A stretch of DNA of 64,000 nt from the NCBI GenBank assembly GCA_963782055.1, contig CAWAIF010000003.1, positions 1,152,001-1,216,000 on the forward strand, given 5' to 3'. A model generated the notes under the pieces. It saw only the letters and a program-made list of their open reading frames with translations. It was not told the origin of the DNA and made no database searches. Position numbers and translations under genes: made by a program. Positions 1-64,000 of this stretch are shown here, one piece after another. This stretch comes from an uncultured delta proteobacterium (GTDB lineage: Bacteria > Myxococcota_A > Polyangia > Polyangiales > Polyangiaceae). Position 1 is the first letter of the stretch. Every line of letters starts with the position of its first letter.

Positions 1-136
1 GCGAGGGTGGCGAGATGGCGCATCGGTGCTCCGGTTCGACGGACAGTGGGCGGCGGCATTCACCCCATCCTGGCGACATCGTACCCCACGACCACCGCGC
101 CCCGCGCCGGAAAGGATGTATCCGAGGCCCAGGCCG

Positions 137-874
137 TCATCCCCGCGAGCAACGCGCGGCGACGGCCTCCATCACCTCGATCGTGGACTCGACGAGCCAG
201 AGATCGACGTTGGGGGTGCCTCCGTACAAGACCCCCTCGTCGTGGAGCACCAGGTACACCGGGGACTCGCCTGCGTCCCCGGGTCGGCGCAGGACACAGT
301 GGAAGTCGGAGTCGATCCGGGCAACGGGAACCGCGATGGCCCCCGGACTCAGCTCGGGTGGCGGCTCGGAGAACTCGTCCAGCAGTGTCGCCAGCTCGTC
401 GGAGAGCGCGCGGATCTCGTCCACATCACAGGTGACGAGATCCCTCCCGATGGCGAGGGATCCATGGCCCAGGAGCCTCCGGTGGCTCGGGGCGAGTCTG
501 GCGCCGAGGCTACCTTCGAGGCGGTCGATCGCGGCAGCGTCGGCCGGCGTCCCCTCGCGGCGCAGCAGCTGGGCAACATCGCCGATGCGTGACCGAAGCG
601 CATCCGCGTGTCCGGCCGTGCGCATCTGGTCCACCCACTGCACGGTGGCGGCCTCGAGTGCATCGAGGGACACCCCGGCGCCGAGCCGGGCGGCGCACTG
701 CTGGGTGATGGCGTCGGGATCCCCAGCGGCGGCAGCGGCGTCTCGGGCCTGCGTCTCCAGACGGGCCATGCCGGCGGTCCCCGCGGCCCGACTCTCGGCC
801 GCTCGTTCGGGCGACACGATCCCGGCTGCTGCCAGGAGGTCTGCCATCGACTTCTTCCTGCGCTCGTCGGCCAC
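137..874 (-). CDS. SMI1/KNR4 (SUKH)-like protein, possible immunity protein
   Basis: C-terminal half has 'PADAAAIDRLEGSLGARLAPSHRRLL' (SUKH N-terminal helix pattern) and 'GESPVYLVLHDEG'; start uncertain. Confidence 0.55.
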   Translation of the reverse strand: MADERRKKSMADLLAAAGIVSPERAAESRAAGTAGMARLETQARDAAAAAGDPDAITQQCAARLGAGVSLDALEAATVQWVDQMRTAGHADALRSRIGDVAQLLRREGTPADAAAIDRLEGSLGARLAPSHRRLLGHGSLAIGRDLVTCDVDEIRALSDELATLLDEFSEPPPELSPGAIAVPVARIDSDFHCVLRRPGDAGESPVYLVLHDEGVLYGGTPNVDLWLVESTIEVMEAVAARCSRG

Positions 875-1028
875 GGGCTCGTCCTGACTTCAGGTCGCTG
901 AGAGTGTGATGGCGTCCACCCCGAGGACGTGTGGGCGCATGGGAAATACTAGCGCGGTCGACCCGGCAGGCGAGGACGTTCCCGCGTACCATGAGGACCG
1001 CGTGGCAAACGGCAATGGGGAGCGATCG

Positions 1029-2285
1029 ATGAGCTGGCGAACGGTGGGCGGAGTGAGCGCGCTGGTCGCGGCGGCGCTCGGGGCGAGCTGCAAGCACCCT
1101 CCTCCCCCGGCTGCCGTGGACGCGGGGCCGGCGGCGAGCATCACGGCTGCGCCCGTCGCCACGCGCGAGTCGACGGCCAGCGCCGCGCCGCCGGTGCCGA
1201 CGCCTGCGGCCTCGGTGGCCCCCGCCACGCTGCCCGGGGACGCGGGCGCCGGAGCGTGCGCGCTCGTCTGGGGGCCGGCGAAGCTGGCGACGACGGGGCC
1301 GGTGGCGCTCGCGGCCACCGCGACCGGCGTCGATGTGGTGCAGAACGACAACGGGGCGGCGGTGCACGTGGCGTTCGCGCTGGGGAAGCTGGACCCGAAG
1401 GCGAAGCCGGTCGCGCCGCCCGCGCCGGCGGACGCTCGGCGCGTCTCGCGGCAGCCGTGCGCGCTCGCCGGGAGTGTTGCGTTCTGCACGGATCGGTCCG
1501 GCGGGGTGCACCGCGCGCCGGTCGGCGGGGGCGCCGGTCCAGTCGTCGGGCACGCGCGGCCGGGCGCGTGGGTGGCCGCGTCGCTCGTGGCGGGCAAGCC
1601 GGTGGTCGCCTTCCTGCGCGATCGCACGACGAGCGAGGGCAACACGCAGGAGGCGTACCTCGTCGACGCCGACGGCGCGGAGCAGCGGCTGTCGGAGGAC
1701 GGCAGCGGGGCAACGTTCGTGGCGCTCGCGCCGCGCGGGGAGGGCGCGATCGCGGTGTACGTCGACGCGCGCATGGCGATGTCGCCGGTGCACGCGCGCA
1801 CGGTCGCCGGGGCGAAGCCGGTGCTCGGCAAGGACGAGGTGCTCTTCATCGGCGGCAGCGCGGAGGCGACGACGCGCCTCGCGGTCGGCGTGCAGGCGGG
1901 CGGGCCGGCCTTCGCGCTGGTGCCCATCTCGCACGATCTGGCCTTCTCGCTCGCCATCGCGAGGATGGATGCCGGTCCCACGACGGACGCGCCGACGACG
2001 TGGTCGGACTACCCGAACGGGCTGGACCCGGCGCCCATCGCGGCGACGGCGGGCGCGAAGCGGGTGACGGTGGCCCGGGTGCGCCCGTCGGAGGCGCGGT
2101 TCGGCGCGCCGCGGGTGCTGGAGCTCGGACGCGTCGACGCGGGCGGCGGCTTCGCGCCGCTGGGCCTCGTGTCGACGCACGGCGCGGCGAGCCACGTGGC
2201 GATCGTGGAGGATCGCGGCGGAGGGATCGTGATCGGCTACACCGACGGCGCGGGGAGCTGGGTGGAGCGGAGGAGCTGCAAGTAG
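1029..2285 (+). CDS. Hypothetical lipoprotein with Pro/Ala-rich linker and beta-rich C-terminal region
   Basis: ATG at 1029 gives MSWRTVGGVSALVAAALGASC (lipobox-like); GC3-biased frame; stop TAG 2283-2285. Confidence 0.7.
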   Translation: MSWRTVGGVSALVAAALGASCKHPPPPAAVDAGPAASITAAPVATRESTASAAPPVPTPAASVAPATLPGDAGAGACALVWGPAKLATTGPVALAATATGVDVVQNDNGAAVHVAFALGKLDPKAKPVAPPAPADARRVSRQPCALAGSVAFCTDRSGGVHRAPVGGGAGPVVGHARPGAWVAASLVAGKPVVAFLRDRTTSEGNTQEAYLVDADGAEQRLSEDGSGATFVALAPRGEGAIAVYVDARMAMSPVHARTVAGAKPVLGKDEVLFIGGSAEATTRLAVGVQAGGPAFALVPISHDLAFSLAIARMDAGPTTDAPTTWSDYPNGLDPAPIAATAGAKRVTVARVRPSEARFGAPRVLELGRVDAGGGFAPLGLVSTHGAASHVAIVEDRGGGIVIGYTDGAGSWVERRSCK

Positions 2286-2287
2286 AG

Positions 2288-2464
2288 AGAGAGGGGGGAT
2301 GCCCCTCCTCGCGTGTGCTCGGGCCCATGCTCGCTCGCGCGCGCGCCGGCCGATGGGTGCAGGGTGCACGGGCTCCGGCGCGCGCGCGAGCTTGCGCGTG
2401 GGCCCTGCGCGCACGCGTCCTCCCCACGATGTCGCGCTCCGCGCGCCATACGGGGAGGAAGGTG
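2288..2464 (+). repeat. Palindromic dispersed repeat family A, copy 1
   Basis: Perfect 17-bp inverted repeat GCTCGCGCGCGCGCCGG (2333-2349) / CCGGCGCGCGCGCGAGC (2375-2391) inside a longer imperfect stem, followed by a second hairpin TCCTCCCC...GGGGAGGA; near-identical to 26896-27032 and homologous in reverse to 3278-3442. Confidence 0.9.
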
Positions 2465-3093
2465 TGTCCGACGTGCGGGCGGACGAAGTCGAGCACCGAG
2501 CGGCCGGCGCGGAAGCCGTGGGCGCACACGTGCAGCGGGACGTGCGCCAGGATGCCGTCGAGCAGCGCGCGCTGCAGCGCGCGCAGGCGTGGCTTGGGGA
2601 TCTCCAGCAGGCGCGCGCCGCCGCCGGGCTTCGGCAGCCAGCGGTACCGGTAGTGGCGCATGCGCTGCTCCGGGGCGAAGCGGGAGAGCCCGCGACGGTC
2701 GGCGAGCGCGTCGAGCTCGCGCACCTCCACGCCCAGGAACGTCGCAAGATCGCCGGTCGTGGGGATGGGCGGCACCTCGAAGAGCGTCGGCCGCATCCGG
2801 GGGATCCGGAAGAACGGGCGCTCCACGCGCAGGGCGTAATGCGGCAGGTCCTGCCACGCACGGCTCTCCGTCAGGGCGCGCGCGAGCGCGTCGCGGGCGT
2901 CGTGCGGCGGCGAGGGGAAGCGGCTGCGGGCGAAGCGGACCAGGCCGCGCAGCCCGCGCGGCCGCCTGTCCAGCGCGAGGGCGTCCTCCAGGCGGGCGAG
3001 CATCGCCTGCTCGTCCCAGTCGCCGGCAAGCATGGCGTCGGCGAGGCGTCTGGCGAGGAGGTCGGTCGTGAAAGAGCGTGCGGCGCGCGTCAA
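2465..3093 (-). pseudogene. Retron-type reverse transcriptase, 3'-truncated (N-terminal extension plus RT motifs 0-2 only)
   Basis: 'GDLATFLGVEVRELDALAD...HYRYRWLPKPGGGARLLEIPKPRLRALQRALLDGILAHVPLHVCAHGFRAGRSVLDFVRPHVG' matches retron RT motifs; homology stops at repeat A copy 1, before the D-x-x-D-F-F-P-S and YADD motifs; start TTG 3093 or ATG 3033. Confidence 0.85.
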
Positions 3094-3231
3094 CGAGACC
3101 CGTCGTGCACGAGCAGCACTGCGCCGCAGCCGCAGATCGGGCTCGTGCCATGAGATGCCCAAGTAAGGAGTTTCCCCCGGAGTAACCCCGGAGAGGCGAT
3201 GCGAATCGCCGGCTTGATCACGCGCCGCACG
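3077..3231 (-). ncRNA. Putative retron msr-msd non-coding RNA
   Basis: 11-bp a1/a2-like inverted repeat CGTGCGGCGCG (3077-3087) / CGCGCCGCACG (3221-3231); candidate branch G at 3219 on the minus strand; two short stem-loops (3195-3210, ~3174-3194); long msd-like hairpin GCACGAGC...CTGCG/CGCAG...GCTCGTGC (3107-3148); directly upstream of the RT. Confidence 0.7.
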
Positions 3232-3277
3232 ACGTCAGTCTATTCGTATCTCCGTTCGAGGGAAGTACGAGGCCGGG

Positions 3278-3442
3278 CACCACCCTCCCCGTGTGGCGCG
3301 CGGAGCGCGACACCGTGGGGAGGGCGGCCACGCGCAGGGCTCGCGCGCAAGCTCGCGTGCGCGCCGGAGCATGTGTAGTTTGCACATGGCGGCGGCGCGC
3401 GCGCGAGCGAGCACGAGCCCGAGCATGGCCGGGGAGGGGCAG
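3278..3442 (-). repeat. Palindromic dispersed repeat family A, copy 2 (inverted, more diverged)
   Basis: Reverse complement aligns end to end with 2300-2464 (GCCCCTCC...GCTCGCTCGCGCGCGCGCC...GAGCTTGCGCG...GTCGCGCTCCGCGCGCCA.ACGGGGAGG). Confidence 0.85.
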
Positions 3443-4678
3443 CTAATTCCCCACCAGACCCAGCCAGTACGTCTTGCTCGTCCCGAGGGTGCTCTCGATC
3501 CAGAAGGGCGACGCCCCGAAGGAGCTCTTCGCCAGCGCCTTGATCGTGAGGTTCAGCTTGTCGCCGTTCTGCCCCTGGCTCTGGTCGAAGGTGAACGAGA
3601 GCGCCGCGGCGCCGCCGAAGAAGGCGCTGGAGAGGTCCAGGGCCTTCACCGTCCAAGGGCCGCTCGTCGGGCCGTCGCTGTACAGGTCCAGCTCGATCGT
3701 CTTGGACTGGCCGATGGGGATCTTCACGCCGCGGTTCTGGAAGGAGCCGATGGGGGAGCCGATGACCGAGATGGTGTCGGGCAGGACGGGCGCCGAGTTG
3801 AAGTAGGGGCTCGGCGCGTCGGGCTCGCACGGGCCGTGGCCGGCCGCGGCCGACGCGTTGGACCACACGCGCTGCACCAGGTTGTCGACGCCCGTGGGGC
3901 GGTAGAAGGAGTCGGGGAAGTAGGCGCACACGTCGCCAATCTCCCCGCCGGCGAGGATGGCCCACGCCTTGTCGTCGATGTCGGTGTAGGCGGGCTTGTT
4001 GTTGGGGTACGGGTCCGTCGCCGCCTCGACGAACTCGTGCGACGCCTCGGCGGAGACCTGATCCATCGCGCTCGCCTGGCCCTGCGGCGGGCACCTCCCG
4101 ACGACCGTGTAGATGACCTCGGTGGTGCCATCCATCAGGTAGTCGCCGTGGTAGCCCTGGTAGTCGCTGCACAGGCTGCCGCCGCCCATGGTCACGTCGG
4201 TGCCCGTCGGGTAGTAGACGACGTAGAGGGTGTTGCCGTCCGGCTGGGGGAAGCCGTTGCCCGCCTTGATCTTCGCGGTGAGCCACGTCTGCACGTCGGT
4301 GTCGCTGAGCGACGCGGGGGGCGTCTCGGCGAGGTGCATCGGAGCGGTGGCGGTGAGCTCGCCCACGCCGTACTCCGAGACCGCGCCCGCCCAGTACGCC
4401 TTCGCCGCGACGAGCTGCGTGACGAAGTTGTCCAGGCTGGACTCGAGCGGATCGCCCTGGAAGGAGATGGGCACCAGCTTCGGCGCGGTCATCACCGGGC
4501 CGCCCTTGGTGACCGCCTTGGGCATCGGCGGGTGGTCGGCGGGGTACGCGCTCCCCGCGTCGCCGCCGCCGTCGTCGCCCGCGTCGGGCGTGCCGCCGTC
4601 GTCGGTGGGGGTGGACGCGCTGTCGCTGCACGCGACGAGCGCCATCGCGAGACCAAGGAAGAGGATGGAGCGCATCAC
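3443..4678 (-). CDS. Lipoprotein with 'SHEFVEAATDP' motif (EXORDIUM/Phi-1-like or metallopeptidase-like domain)
   Basis: Signal MRSILFLGLAMALVAC; 'CSDYQGYHG' and 'SHEFVEAATDP...GGEIGDVC' motifs. Confidence 0.7.
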   Translation of the reverse strand: MMRSILFLGLAMALVACSDSASTPTDDGGTPDAGDDGGGDAGSAYPADHPPMPKAVTKGGPVMTAPKLVPISFQGDPLESSLDNFVTQLVAAKAYWAGAVSEYGVGELTATAPMHLAETPPASLSDTDVQTWLTAKIKAGNGFPQPDGNTLYVVYYPTGTDVTMGGGSLCSDYQGYHGDYLMDGTTEVIYTVVGRCPPQGQASAMDQVSAEASHEFVEAATDPYPNNKPAYTDIDDKAWAILAGGEIGDVCAYFPDSFYRPTGVDNLVQRVWSNASAAAGHGPCEPDAPSPYFNSAPVLPDTISVIGSPIGSFQNRGVKIPIGQSKTIELDLYSDGPTSGPWTVKALDLSSAFFGGAAALSFTFDQSQGQNGDKLNLTIKALAKSSFGASPFWIESTLGTSKTYWLGLVGN

Positions 4679-4736
4679 GTCAGGATAGAGGGAACGCCCG
4701 AAGATGGAAGAGCTCCCGGCCGCGAGCGCCGCCGGC

Positions 4737-5534
4737 TCAAGGCTGAGTTGGCTGCGCCGCGCGGGCCGCCCGCACCTTCACCCGGTGGTCCCACCACGCC
4801 AGGAGCGTCGCGGCGACGAGCACCCCGGCCGCGGCCCCGGCGACGACGAGGAAGAGGGTGTAGCCCCACACGTAGACGCGCCCCGCCTCGAAGTACCAGT
4901 CGGGGTGGCGCAGCGCCGGCAGGGAGCGCACCACGCCCACCGCGCCGCCCGCGAGGGCGAAGGGAACGAGCAAGAAGCCTCCCCCGCGCCGCGCCGGCGG
5001 CTCCTGCGTGCTCTGCAAGGAGAGGCGCCGCAGGACCCAGAGCGCGATCACGCCGCCGACGATCGACGCGCCGACCTGCGTCAGGGTGTGCGTCGTGAAC
5101 CTGAGGTGCGCGACGTGGAAGACGGTGTGCGGCATCCACCCGGGGAGCATCACGTGCGTCAGCGCGTCGAACGCGAGGTGAGAGAAGGACCCGCAGAGCG
5201 CGCTCGCCGCCGCGCGCGCGACGCCGCCGGGTTGCGTGACGTCGGTGGCGGCGTCGGAGAGCCACGCGAGGCGCTTCCCGAGCCGCGCGGCGAGCACCTC
5301 GCCCAGGCGGAGGTTTCCCACGAGCAACACGACCGCCATCGTCACAGGCAGGCAGAAGGTGAACTGACCGGCGAAGGTGTGGCCGAACTCCACCGAGCGA
5401 TGCGGGTCGTTCCAGAAGTTCTGCAGGTCCGGCGCCATGCTGCCGATGACCAGCGCCGTCGCGTTGAAGGCGGCCGGCCGCCACGCCTTGAGCGGGAGCA
5501 CGGGGGCCTGGTGGGCGAGCAGCGGGAAGGGCAC
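4737..5534 (-). CDS. DUF4184-family membrane protein
   Basis: GTG start; 'PFPLLAHQAPVLPL', 'LVIGSMAPDL', 'SHLAFDALTH'; several TM segments. Confidence 0.75.
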   Translation of the reverse strand: MPFPLLAHQAPVLPLKAWRPAAFNATALVIGSMAPDLQNFWNDPHRSVEFGHTFAGQFTFCLPVTMAVVLLVGNLRLGEVLAARLGKRLAWLSDAATDVTQPGGVARAAASALCGSFSHLAFDALTHVMLPGWMPHTVFHVAHLRFTTHTLTQVGASIVGGVIALWVLRRLSLQSTQEPPARRGGGFLLVPFALAGGAVGVVRSLPALRHPDWYFEAGRVYVWGYTLFLVVAGAAAGVLVAATLLAWWDHRVKVRAARAAQPTQP

Positions 5535-5605
5535 GGCGGCAGGTGGAGCAAAGCACACGCGGGGGGCATGTGCTCGCAGGACTGGGGAGATCGGCTCGGG
5601 AGACT

Positions 5606-6343
5606 TCAGACCCGTTCGAGGGCGTAGACGTCCACGTCGACGCCCGGACTGTAGAGGTCGGGCGTGCGCCCGCCCAGCGCGCTCGGCGGGAGGCCGGCCG
5701 CGACGAGCAGCGACTCGTCGAGTCGCTCGATGCTCGCGGAGCGCAGCGGATAAGGCGTGTGGTGCACCTGGCCCCGGTACAGCACACCCGCCGGGCTCTT
5801 CGAGTAGAGGAAGTAGCGCTCGGCGAGGAAGAACTGGAGCGTTCCGTCCCGGCTCGCCTCCAGCGCCTCGCCCACGGCGTACTCCAGGTCGAGCGCGGCT
5901 GGTGTGGGCTCCGGCCACAGGCGGCGCGACCGGTAGACGATGCGGTCGCCCTCCCGTTCGAGGCTCATCTCGGCGCGGAAGTACGGCAGGTGGAAGAAGC
6001 GGCGCGCGGCGCGCACCGCGAGCGAGCTGGCGGCGTCCAGGCTGAAGAAGTAGACGCCGGGGTCCCGCCCGCCGTGATGGACGTAGACGCGCACGTTCGT
6101 CTCGTGGAAGGCGCTGACCCCCGGCATCCCGGGCAGCCAGCGCAGGGGTCGGATGCCCCGCATGGTGAAGGGGACCAGACCCACGTAGGTCCGCCCCTCG
6201 AAGGTGTCGATCTCCAGCTCCGGCGGGACGAGGCGCCGGATGCGGTCGGGGTCCACCTCCCAGTGGACGAAGAGCAGATCGCGCCAGAGGTGGCGCCCCT
6301 GAGGCGAGTGATCCGGTCTGCGCGTCGGGCCGATGCGATCCAC
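5606..6343 (-). CDS. YqjF/DUF2071-family protein
   Basis: 'WRDLLFVHWEVDP', 'FHETNVRVYV', 'GVYFFSLDA', 'FLAERY'. Confidence 0.85.
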   Translation of the reverse strand: MDRIGPTRRPDHSPQGRHLWRDLLFVHWEVDPDRIRRLVPPELEIDTFEGRTYVGLVPFTMRGIRPLRWLPGMPGVSAFHETNVRVYVHHGGRDPGVYFFSLDAASSLAVRAARRFFHLPYFRAEMSLEREGDRIVYRSRRLWPEPTPAALDLEYAVGEALEASRDGTLQFFLAERYFLYSKSPAGVLYRGQVHHTPYPLRSASIERLDESLLVAAGLPPSALGGRTPDLYSPGVDVDVYALERV

Positions 6344-6435
6344 GCGCGGAGACTACCGCGCGCCGCCGCTGCCCCAAAGCGCGCAGGCTCGACCGCCGCA
6401 CCCGAAGTCGTTACAACGGGCGCTGAGGTCTCACC

Positions 6436-7485
6436 ATGCGCGGATCGCGGCAGTGGAGTGCGAGCAGAGCCGCGGCGTTCGCGGGCGCGCTGGGCATGGC
6501 GGGGCTCGCGCTCTTCGTCTGGGCGTGCGGCGGCGACGACGCGTCCCAGCCCGGCGACGCCGGCTCCGACGTCACCGGCGCCGATGCGCCCGCGCCCGAC
6601 GCCGGCGTCGACGTCGACGCGGCGGACGCGGCGAGGGGGTGCGATCTCGCCAGGCCCTTCGACGCGCCCGTCTCCGTCGTCGAGCTGAACGGCCCGGGCG
6701 ACGACGTCGGAGCGCGGCTCTCCGCCGACGGCCTCACCGTCTACCTCACGAGCAACCGCGGGACCGACGCCGGGAGCGACTTCTTCACCCTCCCCACCAT
6801 GGCGATCTACCGCGCGACGCGCGCCGCCTCGGACCAGCCCTTCGGCGCGCCCGCGCCCGCCGCCGACCTCGACTCCGACGCGGGCGATGGGTACGTCACC
6901 CTCACCGGCGACGGCCTCACCGCGTACTTCGCCTCTCGCCGGGCCGGGTCGGGCGCCGCGGAGGTCTTCGTGGCCACACGCGCCGCCGCGGGCGATCCCT
7001 TCGGCGCCGCCGCGGCGATCCCCGACCTCGTGGCGGGCGGGGCGAACGCCGACCAGCCCTACGTGACGCCCGCGCGCTCCGCCCTGTACTTCGCCTCGAC
7101 ACGCGGCGTCGACGGCGGGGTGGCGGGCTTCCACGTCTTCCGCTCGCCCATCACCGCGGGCACGGTGGGCGCGCCGGCGCTCGTGGACGGTGTCTACGGG
7201 CCCGACGCCGGCGTCAAGGTGAGCTTCTCCCCGGTGGTGAGCGCCGACGAGCTCACCCTGTACTTCTCCGCGCCGAACCTCGGCAACCTGGACATCTGGC
7301 GGGCGACGCGCGCCAGCGCGCAGGACGCCTTCTCCAATCCCACGCCGGTCACCGAGCTGAACACCGCCGACCTGGATGCGCCCTCGTACCTGACGCCGGA
7401 CGGCTGCACCCTCTACTTCTACAGCAGCCGCGGCGGCGGCTTCGGCAAGCTGGACATCTACCGGGCGAGCAAGCCGGCGAAGTGA
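6436..7485 (+). CDS. Lipoprotein with PD40/TolB-like beta-propeller repeats
   Basis: Lipobox FVWAC; repeated 'LSADGLTVYLTSNR', 'LTGDGLTAYFASRR', 'VSADELTLYFS', 'LTPDGCTLYFYSSR'. Confidence 0.8.
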   Translation: MRGSRQWSASRAAAFAGALGMAGLALFVWACGGDDASQPGDAGSDVTGADAPAPDAGVDVDAADAARGCDLARPFDAPVSVVELNGPGDDVGARLSADGLTVYLTSNRGTDAGSDFFTLPTMAIYRATRAASDQPFGAPAPAADLDSDAGDGYVTLTGDGLTAYFASRRAGSGAAEVFVATRAAAGDPFGAAAAIPDLVAGGANADQPYVTPARSALYFASTRGVDGGVAGFHVFRSPITAGTVGAPALVDGVYGPDAGVKVSFSPVVSADELTLYFSAPNLGNLDIWRATRASAQDAFSNPTPVTELNTADLDAPSYLTPDGCTLYFYSSRGGGFGKLDIYRASKPAK

Positions 7486-7540
7486 CGATGGCGAACGTCT
7501 GAGCCAAGGCGCCCGCGGTTTGCTACACCCTGGGGCCTCG

Positions 7541-10024
7541 ATGAGCGGCGCGTGGGTGGTGCACAAGTTCGGGGGGACGAGCGTGGCGAGCGCGGAGCGC
7601 TACCGCCAGGTCGCGGGCGTCGTCGCGCGCGAGCCCGGCGCGAGGAAGGCCATCGTGGTCTCGGCGATGTCGGGCGTCACCGACGCGCTGCACGCGCTCG
7701 TCGACCTCGCCCGCGGCCGCGACGACGCCTACCACGCCAGGCTGCGCGAGCTACGCAACCGGCACGTGGAGACCGCGCGCGCGCTCCTGCCGCCGGACGA
7801 GGCCGAGCGCATCGAGGCGGTGCTGGACGACGACGTGCGCGACGTCGCCGACATCCTGCGCGCCATCTGGCTGGGCAAGAGCTGCTCCGAGCTGACGGCG
7901 GAGCTGGTCGCCGGTTACGGCGAGCTCTGGTCGGCGCAGATGTTCTGCGCGCACCTGCGCGCGCTGGGCGTGCGCGCCGACTGGCTGGACGCGCGGCTGG
8001 TCCTGACGGTCCGCCCGGGCGAGCTCGGCCCCATCGTCGACTTCGCCGGCGGCGCGGAGCGCACCCGTGCGTGGCTCGCCGAGCGCTCCTGCGATCACGT
8101 CGTCGTCACCGGCTACATCGCCTCGACGGCCGAGGGCGTGCCGACGACGCTCAAGCGCAACGGGAGCGACTTCTCCGCCTCCATCTTCGGCGCGTTGCTG
8201 GAGGCGGCGAGCATCACCATCTGGACCGACGTGGACGGCGTGCTCAGCGCCGACCCGCGCCGCGTGCCGGAGGCGGTCGTCGTCGAGTCCATGTCTTACG
8301 ACGAGGCGATCGAGCTGGCGTACTTCGGCGCGAAGGTGCTGCACCCGCGCACGATGGAGCCCGCGGTCTCGCGCGGGATCCCCATCTGGATCCGCAACAC
8401 CTTCCGGCCGGAGCGGCCGGGGACGCGCATCGGCCCGGCGGAGCCCGCCGGGGAGCGCTCGCGCACCGTCGTGAAGGGCTTCTCCACCTTCGAGGACGTC
8501 GCGCTGGTCAACGTGGAGGGCACCGGGATGATCGGCGTGCCCGGCGTGGCGCAGCGCCTCTTCGGCGCGCTGCGCGACGTGTCGGTGAGCGTGGTGCTCA
8601 TCTCGCAGGCGAGCTCGGAGCACTCCATCTGCTTCGCCGTGCCGCACGGGCAGGGCGAGACGGCGCGCGCCACGGCGATGCGCGCCTTCGACCACGAGAT
8701 CCGCGCCGGGCAGGTGCAGCGGGTGGAGCTGCTCTCCTCGTGCTGCGTCCTCGCCGCGGTGGGCGACGAGATGGCGCGCTCGCCGGGGGTGGCGGCGACC
8801 TTCTTCGGCGCGCTCGGCAAGGCGGGCGTCAACGTGCGCGCCATCGCGCAGGGCTCCTCCGAGCGCAACATCTCGGCGGTCATCGACCAGGAGGACTCCA
8901 CCCGCGCCCTGCGCGCGGTGCACGCCGGCTTCTACCTCTCCGACAGGGTGCTCTCGGTGGGCGTGGTCGGGCCGGGCCTGGTCGGACGCGCGCTGCTCGC
9001 CCAGCTCGCCCGGCAGGCGCCCGTCCTGCGCGAGCAGCACCGCATCGACCTGCGCGTCCGGGCGATCGCCAACCGCCGCAGCATGATCACCGCCGAGACC
9101 GCGCTCGACCTCGCGCGGTGGAGCGAGCAGCTCGCCGGGGGCGAGCCGGCGGACCTGGAGCTCTTCGCGGCGCACGTCCACGCCGAGCACCTGCCGCACG
9201 CCGTCATCGTCGACTGCACGGCGAGCGACGAGGTCGCCGCGCGCTACGAGGAGTGGCTGCGGCGCGGCATCCACGTCGTCACGCCCAACAAGCGCGCCGG
9301 CGCAGGGCCCCTCGCGCGCTACCGCGCCATCCGCGCGCTCGGCCGCACCCTCTCGCGCCACTTCTTCTACGAGGCCACCGTCGGCGCGGGGCTCCCGGTC
9401 ATCACCACCCTGCGTGATCTCATCCAGACGGGCGATCGCGTGGAGAAGATCGAGGGCGTGCTCTCCGGCACGCTGTCGTACGTGTTCAACACCTTCTCCG
9501 CGGGCGGCGTCGCCTTCTCGGAGGTGGTGCGCAAGGCGCGCGAGCTCGGATACACCGAGCCGGACCCGCGCGACGACCTCTCCGGGATGGACGTGGCGCG
9601 CAAGCTGGTCATCCTGGCGCGGGAGACGGGCCTATCCATCGAGCTGGGCGGCGTGGAGGTGCAGAGCCTGGTCTCGCCGGAGGGGCAGGACGCCGGGAGT
9701 CCGGACGAGTTCCTGGACGGCCTCGCCGCGACCGACGCCGAGATGGCCGATCGGCGCGACCGCGCGGCCGCCCGCGGGGAGGTGCTGCGCTACGTGGGGC
9801 TGCTGGACACGACCGGCCGGGCGACGGTCTCGCTGCGCACCTACCCCGAGTCGCACCCCTTCGCGCGGGTGGCCGCGACCGACAACATCTTCGCCTTCAC
9901 GACGGCGCGCTACCACGAGCAGCCGCTCGTCGTGCAGGGGCCCGGCGCCGGGCCGGAGGTGACCGCGGGCGGGGTGTTCGCGGACCTGCTGCGCCTCGCC
10001 AACTACCTCGGCGGAGGGGAGTGA
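7541..10024 (+). CDS. thrA: Bifunctional aspartokinase/homoserine dehydrogenase I
   Basis: 'VHKFGGTSV', 'TTLKRNGSDFSA', two ACT domains, 'GPGLVG', 'YEATVGAGLP', 'GPGAGPEVTAGGVFAD'. Confidence 0.95.
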   Translation: MSGAWVVHKFGGTSVASAERYRQVAGVVAREPGARKAIVVSAMSGVTDALHALVDLARGRDDAYHARLRELRNRHVETARALLPPDEAERIEAVLDDDVRDVADILRAIWLGKSCSELTAELVAGYGELWSAQMFCAHLRALGVRADWLDARLVLTVRPGELGPIVDFAGGAERTRAWLAERSCDHVVVTGYIASTAEGVPTTLKRNGSDFSASIFGALLEAASITIWTDVDGVLSADPRRVPEAVVVESMSYDEAIELAYFGAKVLHPRTMEPAVSRGIPIWIRNTFRPERPGTRIGPAEPAGERSRTVVKGFSTFEDVALVNVEGTGMIGVPGVAQRLFGALRDVSVSVVLISQASSEHSICFAVPHGQGETARATAMRAFDHEIRAGQVQRVELLSSCCVLAAVGDEMARSPGVAATFFGALGKAGVNVRAIAQGSSERNISAVIDQEDSTRALRAVHAGFYLSDRVLSVGVVGPGLVGRALLAQLARQAPVLREQHRIDLRVRAIANRRSMITAETALDLARWSEQLAGGEPADLELFAAHVHAEHLPHAVIVDCTASDEVAARYEEWLRRGIHVVTPNKRAGAGPLARYRAIRALGRTLSRHFFYEATVGAGLPVITTLRDLIQTGDRVEKIEGVLSGTLSYVFNTFSAGGVAFSEVVRKARELGYTEPDPRDDLSGMDVARKLVILARETGLSIELGGVEVQSLVSPEGQDAGSPDEFLDGLAATDAEMADRRDRAAARGEVLRYVGLLDTTGRATVSLRTYPESHPFARVAATDNIFAFTTARYHEQPLVVQGPGAGPEVTAGGVFADLLRLANYLGGGE

Positions 10025-10067
10025 GGGGGCTCCGCCATGCCTCGGAGCGGAGCGCCCGCGCCCGCGT

Positions 10068-11399
10068 CTAGCGACGGTCGTGCGTGGCGTCGATCGCCCG
10101 GCGGACGGCGTCGATGTCGGCGGGCAGCTCCACGGGCCGGTTCGCGTGGCGCGCGGTGACGCCCGGGAGGGTGCCCATGTGGTACGCGCGCTTGAACTCG
10201 GTGAACTTCAGGCCGTGCGCCGTGCTGATCACCACCACGCGCTCGTCCTTGCCGATGACCCCGCGGCGCACCAGCTTCTCCGTCGCCGCGAGCGCCACGC
10301 CGGTGTGCGGGCAGTTGTACATCCCGGTGCGGTCGGCGCGCGCCACCGCGTCGGCGAGCTCGTCCTCGGTCGCCTGCTCCACGACGCCGTCGGTCGCCTG
10401 GAGCACACGGATGGCGCGCTGGATGCTCACCGGGTCGCCGATCTGGATCGCGCTCGCGGCGGTGGGCTGCGCGGCGATGGGCGCGTAGGTCTCGAAGCCG
10501 TTCTGGAAGGCGCGGTAGAGCGGGTTGGCGCGCTCGGCCTGGGCGACGCAGAGGCGCGGCAGCTTCGAGATGATGCCGAGGTCGCGCAGGAGCATGAAGC
10601 CCTTGCCGAGCGCGTAGACGTTGCCCAGGTTGCCGCCGGGCACCACCACCCAGTCGGGCACGGCCCAGTCGAACTGCTGGACGATCTCCACCGCCACGGT
10701 CTTCTGTCCCTCGATGCGCAGGCTGTTCATCGAGTTGGCGAGGTAGATGGAGCCGTCGGCGGTGAGCTCCTGCACCACGCGCATGCAGCCATCGAAGTCG
10801 GTGTCCAGGGAGAGGACGAGCGCGCCGTTGGCGAGCGGCTGCAGGAGCTGGGCGACGGAGACCTTGTTCCGCGGCAGCAGCACCAGCGCGGGGAGACCGG
10901 CCGCTGCACAGTAGGCGGCGAGCGCGGCGGAGGTGTCGCCGGTGCTCGCGCAGGCGATGGCGCGGACGGAGCGGCCGCGGCGGATCATCTCGCGCACGGC
11001 GGAGACGAGCACGGTCATGCCCAGGTCCTTGAAGGACCCGGTGTGCGAGTTGCCACACTGCTTGATCCAGAGGTCCGAGAGGCCGAGCTCGCGGCCGTAG
11101 CGGTCGGCCCAGAGCAAGTTGGAGCCGCCCTCGGCGAAGCTGACGATGCTCTGGTGATGGATGCCCGGGTAGACCCACTCCAGCTTCCCCCACACCCCCG
11201 AGCCGTAGGGCCACTCTGTGCGCATCCAGCGCCTGTCGAGCAGCGCCGTCCACTCGGCGGCGGTCCGGTCGCGCAGGGCGTCCACGTCCTGCTCCACGTC
11301 CAGGAGCGAGCCGCAGCGCTTGCAGCGGTAGACGATCTCGTCGAGGGGGTAGTGCTCGCCGCATCCGGCGAAGCACCCGAAGCGGGCCCGGTAGGTCAT
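10068..11399 (-). CDS. thrC: Threonine synthase
   Basis: '[12 protein letters not shown]' PLP lysine, '[14 protein letters not shown]', 'PGGNLGN', 'STAHGLKF'. Confidence 0.93.
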
Positions 11400-11418
11400 C
11401 GGTCCATCCTCCTCGCCC

Positions 11419-13398
11419 TCACCGCGGTCGGCCCTTGCGGTGGGGCTTGGGGGGTCGCCGGATCACGCGCGTGCCGCCGGTCGAGCGCGGCGTCTCCACC
11501 TTGCGCGTGCTCTTGCGCGGGGGCGGAGCGGGCCGCTCTTCCTTGCTCGAGGTCTCCAGCTTGCGCGTGCTCCTGCGCGGGGGCGGAGCGGGCCGCTCTT
11601 CCTTGCTCGAGGTCTCCAGCTTGCGCGTGCTCCTGCGCGGGGGCGGCGTGGGCGCGCGCTCGGTCGCGGGCTGCTCGCGCAGCACCTTCACGCGCGGATC
11701 GCGCGGGTCGGGACGGCCGGCGGCCTCGGCGAAGCGCTCGGCCACCGCGGCGGACACGTCGACGATCGAGTAGCTCCGCTCGACGCTGATCGCGCCGATG
11801 TCCTTGCCCTGGATGCCGCCGCGCCGGCACAGCATGGCGAGCACCCGGCGCGCGTCGGCGCCGTGCTGGCCGCCCCACGTCACGCGGAAGCGTGTCCAGG
11901 CGCCGGGCGCGCCCGGGCCCGCCTCGCGCCGGGGGGGCCGCGCGTCGGGGTGAACCGGGGGCCGTCGCGGCGCGAGGGCGTCGGGGTAGGCCGGGGGGCG
12001 TCGCGGCGCGGGGGCGTCCGGATGCGGCGCGTCCCGACGTGTGTGCGCGTCGCGCGCCGTCGCCCGCGGCGCCGTGTGGGCGACCGGCACGGCGCGGATG
12101 TCCCGCGGCTGCGCGGCGCCGAAGAGGCGTCCGCGCGCCAGCAGCCGCGCCAGTACGCGCGAGCGCGGCTCCTCCTTGGCGAGGCGCTTCGCGAGCGCCC
12201 AGATGGACTCGTCGATGCCGGCGTCCGGCGCCTCGCCCGTCAGCTCGGCGAAGAGGCGCTCCGCCGCCGCCCTGCGCAGCTCCTCCGCCGTGGGCACCGG
12301 CTCGATCCGCCAGCGCACCTTCGCCCGCGAGAGCAGGCCGGTGACGCGCCGGAGCGCCGCCGGCGCCGCGAGCACCGAGCTCGTCCCCTGCCGGCCCGCG
12401 CGCCCGGTCCGGCCGCTGCGGTGCGTGTACGTGTCGGCGTCCCCCGGCGGCTCGGCGTGGATGACGCGCCCGATGTCCTGCACGTCGATCCCGCGCGCGG
12501 CGACGTCGGTCGCCACCAGAGCCTGGATCGCCCCGCGCTTGAAGGCGGCGAGGGCGCGGTCGCGCTCCGGCTGATCCATGTCGCCGGAGAGCGAGCCGAT
12601 GGCGAAGCCCGCCGCCTGCAGCAGCGCGGAGAGCTCGGCGACGTCGGCGCGGGTGCGCACGAAGACGAGCGACGGCGCGTCGGGCGTCGCGAGCAGCAGG
12701 TTGACGATGGCGTCCAGCCGCTGGTGCGACTGCACCACGTGGATGAGGTGCTCGATGTCGGTGTTGGCCGCCCCGAGCGGTGTCCCCTCGACGAACGCGG
12801 GATCGGTCTGCACGCGGTCGGCGAGGGCTCGGACCTCGCGCGGGAAGGTCGCCGAGACCAGGATGGTCCGTCGCTCCGCCGGGGCCTTGGCCAGGATGGC
12901 GTCGATGTCCTCCTTGAAGCCCATGTCCAGCATGCGATCGGCCTCGTCCAGGACGACGGCGCGCACCGACGCGGTCTCCAGTCCGCCGCGCTCGAGGTGA
13001 TCGCGGAGCCTGCCGGGCGTCCCGACGACGACGGCCGGCTTGCGCGCGAGCGCGCGGTGCTCGTCCCGGTAGCTGGAGCCGCCGGTGACCGACGTCACCT
13101 CCGCGCCGAGCGGCGCGAAGAACCACCGCAGCTCCTGCTCCACCTGCTTGGCCAGCTCGCGCGTGGGCGCGATCAGCAGGGCGCGCGGCGAGCCGGCGTC
13201 GCGGTCGGCGACGACGTCGCGGATGGCGATGCCCACCGCCACCGTCTTGCCCGAGCCCGTCTGCGAGGTGATGCGCAGATCGCGGCCCGCGAGCTCGGGG
13301 CTCAGCACGGCCTCCTGCACCGGCGTGAGCGTGTCGTAGCCTCTGGCCGCGAGCGCGGAGGCGAGCTCGGGCCCCAGGGATTCGTGGATGTCGGTCAT
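11419..13398 (-). CDS. DEAD-box RNA helicase with DbpA-type RNA-binding domain and basic tail
   Basis: Q motif 'LTPVQ', 'SQTGSGKT', 'PTRELA', 'DEAD', 'SAT', '[10 protein letters not shown]'; C-terminal RBD 'GKDIGAISV'. Confidence 0.93.
11493..11647 (-). repeat. 60-bp in-frame tandem repeat (~2.5 copies) in the helicase tail
   Basis: Encodes [20 protein letters not shown] twice plus [15 protein letters not shown] copies nearly identical. Confidence 0.9.
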
Positions 13399-14825
13399 GG
13401 CTCCTGCCGCACTGCCTCGATCGCCGCGAGGACGCCGCGCGCCTTGCTGCGCGTCTCCTCAGCCTCCGACGCGGGATCGCTCGCCTCCACGATCCCGGCG
13501 CCGGCCGTCACGGTGAAGGCATCCTTTTCGCACACCGCGGTGCGAATGGCGATCGCCAGGTCCATGTCGGCCCCGAGGTAGCCGACGGCGCCGCCGTAGA
13601 TCCCGCGCGGGCGCGTCTCCAGCTCGCGGACGATCTGCATGGCGCGCAGCTTCGGCGCGCCGGAGAGGGTACCGGCGGGGAAGGCGGCGCGCAGCACCTC
13701 GACGGGCGGCACGCGCACCGGGACGCGCCCGCGCACCTCGCTCACCAGGTGCATGACGTGGGAGTAGCGCTCCACCTCCATCTGGCGCAAGACCTCCACG
13801 CTCCCCACCTCGGCGACCTGGCCGACGTCGTTGCGGCCGAGGTCGATGAGCATCACGTGCTCGGCGCGCTCCTTCGGGTCGGCGCGAAGCTCCGCCTCCA
13901 TCGCCGCGTCGTCCGCAGGGGTCTTGCCCCGCCGGCGCGTGCCGGCGATGGGCCGCACCGTCATCACCGCGCCTCCCGGCCCGCGCTCCAGGCGCACCAG
14001 CGTCTCCGGGCTGGCGCCGAGCACCTGCGTGCGCGTGCCGCCCTGGGCGACGGGCGGCAGGTCGAGGAACATCATGTACGGCGACGGGTTGACCAGGCGC
14101 ATCGCCCGGTAGACGTCGAACGGGTCGCGCCCCTGCCGCGGCACGGTGAAGCTGCGCGCGAGCACGATCTGGAAGGCGTCGCCGGCGGCGATGTACTCCT
14201 TGGCGCGCCGGACCGCCGCCTCGTAGTGGAAGTCGTCCATGGAGACCTCCACCCCCGACGGCACGCGCGCGCGGTCGGGCAGGGCGATCTCGGCGAGGTG
14301 GACGTCTGCCTCGAGGTCCCGGCGCGCGGCCTCGACCGTCGCCTCGTCGTCGGCGGCGATGGTGACGGTCTGATCCAGCGCGTCGAAGACGCAGACCACC
14401 GGGCGGCCGAGCAGCCGCGCCACCGGCCGGCGTTCGGGCGTCTCCCAGCCCGGCACGCGCGCGATGCGGTGGACCAGGTCCCAGGCGAAGTAGCCCACGT
14501 GCGCCCGCGCGATGCGCTCGGCCAGGTGCGCCGTCGGCGCGGCGTCGTCGATCATGCGCGCCGCGGCCGCCAGCGGGTCGCCCGCGTCCTGCTCCAGCGC
14601 GTCGGCGAACGCGGGCCGCTCACCGCGCACCTCCCACGGGCCGCGGTCGAAGAGGACGGCCTCGTAGCGCGGGCGGTAGCCGAGGATGGAGTGGCGCGCC
14701 CAGCGCTCGCCGCCGACGACGCTCTCGAGCAGGAAGGACGCGCCGCCCGCCGCCGCGCGGCGCAAGCCGGCGTACGCGCGCACCGGCGTGAGCGCGTCGG
14801 CGACGAAGGTGCGTGTCGTCGTCAT
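13395..14825 (-). CDS. trpE: Anthranilate synthase component I (chorismate-binding enzyme)
   Basis: '[17 protein letters not shown]', '[10 protein letters not shown]', 'NPSPYM', 'PIAGTRRRG', '[12 protein letters not shown]', '[10 protein letters not shown]'; ATGA overlaps on both sides. Confidence 0.88.
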
Positions 14826-16111
14826 CGACGATGCATCACGCCGAGCATGGTGCGCGCGCGCTCCGGCGCGACCGGCGTCCGGCCGACGCTCTTCGCGTAG
14901 GCGGCCGCGCGGGCCACGAGCGGCGCGGAGCCTTCGGCGAGCACGCCCCGGTCCAGGTAGATGTTGTCCTCCAGCCCGACGCGCGCGTGGCCGCCCATGC
15001 GGATGGCGAGCTCGGTGAGGGGACGCTGGTGCTTGCCCACCGCGGCGACGGCCCACGTCGCGCCCCCGGGCAGGAGCGATTTCATGTAGTTTACATGTTC
15101 CTCGCGCGCCCCGATGCCGCCGGGCACGCCGAGCACGAACTGGAAGTGCAGGGGCGGTGCGATGGCGCCCTCCGCCAGCAGGCGCAGCGCCTCCTCCACG
15201 TGGCCGACCTCGTAGCACTCCAGCTCCGGGATGCTGCCCGCCGCGCGGATGCGCTTGGCCAGGTCGCGGATGTCGGGCCGGGAGTTGACGAAGACGTCGT
15301 CGCCGAAGTTGATGGTGCCGCAGTTGAGGGTGGCCATCTCCGGCTTGCACTGCAGCGGCTGGGCGCGCTCGTCCAGGCTCATGCCCACCGCGCCGCCCGT
15401 GGAGGTCTGCACGATGCAGTCGGTCTTCTTGCGGATGGCGTCGATGGCCTCGGCGAAGCGGTCGGCGGACTGCGTGGGGGAGCCGTCGGGGTTGCGCACG
15501 TGCAGGTGGATGACGGCGGCGCCGGCGTCGCGGCAGCGCGCGGCCTCGTCGGCAATCTCGTGCGCGGTGATGGGCACGTGCGGGTTCTGCTCGCGCGTCA
15601 CCTCCGCGCCGACGATGGCCGCCGTCAGGATGACCTCCGGCTGCGGCTCCGGCGTGACGATGGGGGAGGTGCTCGGGGAGGGCCCGGGCGGCAGGCCGGG
15701 CGCGTAGAGGCCCTTGGGGCGCCGCTGCATCGCGGCCGGAACGACGCAGGTGCCCATCGCGCGGCAGACGACGACCGGCTCCTCCATCACGTCGGCGGCG
15801 CTGGGAGGCAGGCCGGGCTCACGCAGGTTGCCGATGACCTTGCGAGCCTCGAACTGCATGCGCCGGCTGGTCTTGCCCATGCGGATGAGCTCGGCGGTGG
15901 CCTCGATGTAGTCGCCGGCGAAGACGGGGGCGAGGAACTCCACCGACTCGTAGGCGCGGAAGAGCCCCTCGTCGCCGTCGAGGCGGATGAGCAGCTCGGT
16001 CGCCAGGTCGCCGAAGAGGGCGAGCATGCGCGCGCCGTCGACCAGCTCGCCCGCGTAGTGGGCGTCGTGGGAGGACATGCGCAGGCGCAGGGTGACTCGG
16101 AGGGGGAGCAT
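14822..16111 (-). CDS. Fusion of 3-aminobutyryl-CoA ammonia-lyase (Kal, hot-dog fold) and 3-keto-5-aminohexanoate cleavage enzyme (Kce/BKACE)
   Basis: N-terminal '[60 protein letters not shown]'; Pro-rich linker; C-terminal 'LTAAIVGAE', 'IHLHVR', 'STGG', 'RVGLEDN'. Confidence 0.85.
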
Positions 16112-16179
16112 GGGGGTATCAAAGCGCGTGGCGCGAGCGGCGACAACCTCGTCCGCCCCCCCGCCCCCAGCTCGGCAGC

Positions 16180-16620
16180 CCCGACGCGTAGCGGAGGGCC
16201 CGCGTGGGGAGGGGCCCCGCCCAAATGACTTTGGGCGTGGAGGGTCGGCGCGTGCCGCCGTCGGCAAGCCCGACGCGTAGCGGAGGGCCCGCGTGGGGAG
16301 GTGCCCCGCCCAAATGACTTTGGGCGGGGAGGGGCGGCGCGTGCCGCCGTCGGCAAGCCCGACGCGAAGCGGAGGGCCCGCGTGGGGAGGTGCCCCGCCC
16401 AAATGACTTTGGGCGGGGAGGGGCGGCGCGTGCCGCCGTCGGCAAGCCCGACGCGAAGCGGAGGGCCCGCGTGGGGAGGGGCCCCGCCCAAATGACTTTG
16501 GGCGGGGAGGGTCGGCGCGTGCCACCGTCGGCAAGCCCGACGCGAAGCGGAGGGCCCGCGTGGGGAGGGGCCCCGCCCAAATTACTTTGGGCGGGGAGGG
16601 GCGGCGCGTGCCGCCCCTCC
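16180..16620 (+). repeat. Tandem array of five 89-bp palindromic units (repeat family B)
   Basis: CGACGCG starts at 16182, 16271, 16360, 16449, 16538; each unit carries a CCCCGCCCAAA...TTTGGGCG(G/T)GG hairpin and a GGCGCGTGCC core. Confidence 0.95.
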
Positions 16621-16622
16621 TG

Positions 16623-17753
16623 TTAACGATGCGCGGAGAGCCAGAGGTAGGCGAGGCCTGCCAGCGAGAGAGCCACCACGACCACGATCGCCAGGGAGGT
16701 GGCGGAGTGCCGGCCGACGGGAGAGCTCACCGGACCGGAGTCGGGCGGGGGAGGGCGCTCGGAGAGGGAGGAGGCCTCGACCGGCGGCGGGGGCTCGCTC
16801 GTGGCGCGCGTCTGCACCTCGTCGAAGTTCACCCGCGGCGGGACCGTATCGTCCACGTCCAGCCCGGAGAAGGACACCGCCATGCGCCGCACGTCGCACG
16901 CCTCGACGAAGGCATCGGACATCTCCTTCGCCGTCTGGAAGCGCTCCTTGCGATCTTTGTTGAGCGCCTTCTTCAGCCACGCCACCACCGTCGGCGGGAT
17001 GTCGGCGCGGAGCGTCGTTGGCTCCCGCGGCGGCTTGGTCGTGATGGAGACGATGATCTCGCCGACGGTGTCGCTCTCTTCATACGGCGGCTGGCCGGTG
17101 AGGCACTTGTAGGCGACGACGCCGAGCGAATACAAATCGCTGCGGCCGTCCACGTCCTTCTTCCCGAGCGCCTGCTCCGGGCTCATGAACATGGGCGTGC
17201 CGAGGAGCTGGCCGGTGATGGTGAGGTTGCCGCCCCCGGAGAGCTCCCGGTCCGCCCGGGCGATGCCGAAGTCCAGGAGCTTCACCGAGAAGCCGTCCTG
17301 CTCCTTGCAGAGGAAGACGTTCTCCGGCTTGAGGTCGCGGTGCACCACGCCGGCGGCGTGGGCGGCGGTGAGGCCCTTGCACGTCTCGACCACCACCTGC
17401 TTCACCAGGTCGATGGACAGGGGGCCCTCGCGCTCCAGGCGCTGCTCCAGCTCCTCGCCGCGCAGCAGCTCCATGGCGAGGTACGGGCGGCCGCCCTGAT
17501 CCTTGCCGTAGTCCAGGATCTTGACGACGTGCGGGTTCTGGATCGTCGCGGCGGCGGTCGCTTCCTGGTTGAAGCGCTTGAGCATCGTCTCGTCGCCGGC
17601 GGCGAAGGCGGCGTCCATGAACTTCACCGCCACGTCCACCTTCAGCGTGAGGTGGTGGGCGGTCCAGACGCTGGCCATGCCTCCCTGGCCCAGCTTCTGC
17701 ACCAGCCGAAAACGCCCGGCGATGACCTGTCCCGGCGAGCGCTCCACTCCCAT
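16623..17753 (-). CDS. Ser/Thr protein kinase with C-terminal TM helix
   Basis: '[10 protein letters not shown]', 'VAVK', 'HRDLKPEN', 'DFG', '[10 protein letters not shown]'. Confidence 0.93.
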
Positions 17754-17859
17754 CGGCGCGCTACGGTATCACGCCGCCAGACAGGGCTTTCGCCCTTTCA
17801 AAGCCCGACGCCTGACCGAGTCCCTTCCAGGACGGGATGGGAACGAGGTTCACCTCGTC

Positions 17860-18684
17860 TCAGAGGTCAGGGCCCTTGCGGTCGATGGCGTTCAGCAAGC
17901 CGTCGAAGGTGTCGCGCATCGCCCATGCCTGGGCGCTGGAGCTGGTGAGCTTGGAGGCCTTGTCCCGCCCGGCCTTCAGCGCATCCGTCGGGCCCTTGCA
18001 CGACGCGGGAAGGGTGCGCTCCAGCGTCTGCGCGGTGCTCTCGTAGGTGCTGTAGCAGGCGGCGAAGTTGCCGTCGTTGTAGAGGGGGGCGCCGATGTCG
18101 ATGGCGTCGTTGATCTTGTCCTGGATGCTGTTCAGGTCTGTCTTGCTGCAGCCATCCAGCGTCCTGACGGCGAAGACGGGGATGTTGCGCTTCACCGGCG
18201 GCAGGTACGGCTTGGGGGCGCCGCCGCCGTAGAGGCCGCCGGAGCCCGAACCGTAGCCTGAGCCGCCCGAGCCGCCTGAGCCGTAGCCCGACCCCGAGCC
18301 GTAGCTGTCGTAGCCGCTGCCGTAGCCGGAGCCGCCCGAGCCGTAGCCCGAGCCGCCCGAGCCGTAGCCGGAGCCGCCCGAGCCGTAGCCCGAGCCCGAG
18401 CCCGAGCCATAGCCTGAGCTGCCCGAGCCGTAGCCGGAGCCGCCCGAGCCGTAGCCCGAGCTGCCCGAGCCGCTGTACGCGTAGCTGGAGTGCTTGGGCG
18501 TCATGACCTGCCACGCGATGACGAGGCCGCCGATGGCGAACGCGGTGAGCAGCCCGCCCGCGAGGAGCAGCCACACCACCCAGTGCACGCCGGGCGCGCT
18601 CGGCGCCCCGTATTGCTGCGGGGGATACGGGTAGGCGGGCGGGGGGCCTTGGGGCGGCGGGTACTGGCCGTAGGGCGGCTGCAT
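17860..18684 (-). CDS. Membrane protein with P/Q/Y-rich N-terminus, Gly-Ser-Tyr repeat tract and helical C-terminal domain
   Basis: TM segment 'VVWLLLAGGLLTAFAIGGLVIAW'; about 10 GSGYGSG-like units; C-terminal 'DAIDIGAPLYNDGNFAACY...AWAMRDTFD'. Confidence 0.75.
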   Translation of the reverse strand: MQPPYGQYPPPQGPPPAYPYPPQQYGAPSAPGVHWVVWLLLAGGLLTAFAIGGLVIAWQVMTPKHSSYAYSGSGSSGYGSGGSGYGSGSSGYGSGSGSGYGSGGSGYGSGGSGYGSGGSGYGSGYDSYGSGSGYGSGGSGGSGYGSGSGGLYGGGAPKPYLPPVKRNIPVFAVRTLDGCSKTDLNSIQDKINDAIDIGAPLYNDGNFAACYSTYESTAQTLERTLPASCKGPTDALKAGRDKASKLTSSSAQAWAMRDTFDGLLNAIDRKGPDL

Positions 18685-18936
18685 CGGGTCTTTCAGGTGT
18701 GGTGTCGGAACATGGCCGGCGTCAAGCGTCGCGCGCCCGCAAACGACCGAAAAGGAAGTCCGGCCGGATCATACGCGTGCCCGCCCCTGACCTTCCATCC
18801 CGCCGGTCCAGACCGTTCGGCGTGGCCCGAGCCGCCCCGACACGGGCGCGCAGGATGCGATACGCTACCCGAGGGCCGGTCGTTACCCCTCCAATTGCTC
18901 GCCGCGAGCCCCCGTGATACCCAGCGACCCGCGCGA

Positions 18937-19722
18937 ATGACCCTCGTCGAAGCCCGCAACCTGCCGTCGCACGTCGGCATCATCATGGATGGCAACGGCC
19001 GGTGGGCCCAGCAGCGTGGCCTTCCGCGCGTGCAGGGTCACCGCAAGGGCTCGCAGGCGGTCCGCCGCATGGTGCGGATCGCGCGGCGGCTCGGCCTCCG
19101 CGCCCTCACCCTCTACGCCTTCAGCGAGCAGAACTGGGCGCGCCCCGGCGACGAGGTGGACGCCCTGATGGAGCTGCTGCGCGAGTTCCTGACGAGCGAG
19201 CGCGACGAGATCCTGGACAACGGCATCCGCCTCAACGCCGTCGGCAACCTGGGGCGGCTGCCGCACCTGGTCCGCGCCGTCCTCGAGCCGCTGCAGCGCG
19301 AGAGCGAGCCCAACAGCGAGATGACCCTCACCCTCGCCCTCTCGTACGGAGGCCGCGAGGAGATCGCCGCCGCCGCGCGCGAGCTGGCCCGCCGCGTGGC
19401 CGAGGGCCGCATCGATCTGGACGAGGTGACGGAAGACGCCCTTCACGGCCTGATGCCCAGCCTGAGCGTCGGCGATCCCGATCTGGTCATCCGCACCGGC
19501 GGCGAGCGCCGCATCTCCAACTTCCTGCTCTACGGCCTCGCCTACGCCGAGCTGTACTTCGCCGACGTGCTCTGGCCGGACTTCGAGGCCGAGGATCTCT
19601 TCGCCGCCATCGAGAGCTACCAGCAGCGTGAGCGCCGGTTCGGCAAGGTCGGCAAGCCCGCATCGCCGATCGCCAGCGCCGTGCAGGGCGCCTCGGCCAA
19701 GGTCACCCGCATCGCCCTCTGA
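18937..19722 (+). CDS. uppS: Undecaprenyl diphosphate synthase
   Basis: 'HVGIIMDGNGRWA', 'YAFSEQNWARP', 'SYGGREE', 'DLVIRTGGERRISNFLL'. Confidence 0.95.
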   Translation: MTLVEARNLPSHVGIIMDGNGRWAQQRGLPRVQGHRKGSQAVRRMVRIARRLGLRALTLYAFSEQNWARPGDEVDALMELLREFLTSERDEILDNGIRLNAVGNLGRLPHLVRAVLEPLQRESEPNSEMTLTLALSYGGREEIAAAARELARRVAEGRIDLDEVTEDALHGLMPSLSVGDPDLVIRTGGERRISNFLLYGLAYAELYFADVLWPDFEAEDLFAAIESYQQRERRFGKVGKPASPIASAVQGASAKVTRIAL

Positions 19723-19740
19723 GCCCCGAGCGGATCTGCC

Positions 19741-20622
19741 GTGAAGACGCCCACCTCGGAAGAGAGCCCCACGGCGACCGAGGGAGCGCCGCCGCCGAAG
19801 AAGAGCGCGTCCAACCTGGCGGTGCGCCTGGCGACCGCCGCCGTCGCCGTCCCGCTGCTGCTGCTGCTTCTGTATCGCGGGCCCGCGTGGGGCCTCTACC
19901 TGCTCGTGCTGCCCGCGTCGGTCGTGGGCGCCTCCGAGCTGTTCGGCATGACCCACGCCGGCGACCGCGTCTCGCAAGGCATCGGGCTGGCGCTCACCGC
20001 CGCCGTCTCCGCGGCGATCTACTTCGGCGGACACGACGCGCGCGTGGTGCTGACGGTGCTGGCGATCGTGCCGGTGATCGGACCGCTGGTGACCCTCGCG
20101 CGGCTGGGCGACATCCACACCGCCGCCATCCGTTCCTTCGCGATGGGCCTCGGCCCCGTCTTCGTCGCCGTGCCGCTCACGTGGCTCGCCGTCATCCGCC
20201 GCGACCTCCCCGACGGCCCGAGCTACGTCGTCATGACGCTGATGTTCGCGTGGTTCAGCGACACCGGCGGCTACTTCGCCGGGCGCTTCCTCGGCAAGCA
20301 CAAGCTCTACGAGGTGGTGTCCCCCAAGAAGACGGTGGAGGGCGCCATCGGCGGTCTCGGGGGCGCGGCCGTCGGCGCGTGCCTGGCCCACTTCTGGTTC
20401 CTGCGCAGCATCCCGCTCGGGCACGCGCTGCTCCTGTCGCTGGTGGCCGGCGCGCTCGGGCAGGCAGGCGACCTGGGCGAGTCGCTCATCAAGCGAGCGA
20501 CGGGCGTGAAGGACTCCGGTCACATCGTGCCGGGGCACGGTGGCATCCTGGACCGGGTCGACGCGCTCCTGCTGACGAGCACCGTCGTCTACCTCTACAG
20601 CCTTTGGATCCCGGCAAACTAA
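19741..20622 (+). CDS. cdsA: Phosphatidate cytidylyltransferase
   Basis: 'DTGGYFAG', 'SPKKTVEG', 'GDLGESLIKR..GVKDSG..VPGHGGILDRVD'; follows uppS. Confidence 0.93.
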   Translation: MKTPTSEESPTATEGAPPPKKSASNLAVRLATAAVAVPLLLLLLYRGPAWGLYLLVLPASVVGASELFGMTHAGDRVSQGIGLALTAAVSAAIYFGGHDARVVLTVLAIVPVIGPLVTLARLGDIHTAAIRSFAMGLGPVFVAVPLTWLAVIRRDLPDGPSYVVMTLMFAWFSDTGGYFAGRFLGKHKLYEVVSPKKTVEGAIGGLGGAAVGACLAHFWFLRSIPLGHALLLSLVAGALGQAGDLGESLIKRATGVKDSGHIVPGHGGILDRVDALLLTSTVVYLYSLWIPAN

Positions 20623-20716
20623 CGCGTCGCGTCACGTCGCTTCTGAGTATGCTCCACCCGTTTCTGTCCGCGTCGCGGCTCGCGCCCCGCGGGCGACCCC
20701 CATCGACAAGGAAGCC

Positions 20717-22042
20717 ATGAGCAACAAGCCTCCCCCGAGCTCTTCCGCCATCCCGGCGGCCCCCGGATCCATGCGTTCGATCGGCAAGGAGTACGACTTC
20801 TTCCGCGTCATCCAGGATTACCTGGACACCGCGTCGAAGGTCATCAACCTGGCCCCGTACGTCTCGACCATCCTCAGCCAGCCGAAGAACGAGATCATCG
20901 TCAACTTCCCAGTCCGCATGGACAGCGGCGAGATTCGCCTCTTCAAGGGATACCGCGTCCAGCACAACAACCTGCTCGGCCCCTTCAAGGGCGGCATCCG
21001 CTACCACGCCAACGTCACCCTGGACGACGTCAAGGCGCTCTCCACGATGATGACGTGGAAGTGCTCGCTCATGGGTCTGCCGTACGGCGGCGGCAAGGGC
21101 GGCATCAAGTTCGACCCGCGCAGCGTGTCGCGCAACGAGCTGCAGCGCATCACGCGCCGCTTCACCCACGCCCTCGGCGAGAACATCGGGCCGGAGTACG
21201 ACGTCCCGGCGCCGGACATGGGCACCAACAGCCAGACCATGGCCTGGATGATGGACACCTACTCCAACATGGTGGGCTCCGCGCACAAGCAGAGCGTGAA
21301 GGGCGTCGTCACCGGCAAGCCCGTCGCCAGCGGCGGCACCCTCGGCCGCAGCAAGGCCACCGGCCAGGGCATGGTCCACTGCCTCACCGAGTGGGCGAAG
21401 GACAAGGGCTTCAACCTGGAAGGCTCGACGATGCTCGTCCAGGGCTTCGGCAACGTGGGCAGCCACTTCGCGGTGCTGCTCTCCAAGCTGGGCGTGTCCA
21501 CCATCGCCGTCGGCGATCACAGCGGGTACCTCTACAACCCGGAGGGCTTCAACGCCCACAAGCTGCAGGACCACGTCGAGAAGCACCACAGCATCGCCGG
21601 CTACCCCGGCGGGAAGCCCATCTCCCGCGAGGAGTTCTGGGCGACGAAGGCAGACATCTGCGCCCCCGCCGCCCTGGAGAACCAGATCGGCGAGGCGGAG
21701 GCTTCGGCCATCCAGGCGAAGGTGGTGGTGGAAGGCGCCAACGGCCCGACCAACCCCGCCGGCGAGAAGATCCTGCTCGAGCGCGGCATCGACATCCTGC
21801 CCGACGTGCTCGCCAACTCGGGCGGCGTGACGGTCAGCTACTACGAGTGGTGCCAGAACAAGCGCTCCGAGTTCTGGACGCTCGAAGAGGTGGACGACAA
21901 GCTGGAGACCGCGATGAAGCGCGTCTACCGCGACGTCGACAACGTGGCGCGCAGCCGCAAGGTGGACCGCCGCATCGCCGCGTACGCGCTGGCGCTGCAG
22001 CGCATCGAGGCGGTCTACAAGGAGCGCGAGATTTTCCCCTGA
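20717..22042 (+). CDS. Glu/Leu/Phe/Val dehydrogenase (probable glutamate dehydrogenase)
   Basis: 'GPFKGGIRYH', 'GGGKGG', 'DVPAPDMGT', 'QGFGNVG', 'EGANGPT', 'SYYEW'. Confidence 0.92.
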   Translation: MSNKPPPSSSAIPAAPGSMRSIGKEYDFFRVIQDYLDTASKVINLAPYVSTILSQPKNEIIVNFPVRMDSGEIRLFKGYRVQHNNLLGPFKGGIRYHANVTLDDVKALSTMMTWKCSLMGLPYGGGKGGIKFDPRSVSRNELQRITRRFTHALGENIGPEYDVPAPDMGTNSQTMAWMMDTYSNMVGSAHKQSVKGVVTGKPVASGGTLGRSKATGQGMVHCLTEWAKDKGFNLEGSTMLVQGFGNVGSHFAVLLSKLGVSTIAVGDHSGYLYNPEGFNAHKLQDHVEKHHSIAGYPGGKPISREEFWATKADICAPAALENQIGEAEASAIQAKVVVEGANGPTNPAGEKILLERGIDILPDVLANSGGVTVSYYEWCQNKRSEFWTLEEVDDKLETAMKRVYRDVDNVARSRKVDRRIAAYALALQRIEAVYKEREIFP

Positions 22043-22337
22043 GGGGCGGCACGCGCCGCCCCTCCCCGCGGGGCCCTCCGCTACGCGTCGGGCGTTGCGG
22101 CCTGGGAGGATGTGGCCTCGGTTCATCTCCCTCTCAGGTCTTCTTGCAGGGGCGGCACGCGCCGCCCCTCCCCGCCCAAGTGAATTGGGCGGGGCCCCTC
22201 CCCACGCGGGCCCTCCGCTACGCGTCGGGCGTTGCGGCCTGGGAGGATGTGGCCTCGGTTCATCTCCGTCTCAGGTCTTCTTGCAGGGGCGGCACGCGCC
22301 GCCCCTCCCCGCGGGGCCCTCCGCTACGCGTCGGGCG
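22043..22337 (-). repeat. Repeat family B cluster (three modules with two near-identical ~55-bp linkers), inverted relative to the 16.2-kb array
   Basis: GGGGCGGCACGCGCCGCCCC at 22043, 22149 and 22286; GGGCCCTCCGCTACGCGTCGGGCG three times; CCCCGCCCAAGTGAATTGGGCGGGG only in the middle module. Confidence 0.92.
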
Positions 22338-22419
22338 TGAGCGAGCGAGAGGGCCCGATCGGCCTGACGTGAACGGCGGCGGCGGGGTGCGGACTTTCTG
22401 GTAAGGTCCGCGCCTCGGC

Positions 22420-23280
22420 ATGTACGTCTCCACCCGGCTCGGACGCTGGTTCTACCGCGAGCACGGCAAGCCCGCGCGTGAGGGCGCGCCGGCGATCGTG
22501 CTGTGGCCCTCCTTCCTCTGCGACGGCTCCATGTGGGACGCGCAGGTGGGCCCGCTGTCCGAGCTCGGTCGCGTCCTCTGCTTCGACGGGCCCGGCCACG
22601 GCAAGAGCGAGCTGCCGCCGCCCTTCTCCCTGGACGACAACACCCGCGCCCTGCTCGATGCCTGCGACGCCCTGGGCGTCGACAAGCTGGTGCTCGTCGG
22701 CCTGTCCTGGGGCGGCATGGTCGGCATGCGCCTCGCGCTGCTGGCGCCCGACCGCGTGAAGGGCCTCGTCCTGCTGGACACCAGCGCCCAGGCGGAGCGC
22801 AAGCGCGACCGCGTGAAGTACCGCGCGCTCGCCTCCCTCTTCCGCCGCGCGGGCATGCCGCCGTGGCTGGTGGAGCGGCAGGTCGCGCCGAAGATGTTCG
22901 GGCGCACCACGCTCGCCACCCACCCGGAGATGTCCGCGCGCCTCTCGCGCGACGTGAACGGCTTCTCCCGCGAGGGCGTGTACCGCGCCAGCAAGGCCAT
23001 CTTCCGGCGGCCGGACGTCACCGCGGAGATCGCCGCCATCCGCGCGCCCACGCTGGTGCTCTGCGGGGAAGAGGACGTGGCCACCCCGCCGGCGCGCTCG
23101 CGCCTCATCGCCGACCGCATCCCCGGCGCGCGGCTGGAGATGGTGCCCGGCGCCGGACACCTCTCCGCCCTGGAGCAGCCGGACCGGGTGAACGCCGTCC
23201 TCGTGCCCTTCGTCCGGGAGGCAATCTCACCACCCCGACCCCCCGCTCCTCACGCACGAGAGGGGGCGAGCGACCGCTAG
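22420..23280 (+). CDS. Alpha/beta hydrolase (PcaD-like)
   Basis: 'DGPGHGKS', 'GLSWGG', 'GEEDVATP', 'GAGHLS'. Confidence 0.88.
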   Translation: MYVSTRLGRWFYREHGKPAREGAPAIVLWPSFLCDGSMWDAQVGPLSELGRVLCFDGPGHGKSELPPPFSLDDNTRALLDACDALGVDKLVLVGLSWGGMVGMRLALLAPDRVKGLVLLDTSAQAERKRDRVKYRALASLFRRAGMPPWLVERQVAPKMFGRTTLATHPEMSARLSRDVNGFSREGVYRASKAIFRRPDVTAEIAAIRAPTLVLCGEEDVATPPARSRLIADRIPGARLEMVPGAGHLSALEQPDRVNAVLVPFVREAISPPRPPAPHAREGASDR

Positions 23281-23323
23281 CCCGGGTTTTGGGCCTCCGG
23301 ACGGGACGGAGTAGACTTCGCCC

Positions 23324-24247
23324 ATGCGCGCTCGCTTCCTCCTTGGCCTCGCCGCCGCGTTCTCGGGCGTCGTCGGGTGCTCGCTGGCCCTCTCGACGAG
23401 CGACGAGCAGTGCAAGACCGACGGCGACTGCGCCGCGCGGGGGGGCGCCTTCGCCGGCAGCGTGTGTCGCGACCGCGTGTGCGTGGCCTCGCCGGTGGAC
23501 GCCGGCGGCACCGAGGAAGCCCCGCCGGACGTGCAGCAGGTCGACCCCACGTGGGGCTGCCTCGGCAGCGTGACCTTTCCCACGGCGGTGAAGCCGCAGG
23601 TGACGGTGAAGGTCCCCTTCATCGATCTGGTCACCAAGGCCCCGATGACCGAGCTGACCATCAAGGTCTGCGCCAAGCTGGACGTGTCGTGCACCAGCCC
23701 GCTCGGCCAGCCGCTCACCCCCGACTCGAAGGGCGTCGTCACCGTGCCGAACGTCGCGGCGGGCTTCGACGGATACCTGGACGTGCAGAGCTCGCAGGCC
23801 CCGCCCGACGGTGGTCTGCCGGCGGTCGTCCCGTCGCTCGTCTTCTTCAACCCGCCGCTCGTCGACGACACGACCTACGCCACGATCCTGATGCTCACGC
23901 CCGCCACGCTCGCGCAGCTCGCGACGACGGCGGGCAACACCCTGGACCCGTCCCTCGGGGCGGCGTTCTACGGCGCGGTGGACTGCCAGTCCAAGTTCGC
24001 CGCCGACGTGGCGTGCACCATCGACCGCACCGACCCGCAGACGAAGGGCTTCTTCCTCGTCGGCGGCCTGCCCAGCGAGACCGCCTCCTCCACCGACTCC
24101 TCCGGGTACGGCGGCTTCATCAACGTGCCCACCGGCTACATCCGCCTCACCGCGACCGTCCACTCCACCAGCAAGCGCATCGGAGAGACGAGCGTGCTCG
24201 TGAGGCCGTCGACCATCAGCTACACCTTCCTCGTCCCCTCGCCATGA
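23324..24247 (+). CDS. Cys-containing lipoprotein, hypothetical
   Basis: Lipobox VVGC; 'QCKTDGDC...VCRDRVCV'; ATGA overlap with the downstream kinase. Confidence 0.75.
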   Translation: MRARFLLGLAAAFSGVVGCSLALSTSDEQCKTDGDCAARGGAFAGSVCRDRVCVASPVDAGGTEEAPPDVQQVDPTWGCLGSVTFPTAVKPQVTVKVPFIDLVTKAPMTELTIKVCAKLDVSCTSPLGQPLTPDSKGVVTVPNVAAGFDGYLDVQSSQAPPDGGLPAVVPSLVFFNPPLVDDTTYATILMLTPATLAQLATTAGNTLDPSLGAAFYGAVDCQSKFAADVACTIDRTDPQTKGFFLVGGLPSETASSTDSSGYGGFINVPTGYIRLTATVHSTSKRIGETSVLVRPSTISYTFLVPSP

Positions 24248-25938
24248 CCTCCCGCGCCCCCGCCGATCTCGAGCCGGAGAGCCTCGGTCGCTACAAGCCG
24301 ATCGCCATCCTCGGCCGCGGCGGCATGGCGCGCGTGCAGCTCGCCATCGCGCAGGGGCCCGCGGGCGTGAACAAGCTCCTGGTGCTCAAGGAGATCCGCC
24401 CCGAGCTGGCGCACGACGTCGAGTTCGTCACCATGTTCATGGACGAGGCCCGCCTCGCCGCGCGCCTCAGTCACCGCAACGTCCTGCACACCTACGAGGT
24501 GGGCCTGGAGCCCGGCGATCCGCCGCGCCCCTTCATGGTGATGGAGTACCTGGAGGGGCAGTCGCTGCAGGCGCTCACCTCGCGCATCGGTCGCTCGCGC
24601 ATGCCCCTGGCGATCCACCTGGCGATCCTCACGCAGGCGCTCGCCGGTCTCCACTACGCGCACGAGCTCGCCGACTACGACGGCACGCCGCTGCACGTCG
24701 TGCACCGCGACGTCAGCCCGCAGAACGTGTTCGTCTGCTACGACGGCCAGGTCAAGATCGTCGACTTCGGCATCGCGAAGGTCGCCGGCGCGGTGTCGCG
24801 CACCGAGACGGGCGTCTTCAAGGGGAAGCTGGGGTACATCGCGCCGGAGCAGATCGCCGCGCGCGAGGTGGATCGCCGGGCGGACATCTACAGCGTCGGG
24901 ATCATCCTGTGGGAAGCGCTGACGCAGCGCCGCCTCACCTCCGGCGACATCGAGGCGGTCGTCATCAGCAAGCGCACCCACGGCGACTACCCCTCCGCGC
25001 GCGCGCTGCGCCCGGAGGTGCCGGAGGCGCTGAGCGCGGTGGCCGCGCGGGCGATGGCGCCCAACCCCGACGACCGCTTCGCCACCGCCGCCGAGATGCA
25101 GGCCGCGCTGGAGTCGGCGATGGAGTCGACCGGCCTCCGCGCAGGCGTGCGCGAGGTGGGCGCCCTGTGCACCGAGGCCTTCGCCACCGAGCGCGAGCGC
25201 ATCCGGGCCATCATCGAGCGGCAGGTGGCCCTCGCCAGCGCCTCGGCGACGGGCGAGCTCGCGGCGGTGTCGCTGCCCGGCGTGCGGGAGGAGTCGGTGT
25301 CCATGCCGCCTCCCAGCCTGCCATCGGCGACGCCGCCGGAGATGGATGGCGCGGGCGGGGGGCCGGCCTCCTTCACCGTCACGCGCAAGGACGAGCTGCG
25401 GCCGCGCCGGGTCTGGGCTCTCGCCGGCGGGGGCGTGGTGCTCGCGGGCATCCTCGGCGCGGTGGTGGTGCTCGCCATGCGCGACACCTCCACGCCCGCG
25501 GCCACCCGCGCCGCCGGGCCGGTCCCCTCGCCGCCTCCCGCGCCCGCGTCCGCGTCCGCGCCCGCGCCCGCGACCATCGACCTGCACGTCTCCGCGGCGC
25601 CCGCCGCCGCGCGCATCACCCTCGACGGCACGCCCGTCTCGTCCAACCCCTTCCACGTGACGCTCAAGCGCGACGACTCCCTGCACAGGGTCTCCGCGTC
25701 GGCGCCCGGGTTCGTCACCGAGGATCGCATGGTCGCCTTCGACAAGGACGTCTCGCTCGACCTCTCCCTCCAGCGCGCGGCGGTGCATGGACCGCCCGTG
25801 GCGCCGCCGCCCGTCGCCGCGCCGAGCGCGAGCGCCGCGACCGGGGCGAAGCCGGGAGACGACCTTGGCGCGGGCACCAACATCCCCGTCGGTCCGCGGC
25901 CGAAGCACACCATCGACGAGAAGGATCCCTACAAATGA
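24244..25938 (+). CDS. Ser/Thr protein kinase with TM helix and PEGA-like domain
   Basis: 'LGRGGMARV', 'HRDVSPQN', 'DFG', 'GKLGYIAPEQ'; TM; 'ITLDGTPV'. Confidence 0.92.
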   Translation: MTSRAPADLEPESLGRYKPIAILGRGGMARVQLAIAQGPAGVNKLLVLKEIRPELAHDVEFVTMFMDEARLAARLSHRNVLHTYEVGLEPGDPPRPFMVMEYLEGQSLQALTSRIGRSRMPLAIHLAILTQALAGLHYAHELADYDGTPLHVVHRDVSPQNVFVCYDGQVKIVDFGIAKVAGAVSRTETGVFKGKLGYIAPEQIAAREVDRRADIYSVGIILWEALTQRRLTSGDIEAVVISKRTHGDYPSARALRPEVPEALSAVAARAMAPNPDDRFATAAEMQAALESAMESTGLRAGVREVGALCTEAFATERERIRAIIERQVALASASATGELAAVSLPGVREESVSMPPPSLPSATPPEMDGAGGGPASFTVTRKDELRPRRVWALAGGGVVLAGILGAVVVLAMRDTSTPAATRAAGPVPSPPPAPASASAPAPATIDLHVSAAPAAARITLDGTPVSSNPFHVTLKRDDSLHRVSASAPGFVTEDRMVAFDKDVSLDLSLQRAAVHGPPVAPPPVAAPSASAATGAKPGDDLGAGTNIPVGPRPKHTIDEKDPYK

Positions 25939-26891
25939 GCGCGCGCGCGACCTCCTGCCTGCTCGCCCTCGCCGTGGCGCTCGCCGCCTCCGGGGCGGCC
26001 GCCGCCCCGCCGACCGCCCAGGCACACGATCTCTTCCAGCGCGGCGTGAAGGACTACAAGGAGGGCGACTTCAACGGGGCGCTCGTCGAGTTCAAGCGAG
26101 CCTACGAGATCGCCCCCAACTACCTCGTGCTCTACAACCTGGGTCAGACGGCGCTGGAGCTGCAGGACTACGCGCAGGGCATCCGCTACTTCCACCAGTA
26201 CCTGAAGGACGGCGGCAAGGACGTCGCGGCCGCGCGCACCGAGCAGGTGCAGCAGGAGATCGACAAGGCGGCGCAGCACGTCGGCACCGTGCGCATCACC
26301 ACCAACGCGGACGGCGCCAACGTGACCGTCGACGACGTCTCGGTGGGCAAGTCGCCGCTCGCCGGGCCGGTGCTCGTCAACGCCGGGCAACGGCGCATCG
26401 CCGCGACCAAGGGCGGCGCCACCGCGGTGAAGGTGCTGGACGTCGCCGGGGGCGACACGCCGACGGTCGATCTGGAGATCGCCGCGCCGACGCCGCCGCC
26501 GGCCACGCCGCGGACGGTGGAGCAGCCGCCGGTGTCCACGCCGCCGCCCTCCGCGCCGGAGGCGCACTCCGGGAGCAAGCTCTGGATCGGCATCACCGTC
26601 ACCGGCGTGCTCGCCGCGGGCGCCGTCGCGACGGGCATCGCGGCCATCGCCGAGAAGAGCGACTACGAAAGCAAGGTGGCGACGTTTGGGTCCACGACGC
26701 AGCAGATCGACGACGCGCGCAGCCGCACGCAGACCTTCGCCGCGGTGGCCGACATCCTGACGGGCGCGGCGGTGGTGTCCGGCGCGGTCACGCTGGTGGT
26801 GGCGATCCTCTCCGGGCGGGGGCATGCGAAGGAGAGCGCGGTGCACGTGGGAATCGGGCCGGGGAGCGTGTCGGTGGGCGGGGTGTTTTAG
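25935..26891 (+). CDS. TPR + PEGA domain exported protein
   Basis: Signal peptide; 'LFQRGVKDYKEGDFNGALVEFKRAYEIAP'; PEGA 'ANVTVDDVSVGKSPL'; terminal 'VGGVF'. Confidence 0.85.
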   Translation: MSARATSCLLALAVALAASGAAAAPPTAQAHDLFQRGVKDYKEGDFNGALVEFKRAYEIAPNYLVLYNLGQTALELQDYAQGIRYFHQYLKDGGKDVAAARTEQVQQEIDKAAQHVGTVRITTNADGANVTVDDVSVGKSPLAGPVLVNAGQRRIAATKGGATAVKVLDVAGGDTPTVDLEIAAPTPPPATPRTVEQPPVSTPPPSAPEAHSGSKLWIGITVTGVLAAGAVATGIAAIAEKSDYESKVATFGSTTQQIDDARSRTQTFAAVADILTGAAVVSGAVTLVVAILSGRGHAKESAVHVGIGPGSVSVGGVF

Positions 26892-26895
26892 GGAG

Positions 26896-27071
26896 GAGAG
26901 GGAGGGGGGCCCCTCCTCGCGTGTGCTCGGGCCCATGCTCGCTCGCGCGCGCGCCGTCGATGGGTGCAGGGTGCACGGGCTCTGGCGCGCGCGCGAGCTT
27001 GCGCGTGGGCCCTGCGCGCACGCGTCCTCCCCCGGCCCATCGCTCGCTGTCGCTCGCTCGGGCGGGGAGGA
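26896..27071 (+). repeat. Palindromic dispersed repeat family A, copy 3
   Basis: Near-identical to 2288-2425, then a variant terminal hairpin TCCTCCCC...GGGGAGGA. Confidence 0.9.
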
Positions 27072-27152
27072 TGTTCGGGGCGCTGGTGACGGGCTGTGGA
27101 CGGTAGAAACGGTGGGAACGGGCCCTCCCCCGCGAATGGCCTCCCCTCTCTG

Positions 27153-27282
27153 TTCTTCCTTCACCACCACGCGCGGCGGATGCGGCGAAAGGACGCGACG
27201 CGATCGGAGGCGGCGCTGTGGCAGGAGCTCCGGGGGGCGGCGGTGCGGCGGGGTGAAGTTTCGGCGGCAGCACGTGCTGGGC
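27153..27282 (+). pseudogene. DUF559 (Vsr-like PD-(D/E)xK endonuclease) N-terminal fragment, frameshifted and truncated
   Basis: 'HARRMRRKDATRSEAALWQELRG', then after a +1 shift in the G6 run (27232-27237) 'RRCGGVKFRRQHVLG'; the expected 'YIVDF...LVVEVDG' is absent. Confidence 0.7.
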
Positions 27283-27290
27283 TCAGCTCG

Positions 27291-27614
27291 ATGATGTCCA
27301 CGAACGACTGGATGGACGTTTTTCGCGTAGGTGTACCCGATGGCCACGTCCCAAAGCAGATGCCATGGGACGACCCGACGGGCGGCACTGGCGGCGGAGG
27401 CCCTCGTTCCGCTCAGTACACCGTCTACATGCCAGCACCGGATGACCCAAACGGAGTTGGCGGTGGGTTTGGACCACGCGCCAACCCTGCTTGGTCGGAC
27501 ATCTACGCGTTCCCCAACCCGGAGGGCACCGGTGGCGGCAACCCGCACTCCCGGCAATACCGTCCCAGCCCGGAGGATCCGACCGGCCCTGGCCCAAGGG
27601 GGCCCTCTGCCTGA
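27291..27614 (+). CDS. 107-aa peptide with four Pro/Asp/Gly repeat units
   Basis: Units MPWDDPTGGTGGGGPRS, MPAPDDPNGVGGGFGPRA, FPNPEGTGGGNPHS, RPSPEDPTGPGPRG; start uncertain. Confidence 0.55.
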   Translation: MMSTNDWMDVFRVGVPDGHVPKQMPWDDPTGGTGGGGPRSAQYTVYMPAPDDPNGVGGGFGPRANPAWSDIYAFPNPEGTGGGNPHSRQYRPSPEDPTGPGPRGPSA

Positions 27615-27638
27615 CGAGCAGAGCTCCAAGGGGCAGAC

Positions 27639-27890
27639 ATGGTATCATCACGGATTGACATCCTTCTCGTGCTTGCGGCCGTGGCCGTGTCGCTCGGATG
27701 GCTCGTCGCGGCCGCTGTCCTGCGGCGTCGTCGCGTCAGCGCGGAGGGAAGGCGTCGCGCGCAGCTGCCGGAGGCTGATGACCCTACCAGGCTCTACATT
27801 CAGGACGCCCCAGAGGTGCCCACAGAGTGGTTCTCGTCGCTGTTCACCCCGAGTAGTAAGGTACCAGCATGGGAGCTATCGAGCGAGTAG
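27639..27890 (+). CDS. Small single-TM hypothetical protein
   Basis: Hydrophobic 'ILLVLAAVAVSLGWLVAAAVL' followed by RRRR; GGGG upstream of ATG. Confidence 0.45.
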   Translation: MVSSRIDILLVLAAVAVSLGWLVAAAVLRRRRVSAEGRRRAQLPEADDPTRLYIQDAPEVPTEWFSSLFTPSSKVPAWELSSE

Positions 27891-27994
27891 CTGTTCCCCT
27901 TGGCCCTCGTGCAGCGACGTAACCCATCAGTGAGCCACGTGGTCGAGGTGCCCTGCGTGCCAAGGAGCTGGAGCGCCGGGCGTGAGCCCGCGCG

Positions 27995-29455
27995 CTACTG
28001 CGCGGCGACGTTCAGGACCCAGCCGTGCGGCTCCCAGACCACGTCGTCGGGATCGAACGGCGCCGACCAGTTGCCCACGTTGACGCCCACGAGCAGCACG
28101 CTCGCGGTCTGGTCCAGCTCGGTCAGGGTGATCGCCCCGCTCGTCGCCTTCTGCGCGACGTTGATGGGCACGCGCGCCAGCTCGTGGCCCTGCGCGTCCA
28201 GCTTCACCGCGACCCAGCGCATCCGGGCGAGCTGCTCCCAGCGCACCTCCACGCGCAGGCGCATGCCCGTCGGCGCGCCGGCGTGGCTCACCCGCACGTA
28301 CGACGCGCCCGTCGGCGCGACGGGGGCCGGCGAGGCCAGGCCGCGCGCGGTGAGCGGCCAGCCGATGTCCCAGTCCAGCCGCACGCGCGCGGCGTCGCCC
28401 AGGGCGCGCGACTCCGGGAAGTGGGCGTCGTCCGCGGTGGAGCCCATGAAGGCGCGCGCCACCGCGAAGTCGATCAGGAGATCGTCGATGGTCGATCCCT
28501 CCGAGAGGGTGCCCTTCATGCTGGTGCGCAGGACGTCGAAGGCGTCCGGCTCGTTGACCCAGCGCTCCGCGCCGACGGGCGTCTTCGTCGCCGCGAGGGC
28601 GTAGAGGGCGAGCACCGTCGATCCTGGCGACTGCGCGAAGGTGTCGTCCAGCCACCAGAAGAAGAGGCCCGCGCCGTGATCGTAGCGCCGGCCGGCGGCG
28701 ACCCACCCGGGATCGGCGGGCGAGGCGGGGCCCCTTGCCGGCGCGTAGGTCCACGCGGGCGGCCACGCCCACGGATCCACCACCACGTGGTCGGGGTTCT
28801 GCTGGAAGACCTCGGCGCCGTCGGGGATGCCCTGCGCGCACGGCACCGCGAGGTGGGCGAGGGCTGCCGCCTCGCCCAGCGCGGTGCCCTCCTCCGCCGC
28901 CGGCACCGCGCGGTAGCCGATGGCGCGGAACAGCTCCCGCGCGACGACGTAGTCCAGCGTGCAGCCCGGCCGCAGGCGGGAGTCAATCGTCGTCACCGCG
29001 CTGGCGCGGTCGAACGCGGCGGAGAAGCCCCGGTGGGCGAGGGCGGTGGTGCCCAGCCCGCCATCCGCCGGCTCGCCCAGCACGATGTCCCACACCCCGG
29101 TCTGCACGTCGGCCTCCGGGGGGGGCATCTGCATGGGCCCGGTGGCGAGGTCCCACGCATGCTCTGCGCTGGCCAGCGTCTCCATGACCGGCGCGCCCGC
29201 GTGTGCGGCGTGCACGCACACCGCGTGGCGGAAGGAGCAGGCCGAGAAGGGCAGCCGCCCGAGTGGGGCGGCCTGCGAGAGGTCCGGGCCCGGGGTCGCG
29301 GCGACGGGGGCAGCGGCGCGGGGCGCTCCGGCCTCCGCGGCTTCCCCGCCTTCCGTGGCGCCCGCGGCCTCTCCGCCCGGACCGGCGCCGGTGACCGCCG
29401 CGGCGGCCACGACCGCCACAAGGAGGGCCTTCGCGGTTTGACGCCGATTTGACAC
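27995..29455 (-). CDS. Exported protein with degenerate zinc-metallopeptidase-like segment
   Basis: Probable GTG start at 29455 (SNRRQTAKALLVAVVAAAA signal); 'YVVARELFRAIGY...ALGEAAAL' resembles HExxH...E with both His replaced by Arg. Confidence 0.65.
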   Translation of the reverse strand: MSNRRQTAKALLVAVVAAAAVTGAGPGGEAAGATEGGEAAEAGAPRAAAPVAATPGPDLSQAAPLGRLPFSACSFRHAVCVHAAHAGAPVMETLASAEHAWDLATGPMQMPPPEADVQTGVWDIVLGEPADGGLGTTALAHRGFSAAFDRASAVTTIDSRLRPGCTLDYVVARELFRAIGYRAVPAAEEGTALGEAAALAHLAVPCAQGIPDGAEVFQQNPDHVVVDPWAWPPAWTYAPARGPASPADPGWVAAGRRYDHGAGLFFWWLDDTFAQSPGSTVLALYALAATKTPVGAERWVNEPDAFDVLRTSMKGTLSEGSTIDDLLIDFAVARAFMGSTADDAHFPESRALGDAARVRLDWDIGWPLTARGLASPAPVAPTGASYVRVSHAGAPTGMRLRVEVRWEQLARMRWVAVKLDAQGHELARVPINVAQKATSGAITLTELDQTASVLLVGVNVGNWSAPFDPDDVVWEPHGWVLNVAAQ

Positions 29456-29497
29456 GCTCTTTCGCACCCCTCTATAACCGTGTTCGCCGGAGAAAGC

Positions 29498-30052
29498 ATG
29501 GCCGAAACCGTCGATTTGTCCCACGCCGTTCGCTTCGATCTGTCGTCAGGCAGCATCCAGCTGGAGGGCGGGGCGCAGGCGGTCGTGCTCCCCGCCGACG
29601 CCCTCGGCGAGCTGGTGAGCGGCGTCCCCGCCGATGCGCGCGTGCGCGTGGGCCGCGCCGTCGGCCAGACGATGGGCAAGGCCGCCGCCGCGCGCGCGGG
29701 CGGCGCGAGCGGCGTGCTCGCCGCCAGCCTGGAGTCGGTCGCCTCGCAGCTCGGCGCCGAGCTGGCGGTGCGCGGCATGGGCACCCTCGCCATCGAGCGC
29801 TGGGGCCGCGCCCTCGTCCTGCACGTGACGTCGGCGCCCATCACCTCCGCGGACTTCTACGTCGGCCTGCTGGAGGGCGCGATGGACGCGATGACCGGCC
29901 GCACCGTCGGCGCGGCGCTCCTCAGCGACGCGGGCGGCGTGCGCGTGCTCGTCGCGAGCGCCGGCGGCGCCCTGCGCGTGCGCGGGTGGATCGAGCAGGG
30001 CGTGAGCTGGAGCGACGCGCTGGTGCGCTTGCAAGCGGGGAGCGGGGCATGA
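29498..30052 (+). CDS. V4R/XylR-N-like small protein
   Basis: 'RFDLSSGSIQL..AVVLPADAL', 'VGRAVGQTMG', 'RGMGTLAIERWG', 'FYVGLLEGAMDAMTGR' follow the V4R fold pattern. Confidence 0.6.
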   Translation: MAETVDLSHAVRFDLSSGSIQLEGGAQAVVLPADALGELVSGVPADARVRVGRAVGQTMGKAAAARAGGASGVLAASLESVASQLGAELAVRGMGTLAIERWGRALVLHVTSAPITSADFYVGLLEGAMDAMTGRTVGAALLSDAGGVRVLVASAGGALRVRGWIEQGVSWSDALVRLQAGSGA

Positions 30053-30900
30053 GCCAGGAGCAGATCGCCAAGCTGGAGAGCTTGCTGGAGCGCATCGTTC
30101 GCAACGCGGCGCTGCCGCGCATGCCTCACGTGGAGGCCGCCGCCGCGGGCGAGGAGGCGACCGAGGCGCCCATCCCGACGGTGCCGCCTTCCGCCGACGC
30201 GCAGGTGGCGCTGGAGCAGGAGCGCGAGCCGGAGGCGCCCGCCGCCATCGTTGCCGAGGAGAGCCGCTCGCGTCTGGTGGCCGCCGAGCCGGCCGAGCCG
30301 GAGGAGCTGGGCGAAGAGGTGCTGGAGCTGGACGATCGTCACATCGTCCACGAGGAAGAGGGCGAGGCCCCCGCCGTCGAGGTGGTGATGGAGGAGGCGG
30401 AGGTCGAGGTGGCGGAGCCGCCGCCCTCGTCGCGCCGCGCCATCGCCGAGCCGATGGAGGCCGCGGGCCCGGAGATTGAGATCCCGCCCGCGCCGATGAC
30501 GCCGCCGCCCGAGTCGGGCAAGCAGGTCGCCGCCCAGTCCGACTTCGAGGACTTCACCGGCGTCCGCGAGGCCAAGAAGCAGGAGGCGCCCCCCGAGGAG
30601 GAGCCGATCCCCCTCGCGTCGATGCGCACCGCCGAGGCGAAGCCCGCCCAGGAGATGGAAGCGGAGCTGCCGCCGGCGAAGGCGCCGGGCGAGTACAGCG
30701 CCGACCTCGCGCCGCCGACGCCCATGCGCACCGGCACCGCGCCGTCGATGACGGCGGTCACGGCGCCCGCCCCGGTCAAGCCGGAGATCACGCAGGCCGC
30801 CGCCCCCACGGCCACATCGGTCGCGAAGATGGAGGGCGCCGTCACCGCCTTCGCGCCGAAGAACTTCGGCGAGCTGCTCGACGCCACGCTGGCGCTGTAG
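30049..30900 (+). CDS. Acidic, Pro/Ala/Glu-rich disordered protein with short helical termini
   Basis: ATGA overlap with the upstream gene; 'IAKLESLLERIVRN' ... 'FGELLDATLAL'. Confidence 0.7.
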   Translation: MSQEQIAKLESLLERIVRNAALPRMPHVEAAAAGEEATEAPIPTVPPSADAQVALEQEREPEAPAAIVAEESRSRLVAAEPAEPEELGEEVLELDDRHIVHEEEGEAPAVEVVMEEAEVEVAEPPPSSRRAIAEPMEAAGPEIEIPPAPMTPPPESGKQVAAQSDFEDFTGVREAKKQEAPPEEEPIPLASMRTAEAKPAQEMEAELPPAKAPGEYSADLAPPTPMRTGTAPSMTAVTAPAPVKPEITQAAAPTATSVAKMEGAVTAFAPKNFGELLDATLAL

Positions 30901-30901
30901 T

Positions 30902-31804
30902 TCAGACCAGCCACTCCACCTTCGCGGAGCGGAGCCACGTGGTCTGCCGGCGGGCGAAGACGCGCGTCGCGCGGACGATGGTGTCGCGCAGCTCGGCGCG
31001 CGGCAGGTCCCCGCGCACGCAGGCGGCGACCTCCTTGTAGCCCACCGATCCCATCGCCCTCGCGTCTCTCAGGCCGTCGTCCAGCAGCGCGCGCACCTCC
31101 TGCTCCCATCCGGCGGCGAGGAAGGCGTCGACGCGCGCGGCGATGCGCGCCGTCAGCTCCGCCGGCTCCCGTCGCGGGGCGAAGAGCAGCGCCTCGTGGC
31201 GCGCCCGCGCGAAGCCGTGCGCCGCGTGCAGGTCGCTCAATCGTTGACCCGTCAACTGAACCACCTCCAGCGCGCGGCTCACCCGCACCACGTCGTTGGG
31301 GTGCAGCCGCGCCGCCGACGCAGGGTCGACCTTCGCCAGCTCGGCGTGGAGCGCGGCACGCCCTTCCTTCTCCACCCGCGCGCGGTGCGCCTCCCGCAGC
31401 GGCTCGCTGGCCGGCGGCGCCGCGACGAGCCCCTGCACCAGCGCCTTCACCCAGAGGAAGGTGCCGCCGCACACGACGGGCACGCGCCCGCGCGCGCGGA
31501 TGTCCTCCAGCGCGCGGTCGGCGCGCGCCGCCCACCGCGCCGCGTCGATCGCGTCGCGCGGGTCCAGGATGGAGATCAGGTGGTGCGGCGCGCGCGCGAG
31601 CTCCTCCGCCGTGGGCTTGCCCGATCCCACGTCGAACCGGCGGTAGACCTGCACGCTGTCGGCGCTGACGATCTCGCCGCCCAGCCGCTCCGCCACGCGC
31701 ACCGCCAGCTCGGTCTTGCCGGAGGCCGTCGGCCCGACGACGCACACCAGCGCAGCGGGCGCCGCGGCGCTCGCCTCGAGCACGCGCTCCGCGGCGCGGT
31801 CCAT
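30902..31804 (-). CDS. miaA: tRNA dimethylallyltransferase
   Basis: 'VGPTASGKT', 'SADSVQVYR', 'GGTFLWVKAL', 'HPNDVVRVSRALEV', 'FARRQTTW'. Confidence 0.93.
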   Translation of the reverse strand: MDRAAERVLEASAAAPAALVCVVGPTASGKTELAVRVAERLGGEIVSADSVQVYRRFDVGSGKPTAEELARAPHHLISILDPRDAIDAARWAARADRALEDIRARGRVPVVCGGTFLWVKALVQGLVAAPPASEPLREAHRARVEKEGRAALHAELAKVDPASAARLHPNDVVRVSRALEVVQLTGQRLSDLHAAHGFARARHEALLFAPRREPAELTARIAARVDAFLAAGWEQEVRALLDDGLRDARAMGSVGYKEVAACVRGDLPRAELRDTIVRATRVFARRQTTWLRSAKVEWLV

Positions 31805-31815
31805 CGCGCCGGGGG

Positions 31816-34554
<2,739 letters not shown>

Positions 34555-34715
34555 GCGTCGTCTCTCTCTCCCGGAGGCGCGGGCAAGCTAACGCAACCGT
34601 GGGGTCGACGCAAAGCGTCGCCGACAGCGACGGCCGGTGACTTGCGCCGGCCTCGTTGCCATGCTCCCACTCGGCTGAGCAGTCGGTGCACCACCAAGCA
34701 GGCGGCATGGCGCTC

Positions 34716-34757
<42 letters not shown>

Positions 34758-34925
34758 TATAGCAGGGCGGTCCTCCTAGCCGGCCGCCTCGGCCGAGCCA
34801 TGTGGTCCGACGTGCAACATGATGTGCTCCAACAAGGGAGGGCGGCCTCCTCCCGACCCTGGCGACTGCAACCGCATGCGTTCCTGGGCTTCCCTCTTCG
34901 CGAACTTCTTTCCGCATCCCTAGCC

Positions 34926-35891
34926 ATGCGCGTCGCCCTCTTCACGATCTGCATCGCTCTGTCGCCTGGCTGTGGCGGCCAGGTGGAGGCGCCGCCGATC
35001 CCCGTCCCGCCCTCGGCGAGCGACTTCCCTCCGTCCGAACCCAGCGCGGTGCCGTACGATCCACGCCTCGGCGCGCTCGCCGACGTGCCGGGCGGGGCGA
35101 CCCACGTCGGCGACTGGACCCTCAGCGTCCCGTCCTTCGCCATCGCGCCGAACGCGTGCTCCGAGCTCATCACGCCCAACGCGCGTGTCATCGTCGCTCC
35201 CTTCCGGCTCATGGTGACCGAAGTGACCAACGGGGAGTACGCCGTCTGCGTAGACGGGGGGGCATGCACCGAGCCGCCGGACGTTGCCGGGCTCGGGGGC
35301 GTGTCCTGGCGCGACGCATCCATCGTGAACCGACCAGTGATCGTCTCGTGGTCGCAGGCTCGCGGCTTCTGCCGTCACTACGGGGGCGATCTGCCGACGT
35401 CGGGCGAGTTTCAGCGCGCGGAGGGGGCCGACGACACGCCCGGACAGCCGTCCCTCGTGAGCAAGTGGCAAGCATGCCGGAGGAGCGGCTCGCCGGTGTC
35501 ACCGGAGTGCGCCCGTATCACTGACCCTTTTTCGAGCGGCGCCCGATCCCTGCAGGATGTCGGTCAGGATCCGTCCGACGTTGGTCCTTACGGTCACCAC
35601 GATCTCTTCGGCAACGCCGACGAGTGGGAGCGGGCGCTCCTGGAGACCCCGGCGAGTCAGGACCTGTGCGCCTGGCCTCTCGATGATCACGATGTCTACC
35701 GTGCGCCGGACGCCGTTCACCCCTTTGTGTACTTCCCTGTCGGGTCGCTCGCCGCGAGCGCCGGTCCGGACGCCGCCTCGGAGCCCCCCTTCGAAGTTCC
35801 AGACCTTCGGCCTGATGGGTACTACAAGGGAGAGCCCAGCGGCTTCCGCTGCGCCTTTCCCATCCCGGCGACCGACGGAAGCGGCTCATGA
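34926..35891 (+). CDS. Lipoprotein with FGE/sulfatase-modifying-factor (SUMF1) domain
   Basis: MRVALFTICIALSPGC; 'TEVTNGEYAVCV', 'VSWSQARGFC..GGDLPT', 'DLFGNADEW', 'GFRCA'. Confidence 0.8.
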   Translation: MRVALFTICIALSPGCGGQVEAPPIPVPPSASDFPPSEPSAVPYDPRLGALADVPGGATHVGDWTLSVPSFAIAPNACSELITPNARVIVAPFRLMVTEVTNGEYAVCVDGGACTEPPDVAGLGGVSWRDASIVNRPVIVSWSQARGFCRHYGGDLPTSGEFQRAEGADDTPGQPSLVSKWQACRRSGSPVSPECARITDPFSSGARSLQDVGQDPSDVGPYGHHDLFGNADEWERALLETPASQDLCAWPLDDHDVYRAPDAVHPFVYFPVGSLAASAGPDAASEPPFEVPDLRPDGYYKGEPSGFRCAFPIPATDGSGS

Positions 35892-36314
35892 CGCGCGCCC
35901 CCGCGCTCCTTGCCGTCTGGCTCGTGGGCTGCGGCGGCGCGACGATCTCGACGCCGTCCGATGCCGGCGAGGACGGCTCGCCCGAGGCGGCCGCGACGCC
36001 CGACGGCTCGGCGGCGCCAGACGCGAGCACCCCGCCGGATGCGGGGACCTGCACGCCGTTCCTTCGCCCGCCGCACAAGGGGTACCTCGCGTGCCCCCTC
36101 GCCTGCGACGCGGCGTTCGCCCGCGATCCGGACCTCTATGACTTCTGCACGGTGAGCTGCGGCGACACCGCCTGCCCGGACGGCTTCGTCTGCGAGCCGG
36201 TGCAAGTGTCGAACGGCGTCTACAAGATTCTGCTTCTTCGCCTGCGACGACCAGACGCCGTGCCCGTCGCCCCTCCAGTGCGAGAGCGGCACCGGGACGC
36301 GTGCGTGCAACTGA
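35888..36314 (+). pseudogene. Cys-rich lipoprotein with an apparent +1 frameshift at ~36224-36227
   Basis: Frame 1 reads MTRAPALLAVWLVGC...FCTVSCGDTACPDGFVCEPVQVSNGVY; the +1 frame continues RFCFFACDDQTPCPSPLQCESGTGTRACN* (TGA 36312-36314). Confidence 0.7.
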
Positions 36315-36321
36315 CGGCCGG

Positions 36322-36903
36322 TCAGCTCGCGAGGGGGTCGCGGTAGATGTCGTTCACGTCGAGGGTGAAGGGCTCACCGCACGATGCGATCTCCGCGCGC
36401 TCGCCCTCGCGCGCCTCGGCGACGAGCTCCCAGTTGCCGCGCTCGTTGCGCCGGTACACCTCGATGAGCGGCTCACGCTGGGAGACGAGGACGTACTCGC
36501 CCAGGGAGGGGATGCGCCGGTAGTGCGCCGCCTTGGCGCCGCGGTCGTAGGCCTCGGTCGAGTCGGAGAGGACCTCCACGATGAGCGAGGGATTGAGGAC
36601 GCCGTCCGGATCCTTCTCGTCGGTCTCGACCTTGCCGCAGACGACCGTCACGTCCGGATACGTCGAGAGATCGGTCGACTGGATGCGCACGCGAACGTCG
36701 GAGGAGAGCGCGCGGCAAGGTCGACCGCGCAGCGCGCTTCCCAGCGCGACCGTCATGGCGGCCGCGAGGGCGCCATGCTCGACCGTGCCGCCGGCCATCG
36801 CGAAGACCTCGCCCGCGAGGTACTCGTGCTTCGTCTCGCCCCTCGCCTCGAACGCGAGGTACTCGGCGTAGGTCATCCGCGCGACCGGGACCGGCGTGGG
36901 CAT
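36322..36903 (-). CDS. Uma2/DUF820 family endonuclease
   Basis: 'MTYAEYLAFE..KHEYLAGEVFAMAGG', 'YPDVTVVC', 'VEVLSDSTEAYDRGAK..HYRRIPSLGEYVLV'. Confidence 0.92.
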   Translation of the reverse strand: MPTPVPVARMTYAEYLAFEARGETKHEYLAGEVFAMAGGTVEHGALAAAMTVALGSALRGRPCRALSSDVRVRIQSTDLSTYPDVTVVCGKVETDEKDPDGVLNPSLIVEVLSDSTEAYDRGAKAAHYRRIPSLGEYVLVSQREPLIEVYRRNERGNWELVAEAREGERAEIASCGEPFTLDVNDIYRDPLAS

Positions 36904-37018
36904 GCACGGAAGATAACACGCGCCGGCGGGATCGGGCCTGAGGCTGAGGCGCACAGGATGCGAGCAATCGCGCATGAGGTGCGTGCGGAACGGTCCGGGC
37001 GCTTGCTACGAGACCGAC

Positions 37019-38302
37019 ATGCAGAAGGTTCGCAGCTCCTCCCCGCTCCTCCTCTCCCTCTCCCTCCTCACCGTCCTCGCCGGATGCGGCGGCGGCGCCT
37101 CCGGCGGATCGCCCTCGCCCGATCCCACCGGCGGCACGACCCCTCCTCCGTCCTCGACCGGTCCGGGTGGCAGCGAGGGGGGCGGCGGCGGCGGCACCGT
37201 CTCCGACCTTGCGCGCGCCCCGCAGATCTCGCAGGCCAAGCCACCTGCGCAATTCGCCAAGATGCCGCTCATCAGCTTGGGCCGCCCCACCTTCGCGACC
37301 TACGCACAGGCTGACGCGCCGCTCGCGGTGGACAACGACTACGGCACCTCCTGGCGCACCTACCACGTGCCCACCGCCGGCGCGCCGGACGTCCTCGCCA
37401 TCGACCTCTCCGGCCTCCCGCTCACCGAGCGGAGCGCCGTCTACTCGGTGTGGTTCAACGAGAACGGCTACAACTACGACACGTCCGACGCCGAGAGCTA
37501 CACGCTCCCCGGCGACTACCAGATCCAGGCCAGCACGGCGTCCGGCGGCGGCGCACCCCCGCAGTCCGGCTGGGTCACCCTCGTCACGGTGAAGGGCAAC
37601 ACCCTGAGCTCGCGCGCCGACGTTCTCGACCTCACCGGCTACCAGTGGGTGCGCTTCTTCTGCACCGCGAGCGCACCCAACGCCGCCGCGCAGAACACCG
37701 ACGTCTCACTCCAGTGGAACCTCTACGACGCCCACGCCGGGGTGGACGGCTGGAAGTTCGGGGGCGACTCCATCACCGCCAACTCGATGGGCCACAAGAG
37801 CACCAACGACAGCTTCGATCAGCTCGTCCACGCGCAGGTGCCCGACGCCACGCCCGCCTTCGAGATGGGCGGCCACGGGGGCTGGACCACCACCGACATG
37901 CTCGGCCACATCGACGCCTACCTCGCCAACTTCCCCGGTCGCTACTTCGCGCTGCCGCTCGGCACCAACGACGCCGGCAACGACCCTGTCGGCTACGCGG
38001 CGAACATGACCAAGCTCATCGACAAGATCCTTGCGGTAGGCAAGGTCCCGGTGGTGCCGACCATCCCGTACACCGGCGACCCTCAGCACGCCGCCATCCC
38101 GTCGTACAACGCGCAGATCCAGCAGCTTTACGCCACGTACGGGGCCAAGCTCGTCCAGGGACCGGACCTGTACGCCGTGCTGTACGCCGGCCGCGCCACC
38201 ATGTTCGACAACCCCACCGATCTGCACCCCAACGAGAAGGGGAACGCGGCGATTCGCAAGGCCTGGGGCGACGCGATGGTGAAGAACGTCTACGCCAAGT
38301 AG
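37019..38302 (+). CDS. Lipoprotein with discoidin/CBM-like domain and SGNH/GDSL hydrolase domain
   Basis: Lipobox LAGC; 'GGDSIT', 'GHGGWTT', 'LGTND', 'DLHPNEKG'. Confidence 0.85.
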   Translation: MQKVRSSSPLLLSLSLLTVLAGCGGGASGGSPSPDPTGGTTPPPSSTGPGGSEGGGGGGTVSDLARAPQISQAKPPAQFAKMPLISLGRPTFATYAQADAPLAVDNDYGTSWRTYHVPTAGAPDVLAIDLSGLPLTERSAVYSVWFNENGYNYDTSDAESYTLPGDYQIQASTASGGGAPPQSGWVTLVTVKGNTLSSRADVLDLTGYQWVRFFCTASAPNAAAQNTDVSLQWNLYDAHAGVDGWKFGGDSITANSMGHKSTNDSFDQLVHAQVPDATPAFEMGGHGGWTTTDMLGHIDAYLANFPGRYFALPLGTNDAGNDPVGYAANMTKLIDKILAVGKVPVVPTIPYTGDPQHAAIPSYNAQIQQLYATYGAKLVQGPDLYAVLYAGRATMFDNPTDLHPNEKGNAAIRKAWGDAMVKNVYAK

Positions 38303-38436
38303 CCTCGCCGGCCGCCCTTTTTGCAGGCCGCCACTCGCGCCGGTGGCAGCCTGCCAAGGGGCCGGTGGCTCTTCTGGCACGAGCGGTGCACCGCGACTCC
38401 CTGCGCCCCAACCACGGCGGGCGCCAGGAGGCACGC

Positions 38437-40038
38437 ATGCATTTCACGACCTTCCCCCGGCCTCCGGCCTCGGTCGGTCTCGTTCGTCGCCCGAGCCTCC
38501 GGCTCGGCCCCGAACTGGTCCAGCGCCTCGTCCGTGGCCTCGCCCCGGCGTCGCTCCTTCTGCTGATGGCCTGCGGCCCGGGATCGCTGCCCGCCGGCAA
38601 CCCGGACTCCGGAGCCCCCGACGCGGGGACCGACTCGTCTCCTGGAGACCCGTGCGCCAACCTCACCGTGACTCCGCCGGTGACCCCGGCCACCCCGCCG
38701 GTGGGGACGCAGCTGCAGCAAGGCGAAGATCTGGCGGTGCGAGGCGTGACCAGCGACGGCTGGGTCGTCTACGCCGACGACGCCGCCCACACGCTTCACG
38801 CGATGCCCCTCGCCGGTGGCGCGGCACAGGACCTGGGCGCGCTGGGCGACAAGTACTGGGTGATGGTCGACGGCAAGGACGCCTTCATCTGGTCCAACGT
38901 CACGGGCAACAACGTGGGTGCCCTCTCGGTGTGGAACTCCGTCGCCGGGCTGCACGCGCTCGCACCGGCGTCGTTCGGGCTGCTCGAGTCGGCCACGTCC
39001 GACGGCGGGCTCATCCTCTACCTGGCGAACGTGGACGCGCAGGGCGAGACGGGTGACGTGATGGTGGCGGCGGGCGACGGCACTAGCCCGACCAAGCTGG
39101 TGGGGGGCGCGACCATCGACGGCTGCTTCCCGCAGCTCGGGTTCGCCGGCAGCTCGGCGGTCGTCTCGCACTGCTCCGCCAAGCCCACCGGCGCGCCCAA
39201 CGCCACGATCAGCACCTTCGACATGACGAAGGGATGGGCGGGCACCGACCTGGTGACCGACGCGCAGAACTACTGGTGGACCGACGCCGCCGGCGACAAG
39301 GTGTTCGTCTCCAAGAGCCCCGGCGTGTTCGTCGTCCCGACCGGCGGGGGTACGCCGGAGACCATCGACGCCAACGGCTTCCTCGGGGTGCTCACCTCCG
39401 ACGGGAAGACCGCACTCTACAGCACCATGTCGCAGGGCCTGCGGCGCTCGCCGGTGAGCGCTCCCTCCCCCGTCACCCTGGTGGACAAGGGCTTCGGCGG
39501 CATCTGGGCGCTCTCGCCGGACGAGGCGTGGCTGCTCTTCTTCTACAACCTGGGCTCGAACGGCGGCGACATGTTCCTTTCGTCCACGTCGGTGCCCGGA
39601 ACGCCGACCACGCTCTCGCAAGCCGTCACGTCCGCCGTCAGCGGGGACGCCTTCACCGCCGATTCGCACTACGCGCTGTATGTCGGCTCGCTGGACGTGT
39701 GCACCAGCGCGGGCACGCTGACCGCGGTCCCGGTGTCGGGCGGCGCCCCGATCACGCTGGGCGAGCGGGCGTGGGCGGACCACGCCGCCGGCGGTTCCAG
39801 GGTCGTCTTCGTCGACGACTTCTCGCCCACGTCGGTCGGAGCGGCCGCCGCCACCGACATGCGCTACGGCCGCGCCGACGTGGAGCTGGTCGACCTCGCG
39901 AAGGGGTCGACGGTCACGCGCCTCGTCGACCAGGCCGACGCGGTCGTCGCGCTCTCCCCGGCGCAGGATTCGCTCGTCTACACGTGGTCGGCGGAGGCGG
40001 GAGCGAAGGCCGGCCTCTACGTCCTGCCGCTTCCCTGA
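38437..40038 (+). CDS. Beta-propeller-like lipoprotein, hypothetical
   Basis: AGGAGG upstream of ATG 38437; lipobox LMAC; repeated 'TSDG..V/LY', 'LSPDEAWLLF', 'FTADSHYALY'. Confidence 0.7.
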   Translation: MHFTTFPRPPASVGLVRRPSLRLGPELVQRLVRGLAPASLLLLMACGPGSLPAGNPDSGAPDAGTDSSPGDPCANLTVTPPVTPATPPVGTQLQQGEDLAVRGVTSDGWVVYADDAAHTLHAMPLAGGAAQDLGALGDKYWVMVDGKDAFIWSNVTGNNVGALSVWNSVAGLHALAPASFGLLESATSDGGLILYLANVDAQGETGDVMVAAGDGTSPTKLVGGATIDGCFPQLGFAGSSAVVSHCSAKPTGAPNATISTFDMTKGWAGTDLVTDAQNYWWTDAAGDKVFVSKSPGVFVVPTGGGTPETIDANGFLGVLTSDGKTALYSTMSQGLRRSPVSAPSPVTLVDKGFGGIWALSPDEAWLLFFYNLGSNGGDMFLSSTSVPGTPTTLSQAVTSAVSGDAFTADSHYALYVGSLDVCTSAGTLTAVPVSGGAPITLGERAWADHAAGGSRVVFVDDFSPTSVGAAAATDMRYGRADVELVDLAKGSTVTRLVDQADAVVALSPAQDSLVYTWSAEAGAKAGLYVLPLP

Positions 40039-40043
40039 GTCCG

Positions 40044-41357
40044 ATGACGGCGCCCCGGCCCGAAGTCCTGCTCACCATGGCCGATTATCACGGCACGCTC
40101 GCGGCGGTCCGCTCGCTGGGCCGCGCGGGCGTGCCGGTGGTGGTGGCAGACGGTCATCGCCTAGCACCGGCGCGCTTCTCGAGGCACGCCGCGCGGGTGG
40201 TGTCGTGTCCGGACGTGGGCGCAGAGCCGGAGAGCTTCGTCGACTGGCTGCTGTGGCTCGGGACGCGCGAGCCGGGCCGGGTGCTGCTCCCCACCAGCGA
40301 CGACGTCGCGTGGATCCTCGCGCTGCACCGCGACGCGCTGTCGCCCCACTACCGGATGTACGGGCCGCCCGCGGAGTCCATCTGGATGCTGCTCGACAAG
40401 TGGCGCCTGCACCGCGCCTGCCTCGCGCTGGACATCGCCACGCCCGCCACCTGGCTGCCGCGCGACGCGGAGGGGCTGGAGGTCGTCCGCCAGGAGGCCC
40501 GCTTCCCGGTCGTGGTGAAGCCGCGCACGCAGGTCTTCCTCACGCCTCACCAGAAGGGGCGCGTGGTGCAGCGCGCGGAGGAGCTCGCGCCGCTCTACGA
40601 GGATCTGCTGCACGCCACCTCCCACGCGCGCACGCTGGTGGAGTCGGCGCCGGACGTCGACGGTCCGATCGTGCAGGCCTTCGCCGACACCAGGGCCGAC
40701 GGGGTCTACAGCCTGAGCGGCTTCATCGACGAGACGGGCGAGATCTTCGCCGTGGAGGCGTCGCGCAAGCTCTTGCAGTGGCCGCCGCGTCTGGGCGTGG
40801 GCACGTGCTTCGAGGCGACGGAGGTGCGCGGGGACCTCGCCGACGCTGTCGCGAGGCTGCTGCGCCACGCCGGCTACCACGGCGCCTTCGAGGTGGAGTT
40901 CGTGCGCGTCGACGGGCGCTACCGGATCATCGACGTCAACCCGCGCTTCTACGGGCAGATGCAGCTCGACGTCGCGCGGGGGCTCGACCTGCCGCGCATG
41001 ATGTACGTCGCGGCGCTGGGCGAGCGCCGGGAGCTGCGGCGCTTGGCGGGGGCCGGCCGGAACGGCGCCCGCCGCGTCTACTGCAGCCGGATCGAGCTGG
41101 AGGTGTCGTTGCGGCTGCTCCGCGCCGCCGGGAAGCTGGGCAACGGGGAGCGACGGCGGTGGAAGCAGTGGCTGGAGAGCCACGAGGGAGAGCTGGTGGA
41201 CCCGGTGATCGACCGCGACGACTGGGCGCCGGCGGCGGTGGAGGCGGTGAGCGCGGTGTGGAGGCGCGCGCGCCACCCGCGCAGCGCGTGGCGCGAGGCG
41301 AGGGGCGTCGCCACCTCCCCGCACGCCGCGCAGCGTGAAGAGCGACACCCCTCGTGA
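40044..41357 (+). CDS. ATP-grasp ligase (D-aspartate ligase/CarB-like small family)
   Basis: 'LLPTSDD', 'LDKWRL', 'FPVVVKPR', 'FEVEF....YRIIDVNPRF'. Confidence 0.8.
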   Translation: MTAPRPEVLLTMADYHGTLAAVRSLGRAGVPVVVADGHRLAPARFSRHAARVVSCPDVGAEPESFVDWLLWLGTREPGRVLLPTSDDVAWILALHRDALSPHYRMYGPPAESIWMLLDKWRLHRACLALDIATPATWLPRDAEGLEVVRQEARFPVVVKPRTQVFLTPHQKGRVVQRAEELAPLYEDLLHATSHARTLVESAPDVDGPIVQAFADTRADGVYSLSGFIDETGEIFAVEASRKLLQWPPRLGVGTCFEATEVRGDLADAVARLLRHAGYHGAFEVEFVRVDGRYRIIDVNPRFYGQMQLDVARGLDLPRMMYVAALGERRELRRLAGAGRNGARRVYCSRIELEVSLRLLRAAGKLGNGERRRWKQWLESHEGELVDPVIDRDDWAPAAVEAVSAVWRRARHPRSAWREARGVATSPHAAQREERHPS

Positions 41358-41374
41358 CGCGCGGCCGCTGACCC

Positions 41375-42634
41375 CTAGCGGCGCGAGGCGGCCGGGAGGT
41401 GCGACACGAACGCGGCGACGTCGGTGATCACGCGCTCGTCCACGTGACCGGGCTTCGCGTAGTCGCCGGGCGTCGACGGCCCGGTGCCCGCGACGAAGGC
41501 GTGGTTCAGCTCGGGGTACGTCCGCAGGGTGACGCTCTTCTTCTTGCGGAGGGCCGCGCGCCACCCGGCGAAGTCGTCGGCCACGGTGACCTGGTAGTCG
41601 CGCTCGCCCTGCAGGACGAGCATCGGAATGGAGAGCGACGCGGCGACCTTCTCCGGGTGGTAGCCGCGGACGTCGAGGAAGTAGGCGCCGGGGATGGGGG
41701 AGGTCATGGGGACCTGGACCATCGTGTCCGGCTTCAGCGCGGGATCCTCCACCGCGTGCTTGAAGCGCTCGGCCGCCTGGATCATGGCGGCGAGCTCGGG
41801 CCGCTCGGGGTCGAGCTTCGCGAGGTAGTGGAGCTGCGAGAGGAGCGAATCCTCCAGGGGACGCGTGGACCCGGCGAGGATGACCAGACCCTTGATGGCC
41901 GGATCGCCGCGGGCGATGCGCGGCGCGAGGAAGCCCCCCTGGCTGTGACCGAGCAGGACGACGCGTGTGGGGTCGACGCCGGGCGTCTGCCCGAGGAGCG
42001 CGACGGCGGCGTGGGCGGCGTCCTCCACCTCCTCCTCCTGCGTGCGCACGCCGGTGGGATCGACGCGCGTGCGCTTGTCGTAGCGGAGCACCGCGACGCC
42101 GCGGCTGGCGAGGCCCCAGGCGAGATCCCTGAACGGCTTGATCGCGCCGAGGGTCTCGTCGGCGTCGTTGGGGCCGGAGCCGTGCACCAGCACCACCGCG
42201 GGGAAGGTCTTCGCGCCCCTCGGGATGGTGAGGACCCCCGGCAGCGCGGGGGACGTCCCGACCGTCACGGGCTCCTCCTCGAAGGCGTCGACCTTCGCGT
42301 ACGCGGGCGGCGTCCAGGCCGCCGCCGTGTCGCCAGGCGTGACGAAGAGGCCCGAGACGTGGCCCCGCGCGTCGAGCACCACGCGCACGACGAGCGGCGC
42401 GGCGGCGAACGTTGCCTTCACCAGGGCGACGTGGTGGCCGCCCTGGTCCGCGACGCTCACCGCGTCGATGTGCTGGAACACGCCCGCGCCCGACTCCACT
42501 GATGTCCACACCGCGCGGAGCTTCTCGGCGGGGAGCTTCTCCCGCATCGTCTCGTCGAAGGTGGCCTCCGCCGACTCGAACTGGTGGGCGGCGAGCTGGG
42601 CCACCAGATCGCGCGCGCGCTGCTCGTCGGTCAT
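41375..42634 (-). CDS. Alpha/beta hydrolase with N-terminal DUF3887-like domain
   Basis: 'HGSGPNDAD', 'RYDKR', 'GHSQGG', 'QGERDYQV', 'LNHAF'. Confidence 0.85.
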   Translation of the reverse strand: MTDEQRARDLVAQLAAHQFESAEATFDETMREKLPAEKLRAVWTSVESGAGVFQHIDAVSVADQGGHHVALVKATFAAAPLVVRVVLDARGHVSGLFVTPGDTAAAWTPPAYAKVDAFEEEPVTVGTSPALPGVLTIPRGAKTFPAVVLVHGSGPNDADETLGAIKPFRDLAWGLASRGVAVLRYDKRTRVDPTGVRTQEEEVEDAAHAAVALLGQTPGVDPTRVVLLGHSQGGFLAPRIARGDPAIKGLVILAGSTRPLEDSLLSQLHYLAKLDPERPELAAMIQAAERFKHAVEDPALKPDTMVQVPMTSPIPGAYFLDVRGYHPEKVAASLSIPMLVLQGERDYQVTVADDFAGWRAALRKKKSVTLRTYPELNHAFVAGTGPSTPGDYAKPGHVDERVITDVAAFVSHLPAASRR

Positions 42635-42734
42635 GGCGTGTACCTCCGTGGTGGGTGTCCTGTGGTGGGGGCGGGCCGTGCACGCGCGTCACGGCGATAA
42701 TGAGTCAAGGCCTCCCCGGTCGAGTTTCGGCCGC

Positions 42735-44519
42735 CTATCGCCCCACGCGCCTCTCCAGCTCGGCGAAGGGCACGCGCGTCACGACCGGCCGCCCGTGCGG
42801 GCAGTAGCCGGAGAAGTCGACGCCATCCAGGGCCTCCAGCAGCGCCCTCGCCTGCTCGGGCGACATGGGATCGCCCGCGCGGATGGAGCCGTGGCACGCC
42901 ATGGTGGCGAGCACCAGATCGCGCGCGCCGCTGAAGGGGCGGCCTGCCGCGCGGCCCAGCTCCGCCAGGAGATCGCGGAGGAGTCGCTCCGGACGCCCGC
43001 GCCCGAGCAGCCGCGGCACGCCGTGCACCGCTACTGCCTGCGGGCCGACCATGCGCACCTCCACCCCGAAGCGCGCGGCGTCCTCCTCGTGCTCGGAGAG
43101 GATGGCGGCCTCCTGCGGGGAGAGCTCGACGACCTCCGGGATGAGGAGCTTCTGCACCGCGACGGTGCGCTGCTCGAAGGCGCGGCGGAGGCGGTCGTAG
43201 TTGCGGCGCTCGTCGGCGGCGTGCTGGTCCAGGACGTAGAGGGCGTCGTCGCCCTCGCAGAGGAGGAAGGTGTTGCGGACCTGGGCGACGAAGCGGAGGC
43301 GGGAGTAGAAGCCGCCCTCGGTGAAGAGGGGGAGGTCCGGGGAGGAGGCGGGAGCGAGGGCGGGCGCAGGCGCGGGCGCGGGCGCGAGAGGGGAAGAGGC
43401 AGGGGGAGCGGAAGAAGGTGGAGAAGAGGAGAAGGAGGAGGGGGCGGACCAGGCGGGGGATTCGCGCAAGGGGTAGGGGGCCGCCGAGCGCGGCGGCGGG
43501 AGCCAGGGGCGGGAGGTGGGGCCCATCGCCGGGATGTCGAAGGCGCGAGCGAGGGTGGTGAAGAGCTCGCGCGTCACCGCGTCGAAGACGGCGCGGGCGT
43601 CCTGGAAGCGGACCTCCGCCTTCTGGGGATGGACGTTCACGTCCACCAGGTCCGGCGGGAGATCGATGTAGACTACACCGACCGGGTAGCGGCCGCCCTC
43701 CAGCACCGAGCCGTAGGCCTGCGCGACCGCGCGGGCGAGCGGGCGGTCGCGGACGGGGCGGCCGTTGACGAGCAGGTGCAGCGCGCCGGTGCCGGCGCGG
43801 GCGCGCTCCGGCGGGGCGAGGTACGCCTCGATGCGCATCGGTCCGCGCTCGCCCAGGCACGCGGCCAGCCGCGGCTCGCCCACCACCTGCTTGGCGCGCT
43901 CCTCGCGCCTGCCCGCGCGCAGGTACTCGCGCGCCTGCTTGCCGTCGCGCGTGAGCACGAAGGTGACCTCCGGCCGCGACAGCGCGGCGAGCGACACCAC
44001 CTCGCCCACGTGCGCGCTCTCCGTGGCCGGCGCCTTCAGGAACTTGCGGCGCGCGGGGACGTTGAAGAAGAGCTCGCGCACCTCCACCGTCGTGCCCTCC
44101 GCGCGGCCGGCGGGCTTCGTCTGCGCCGCGCCGCCGCCGTCGACGACCACCTCGGTCCCCTCCGCCGCCCCGCGCTCGCGCGTGGTGAGCCGCAGCCGCG
44201 CCACCGAGGCGATGCTCGGCAACGCCTCGCCCCGGAAGCCGAAGCTGTGCAGCGATCCCAGGTCCTCGAACGCGGTGATCTTGCTCGTGGCGTGGCGCTC
44301 CAGCGCGAGCAGCGCGTCCTCGGGCGAGAGGCCCTCGCCGTCGTCGCTCACGCGCAACATGTCCATGCCCCCGCGCTCCACGTCCACGCGCACCCGCGTC
44401 GCGCCGGCGTCCAGCGCGTTCTCCACCAGCTCCTTGACCACGCTCGCCGGGCGCTCCACCACCTCGCCCGCGGCGATCTGGTTGATGAGGTCGTCCTGGA
44501 GCCGGCGGATCTTGCCCAT
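42735..44519 (-). CDS. mutL: DNA mismatch repair protein MutL (endonuclease type)
   Basis: 'NQIAAGEVVERPASVVKELVENALDAGA', 'GFRGEALPSI', 'DQHAADER', 'ACH', 'CPHGRP'. Confidence 0.96.
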   Translation of the reverse strand: MGKIRRLQDDLINQIAAGEVVERPASVVKELVENALDAGATRVRVDVERGGMDMLRVSDDGEGLSPEDALLALERHATSKITAFEDLGSLHSFGFRGEALPSIASVARLRLTTRERGAAEGTEVVVDGGGAAQTKPAGRAEGTTVEVRELFFNVPARRKFLKAPATESAHVGEVVSLAALSRPEVTFVLTRDGKQAREYLRAGRREERAKQVVGEPRLAACLGERGPMRIEAYLAPPERARAGTGALHLLVNGRPVRDRPLARAVAQAYGSVLEGGRYPVGVVYIDLPPDLVDVNVHPQKAEVRFQDARAVFDAVTRELFTTLARAFDIPAMGPTSRPWLPPPRSAAPYPLRESPAWSAPSSFSSSPPSSAPPASSPLAPAPAPAPALAPASSPDLPLFTEGGFYSRLRFVAQVRNTFLLCEGDDALYVLDQHAADERRNYDRLRRAFEQRTVAVQKLLIPEVVELSPQEAAILSEHEEDAARFGVEVRMVGPQAVAVHGVPRLLGRGRPERLLRDLLAELGRAAGRPFSGARDLVLATMACHGSIRAGDPMSPEQARALLEALDGVDFSGYCPHGRPVVTRVPFAELERRVGR

Positions 44520-44527
44520 GCGCCGGA

Positions 44528-45166
44528 TCAGCCGTGCGTGGTCTGCTCGGACGCCGCCTCGTAGAACTCGCGCGTGCGCCGGCGCGTCAGCGCGATCACG
44601 ATGAGCCCCACGACGAGGGTGCGGACCACCAGCTTGCCCACCTCCATCGCCGGCGCGATCTTGCGCGTGATGGATGTCGCCTCGTCGACGAGCTGTGGGT
44701 CCTTCCCGTTCTCGCGGAGCGTGGCGGAGCGGATGGTGAGGTCCAGGTCCAGCGTGGCCGCCCGCACCCTCGGCGTGGCCACGTCCATCGCGATGACCAG
44801 CGCGGCCTGCACGATCATCACCTGCACCAGCGCCGAGCGGGCGCCCCGGCGGCCGGACATCGCGCCGATGGAGAGCCCGAGCGCCGCCAGGCCGAGGACC
44901 AGCTCCGCCGCCCCCATCGGGAAGAGGCGCGGACGCTCCGCCTGCAGGGCGCCCATGAGCTTGTTGATCGAGGCCTGCGCCGCCGCGCGGTTGGACTCGC
45001 GCGAGATGTCCCGGGTGATCTCCGACGTGTCGATGTGGTCGGTCCGGTAGACGTCGATGGTCTCCCACCCCTCCAGCGTCCCGACCGAGCCGAGAAAGGA
45101 GCAGATGATCAGCGCGACGATGAGGTACCAGGGGCGCCGGCGGACCTCGGGGGCCGGGGAGGGCAT
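44528..45166 (-). CDS. Hypothetical 4-TM membrane protein
   Basis: Hydrophobic segments in a GC3-biased frame; ends 8 bp before mutL. Confidence 0.65.
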   Translation of the reverse strand: MPSPAPEVRRRPWYLIVALIICSFLGSVGTLEGWETIDVYRTDHIDTSEITRDISRESNRAAAQASINKLMGALQAERPRLFPMGAAELVLGLAALGLSIGAMSGRRGARSALVQVMIVQAALVIAMDVATPRVRAATLDLDLTIRSATLRENGKDPQLVDEATSITRKIAPAMEVGKLVVRTLVVGLIVIALTRRRTREFYEAASEQTTHG

Positions 45167-45301
45167 CGCAGGCGGGATAGCACGGCCGCGCCCCCGGCGC
45201 GACCCGTTGCGCCGCCGCGGGGTCGCCTCGATGCGCCCTGAAATCCCTTCGCAATTCCGGAGAAAAATGGTTCTGTCCCCCCGTCCAAGGGGAAAAGCGC
45301 C

Positions 45302-46147
45302 ATGATCAGAACACTCCGGAACGCGAGCGCCGCCGGCGCCGTGCTTTTCATGGGAGCGGTGCTCGCGGGCAACGCGTCCGCCGCGCCGCCGCACAAGAAG
45401 GGGGCCGCCGCCGCCGCCCCCGCGCCCACGGTACCGCCGACGGCGACGGCCGATCTGCGCTCGGGCGACGCGACGAAGATCCGCGGCGCGCTGGACGACA
45501 TCCGCATGGCGGGCAAGCCGGCCGGCGCGAAGCTGGCGCCCGTCATCATCGAGCTGCTGAAGAAGGGCATGCCGGTCAGCCTGACCGAGGCGGCGATCGA
45601 CACCCTCGGCGACCTGGAGACGGGCGCGGCGAGCGGCGTCATCGTCGACTACCTGCACCACCGCGACCCGAAGATCCGCCAGGCCGCCGCCAAGGCCCTG
45701 CTCAAGACCAAGGGGGGCGCGCCCGTCGTCAAGGCGCTCCGCGCCGCCCTCTCCGACCCGGACCCGCAGGTGCGCGGCGTCGCGGCGACGGGCCTCGGCG
45801 AGCTGAGGGCCAAGGACGCCGTGCCGGACCTCTTCCTCGCCCTCGCTCACCGCGTCTACGAGTCCGCCGCCTCCATCGGCGCGCTCTGCGACGCCGCGCA
45901 GTGCGAGACCTTCGCGAGCAACCTGGGCAAGTACCCGCTGGACGTCATGCTCGGCGGCATCGACCCGATCCTCTTCCGCCCCGACGTCACCGACGACACC
46001 AAGATCAAGATGGTCGGCCACGTGCGCGAGCTCGGCACGCAGGAGGCGAACAAGTTCCTGCGCGACGTGCTCAAGCGCTGGAAGGGCTCGGCGCGCATCA
46101 AGCAGTCGCTCCAGCAGGCCGTGCAGGCGACGGGAGGTGGCGCGTGA
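45302..46147 (+). CDS. Exported HEAT-repeat protein
   Basis: Signal peptide; 'HRDPKIRQAAAKAL', 'SDPDPQVRGVAATGLGEL'. Confidence 0.8.
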   Translation: MIRTLRNASAAGAVLFMGAVLAGNASAAPPHKKGAAAAAPAPTVPPTATADLRSGDATKIRGALDDIRMAGKPAGAKLAPVIIELLKKGMPVSLTEAAIDTLGDLETGAASGVIVDYLHHRDPKIRQAAAKALLKTKGGAPVVKALRAALSDPDPQVRGVAATGLGELRAKDAVPDLFLALAHRVYESAASIGALCDAAQCETFASNLGKYPLDVMLGGIDPILFRPDVTDDTKIKMVGHVRELGTQEANKFLRDVLKRWKGSARIKQSLQQAVQATGGGA

Positions 46148-47994
46148 AGCTCGGGCTCCTCCACCTCGCCGGTCTCGCGTCCGTGCTCGCCCTCACGGCG
46201 TGCGGCGGCGGCCAGACGCACCCCAACCTCTTCGCCACCGACTGGAACGACGACGGCGGCCAGGCCGTCGCGGCGGTCTGGCAGAAGCTCGCCGGCGTCA
46301 AGGCGCCCGCCGGCGTCAACGTGGCGGTCGGCGTCGCCGGCAACGACGACAAACTCGTCGGCATCTCCCTGGACGGCGGCGCGAAGTGGACCTTCCCCCA
46401 CGCCATCGAGGTGCGGCCGGCGATCGCCGGCGGCGTGGTGGTGTGCGAGGGCGGCGGCGAGCTCTTCGCGCTCGACGCGGCCACCGGGCGCAAGCTCTGG
46501 GCGCGCAACGTCGGCCCGGCGCTCATGCGCGGCGCGGGCGACGACGGCAAGGTCACCGTGGTGTCGCTGGAGCAGAACGGCGGCGCCGGCTCGATCCTGC
46601 TCGCGGTCGGACGCGACGGCGGCGTCGTGCGGCAGATGGAGACGGACAAGCAGCTCGGGGTCCCGGCGGTGCTGGGCGGCTACGTCTTCGTCCCCTGGCA
46701 GCGCCAGTACGTGAGCATCATCGACCTCACCAACGGCGACGAGGCGGCGCGCATCCTGCTGCGCGGCAAGGCGAGCCACGCCTTCACCGAGGGCGGCGGC
46801 CTCTACTTCGGCGAGCAGGAGCTCTTCCGCTGGGACGCCCACATCAAGGACGGCTCGCGCAACCAGGCCACGCGCCTCACGCTGCCGGACCGCGAGCTGC
46901 CCGGCACGCCGGCGCTGTTCCAGCCGGGCGAGCAGCACACCGCGCCCATCGCCCTCGCGCTCGACAAGGCGCGACTCTACGCGCGCCCGGCGTCCCCCGA
47001 CGGCCCCACCGGCTTCGACACCAGCCGCTTCTACGGCAGCTACTTCCGCCTGGTGATGGCGTTCGACACGACGAAGGGCTCGCTCGCGTGGGTCCACTCC
47101 GACAAGTCGGACGTGCTGGGCGGCGCGCCCGGCCCCGGCTCCTTCACCCTCTGCGACGAGGAGGGCAACATCACCGTGGTCGACGCGCAGAGCGGCGGCA
47201 CCGCGAAGACCCTCGCCCTCGGCGAGCCGGTCAAGAGCTGCACCGTCCAGGCGGACACCCTGCAGGCGACGGGCGCCACGCCGCCGCCGCCGCTCGTCCA
47301 GCAGATCGCCGCCGCGCTGACCAACCGCGACGCCGAGATGGTGGCCGGCCAGCGTCTTTTGCTACGCGAGATGGCGCAGCTCCAGGACGAGCTGGTGACC
47401 AAGACGCTCGTCGACCTGGCGAGCGATCCGCGCACCGCGCCGCCCCTCCTCAAGGACGCCCGCACCGATCTCGCCGCGCGCCGCAACGGCAAGCAGTACA
47501 TGCTCGACGCGCTGGCGAAGCACTACGACTTCCTCCACGACGTGCTGCGCCCGCCGCCGGTCGGGCCCATCGCGCAGGCCCTCGGGGCGATGAAGGAGAA
47601 GTCGGCGGCGCCGCTGCTCGCCGCGCACCTGCTCGACCCGGCAGACACCGACGACGACGTGCAGCAAGCGGCGGTCGCCCTGGTGGAGATCGGCGACGCC
47701 GCGCAGGCCCCCGAGCTCGCGCAGTTCTTCGCGCTCTATCACGCCGGCGCGGGCAGCCCGGAGGTCGCCCTCGCCGCGGCGAGCGCGGGCCAGGCGCTGC
47801 TCAAGGTGGGCGGCAAGAACGGCCGCGCCACCGTCGACGCGGCGATCGAGGATCCGCTCACCCTCGGCCCGGTCCGCGAGCGCCTCATCGCCATCGAGCA
47901 GTCCATGGACGCGCAGAAGTCCGAGGCGCCGGCCGCGGATGCGGGCAAGGGCAAGGGCAAGAAGCCCGAGAAGAAGGACAAGAAGAAGAAGTAG
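46144..47994 (+). CDS. Lipoprotein with PQQ-like beta-propeller, C-terminal HEAT-like helices and Lys-rich tail
   Basis: GTGA overlap; lipobox LTAC; 'LFALDAATGRKLW'; tail KGKGKKPEKKDKKKK. Confidence 0.78.
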   Translation: MKLGLLHLAGLASVLALTACGGGQTHPNLFATDWNDDGGQAVAAVWQKLAGVKAPAGVNVAVGVAGNDDKLVGISLDGGAKWTFPHAIEVRPAIAGGVVVCEGGGELFALDAATGRKLWARNVGPALMRGAGDDGKVTVVSLEQNGGAGSILLAVGRDGGVVRQMETDKQLGVPAVLGGYVFVPWQRQYVSIIDLTNGDEAARILLRGKASHAFTEGGGLYFGEQELFRWDAHIKDGSRNQATRLTLPDRELPGTPALFQPGEQHTAPIALALDKARLYARPASPDGPTGFDTSRFYGSYFRLVMAFDTTKGSLAWVHSDKSDVLGGAPGPGSFTLCDEEGNITVVDAQSGGTAKTLALGEPVKSCTVQADTLQATGATPPPPLVQQIAAALTNRDAEMVAGQRLLLREMAQLQDELVTKTLVDLASDPRTAPPLLKDARTDLAARRNGKQYMLDALAKHYDFLHDVLRPPPVGPIAQALGAMKEKSAAPLLAAHLLDPADTDDDVQQAAVALVEIGDAAQAPELAQFFALYHAGAGSPEVALAAASAGQALLKVGGKNGRATVDAAIEDPLTLGPVRERLIAIEQSMDAQKSEAPAADAGKGKGKKPEKKDKKKK

Positions 47995-48021
47995 GAGGAG
48001 CGCCCTGCGCGAATCCGGCCG

Positions 48022-48630
48022 TCACCGGTCGGCGTCGGGCGTCGCGGCCGGCCGCGCGCCGGCGTCGAACACGACGCCCAGGTGCAGCCCGATGCTCAGC
48101 ATCCCCTCCCACTGCTGCGGGACGTTCGCACCGAGCGGGAGCCCGCCGCGATAGACGCCCTCCAGCCCGAGTACGACCATCGCCAGGCGGGCCTCCGCCG
48201 TCACGCCGAAGCGTCCGCCGAGGGTCGAGTGGTCCTGGGTGCCGTTGCCACCGACGAAGCCGACGGCGGGGCCGACATCGAGGTAGATGGCACCCGTGGG
48301 GCCGTGCAGCTCGCGCGGCCCGACGAGCCGGAGGGAGTAGCCCGCGTCGGCGACGGCCGCCTGCGGGCCGAAGATACCCTCGCCGACCGCGAAGGAGGTG
48401 AAGACGCCGTGCATCGGGAGCGGGTGCACGCGGAGCGTCCCGCCGACGAAGCCGCCGCCTTCGTCGGAGGGGGACTGCGCCGAGCGCTCGAAGTTGGCGA
48501 TGCCAACGACCGCGGCGAGGTTGAACCGCGGTGGCTGGTCGTCGGCGGCGGCGCGGCGCGAAGCAAGACCGAGGAGGGCGAAGCAGAGGACGGCGGGGAG
48601 GACCGCCTTGATGTGGAGGGGCGAGTGCAT
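48022..48630 (-). CDS. Hypothetical exported protein, possibly a small outer-membrane beta-barrel
   Basis: Signal peptide, alternating hydrophobic strands, 'GLHLGVVF' near the C-terminus. Confidence 0.55.
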   Translation of the reverse strand: MHSPLHIKAVLPAVLCFALLGLASRRAAADDQPPRFNLAAVVGIANFERSAQSPSDEGGGFVGGTLRVHPLPMHGVFTSFAVGEGIFGPQAAVADAGYSLRLVGPRELHGPTGAIYLDVGPAVGFVGGNGTQDHSTLGGRFGVTAEARLAMVVLGLEGVYRGGLPLGANVPQQWEGMLSIGLHLGVVFDAGARPAATPDADR

Positions 48631-48761
48631 GCCCGGAGGAAGAGCAACCGGCGTGCCGTGCGTGATTTCCGGCGGATGCGACGCCCCATCGTGATCGCCG
48701 CGTCGCGGGGTGTGGTGGAATCGATACGCGCGTAGCGGGATTCGTGAGCAGTTCGTCTACT

Positions 48762-49988
48762 TCAGAGTGGCTTGCGTACGCGGACAATCCTGCCCGTGTT
48801 TGCCTGCCCGGTGCCCTTGTCCGCCCAGTAGACGAAGTCCCCGTCATTCACCAGCGAGGTGGGGTTGGGCTGGTTGACCGCGAGGGTGACCGGCCCGGCC
48901 TTGCAGTCGGGGAGCTTGCACGCGCGGATGGTCCCGTCGGGCGCCGTGCCGGAGCCGCGGATGGCCCAGTAGACGTAGCTCGAATCGGCGGTGATCGCGG
49001 AGACCCCGTTCTCCTTGGTGGCCAGCACCGTGCCCGAGCCGCTGCACCCGCCCAGGTCGCAGCCCACGATGGCGCCGCTGCTCTTCTGGTTCACGAAGGC
49101 GGTCGCTCCGTTGGTCGCCACGTACTCCGCGCTGTCGAGCAGCAGCGTCCACGACGCCTTGCAGTCGCTCGCGGTGTCGCAGACGTACACGCCGCCCCCG
49201 TTGATGGCGATGTTGCCGTCGGTGATGAGGAAGTGCGTGTCGTCCACCGCCATGTGCAGGGGGAAGGTGAGCGTGGCGACGTGACCCAGGCTGGTCTCCG
49301 CCTTGGTGCCGCGGGTCACGCGGAACACCGCGCCGTCGGGCGGGTCGAGCCAGTAGAGGTTCGTGGCGTTGCCGACCATCTCGTCGTTGCGGAAGCCGGG
49401 CGAGTAGAAGGGCGCCGGCAGGGTCTGGCCGCACCCGGAGTCCGGGCAGGTGAAGATGGAGTAGCTCTGGTTGTCGTTGGTGTAGCCGGCCCAGTACACG
49501 TTCGTCGCGTCCGCCGAGATGTAGTACGGCGAGAGCCCCGGGTACTTCGGCAGGTTGACCGAATCGCCCACGTCGCCCGGCGTGCCCGGGCAGCCGGTGA
49601 CGGGGCAGCGCTGCACCTCCTGGTCAATCATCCAGAAGACGCTCGGCCCGGCGACCGACAGCGAGACGGGGTTGGCCGCCTTGTCGGCGATGACCATCGG
49701 CTGGCAGACGCCCGCGTTGCAGAGCCCCTTGCCGCCGCAGTCGTGGCCGCACGCGCCGCAGTCGGTGTCGCTGCTGAGGAGCGAGGTCTCGCACCCGGCC
49801 ACGTTGGGATCGCAGTCGGCCGTGCCGGCCGGGCAGGTGACGGGGACGTCGGGTGCGCCGGAGTCGGGCGTGCCGGAGTCGGGCGTACCGGAGTCCGGCT
49901 GCGAGCTGGCGTCCGGTCTGTCGGTGGGGGAGTCGGTCACGCACGCGGTGAGCAAGAGAGGCAGGGCAAGGCAGGCGAGGAGACGCAT
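48762..49988 (-). CDS. Cys-rich beta-propeller lipoprotein
   Basis: MRLLACLALPLLLTAC; PDSGT repeats; 'CGACGHDC'; 'ADATNVYW', 'ADSSYVYW', 'DGDFVYW'. Confidence 0.8.
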   Translation of the reverse strand: MRLLACLALPLLLTACVTDSPTDRPDASSQPDSGTPDSGTPDSGAPDVPVTCPAGTADCDPNVAGCETSLLSSDTDCGACGHDCGGKGLCNAGVCQPMVIADKAANPVSLSVAGPSVFWMIDQEVQRCPVTGCPGTPGDVGDSVNLPKYPGLSPYYISADATNVYWAGYTNDNQSYSIFTCPDSGCGQTLPAPFYSPGFRNDEMVGNATNLYWLDPPDGAVFRVTRGTKAETSLGHVATLTFPLHMAVDDTHFLITDGNIAINGGGVYVCDTASDCKASWTLLLDSAEYVATNGATAFVNQKSSGAIVGCDLGGCSGSGTVLATKENGVSAITADSSYVYWAIRGSGTAPDGTIRACKLPDCKAGPVTLAVNQPNPTSLVNDGDFVYWADKGTGQANTGRIVRVRKPL

Positions 49989-50032
49989 GGTGGGATCTCT
50001 CGCACGGCCGAAGCGCGCTGTCCATTCGACCG

Positions 50033-51199
50033 CTAGCGGTGGGACACGATGGACGGGCGCGGTGTGAGGCGGCAGGTGCGGTCCTTGTGGCCCGGCCGCG
50101 AGAGCACGCACGACGCGAGCACCCCCGAGTCGACGAGCGTCAGCAGGCCGCGCGCGTTGCCGCCGGGGGAGCTGACGTCGGCCCCGGGGCTCAGGGTGAT
50201 GGTGACGCCGCCGTGGAAGCCGTAGGTGTCCTTCGACGTGGTCTTGCCGTTCTTCATCGTGGAGGACGACGACATGCCGCCCGGCGCGTGCGCCTTGTGC
50301 GCGTCGTCGAGGAGGTCCTGCCCCACGCGCCACGTCCAGTGGGTGCCGTCGGAGAGCGCGACGTCGACGACGCTGGTCATGGTGGTGATGGTCCCGTCGG
50401 CGTCGAAGGCGGCGTACTCCTTCTCGGTCATGAACGGCACCGAAGGCACGAGCTGCACGCGGATGTGCCCCGTCGCGGCGTCGACGCCGGTGAAGCGGCC
50501 CTCCAGCTCGAGGGCGCGCGTCGGCGCGTTGGGCTTCGGGCCCCGGCAGGTGTCGTCGAAGTCGAGATCGAACTGGTTCCACTCCAGACCGGAGAGCGAG
50601 CTCGGCGCGAGACACGACGGCGAGGCGCCGGTGACGTGGAGCTGCCGCGTGAAGGGCGACCACTGCACCGTGAAGGTGTGGCTCGAGGGCGCGACGCCGC
50701 CGTGCCCGTCACGGAAGGCGAGGGTGGCATCGAAGGTCTGGTCCAGCGTGCCGGTGGCGAGCAGCGTCTTGAGCTGCGCCAGGGTGACGGTCCCCGGGCG
50801 CACCAGGTGGGCGTTGAAGTCGAAGAAACCCTGAAGGTGGATGACGCCCTTCTCCAGCGACGGCCCGGCCACGAGGGTGCCCACCCAGCGCAGCGCGCCG
50901 GTGGGGTCGATGAAGGCGACGACCCGGACGTTGTTGACCATCACGTGGCCGTCGGGCGACTCCTTGACCGGCATGGGCCCGAGGGCATGGTGACCCCGGA
51001 TCACCGTGTCGACGTCCACCGTGATGAGCGTGGTGTTGTTCGGCCCGGCGGCCTGGTGGACGCTGCCCAGCACCACGAGCGACGCGTTCTTCTGCAGCGT
51101 GGCGAAGTCGGTCTGCATCGGCGCCGCCCGGCCGGGCTGGGCGAGCGTCAGCGCCAGGAGCGCGACGGCGAGAAGGAGGAGACGGCGGGCGGCGGGCAT
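50033..51199 (-). CDS. Hypothetical exported protein
   Basis: Signal MPAARRLLLLAVALLALTLAQPGRA; GC3-biased frame. Confidence 0.7.
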   Translation of the reverse strand: MPAARRLLLLAVALLALTLAQPGRAAPMQTDFATLQKNASLVVLGSVHQAAGPNNTTLITVDVDTVIRGHHALGPMPVKESPDGHVMVNNVRVVAFIDPTGALRWVGTLVAGPSLEKGVIHLQGFFDFNAHLVRPGTVTLAQLKTLLATGTLDQTFDATLAFRDGHGGVAPSSHTFTVQWSPFTRQLHVTGASPSCLAPSSLSGLEWNQFDLDFDDTCRGPKPNAPTRALELEGRFTGVDAATGHIRVQLVPSVPFMTEKEYAAFDADGTITTMTSVVDVALSDGTHWTWRVGQDLLDDAHKAHAPGGMSSSSTMKNGKTTSKDTYGFHGGVTITLSPGADVSSPGGNARGLLTLVDSGVLASCVLSRPGHKDRTCRLTPRPSIVSHR

Positions 51200-51265
51200 A
51201 CCGGGGTTGTACGTTGGTCCCCGCGAAATGCTCTCCGCCGTGAGGGCCGCCAGATTCACTTTGCC

Positions 51266-51493
51266 GGGGAGGGTCCCCGCCCAATTGACTTGGGCGGGGA
51301 GGGGCGGCGCGTGCCGCCCCTGCGACCCGTCCTGAGAGGATGAGAGCGCCGGTAACATCCTCTGCGCCCGACGCGTAGCGGAGGGCCCGCGTGGGGAGGG
51401 TCCCCGCCCAATTGACTTGGGCGGGGAGGGGCGGCGCGTGCCGCCCCTGCGACCCGTCCTGAGAGGATGAGAGCGCAGCTCTCATCCTCTCAG
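51266..51493 (+). repeat. Repeat family B cluster (two modules, 127-bp period) ending in a 16-bp perfect hairpin
   Basis: GGGGAGGGTCCCCGCCCAATTGACTTGGGCGGGGAGGGGCGGCGCGTGCCGCCCC at 51266 and 51393; CTGAGAGGATGAGAGC-GCA-GCTCTCATCCTCTCAG at 51459-51493. Confidence 0.92.
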
Positions 51494-52659
51494 AGCCAGG
51501 ACTCGTGGTACCCCGCCACCTCGATGTTTTGGGCCTGCGCGGTCGGTACGAGCGGCACGAGCGTGTCGCACATCACGGCCAGTTCGTCGGTCCGCGTCGT
51601 GCCGATGCTCTTCTCGTACGCCCCCGGGTGCGGCCCGTGGCAGATGCCTGCAGGATGCAACGAAATGCACCCCGGCCCCACGCCCTTGCGGCTGGTGAAG
51701 TTGCCGCGCAGGTACAGGATGACCTCGTCGCAGTCGACGCTGGAGTGGGGGTACGGGCAGGGGATGGCGTTGGGGTGGTAGTCGACCAGCCGCGGCACGA
51801 AGGAGCACACCAGAAACCCCGGCCCGGCGAAGGTGGTGTGGATGGTCGGCGGCAGGTGAACCAGCCCGGTCTTCGGCTGGTACTTCTCGATGTTGAACGC
51901 CCAGGGGTAGACGAAGCCGTCCCACCCGACGACGTCCATCGGCGCGTGCTCCAGGGCGTAGTGCGAGAAGGCGCCGCCCTTCTTCACCAGCAGCGCGCGC
52001 GGCCCGTCCTGCACCTTGTCCGGCGTGGCGATGGGCCCCGCGGGGTGGACGAAGTCGCGATGCGTGTAGGGTGCATCCATCCGGAGCTGCCCGACGGGGT
52101 TGCGGAAGTCGTCGGGGACTCGCACGCCGCCGCTCGCCTCGAACACCATCGCCCGCAGCTCGCCGCCCACGACGTGCCAGCGGTGCGTCATGGACTTGGG
52201 GACCCACACGTAGTCACCGGCGCGCACGTCCAGCCAGCCGCAGGGCGACTCCACCCGCGCGTTGCCCTCGTGCACGTACCAGAGCTCGTCGCCGTCGCCG
52301 TTGGCGAAGTAGGCGTCGTCGGTCTGCGTGGCGCGCACCAGGTAGACGGTGACGTCCTTGTTGAAGAGCACCGGCACGCGCTTGTCGACGGCCTGCCCGC
52401 CCCCGCCCACCTTGTTGGAGTCGTAGAGGCGCCGCCGCAGCGGAGTGACGGACTCTTCGTCCGGCGTCGGGCGCGCGAAGCCGCGATGCGTCGGCGTCGG
52501 GCGCGAGGGGGTGATGGGGTTGCGATGGTAGAAGTAGCTGAAGGGCCCGGAGAAGCCGCCGCGGGTGAACATCTCCTCGTAGAAGAGCTTGCCCTCCGCG
52601 TCGCGGAGGGCGGTGTGCGGCTTGTCGGGGAGGATCCCCGCGTGGCGGCGCTCGATCAT
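51490..52659 (-). CDS. hmgA: Homogentisate 1,2-dioxygenase
   Basis: 'NGDGDEL', 'DVVGWDG', 'HLPPTIH', 'PYPHSSVDCDEV', 'HPAGICHGPHPG', 'ELAVMCDT'. Confidence 0.92.
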   Translation of the reverse strand: MIERRHAGILPDKPHTALRDAEGKLFYEEMFTRGGFSGPFSYFYHRNPITPSRPTPTHRGFARPTPDEESVTPLRRRLYDSNKVGGGGQAVDKRVPVLFNKDVTVYLVRATQTDDAYFANGDGDELWYVHEGNARVESPCGWLDVRAGDYVWVPKSMTHRWHVVGGELRAMVFEASGGVRVPDDFRNPVGQLRMDAPYTHRDFVHPAGPIATPDKVQDGPRALLVKKGGAFSHYALEHAPMDVVGWDGFVYPWAFNIEKYQPKTGLVHLPPTIHTTFAGPGFLVCSFVPRLVDYHPNAIPCPYPHSSVDCDEVILYLRGNFTSRKGVGPGCISLHPAGICHGPHPGAYEKSIGTTRTDELAVMCDTLVPLVPTAQAQNIEVAGYHESWL

Positions 52660-53810
52660 TTCGCCTTCGCCGCGGCCTTCTGCGCGCGCTCGATGCTCTC
52701 GAACAGGGCCCGGAAGTTGCCGTAGCCGAAGCCCTTGTCCCCGGCGCGCTGGATGATCTCGTAGAAGAAGGGCCCCGCGCGCGAGTCGTCGTAGAGGCTG
52801 GCGGCCTCGCGCATGAAGATCTGCAGCATGTACTTGTCCTCCTGGCCGTCGACCAGGATCTGCAGGCGCTCGAGCTCCGCGAGCTCCTCCTTCACGTTGG
52901 TGATGCCGAGCTTCTCCAGGCGCCCGGGGAGGTCGCGGAAGTAGGAGGGCGGCGTCGTCATGAACTCCACGCCGCGCTTCTTCAGGTCCTCCACCGTGGG
53001 GATGATCCGGGGCACGCCGAAGGCGATGTGCTGGATGCCGTTGCCGCGGTTGTCCTCCACGAACTTCCAGATCTGCGACTCGCGGAAGGCGGGGCGCATC
53101 GGCTCGTTGGTGGCGAACTTCACCTCGCTCTCCGGGTCCCACATCACGATGGACTTGAGGCCGGAGCCGCCGAGCGTCTTGCTCACGTCCTGGGTGTGGA
53201 ACTTGATCTCCCAGAACTGCTCGAAGCCGAGCACGTCGCGGTACCAGGAGACGATGGGCTCCATCGTCAGGCCGTTGGAGGTCACGTGGTCGACCGCGGC
53301 GATGCCGTAGCGGTTCTCCGGGCGGCCGCCGTGGCCGACACCCGAGTCCACGAAGCCAGGCGCGAAGGCGCGGAAGTCGGTGCGCTCGATGAAGCGGAAG
53401 GCCACGTCGTCGAGCGGCGTCGCGATCTCGAAGCTGCGGTAGGTGCCCCCGCGCTCGTCCTTCTGCTCCAGCGGCTCGGAGAGCACGGTGCCGTTGCGCT
53501 TCTCCAGGAAGGCGAGGGTGTGGTCCAGGCTCTTCACGCGGAAGCTGAGGCTCATCACCCCCGCCGGGTGGCGCTTGAGGTAGCGCGCCGCCTTCGAGCC
53601 CTGGTTGAGCGGCGTGGAGACGCACACCCGCACGTCGCCGGCCCCGTAGACCGTGGACTGCTGGCCGCTCCGCGCCACGAGGTCGTCGCCCGCGCGCGCG
53701 ACCTCCTTGAAGTCCATCACCTCGGTGTAGAACTTCCGCGACCGCTCGAAGTTCTCCACGACGAAGTGATAGGAGTCGAAGCCCAGAAGCCCGATCGTCT
53801 CGCCTGCCAT
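52656..53810 (-). CDS. hppD: 4-hydroxyphenylpyruvate dioxygenase
   Basis: 'VDHVT', 'SGLKSIV', 'NEP', 'GIQHIAF', 'LQIF', 'FFYEIIQR..GFGYGNFRALFESIE'. Confidence 0.93.
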   Translation of the reverse strand: MAGETIGLLGFDSYHFVVENFERSRKFYTEVMDFKEVARAGDDLVARSGQQSTVYGAGDVRVCVSTPLNQGSKAARYLKRHPAGVMSLSFRVKSLDHTLAFLEKRNGTVLSEPLEQKDERGGTYRSFEIATPLDDVAFRFIERTDFRAFAPGFVDSGVGHGGRPENRYGIAAVDHVTSNGLTMEPIVSWYRDVLGFEQFWEIKFHTQDVSKTLGGSGLKSIVMWDPESEVKFATNEPMRPAFRESQIWKFVEDNRGNGIQHIAFGVPRIIPTVEDLKKRGVEFMTTPPSYFRDLPGRLEKLGITNVKEELAELERLQILVDGQEDKYMLQIFMREAASLYDDSRAGPFFYEIIQRAGDKGFGYGNFRALFESIERAQKAAAKAK

Positions 53811-53886
53811 GGGCGGAGCTTGCCACAAGCGACCTCACCCCCCAAGCCCTCACCCCCTGCCCGTGCCCGTGCCCCCGCCCGCGTGA

Positions 53887-55674
<1,788 letters not shown>

Positions 55675-55714
55675 TCGCGGGGGCCGCGCGCGCCTCCCGG
55701 GACCTCGGGCCTCT

Positions 55715-56902
55715 TCAGAACGTCACGCGCAGCCCGGCCGTGCGCGCGGCCGGGAGCGGGGCAGGCACCACCGCGCCCGTCGGCGCGACATCCGCCCGGT
55801 CCGGCGCGTTGGTCAGGCCGAGCGCCAGACCCACCCCGAGGGATGTGCCGGAGGCGATGGTGGTGACCAGGCCCGCGGTGAGGATGTCGCCGGCGCTGGA
55901 GCTCTTGTCCACCAGGCCGACGACCAGGATGGGGACGCCGACGAGCAGACCTATGAACCCCAGGGCTCCGAGCACCCCGCCCAGCACGTTGAGGGCCGCC
56001 ACCCCCTTGCCGGCGTGCGGGCGGACGGTGAGCACCAGGCCCGCGGGGAAGAGCATGCCACCCGGGACCTCCACCGCGCGCTCCGCCCCGCCGCGCTTGC
56101 GCACCATGACGAGACCGGCGGGGTCGGTGAGCCACTTCTCGCACGGCATGGTGCACACCAGGCCGCCCGAAGCGTCGCGCAGCGTCCACACGTCGCCGGC
56201 CTTCGCCTCGGGGGCGACCGGCGTGACGAACTTGTAGAGTACACCGAACTTGCGCGCCCGCTCCGCCTCCCCGCTCGTCGCCTTGCCGCTCACCACGCCG
56301 CCCGGCACGCTCCGCGTCTCGGTGTCCGCGGGGATCTCCAGCTCCAGCGTCTTGGCGTCGCGCTCGGCGAGCGTCACCTTCCGGGTCACGACCTGACCCC
56401 TCGGCGTCTTCGCCACCACCGTGTGCTCGCCGGGGTCGAGCCGGCGCGCGATGCCGAGCAGGGAGGAGGGCATGGGCTCGCCGTCGAGGGTCAGCGTGAC
56501 GCCGTCGACCGCGCCCGCGGCGGTGATCGTGAGGGTGGGCACGCGCGCGTGAAGGTCGGTGGCGAGCTTCTGCGCCTCGGCGCGCGCCGCCCTCGAGTGC
56601 GCGGACTCCTTGCTGCTCGCCGGGATGCGACGGACCGCGTTCGCCGTCTCCTCCGCCTCCGCCAGCTCGCCCTTCATGGCCAGCGTGCGGGCGAGCTCCA
56701 GCGACGATGGCGGCGTGTCGTAGAGATCGTGCGCGGCGCGGAGCTTGACCAGCGCCTCGTCCACCTTGCCCTGATCGCGCAGGCGCAGTCCCTCCCGGAA
56801 GAGGTCGCGCGCGGTGGCCACGTCCGCCGCGCTCTGCGCGAGGGCGGGCGTCGCGGCGGCGGCGATGGCAACGGCGACGAGGGCGACGGGGGCGCGGCGC
56901 AT
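55715..56902 (-). CDS. TPR + PEGA domain exported protein
   Basis: Signal; 'ARDLFREGLRL', 'VTLTLDGEP', 'LDPGEHTV'; terminal 'GLRVTF'. Confidence 0.8.
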   Translation of the reverse strand: MRRAPVALVAVAIAAAATPALAQSAADVATARDLFREGLRLRDQGKVDEALVKLRAAHDLYDTPPSSLELARTLAMKGELAEAEETANAVRRIPASSKESAHSRAARAEAQKLATDLHARVPTLTITAAGAVDGVTLTLDGEPMPSSLLGIARRLDPGEHTVVAKTPRGQVVTRKVTLAERDAKTLELEIPADTETRSVPGGVVSGKATSGEAERARKFGVLYKFVTPVAPEAKAGDVWTLRDASGGLVCTMPCEKWLTDPAGLVMVRKRGGAERAVEVPGGMLFPAGLVLTVRPHAGKGVAALNVLGGVLGALGFIGLLVGVPILVVGLVDKSSSAGDILTAGLVTTIASGTSLGVGLALGLTNAPDRADVAPTGAVVPAPLPAARTAGLRVTF

Positions 56903-56915
56903 CGTGGGTCGGAGC

Positions 56916-58265
56916 TCAGTCGATGGAGGTGCGGTCGAAGGAGGCGGCGGGGGCTGTCTTCGGCGGGTGGGTCGGCGAGGGCTTCGCGGTCGGGTGTACG
57001 GCGGGGGGCGGCGGGACCTTCCCTCGAGGCGCCGCCGTCGCGTGGGGTCCCGGCGCGGGCGGCGGGGCAGTCGAGGCCGCGGCCGACGCGCTCGGCGCGA
57101 CCACAGGCGTCAGCGGCGCGAGCGGAGGTGACGCCGCCGTCTCGCTCACCACGGGCGCGGGGTCGGGCGGCGCGGCGGGCGAGGGGACGGGGTGCGAGCG
57201 CATCAGCACCACCAGCAGGATGACGCCCGCGCCGGCGACGGCCGCGATGAGCGCGATGAGCACGGCGATGGCCGCGTTGCTCCGCCGCGCGGCCCTCGTC
57301 GACGGGCCCGGACCGACGCTCGTCGGCGCGTTCGTGGTGGACCCCAGCTTCCCGACTGGTGGCAGCTCGGCGGAGGGCACGCTCGGCGCCGTCGCCGCGA
57401 GGGCGAGCGGCACGCCCCCGAGCGTCACCGCCTCGAAGGACTCGGCGAGCTCGCGCGCCGTCGCGAAGCGGTCCTCCGCCCGCCGCGCGCACGCCCTGGC
57501 GAACCACCTGTCGACCGCGGGGGACAGGCGGGGGCTCGACGCGGAGGGGACCGGCATGGGCGCCGAGCAGATCGCCACGGCCAGCGCGCCGACCGTCTCG
57601 CCCTGGAAGGGCTTGCGCCCGGTGAGCATCTCGAAGGCCATGACGCCGACGGCCCAGAGATCGGCGCGCAGGTCCACGCTCCGCGAGCCGAGCGCCTGCT
57701 CCGGGCTCATGTAGTACGGCGTGCCCATGATCGCGCCGGTGCTCGTCGTATCCAGGCCGCCCTGCAGCTCCCCGCTCGCCTTGGCGATGCCGAAGTCCAG
57801 CAGCTTCACGAACGCCTCGCCCCCGCCCACATGGCAGAGAAAGACGTTGTTGGGCTTGATGTCGCGGTGGACGATCCCCCGCTCGTGCGCCCGCGCCAGC
57901 GCCTTGCACACCTGCCCGATGACCATGGCGGCGTCCCCGGGCGGGACCGGTCCGCGGGTGAGGCGCGCGGCGAGGTCCTCCCCCTCCAGCAGCTCCATCA
58001 CGATGAAGGGGACGCCGTCGGGGGTGACGCCGTGGTCGAAGATCTGCACGACGTGCGGGCTCTTCACGTTGGCGGCCGCGGCGGCCTCGCGGGAGAAGCG
58101 CGCCTTGCTGTCCGCGTCGCCCGCGAGGTCGGGACGCATCAGCTTGACGACGACCTCGGTCCGTAGCGTCAGGTGCTCCGCCACCCACACGCTGCCCATT
58201 CCGCCCGCGCCGAGCGGCCGGAGCAGCCGGATGGTCGGGGTGATCATCGCCCCTTCGGAGAGCAC
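56916..58265 (-). CDS. Ser/Thr protein kinase with TM helix and Pro-rich tail
   Basis: 'LGAGGMGSVW', 'HRDIKPNN', 'DFG', 'GTPYYMSPEQ'; start approximate (GTG 58265). Confidence 0.92.
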   Translation of the reverse strand: MLSEGAMITPTIRLLRPLGAGGMGSVWVAEHLTLRTEVVVKLMRPDLAGDADSKARFSREAAAAANVKSPHVVQIFDHGVTPDGVPFIVMELLEGEDLAARLTRGPVPPGDAAMVIGQVCKALARAHERGIVHRDIKPNNVFLCHVGGGEAFVKLLDFGIAKASGELQGGLDTTSTGAIMGTPYYMSPEQALGSRSVDLRADLWAVGVMAFEMLTGRKPFQGETVGALAVAICSAPMPVPSASSPRLSPAVDRWFARACARRAEDRFATARELAESFEAVTLGGVPLALAATAPSVPSAELPPVGKLGSTTNAPTSVGPGPSTRAARRSNAAIAVLIALIAAVAGAGVILLVVLMRSHPVPSPAAPPDPAPVVSETAASPPLAPLTPVVAPSASAAASTAPPPAPGPHATAAPRGKVPPPPAVHPTAKPSPTHPPKTAPAASFDRTSID

Positions 58266-58362
58266 GGCGCGAAGGTAGCACACGGCCACGGCAGCCGCCG
58301 CCGCCCCGGCGCGCGCAGGACGGCATGGTCGTCGGCGTCGAGAGGCGCTATAGGGCTGCGCC

Positions 58363-59040
58363 ATGCGCGTTCGCCGGCCGGTCGTCCGTTCCTTCAAAGA
58401 GCAGTTCGTGCGTGAGTGCGCGGCCTGGGTTCGCTCGGGCGGTCACGCCGTTCTCTGGGCCTCCCCCCGTCGCGCGCGGCTGGTCGTCCCGCCGCCGGAC
58501 GAGGCCAACGACGCGGACCTCGGCCTCTGGTCGATGATGGACCTCGGCAAGTCCACGTGGAACGTGGACCACCGCGGCACGCTGCGCGGCCTGGCCGTCA
58601 CGCCCGTCCCGCGCGATTGCCTGGACGTGGTGCGCATGCGCGCCGAGCGCGACTCCGTCCACCGCGGCCCCTTCCGCACCATCGAGCTGGACTGCCTGGA
58701 GTGCGGCGCGTGCTGCCGGTCGAACGAGGTGGTGCTCGAGAAGGCCGACCTCCGCCGCTTCGACGAGGCCGGTCGTCCGGAGCTGTATCGACCGCCCTAC
58801 GCCATCCGCAAGCGCGACGGCCGCGTCATCCTGCGCCTGAAGAAGGACGGTCGCTGCAAGCACCTGGGCGAGGACAACATGTGTGCAGTCTACACATTCC
58901 GCCCCGAGGCCTGCCGCGAGTTCCCCGCCGGGAGCGAGTGCTGCCTCTGGGCCCGTTACGAGGAGCTGGACCTCATGGACGGCGCTCCGCCCAGTCGGGG
59001 CGGCGGCAAGGGCCGCCCCTCCCCGCCGGGTAGCTCGTAG
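58363..59040 (+). CDS. YkgJ-family cysteine-cluster protein with N-terminal extension
   Basis: 'DCLECGACC', 'GRCKHL..NMCAVYTFRPEACREF....CC'. Confidence 0.8.
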   Translation: MRVRRPVVRSFKEQFVRECAAWVRSGGHAVLWASPRRARLVVPPPDEANDADLGLWSMMDLGKSTWNVDHRGTLRGLAVTPVPRDCLDVVRMRAERDSVHRGPFRTIELDCLECGACCRSNEVVLEKADLRRFDEAGRPELYRPPYAIRKRDGRVILRLKKDGRCKHLGEDNMCAVYTFRPEACREFPAGSECCLWARYEELDLMDGAPPSRGGGKGRPSPPGSS

Positions 59041-59043
59041 GCC

Positions 59044-59610
59044 TCACTGAGGGGCGCAGAGGAAGCGGTCGTCGATGTACGCCGACGTGTAGCGCGCCAC
59101 GACGCGCGCGGCGTCACGCATGCGCGAGCCGGACGCGAACGAGCCGGTCACCTTCGCCTTGGTGCGGATCTCGTCATAGAGCTTCTGGCCGGAGGCGTCG
59201 TAGATGTCGACCGTGATCTGCGCCTCGGCCGGCTTGGACACGATGACCGCCTCGAACCCGGGCTCCCAGTGCGTGAAGGAGGCGCGCATCAAGAACACGT
59301 TCGGCCCGGCGGCGGGCGCCGGGACGACGAGCGACGGGTGGCGCTGGGCGAGCTCGTCGCGGAAGATGGAGCTGAAGGCCGCCTTGTCCTGCTGGTAGCT
59401 CGCCTGCTGCTCCGGCGACTTGTCGGCGGCGTATCGCGCGTCCGGCTCGTCCCCGACGATGAGCTTGTTCGTCGCGACGTCGGCCACGGCGAGCCGGCAC
59501 TGGGCGTGGACGAACGGGTTGGGCACGGCCTCACGGACGACGACGTACGGCTTGCTGCATGCCACGGCGAAGGAGGCGGCGGCGATGGCCACGGCGAGCT
59601 GGGTCTTCAT
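59044..59610 (-). CDS. Hypothetical lipoprotein
   Basis: MKTQLAVAIAAASFAVAC lipobox. Confidence 0.7.
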   Translation of the reverse strand: MKTQLAVAIAAASFAVACSKPYVVVREAVPNPFVHAQCRLAVADVATNKLIVGDEPDARYAADKSPEQQASYQQDKAAFSSIFRDELAQRHPSLVVPAPAAGPNVFLMRASFTHWEPGFEAVIVSKPAEAQITVDIYDASGQKLYDEIRTKAKVTGSFASGSRMRDAARVVARYTSAYIDDRFLCAPQ

Positions 59611-59624
59611 GGTCCCGGAGGGTA

Positions 59625-60371
59625 TCAGGGACTGCGGGCGATCGCGTGGCCAACGAAGAAGGGCCCCATCTGCACGATGTACTCGGAGGTTTGCCGCGTC
59701 TTTCGCATGGCCTGCACCAGGTGCGAGAGGGGGTGCAGCTCGGCGCCGACGAGGCCGAGGACGAACTCGTTGTCGCGGGCGTCCAGCCCGTGGCAGGCCA
59801 GGCGCACGTCGTGGGCGAGGTCCTGCTGGCCGTAGGCGTGGCCGATCACCGCGTGCTCGCGCATCATGTCGGCGACGGCCGTCGGCTCCAGCCGGGAGAA
59901 GGCGCCGCTGCGCCGGAGCGGGTACCAGACGTGCCAGGGCCAGCGCTCGTCCAGCACGTTCTGGACCGGGCGCTCCAGCAGCCAGTGCAGCAGGTTCGGC
60001 TCGTGGCCCGTCGCGTACGTGCGGCCGACCATGCCGAAGTCCGGCCGCAGCACCGCCCGCGCCAGGATGCCGGAGAAGAGCGGGCGCACGTCCCGCACGA
60101 AGCACGCCGGGTCCTCGCCCCAGGTGAGCAGGCCCATCCCGCGCGGGCCCATGGTGTCGGCGTAGACGACGCCGCCCAGCCCGCGCTCGCGCATCGCAGC
60201 GGAGAGCTCCCGCGGCTTGTCCGCCACCTCCTCCGCGGGCAGGTCGAAGACCAGCAGCTGCATGAAGAGGCGACGGTTGGCGCTCTGCCGCTCGCCGTCC
60301 TTCTTGCCGCCGTACTCGTTGACGTCGATCGTCGGGAGCCCGGAGGTCTTGGCCTCGGTGTCTTGGCTCAT
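59625..60371 (-). CDS. Chlorite dismutase family protein (coproheme decarboxylase HemQ/ChdC-like)
   Basis: 'WYPLRRSGAF', 'MMREHAVIG', 'HGLDARDNEFV', 'MRKTRQTSEY...GPFFVG'. Confidence 0.8.
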   Translation of the reverse strand: MSQDTEAKTSGLPTIDVNEYGGKKDGERQSANRRLFMQLLVFDLPAEEVADKPRELSAAMRERGLGGVVYADTMGPRGMGLLTWGEDPACFVRDVRPLFSGILARAVLRPDFGMVGRTYATGHEPNLLHWLLERPVQNVLDERWPWHVWYPLRRSGAFSRLEPTAVADMMREHAVIGHAYGQQDLAHDVRLACHGLDARDNEFVLGLVGAELHPLSHLVQAMRKTRQTSEYIVQMGPFFVGHAIARSP

Positions 60372-60455
60372 GGGCGCGCAGCATACCGAGTCGCGGCGCC
60401 GAGCGCACGCGCCACTCCAGGTGGCCCGCATGCAGCCGGGGAGTAAGCTTCACGG

Positions 60456-60917
60456 ATGCTCATGTCCCGGACACGCGCGCTCGGCGTGCTCTCCATCCTC
60501 GCGGCGGCCGCCGCGGGATGCGGCGGCGGGACGCCCCCGCCCTCGGCCGTGCAGACGCAGGCCCACGACGTCCACGCCACCGACGCGCTGCTCCAGCAGG
60601 GCGGGTGGCGCCTGGTCTCCTTCCAGCCGGAGGTGGCGCCGGACCCCATGTTCGCCGCGCTGCTGGCCTCGCAGGTCGGCCAGCTCGTCGTGCACTTCGG
60701 CCAGGGGCAGATGCACGCCGACTCGCCCACGCTGCACCTGACGCGGGCGTACCGCGTCATCGACGCCGCGGGACCGTCCTTCCGCCTGGAGTCGCCGGAT
60801 TACGGCGGCGGGACGCTGGTGACCAGCGCGCAGCTCTCGGAGGACGGGCAGCACATCGCCTTCCACGCCGACACCGACCCGTTCCGCGGGAGCGGGACGC
60901 TCGTGCACGTGCCGTGA
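60456..60917 (+). CDS. Hypothetical lipoprotein
   Basis: Lipobox AAGC; lipocalin-like 'GGWRLVS'. Confidence 0.65.
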   Translation: MLMSRTRALGVLSILAAAAAGCGGGTPPPSAVQTQAHDVHATDALLQQGGWRLVSFQPEVAPDPMFAALLASQVGQLVVHFGQGQMHADSPTLHLTRAYRVIDAAGPSFRLESPDYGGGTLVTSAQLSEDGQHIAFHADTDPFRGSGTLVHVP

Positions 60918-60920
60918 CCT

Positions 60921-61676
60921 TCAGCCGAAGGTGACGATGAGCGGGGCGTGGTCGCTCGTGCCGAACTCGCGGCATACCCGGTAGGTGTCCGCCTTCTCCG
61001 CGAGAGAGGGCGACGCGAGGACGTAGTCGATGCGCCAGCCGGCGTTGCGCTGGCGTGAGTTGCGCCAGTACGGCCACCAGGTGAAGAGGTCCTCGGCGTC
61101 CGGCGCGAGCCGGCGCGTCACGTCGACGAGCTGACCCTCCAGCAGCTCCTCGAAGAGAGATCGCTCGTCGGGGCGCTGGCCGATCATCGCCTCGTTGCGC
61201 TGGTTCTTGTACACGTCGGCCGGGGCGCGCGCGACGTTGAGGTCGCCGCAGAGGACCACCTCCTCGCCGGCGAGGACCTTCGGGTAGCCCGCGAGCCTCT
61301 TCATGAACTCGATCTTGGCCGCGTAGTCCTTGCCGCCGTTGGGGACGTACATGGAGACGAAGACGCGGCCGCCGGCATGCGCCTCCACCACCCGCGACTC
61401 CATGTCGAAGTCGGGGTGCGCGAAGCGCGGCTTCTCCGGGAAGCGCTCCTTGCGCAGGTGGACGCTCACCCCGGAGTAGCCGCCCTTGCCGTGGAAGTAG
61501 CCGTGGTAGTCCGGCAGGCCGGCGAGGCCCCAGAGCGACGCCGGGAGCTGCTCGGGCGTCGCCTTGGTCTCCTGGAAGCAGGCCACGTCCGGCTTCTCCT
61601 CGTCGAGGAGCGCGAGCACCTCCTTCTCGCGCGCGCGGATCCCGTTGACGTTCCACGTGAGTACCTTGAGCGTCAC
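60921..61676 (-). CDS. xth: Exodeoxyribonuclease III
   Basis: 'TWNVNGIRAR', 'QETK', 'GYSGV', 'YVPNG', 'GDLNVA', 'GWRIDY', 'SDHAP'. Confidence 0.93.
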   Translation of the reverse strand: MTLKVLTWNVNGIRAREKEVLALLDEEKPDVACFQETKATPEQLPASLWGLAGLPDYHGYFHGKGGYSGVSVHLRKERFPEKPRFAHPDFDMESRVVEAHAGGRVFVSMYVPNGGKDYAAKIEFMKRLAGYPKVLAGEEVVLCGDLNVARAPADVYKNQRNEAMIGQRPDERSLFEELLEGQLVDVTRRLAPDAEDLFTWWPYWRNSRQRNAGWRIDYVLASPSLAEKADTYRVCREFGTSDHAPLIVTFG

Positions 61677-61739
61677 GCGGGCATCCTGCGACAGGCCCAC
61701 CCCCTTTGCAACGAGGAGCCCGGGCTCACGCGCGGCGCG

Positions 61740-63230
61740 TCACGGCACCGACGCGAGCCCCAGCCACCGGCCCTCCGCGCTCGGCACGAAGCTCGACGCG
61801 CGCGCGCTCACCACCGCGATCTGGTCCTCGTGCCAGAGCGGGATCCAGTAGGCCTGCGCCAGCACGCGATCCTCCAGCTTCGCGTAGTCGGCGCGGCGCG
61901 CGTCGCGGTCGGTGGTGGCGTCGCCGGCGTCCAGCAGCGCGTCCACGTCCGGGTCGCGTACCCGCGAGCGGTTCGCTCCTGCCGGCGGGATGGAAGTCGA
62001 GTGCAGGAAGACGCGCAGCACGTTGGGCTCGGTGAGCTCGGGGATCTGGAGGATGGCGGCGTCGAAGTCCCCCGACGAGAGGCGCGCGAGCAGCGTCCCC
62101 AGCTCCAGCGGCACCACCTCCACCTCGAAGCCCACGTCCTCCAGCTCCTGCGCGACCACCCGGGCGATGGAGACGCGCAGGCGCTCGGTGGAGGTGAGAA
62201 AAGTGCAATGTACATGCATCCCGCCGAGCAGCGCGCGCGCCCTCGCCACGTCCCGCGCCGGCAGGTCGGGCCGCGGGGTGTACGACCAGTGCCCGGGCGG
62301 CAGCAGCCCCGTCGCCAGGCGCGCGCGCCCCTCCAGCAGGTACTTCACGATCGCCCGCCGGTCGATCCCCAGCTCCACCGCGCGCCGGCGGTCCGCCCCG
62401 GCGAAGACGCCCTGGTCGGTGCGGAAGAGGAGGTACGTCAGGTTCGCCCCCGGCCGCGCCTTCACCTCCACGCCCTTCTCGCGCTCCAGCGCGGGGAGCA
62501 CCGCCGGGGAGACGCCGTTGACCATGACGTCGGCGCGGCCGCCCAGCACGCGCATGACCCGCGCGTTCTCGTCGTGGACGGTGCGGATGCGCAGGCCGTG
62601 GTGCGGGCGCGGCAACGGCGAGCCGTCCGCCGGCTCCAGATCCACCTCCCCGGTCGAGACGGCCTTCACCACGTACGGCCCCAGCCCGTCCAGCGCGCCC
62701 TTCGGGTCGGGCGGCCCCGCGGCCTGGTCGGCGCGCAGGATGGGCACCTCCAGGTCGCTCAACAGCGTGGCGTGCGGGCGGGCGAGGTGAAAGACCACGT
62801 GCGTCGCGTCCACCGCCTCCACGCGGGCCAGCGCGTCGAACACGTGCGTGTGGCGCGAGGCCACCTTCGGGTCGCGGAACGCCGCGAGCGTGGCGACGAC
62901 GTCCCGTGCGGTGAGCGGGGCGCCGGAGTGGAAGTGCACGTCCCGCCGCAGGGTCACCTCGAGCGTGAGAGGATCCCGGTAGCGGTACGACTCCGCCGCG
63001 TAGGGCCGTGGCTCGAGCGTGTCCGGGTCGAGCCGCGTCAGGCCTGCGTGCACCAGCCGCGTGACGCGCATGCCCACCGCGTCCACCACGTAGCGCGGGT
63101 CGAGCGTCTCGGCGTCGTTCGGCACGACCACCTCGAGCGCGGCGTCGGCGGCGTGCGTCGTGCCCGGCCGGCACGCCAGCACCGGCAGCAGCAGCGCGAG
63201 CCATTTCCCTTTCGCGAGCCGCCGACGCGT
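61740..63230 (-). CDS. ABC transporter peptide/nickel substrate-binding lipoprotein (family 5); start codon not resolved
   Basis: 'LDP', 'LRRDVHFHSGAPLTARDV', 'GLGPY', 'RRAVELGIDR', 'IPLWH'; lipobox VLAC. Confidence 0.82.
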   Translation of the reverse strand, partial: TRRRLAKGKWLALLLPVLACRPGTTHAADAALEVVVPNDAETLDPRYVVDAVGMRVTRLVHAGLTRLDPDTLEPRPYAAESYRYRDPLTLEVTLRRDVHFHSGAPLTARDVVATLAAFRDPKVASRHTHVFDALARVEAVDATHVVFHLARPHATLLSDLEVPILRADQAAGPPDPKGALDGLGPYVVKAVSTGEVDLEPADGSPLPRPHHGLRIRTVHDENARVMRVLGGRADVMVNGVSPAVLPALEREKGVEVKARPGANLTYLLFRTDQGVFAGADRRRAVELGIDRRAIVKYLLEGRARLATGLLPPGHWSYTPRPDLPARDVARARALLGGMHVHCTFLTSTERLRVSIARVVAQELEDVGFEVEVVPLELGTLLARLSSGDFDAAILQIPELTEPNVLRVFLHSTSIPPAGANRSRVRDPDVDALLDAGDATTDRDARRADYAKLEDRVLAQAYWIPLWHEDQIAVVSARASSFVPSAEGRWLGLASVP

Positions 63231-63245
63231 TGTATCGAACCGTCC

Positions 63246-64000
63246 ATGCGTGCCAGCCTGCTCGCGACCGCCGTGCTGGTGGGCGTCCTCGCCGCCGCCG
63301 GCGACGTCCGCTCGCAGGCGCCGGCGCCCGCCGCCCACACGGCCGTCTCCTCCCCCGCGCTCGACGCCGCGGTGCGCGCGCTCGTCGCCACCCGTGGCCT
63401 GGAGGGCGCCGCCATCGGCGTCGCCATCCTCGACGTCGCCTCCGGCAAGATGCTGGCCTCTCACAACGAGCATGTCCCGCTCAATCCCGCGTCCAACGCG
63501 AAGCTTTACACCGCCTCGGCCGCCCTGGCGATCCTTCACGGCGAGCACCGCTACGAGACGAGCCTCAGCGGTAAGGAGACGGACGGCGCGGTCGGGTCGC
63601 TCACCCTGCGCGGCTACGGCGACCCGTCGCTCTCCGGCGACGACCTCGCCGGCATGGCGGAGGACCTGCGCGAGCGCGGCGTGCGCCGCGTCGACGGCGA
63701 CATCCTGGTGGACGAGCGCTTCTTCGACGAAAATAACACCCCGCCCGCCTACGACCAGAAGCCGGGTGAGTGGGCAGCCTTCCGCGCGCCCATCTGCGCC
63801 CTCGCGGTGAACGAGGACACCGTGACCCTGACGGTGCGTCCCGGCAAGCCGGGGGACACCGCGCACGCCTACTTCGAGCCATACGGCTTCGTCGACGTGG
63901 AGGGCTCGGTCAAGACGGGCGAGGGCGCCGGCGCCGACACCATCGGCCTCGCCCTGACGCCGAACGGCAAGCGCATGTCCGCGAAGCTCTCCGGCACCGT
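63246..64000 (+). CDS. dacB: D-alanyl-D-alanine carboxypeptidase/endopeptidase PBP4 (partial; runs off the window end)
   Basis: Translated by hand from ATG 63246: signal peptide, 'LNPASNAKLYT' (SxxK), 'LRGYGDPSL', 'GDILVDERFF'; absent from the ORF track because there is no stop in the window. Confidence 0.88.
   Translation, partial: MRASLLATAVLVGVLAAAGDVRSQAPAPAAHTAVSSPALDAAVRALVATRGLEGAAIGVAILDVASGKMLASHNEHVPLNPASNAKLYTASAALAILHGEHRYETSLSGKETDGAVGSLTLRGYGDPSLSGDDLAGMAEDLRERGVRRVDGDILVDERFFDENNTPPAYDQKPGEWAAFRAPICALAVNEDTVTLTVRPGKPGDTAHAYFEPYGFVDVEGSVKTGEGAGADTIGLALTPNGKRMSAKLSGT

What the first reader, a model, noticed from the sequence alone, without database searches (positions are those of the whole stretch)
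2288..3442. Retron cassette (ncRNA plus truncated RT) bracketed by inverted copies of a ~165-bp palindromic repeat
Seen: two homologous ~165-bp repeats in inverted orientation (2288-2464, 3278-3442) fill the gap between the stop codons of two convergent lipoprotein genes (2285, 3443). They enclose ~810 bp containing only a retron-like ncRNA and the 5' part of a retron RT, and RT homology ends exactly at the repeat boundary. Established: retrons consist of msr/msd + RT, usually with an effector; REP/REPIN-type palindromes mark recombination and insertion sites. Inference: the inverted repeat pair acts as the ends of a non-autonomous cargo-capturing unit, or repeat insertion/recombination amputated a resident retron. 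Either way this links a palindromic repeat family with capture or inactivation of a defence-type module.
Basis: partly seen in the sequence, partly recalled or inferred. Interest (0 to 1): 0.8.

Follow-up and report, generated by a model that had tools for sequence, protein, structure and literature searches.

The report
Broken retron between mobile DNA hairpins
A dead, half-deleted retron lies between two facing copies of a mobile hairpin element that lands right behind stop codons, carries a small DNA-cutting enzyme in its full-length form, and often occupies both sides of a gap between head-to-head genes.

Summary
Observation confirmed. Two inverted repeats (about 82% identical) enclose a genuine retron ncRNA and the first ~200 of ~430 RT codons. 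The RT stops at the left repeat; its other half is not found in the genome. The repeats are hairpin 5' ends of a polar element with 66 copies. Its full form carries a DUF559 (Vsr-like) nuclease gene (14 of 15 DUF559 loci lie behind a repeat); no RAYT was found. 44 of 66 copies start within 30 nt after a stop codon, and 3' ends are ragged. Inward-facing pairs are enriched (5 versus 0.3 expected), with different contents. Six such pairs in relatives match empty convergent-gene junctions here; one brackets a 44-kb island. But the arms are not each other's closest kin, there is no target duplication, no cargo recurs, and this locus has no empty site in five relatives. Best reading: two independently anchored ends, not a composite that moves as one; a ragged-end deletion amputated the retron. 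Its relatives have no conserved effector, so defence is unsupported. This scan noted DUF559-plus-hairpin elements in at least 136 other genomes; my literature searches did not find them described.

The parts
1029..2285 (+). Host gene A (putative lipoprotein, no Pfam hit); its TAG anchors the left repeat
   Evidence: single ortholog in 5 of 5 genus relatives, followed there by the ortholog of the gene at C3:1287031 (methyltransferase-like by motif, not scanned)
2286..2301 (+). Purine-rich linker between stop codon and hairpin (AGAGAGAGGGGGGATG)
   Evidence: across 43 anchored copies linkers are 0-29 nt and 535 of 585 bases are G or A
2302..2464 (+). Left repeat: 5' end of the element (CCCCTCC, long hairpin 1, short hairpin 2), cut off about 5 nt after hairpin 2
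   Evidence: nearest copies 91-95% identical and elsewhere in the genome
2467..3069 (-). 5' half (201 codons) of a retron RT; aligned start codon reads ACG where a relative has ATG; no LPQG, no YADD
   Evidence: GC3 0.96, like host genes
3077..3231 (-). Retron ncRNA: a1/a2 arms (3077-3087, 3221-3231), two msr-type hairpins, long msd-type hairpin
3250..3277 (-). Ragged 3' tail of the right repeat, shared with the copy at C3:5595600; abuts the retron's upstream region
   Evidence: tail end read by eye, approximate
3278..3442 (-). Right repeat: 3-nt linker, CCCCTCC at 3439, hairpins 1 and 2
   Evidence: nearest copy is C3:5595600 (90%), not the left arm
3443..4675 (-). Host gene B (lipoprotein of a large paralog family); its TAG anchors the right repeat
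   Evidence: in 5 of 5 relatives it lies between orthologs of C3:5596983-5598341 and C3:5580475
26910..27290 (+). Third copy of the element in this window: repeat behind a stop codon, internal deletion, and a DUF559 5' stub fused to unrelated DNA
   Evidence: stub end read by eye, approximate

Best explanation
The two repeats are separate copies of the 5' end of a polar mobile element. In full form the element reads: stop codon of a host gene, purine-rich linker, CCCCTCC, hairpins 1 and 2, a spacer, a third hairpin that buries the ribosome site and ATG, and a 122-130-aa DUF559 nuclease gene, then a ragged 3' end. Copies insert directly behind stop codons, in the gene's direction, so convergent genes receive inward-facing pairs, and DNA is gained, lost and reshuffled between the two ragged ends. 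Here one copy sits behind gene A and one behind gene B. A stand-alone retron ended up between them, and a deletion from just behind hairpin 2 of the left copy into mid-RT removed the 3' half of the RT and probably that copy's own nuclease gene. The retron is a dead remnant. SHOWN: anatomy, linkage to DUF559, stop-codon position, pair enrichment, empty sites elsewhere in the family, separate ancestry of arms, truncation. INFERRED: that DUF559 nicks the hairpin and mobilises the element, the order of events at this locus, and that a deletion rather than incomplete copying cut the RT.
For: 14 of 15 DUF559 loci have a same-strand repeat 221-359 nt upstream; 11 are intact with invariant YIVDF and EVDGGxH motifs. 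The same layout appears in the genus-relative loci I read upstream (6 loci); DUF559 is present in 6 of 6 genus relatives. 44 of 66 copies begin within 30 nt after a co-oriented stop; 5.5% expected for uniform intergenic placement. All 5 inward pairs have both arms behind stops of convergent genes. Partner arms are not nearest kin. 3' ends form a continuum from hairpin 2 to the end of DUF559, and another copy in this window ends in mid-DUF559, the same kind of cut. Relatives hold head-to-head complete elements (6 inward DUF559 pairs within 2.5 kb among 73 matches, one more). Of 10 inward pairs examined in relatives, 6 have flank genes that are adjacent and convergent here, gaps 1-149 nt. Hairpin 1 is kept by compensatory change: 99% of cells paired, 12 of 32 pairs with two-sided changes, 49 copies. 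RT start codon ACG and host-like GC3 fit an old resident that decayed.
Against: No close strain was available, so the order of events here is not observed. Genes A and B are not neighbours in any of 5 relatives, so this locus needs an added rearrangement. Only 1 of this genome's 5 pairs had an empty site in the relatives examined. dN/dS among the 11 intact DUF559 copies is 0.63, only weak constraint. Given 7 close pairs, the inward bias alone is marginal (P 0.046); most of the signal is clustering (7 close pairs, 1.0 expected). Why both sides of one junction get occupied is not explained. The genome has many other mobilisers (20 Y2 transposase matches; 13 RT matches). No read evidence for the 2464 junction.
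Confidence: 0.58

Rival explanations
1. Break-and-copy capture: a break at a gene's 3' end is extended by copying an element from its 5' end, and copying can run past the donor element into flanking DNA. The right arm and the retron were copied together from a donor site, copying stopped in mid-RT, and the end was joined to an independently extended left arm. This is real cargo capture, but one-ended and assembled in place.
For: The retron is co-oriented with the right arm and begins about 20 nt after its tail. Fixed 5' and ragged 3' ends, arms of separate ancestry and double occupancy of 1-9 nt junctions follow naturally. Non-native purine linkers and tandem repeats of the element's first ~20 nt at one site (L041) look like repeated re-priming.
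Against: No donor copy of the retron is in the genome, and none of 10 related retron loci has the repeat beside it (best E 0.19). No cargo recurs. Two of the five cargos are whole genes ending close to an arm, as resident genes would.
Confidence: 0.23
2. One reading: the inverted pair are the two ends of a non-autonomous composite that is cut out or copied as a unit with its cargo.
For: Pair enrichment and variable contents; filled versus empty sites, up to a 44-kb island with 5 of 40 genes having reciprocal orthologs against 989 of 2315 in the background.
Against: Arms are no more alike than typical copies (53rd-85th percentile of all pairs). No shared 4-mer outside the arms here. No arm-cargo-arm block occurs twice. 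About 56 of 66 copies are not in inward pairs under 2 kb. The DUF559 arms of two pairs are closest to an unpaired copy.
Confidence: 0.08
3. The repeats are host-kept RNA hairpins at gene 3' ends (terminator or stability elements) spread by gene conversion; DUF559 is a passenger and the retron scrap is unrelated debris.
For: Position behind stops, correct polarity and compensatory pairing also fit an RNA role. REPs too lie mostly downstream of genes (PMC3733652, passages). Weak dN/dS.
Against: Occupied sites differ between relatives; 14 of 15 DUF559 loci are linked; the 3' neighbour is kept for 0 of 8 testable repeat-bearing genes against 480 of 789 others.
Confidence: 0.06
4. Mis-assembly at 2464 joined a repeat to the middle of an intact RT.
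For: The break lies at a repeat edge; no reads span it.
Against: The missing half is not found in a 3-contig, 97% complete assembly; the left repeat is at most 95-96% identical to any other copy; the aligned start codon is also altered.
Confidence: 0.05

Closest known systems
REP/REPIN repeats with RAYT (REPtrons) (PMC3116915, PMC3733652; passages read)
   Same: Extragenic hairpin repeats, mostly downstream of genes, over-represented inverted doublets, a linked nuclease gene.
   Different: No Y1/RAYT found in the genome; the linked gene is DUF559, itself multicopy (15 loci), whereas RAYTs are described as single-copy; GTAG near the 5' end in only 8 of 58 copies; pairs lie 0.6-1.0 kb apart (44 kb in one relative) with unrelated contents and arms of separate ancestry.
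MITEs and composite transposons (PMC10969869; passages read)
   Same: Inverted ends around passenger DNA; filled and empty sites.
   Different: Ends are not near-identical or co-inherited, no target duplication here, no transposase in either arm at this locus, no block seen twice.
Vsr-like homing endonucleases (PMC2677866; passages read) and PDB 3hrl
   Same: Small Vsr-type nuclease fold on mobile DNA; hairpins upstream of the ORF are mentioned there. Our DUF559 matches 3hrl at 7e-16.
   Different: Those sit in split-intein loci and group I introns at conserved sites and have separate DNA-binding modules; ours is a bare 122-130-aa domain at many unrelated stop codons. That paper does not mention DUF559.
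BoxC/PIT/TM triplex motifs (PMC4666352; passages read)
   Same: CCCTCNCCC...GGGNGAGGG-like stem resembles hairpin 2; linked there to local genomic variability.
   Different: 0 matches to the TMECO consensus in this genome; TMECO shows no strand bias and no link to mobile elements in that paper.
IS91/ISCR one-ended rolling-circle elements (recalled, not read)
   Same: One fixed end, one ragged end, adjacent DNA reshuffled.
   Different: Those use a Y2 HUH transposase; here the linked gene is DUF559. IS91-like DNA follows a few copies but not most.
Stand-alone retrons (PMC7736814; passages read; PADLOC RT_other/RT_outgroup)
   Same: msr-msd plus RT without a conserved partner gene.
   Different: This copy lacks the catalytic half. 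I did not establish which published clade the PADLOC models correspond to.

Membership tests
Retron | ncRNA with a1/a2 arms, msr and msd hairpins upstream of the RT | tested here: met
Retron | RT of the retron class | tested here: met
   PADLOC RT_other/RT_outgroup for the fragment and full-length relatives
Retron (functional) | Complete RT with YADD catalytic motif | tested here: not met
   ends before LPQG and YADD; other half not found
Retron defence system | Conserved adjacent effector gene | tested here: not met
   neighbours of 8 loci with full-length relatives are unrelated families; short or unannotated effectors could be missed
Retron | msDNA production from a branching G | not testable with these tools
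   needs an experiment
REP/REPIN-RAYT | RAYT (Y1 HUH) gene in the genome, flanked by the repeats | tested here: not met
   0 matches; genome 97% complete
REP/REPIN-RAYT | Inverted doublets over-represented | tested here: met
   5 versus 0.3 expected, but only 10 of 66 copies are in them
REP/REPIN-RAYT | GTAG tag at the foot of the hairpin | tested here: not met
   8 of 58 copies have GTAG within 10 nt; CGTC tags were not counted
MITE / composite transposon | Near-identical, co-inherited inverted ends | tested here: not met
   partner rank 6-30 of 48
MITE / composite transposon | Target site duplication | tested here: not met
   no shared 4-mer outside the arms at this locus; none evident by eye at 4 filled/empty pairs
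MITE / composite transposon | Same unit at more than one site | tested here: not met
   within this genome only
BoxC/TM triplex motif | TMECO consensus with third strand | tested here: not met
   0 matches
Vsr-like homing endonuclease | Vsr-type catalytic domain with conserved acidic residues and His | tested here: inconclusive
   DUF559 and 3hrl matches, invariant D, E, D, H in 11 of 11; not aligned to Vsr itself; structure model too poor to use
Vsr-like homing endonuclease | Homing into one conserved allelic site | tested here: not met
   15 loci behind unrelated genes
DUF559 hairpin element (this scan's unpublished grouping) | Mobility depends on DUF559 | not testable with these tools
   linkage only

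The most novel reading that the evidence does not exclude
A class of mobile element with neither a DDE nor an HUH transposase: a Vsr-like DUF559 nuclease nicks its own hairpin (perhaps at the T-G mispairs that stay fixed in 48-49 of 49 copies while neighbouring pairs co-vary), breaks are made at gene 3' ends, and each broken end is extended independently by copying an element. This would build inward-facing pairs in place, trap or copy along whatever lies between (here half a retron, in a relative a 44-kb island), and make stop codons of convergent genes programmable entry points for new DNA.
Probability: 0.25. Interest if true: 0.88.

Novelty: new variant of a known kind. Interest (0 to 1): 0.58.

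Why it matters
The retron itself is an ordinary dead fragment. The repeats matter more. They tie a domain of unknown function (DUF559) to a mobile element with a clear targeting rule (behind stop codons, in the gene's direction), documented filled and empty sites, and a habit of occupying both sides of convergent-gene junctions where DNA is then gained and lost. That gives a direct assay for what DUF559 does and a candidate source of islands and gene-order decay in these large GC-rich genomes. An element that inserts without breaking genes could also be of use as a tool.

Tried and rejected
Rfam at E up to 1 gave only chance miRNA hits. Read check: one public run held 9% of words, no RNA holder listed; its contigs cover scraps and no listed piece bridges 2464, so this says nothing either way. 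A pattern scan of metagenomes found 1 locus, again directly behind a stop codon; the pattern was too strain-specific for more. A single-sequence AlphaFold model of DUF559 was unusable (pLDDT 51), so no fold search was run. Retron as mobiliser of the repeat: rejected, since no related retron locus has the repeat and the fixed end is the 5' end, the opposite of retroposition. RAYT as mobiliser: not found. Empty site for this locus: not found in 5 relatives. 'Repeats are simply rearrangement breakpoints': suggested by 0 of 8 versus 480 of 789 (Fisher P 0.0006; about 0.01 by hand against the gap-matched strata), but weakened by the empty sites and by the small sample (8 testable of 46 genes; 2.4 of 7.7 Mb of one relative; home-made gene calls). 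Literature searches with no relevant hit: DUF559 + palindrom (3 papers, listing only), BoxC + palindromic + endonuclease, (0 papers); one search listed one retron survey in two versions, not read. The library lacks most subscription papers, and supplements of PMC3733652 and PMC7736814 were not opened; they may list these repeats or place this RT clade.

Full report
OBSERVATION. They start 16 and 3 nt after the stop codons of convergent genes A and B. The 813 nt between them hold a retron ncRNA and the 5' part of a retron RT on the minus strand. The ncRNA has perfect 11-bp a1/a2 arms and, over six homologous regions, covarying helices well above both controls. The RT matches PADLOC RT_other and stops at about residue 200 of 430, before LPQG and YADD. 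The rest is not found in the genome. The codon that aligns with the relatives' ATG reads ACG, although an in-frame TTG lies 8 codons upstream. GC3 is 0.96, like host genes. The retron is therefore non-functional. Eight loci with full-length relatives show unrelated neighbours and no shared effector, which fits the stand-alone cassettes mentioned in PMC7736814 (passages); I did not establish the clade.

THE REPEAT FAMILY. Profile and pattern searches give 66 copies, full and partial. No Y1/RAYT transposase was found. There are 15 DUF559 loci, and 14 have a same-strand repeat 221-359 nt upstream. Reading them shows one layout: repeat, spacer, a third hairpin covering the ribosome site and ATG, then the gene. 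Eleven genes are intact with invariant YIVDF and EVDGGxH motifs; dN/dS is only 0.63. The protein matches PDB 3hrl. All six genus relatives have DUF559 (8-23 matches each), with the same layout in the six loci whose upstream DNA I read. The element is polar. 44 of 66 copies begin within 30 nt after the stop codon of a co-oriented gene, against 5.5% for uniform intergenic placement (gene calls are my own). The linkers are 91% purine and 0-29 nt long, unlike normal post-stop DNA. The 3' ends are ragged, from just after hairpin 2 to the end of DUF559. Hairpin 1 is kept by compensatory changes, with two T-G mispairs fixed in 48 and 49 of 49 copies; a link to Vsr-type mismatch recognition is my inference only.

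PAIRS. Five inward-facing pairs lie within 2 kb; 0.31-0.33 are expected and 0 of 20,000 simulations reach five under either null. Seven close pairs of any orientation occur against 1.0 expected; the inward share alone is marginal (P 0.046). Contents differ: this retron piece, a broken DUF559, a broken DUF559 plus an rve fragment, a Stig1-repeat lipoprotein, and a short gene without Pfam hit. In all five, both arms follow stops of convergent genes. Relatives hold head-to-head complete elements fused near the DUF559 3' ends. Of 10 inward pairs examined in relatives, 6 have flanking genes that are adjacent and convergent in this genome (gaps 1, 1, 4, 9, 50 and 149 nt; the last has one extra gene in the relative), 1 is a local inversion, 2 are not adjacent (one flank each only 42-47% identical, so orthology is unsure) and 1 is untestable. 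The 50-nt case brackets 44 kb in which 5 of 40 genes have reciprocal orthologs, against 989 of 2315 overall. So pairs do mark places where DNA was added.

AGAINST A COMPOSITE UNIT. Partner arms rank 6th to 30th of 48 among each other's relatives, and the DUF559-bearing arms of two pairs are closest to an unpaired copy. There is no flanking duplication here and no cargo has a near-identical second copy. For this locus no empty site exists in the relatives examined: gene A is followed by the ortholog of C3:1287031 in 5 of 5, and gene B lies between orthologs of C3:5596983 and C3:5580475 in 5 of 5. The first of those B neighbours carries a repeat behind its own stop in this genome. Of this genome's five pairs, one has an empty site (in 1 of 3 relatives with the ortholog); the others did not in the loci seen, with only one flank checked for the fifth. 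Genes with a repeat behind them keep their 3' neighbour in 0 of 8 testable cases against 480 of 789 controls; this rests on 2.4 of 7.7 Mb of one relative and 8 of 46 genes.

MECHANISM. Most likely (0.58): two independently anchored element ends, with the retron caught between them and cut by a deletion at the left copy's ragged end. The left copy is 91-95% identical to others, including one that still leads into DUF559, yet ends 5 nt after hairpin 2; another copy in this window ends in mid-DUF559 the same way. Second (0.23): each end of a break is extended by copying, and the retron came along with the right arm. A composite moving as one (0.08), host RNA hairpins (0.06) and mis-assembly (0.05) are less likely. 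That DUF559 is the mobiliser rests on linkage alone.

COMPARISON AND NOVELTY. It works like REP/REPIN-RAYT in layout (PMC3116915, PMC3733652; passages) but fails membership: no RAYT, little GTAG. It fails the MITE/composite tests (PMC10969869, passages) and the TM consensus (PMC4666352, passages). The nuclease recalls Vsr-like homing enzymes (PMC2677866, passages) without a single homing site. My searches found no description of DUF559 with hairpin repeats; the library is incomplete. This scan's notes hold 144 findings with those words in at least 136 genomes, unchecked by me and read after I had found the link. A look-up for the stop-codon, convergent-pair behaviour found none with all words. 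What this locus adds is the polarity, the stop-codon rule, the separate ancestry of arms and the empty-site evidence. I file it as a new variant of a known kind, with a 25% chance that the mechanism is categorically new.

Noticed in passing
window 30900-30902 (C3:1182900/1182902): Convergent junction with a 1-nt gap that is the empty site of an inward element pair in relative G002 (L041); the filled site has about six tandem copies of the element's first ~20 nt.
   Followed up: partly
window 26910-27290: Element copy with a deletion of hairpin 3 and a DUF559 stub fused to unrelated DNA.
   Followed up: partly
G001:C11:1471275-1515077 (L142-L144): Inward-facing element pair around a 44-kb island at a junction that is 50 nt wide in this genome.
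   Followed up: partly
L050, L056, L063 (G006); L045, L052 (G004): Head-to-head complete or nearly complete elements fused near the DUF559 3' ends; in L050 the fusion makes a palindrome, and L063 coincides with a local inversion.
   Followed up: partly
L002:189-1785 (G002:C85): The closest related retron in the genus is also broken (frameshifts) and starts directly after a Y1 transposase gene.
   Followed up: no
C3:1912285-1912700 and C2:552248-552700: Two broken DUF559 genes carry a near-identical ~70-nt palindromic insertion at the same place, possibly a second small mobile element.
   Followed up: no
C3:2260400-2260800 and 2267800-2268200; L048, L053, L062: IS91-like DNA (recognised by eye in G000, by best hits in relatives) follows DUF559 in several copies.
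   Followed up: no
C3:1993752, 2003506, 2765038, 3170145, 4456120, 5274567, 5379624, 6984743: Eight RT matches with identical scores, a recently spread RT element; earlier scan notes call it a start-codon-targeting group II intron.
   Followed up: no
C3:1165395-1286990 (begins at window 13395): A ~120-kb block between gene A and its usual 3' neighbour whose two end genes are neighbours in G001, like a circularly permuted segment.
   Followed up: no
window 137-874 (-): ORF with a weak SMI1/KNR4 match (E 0.041, below cut-off).
   Followed up: no
L038:1068-1240: A metagenome copy of the repeat directly after the TAG of what looks like a ribosomal protein S1 gene (recognised by eye), with no linker.
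   Followed up: no
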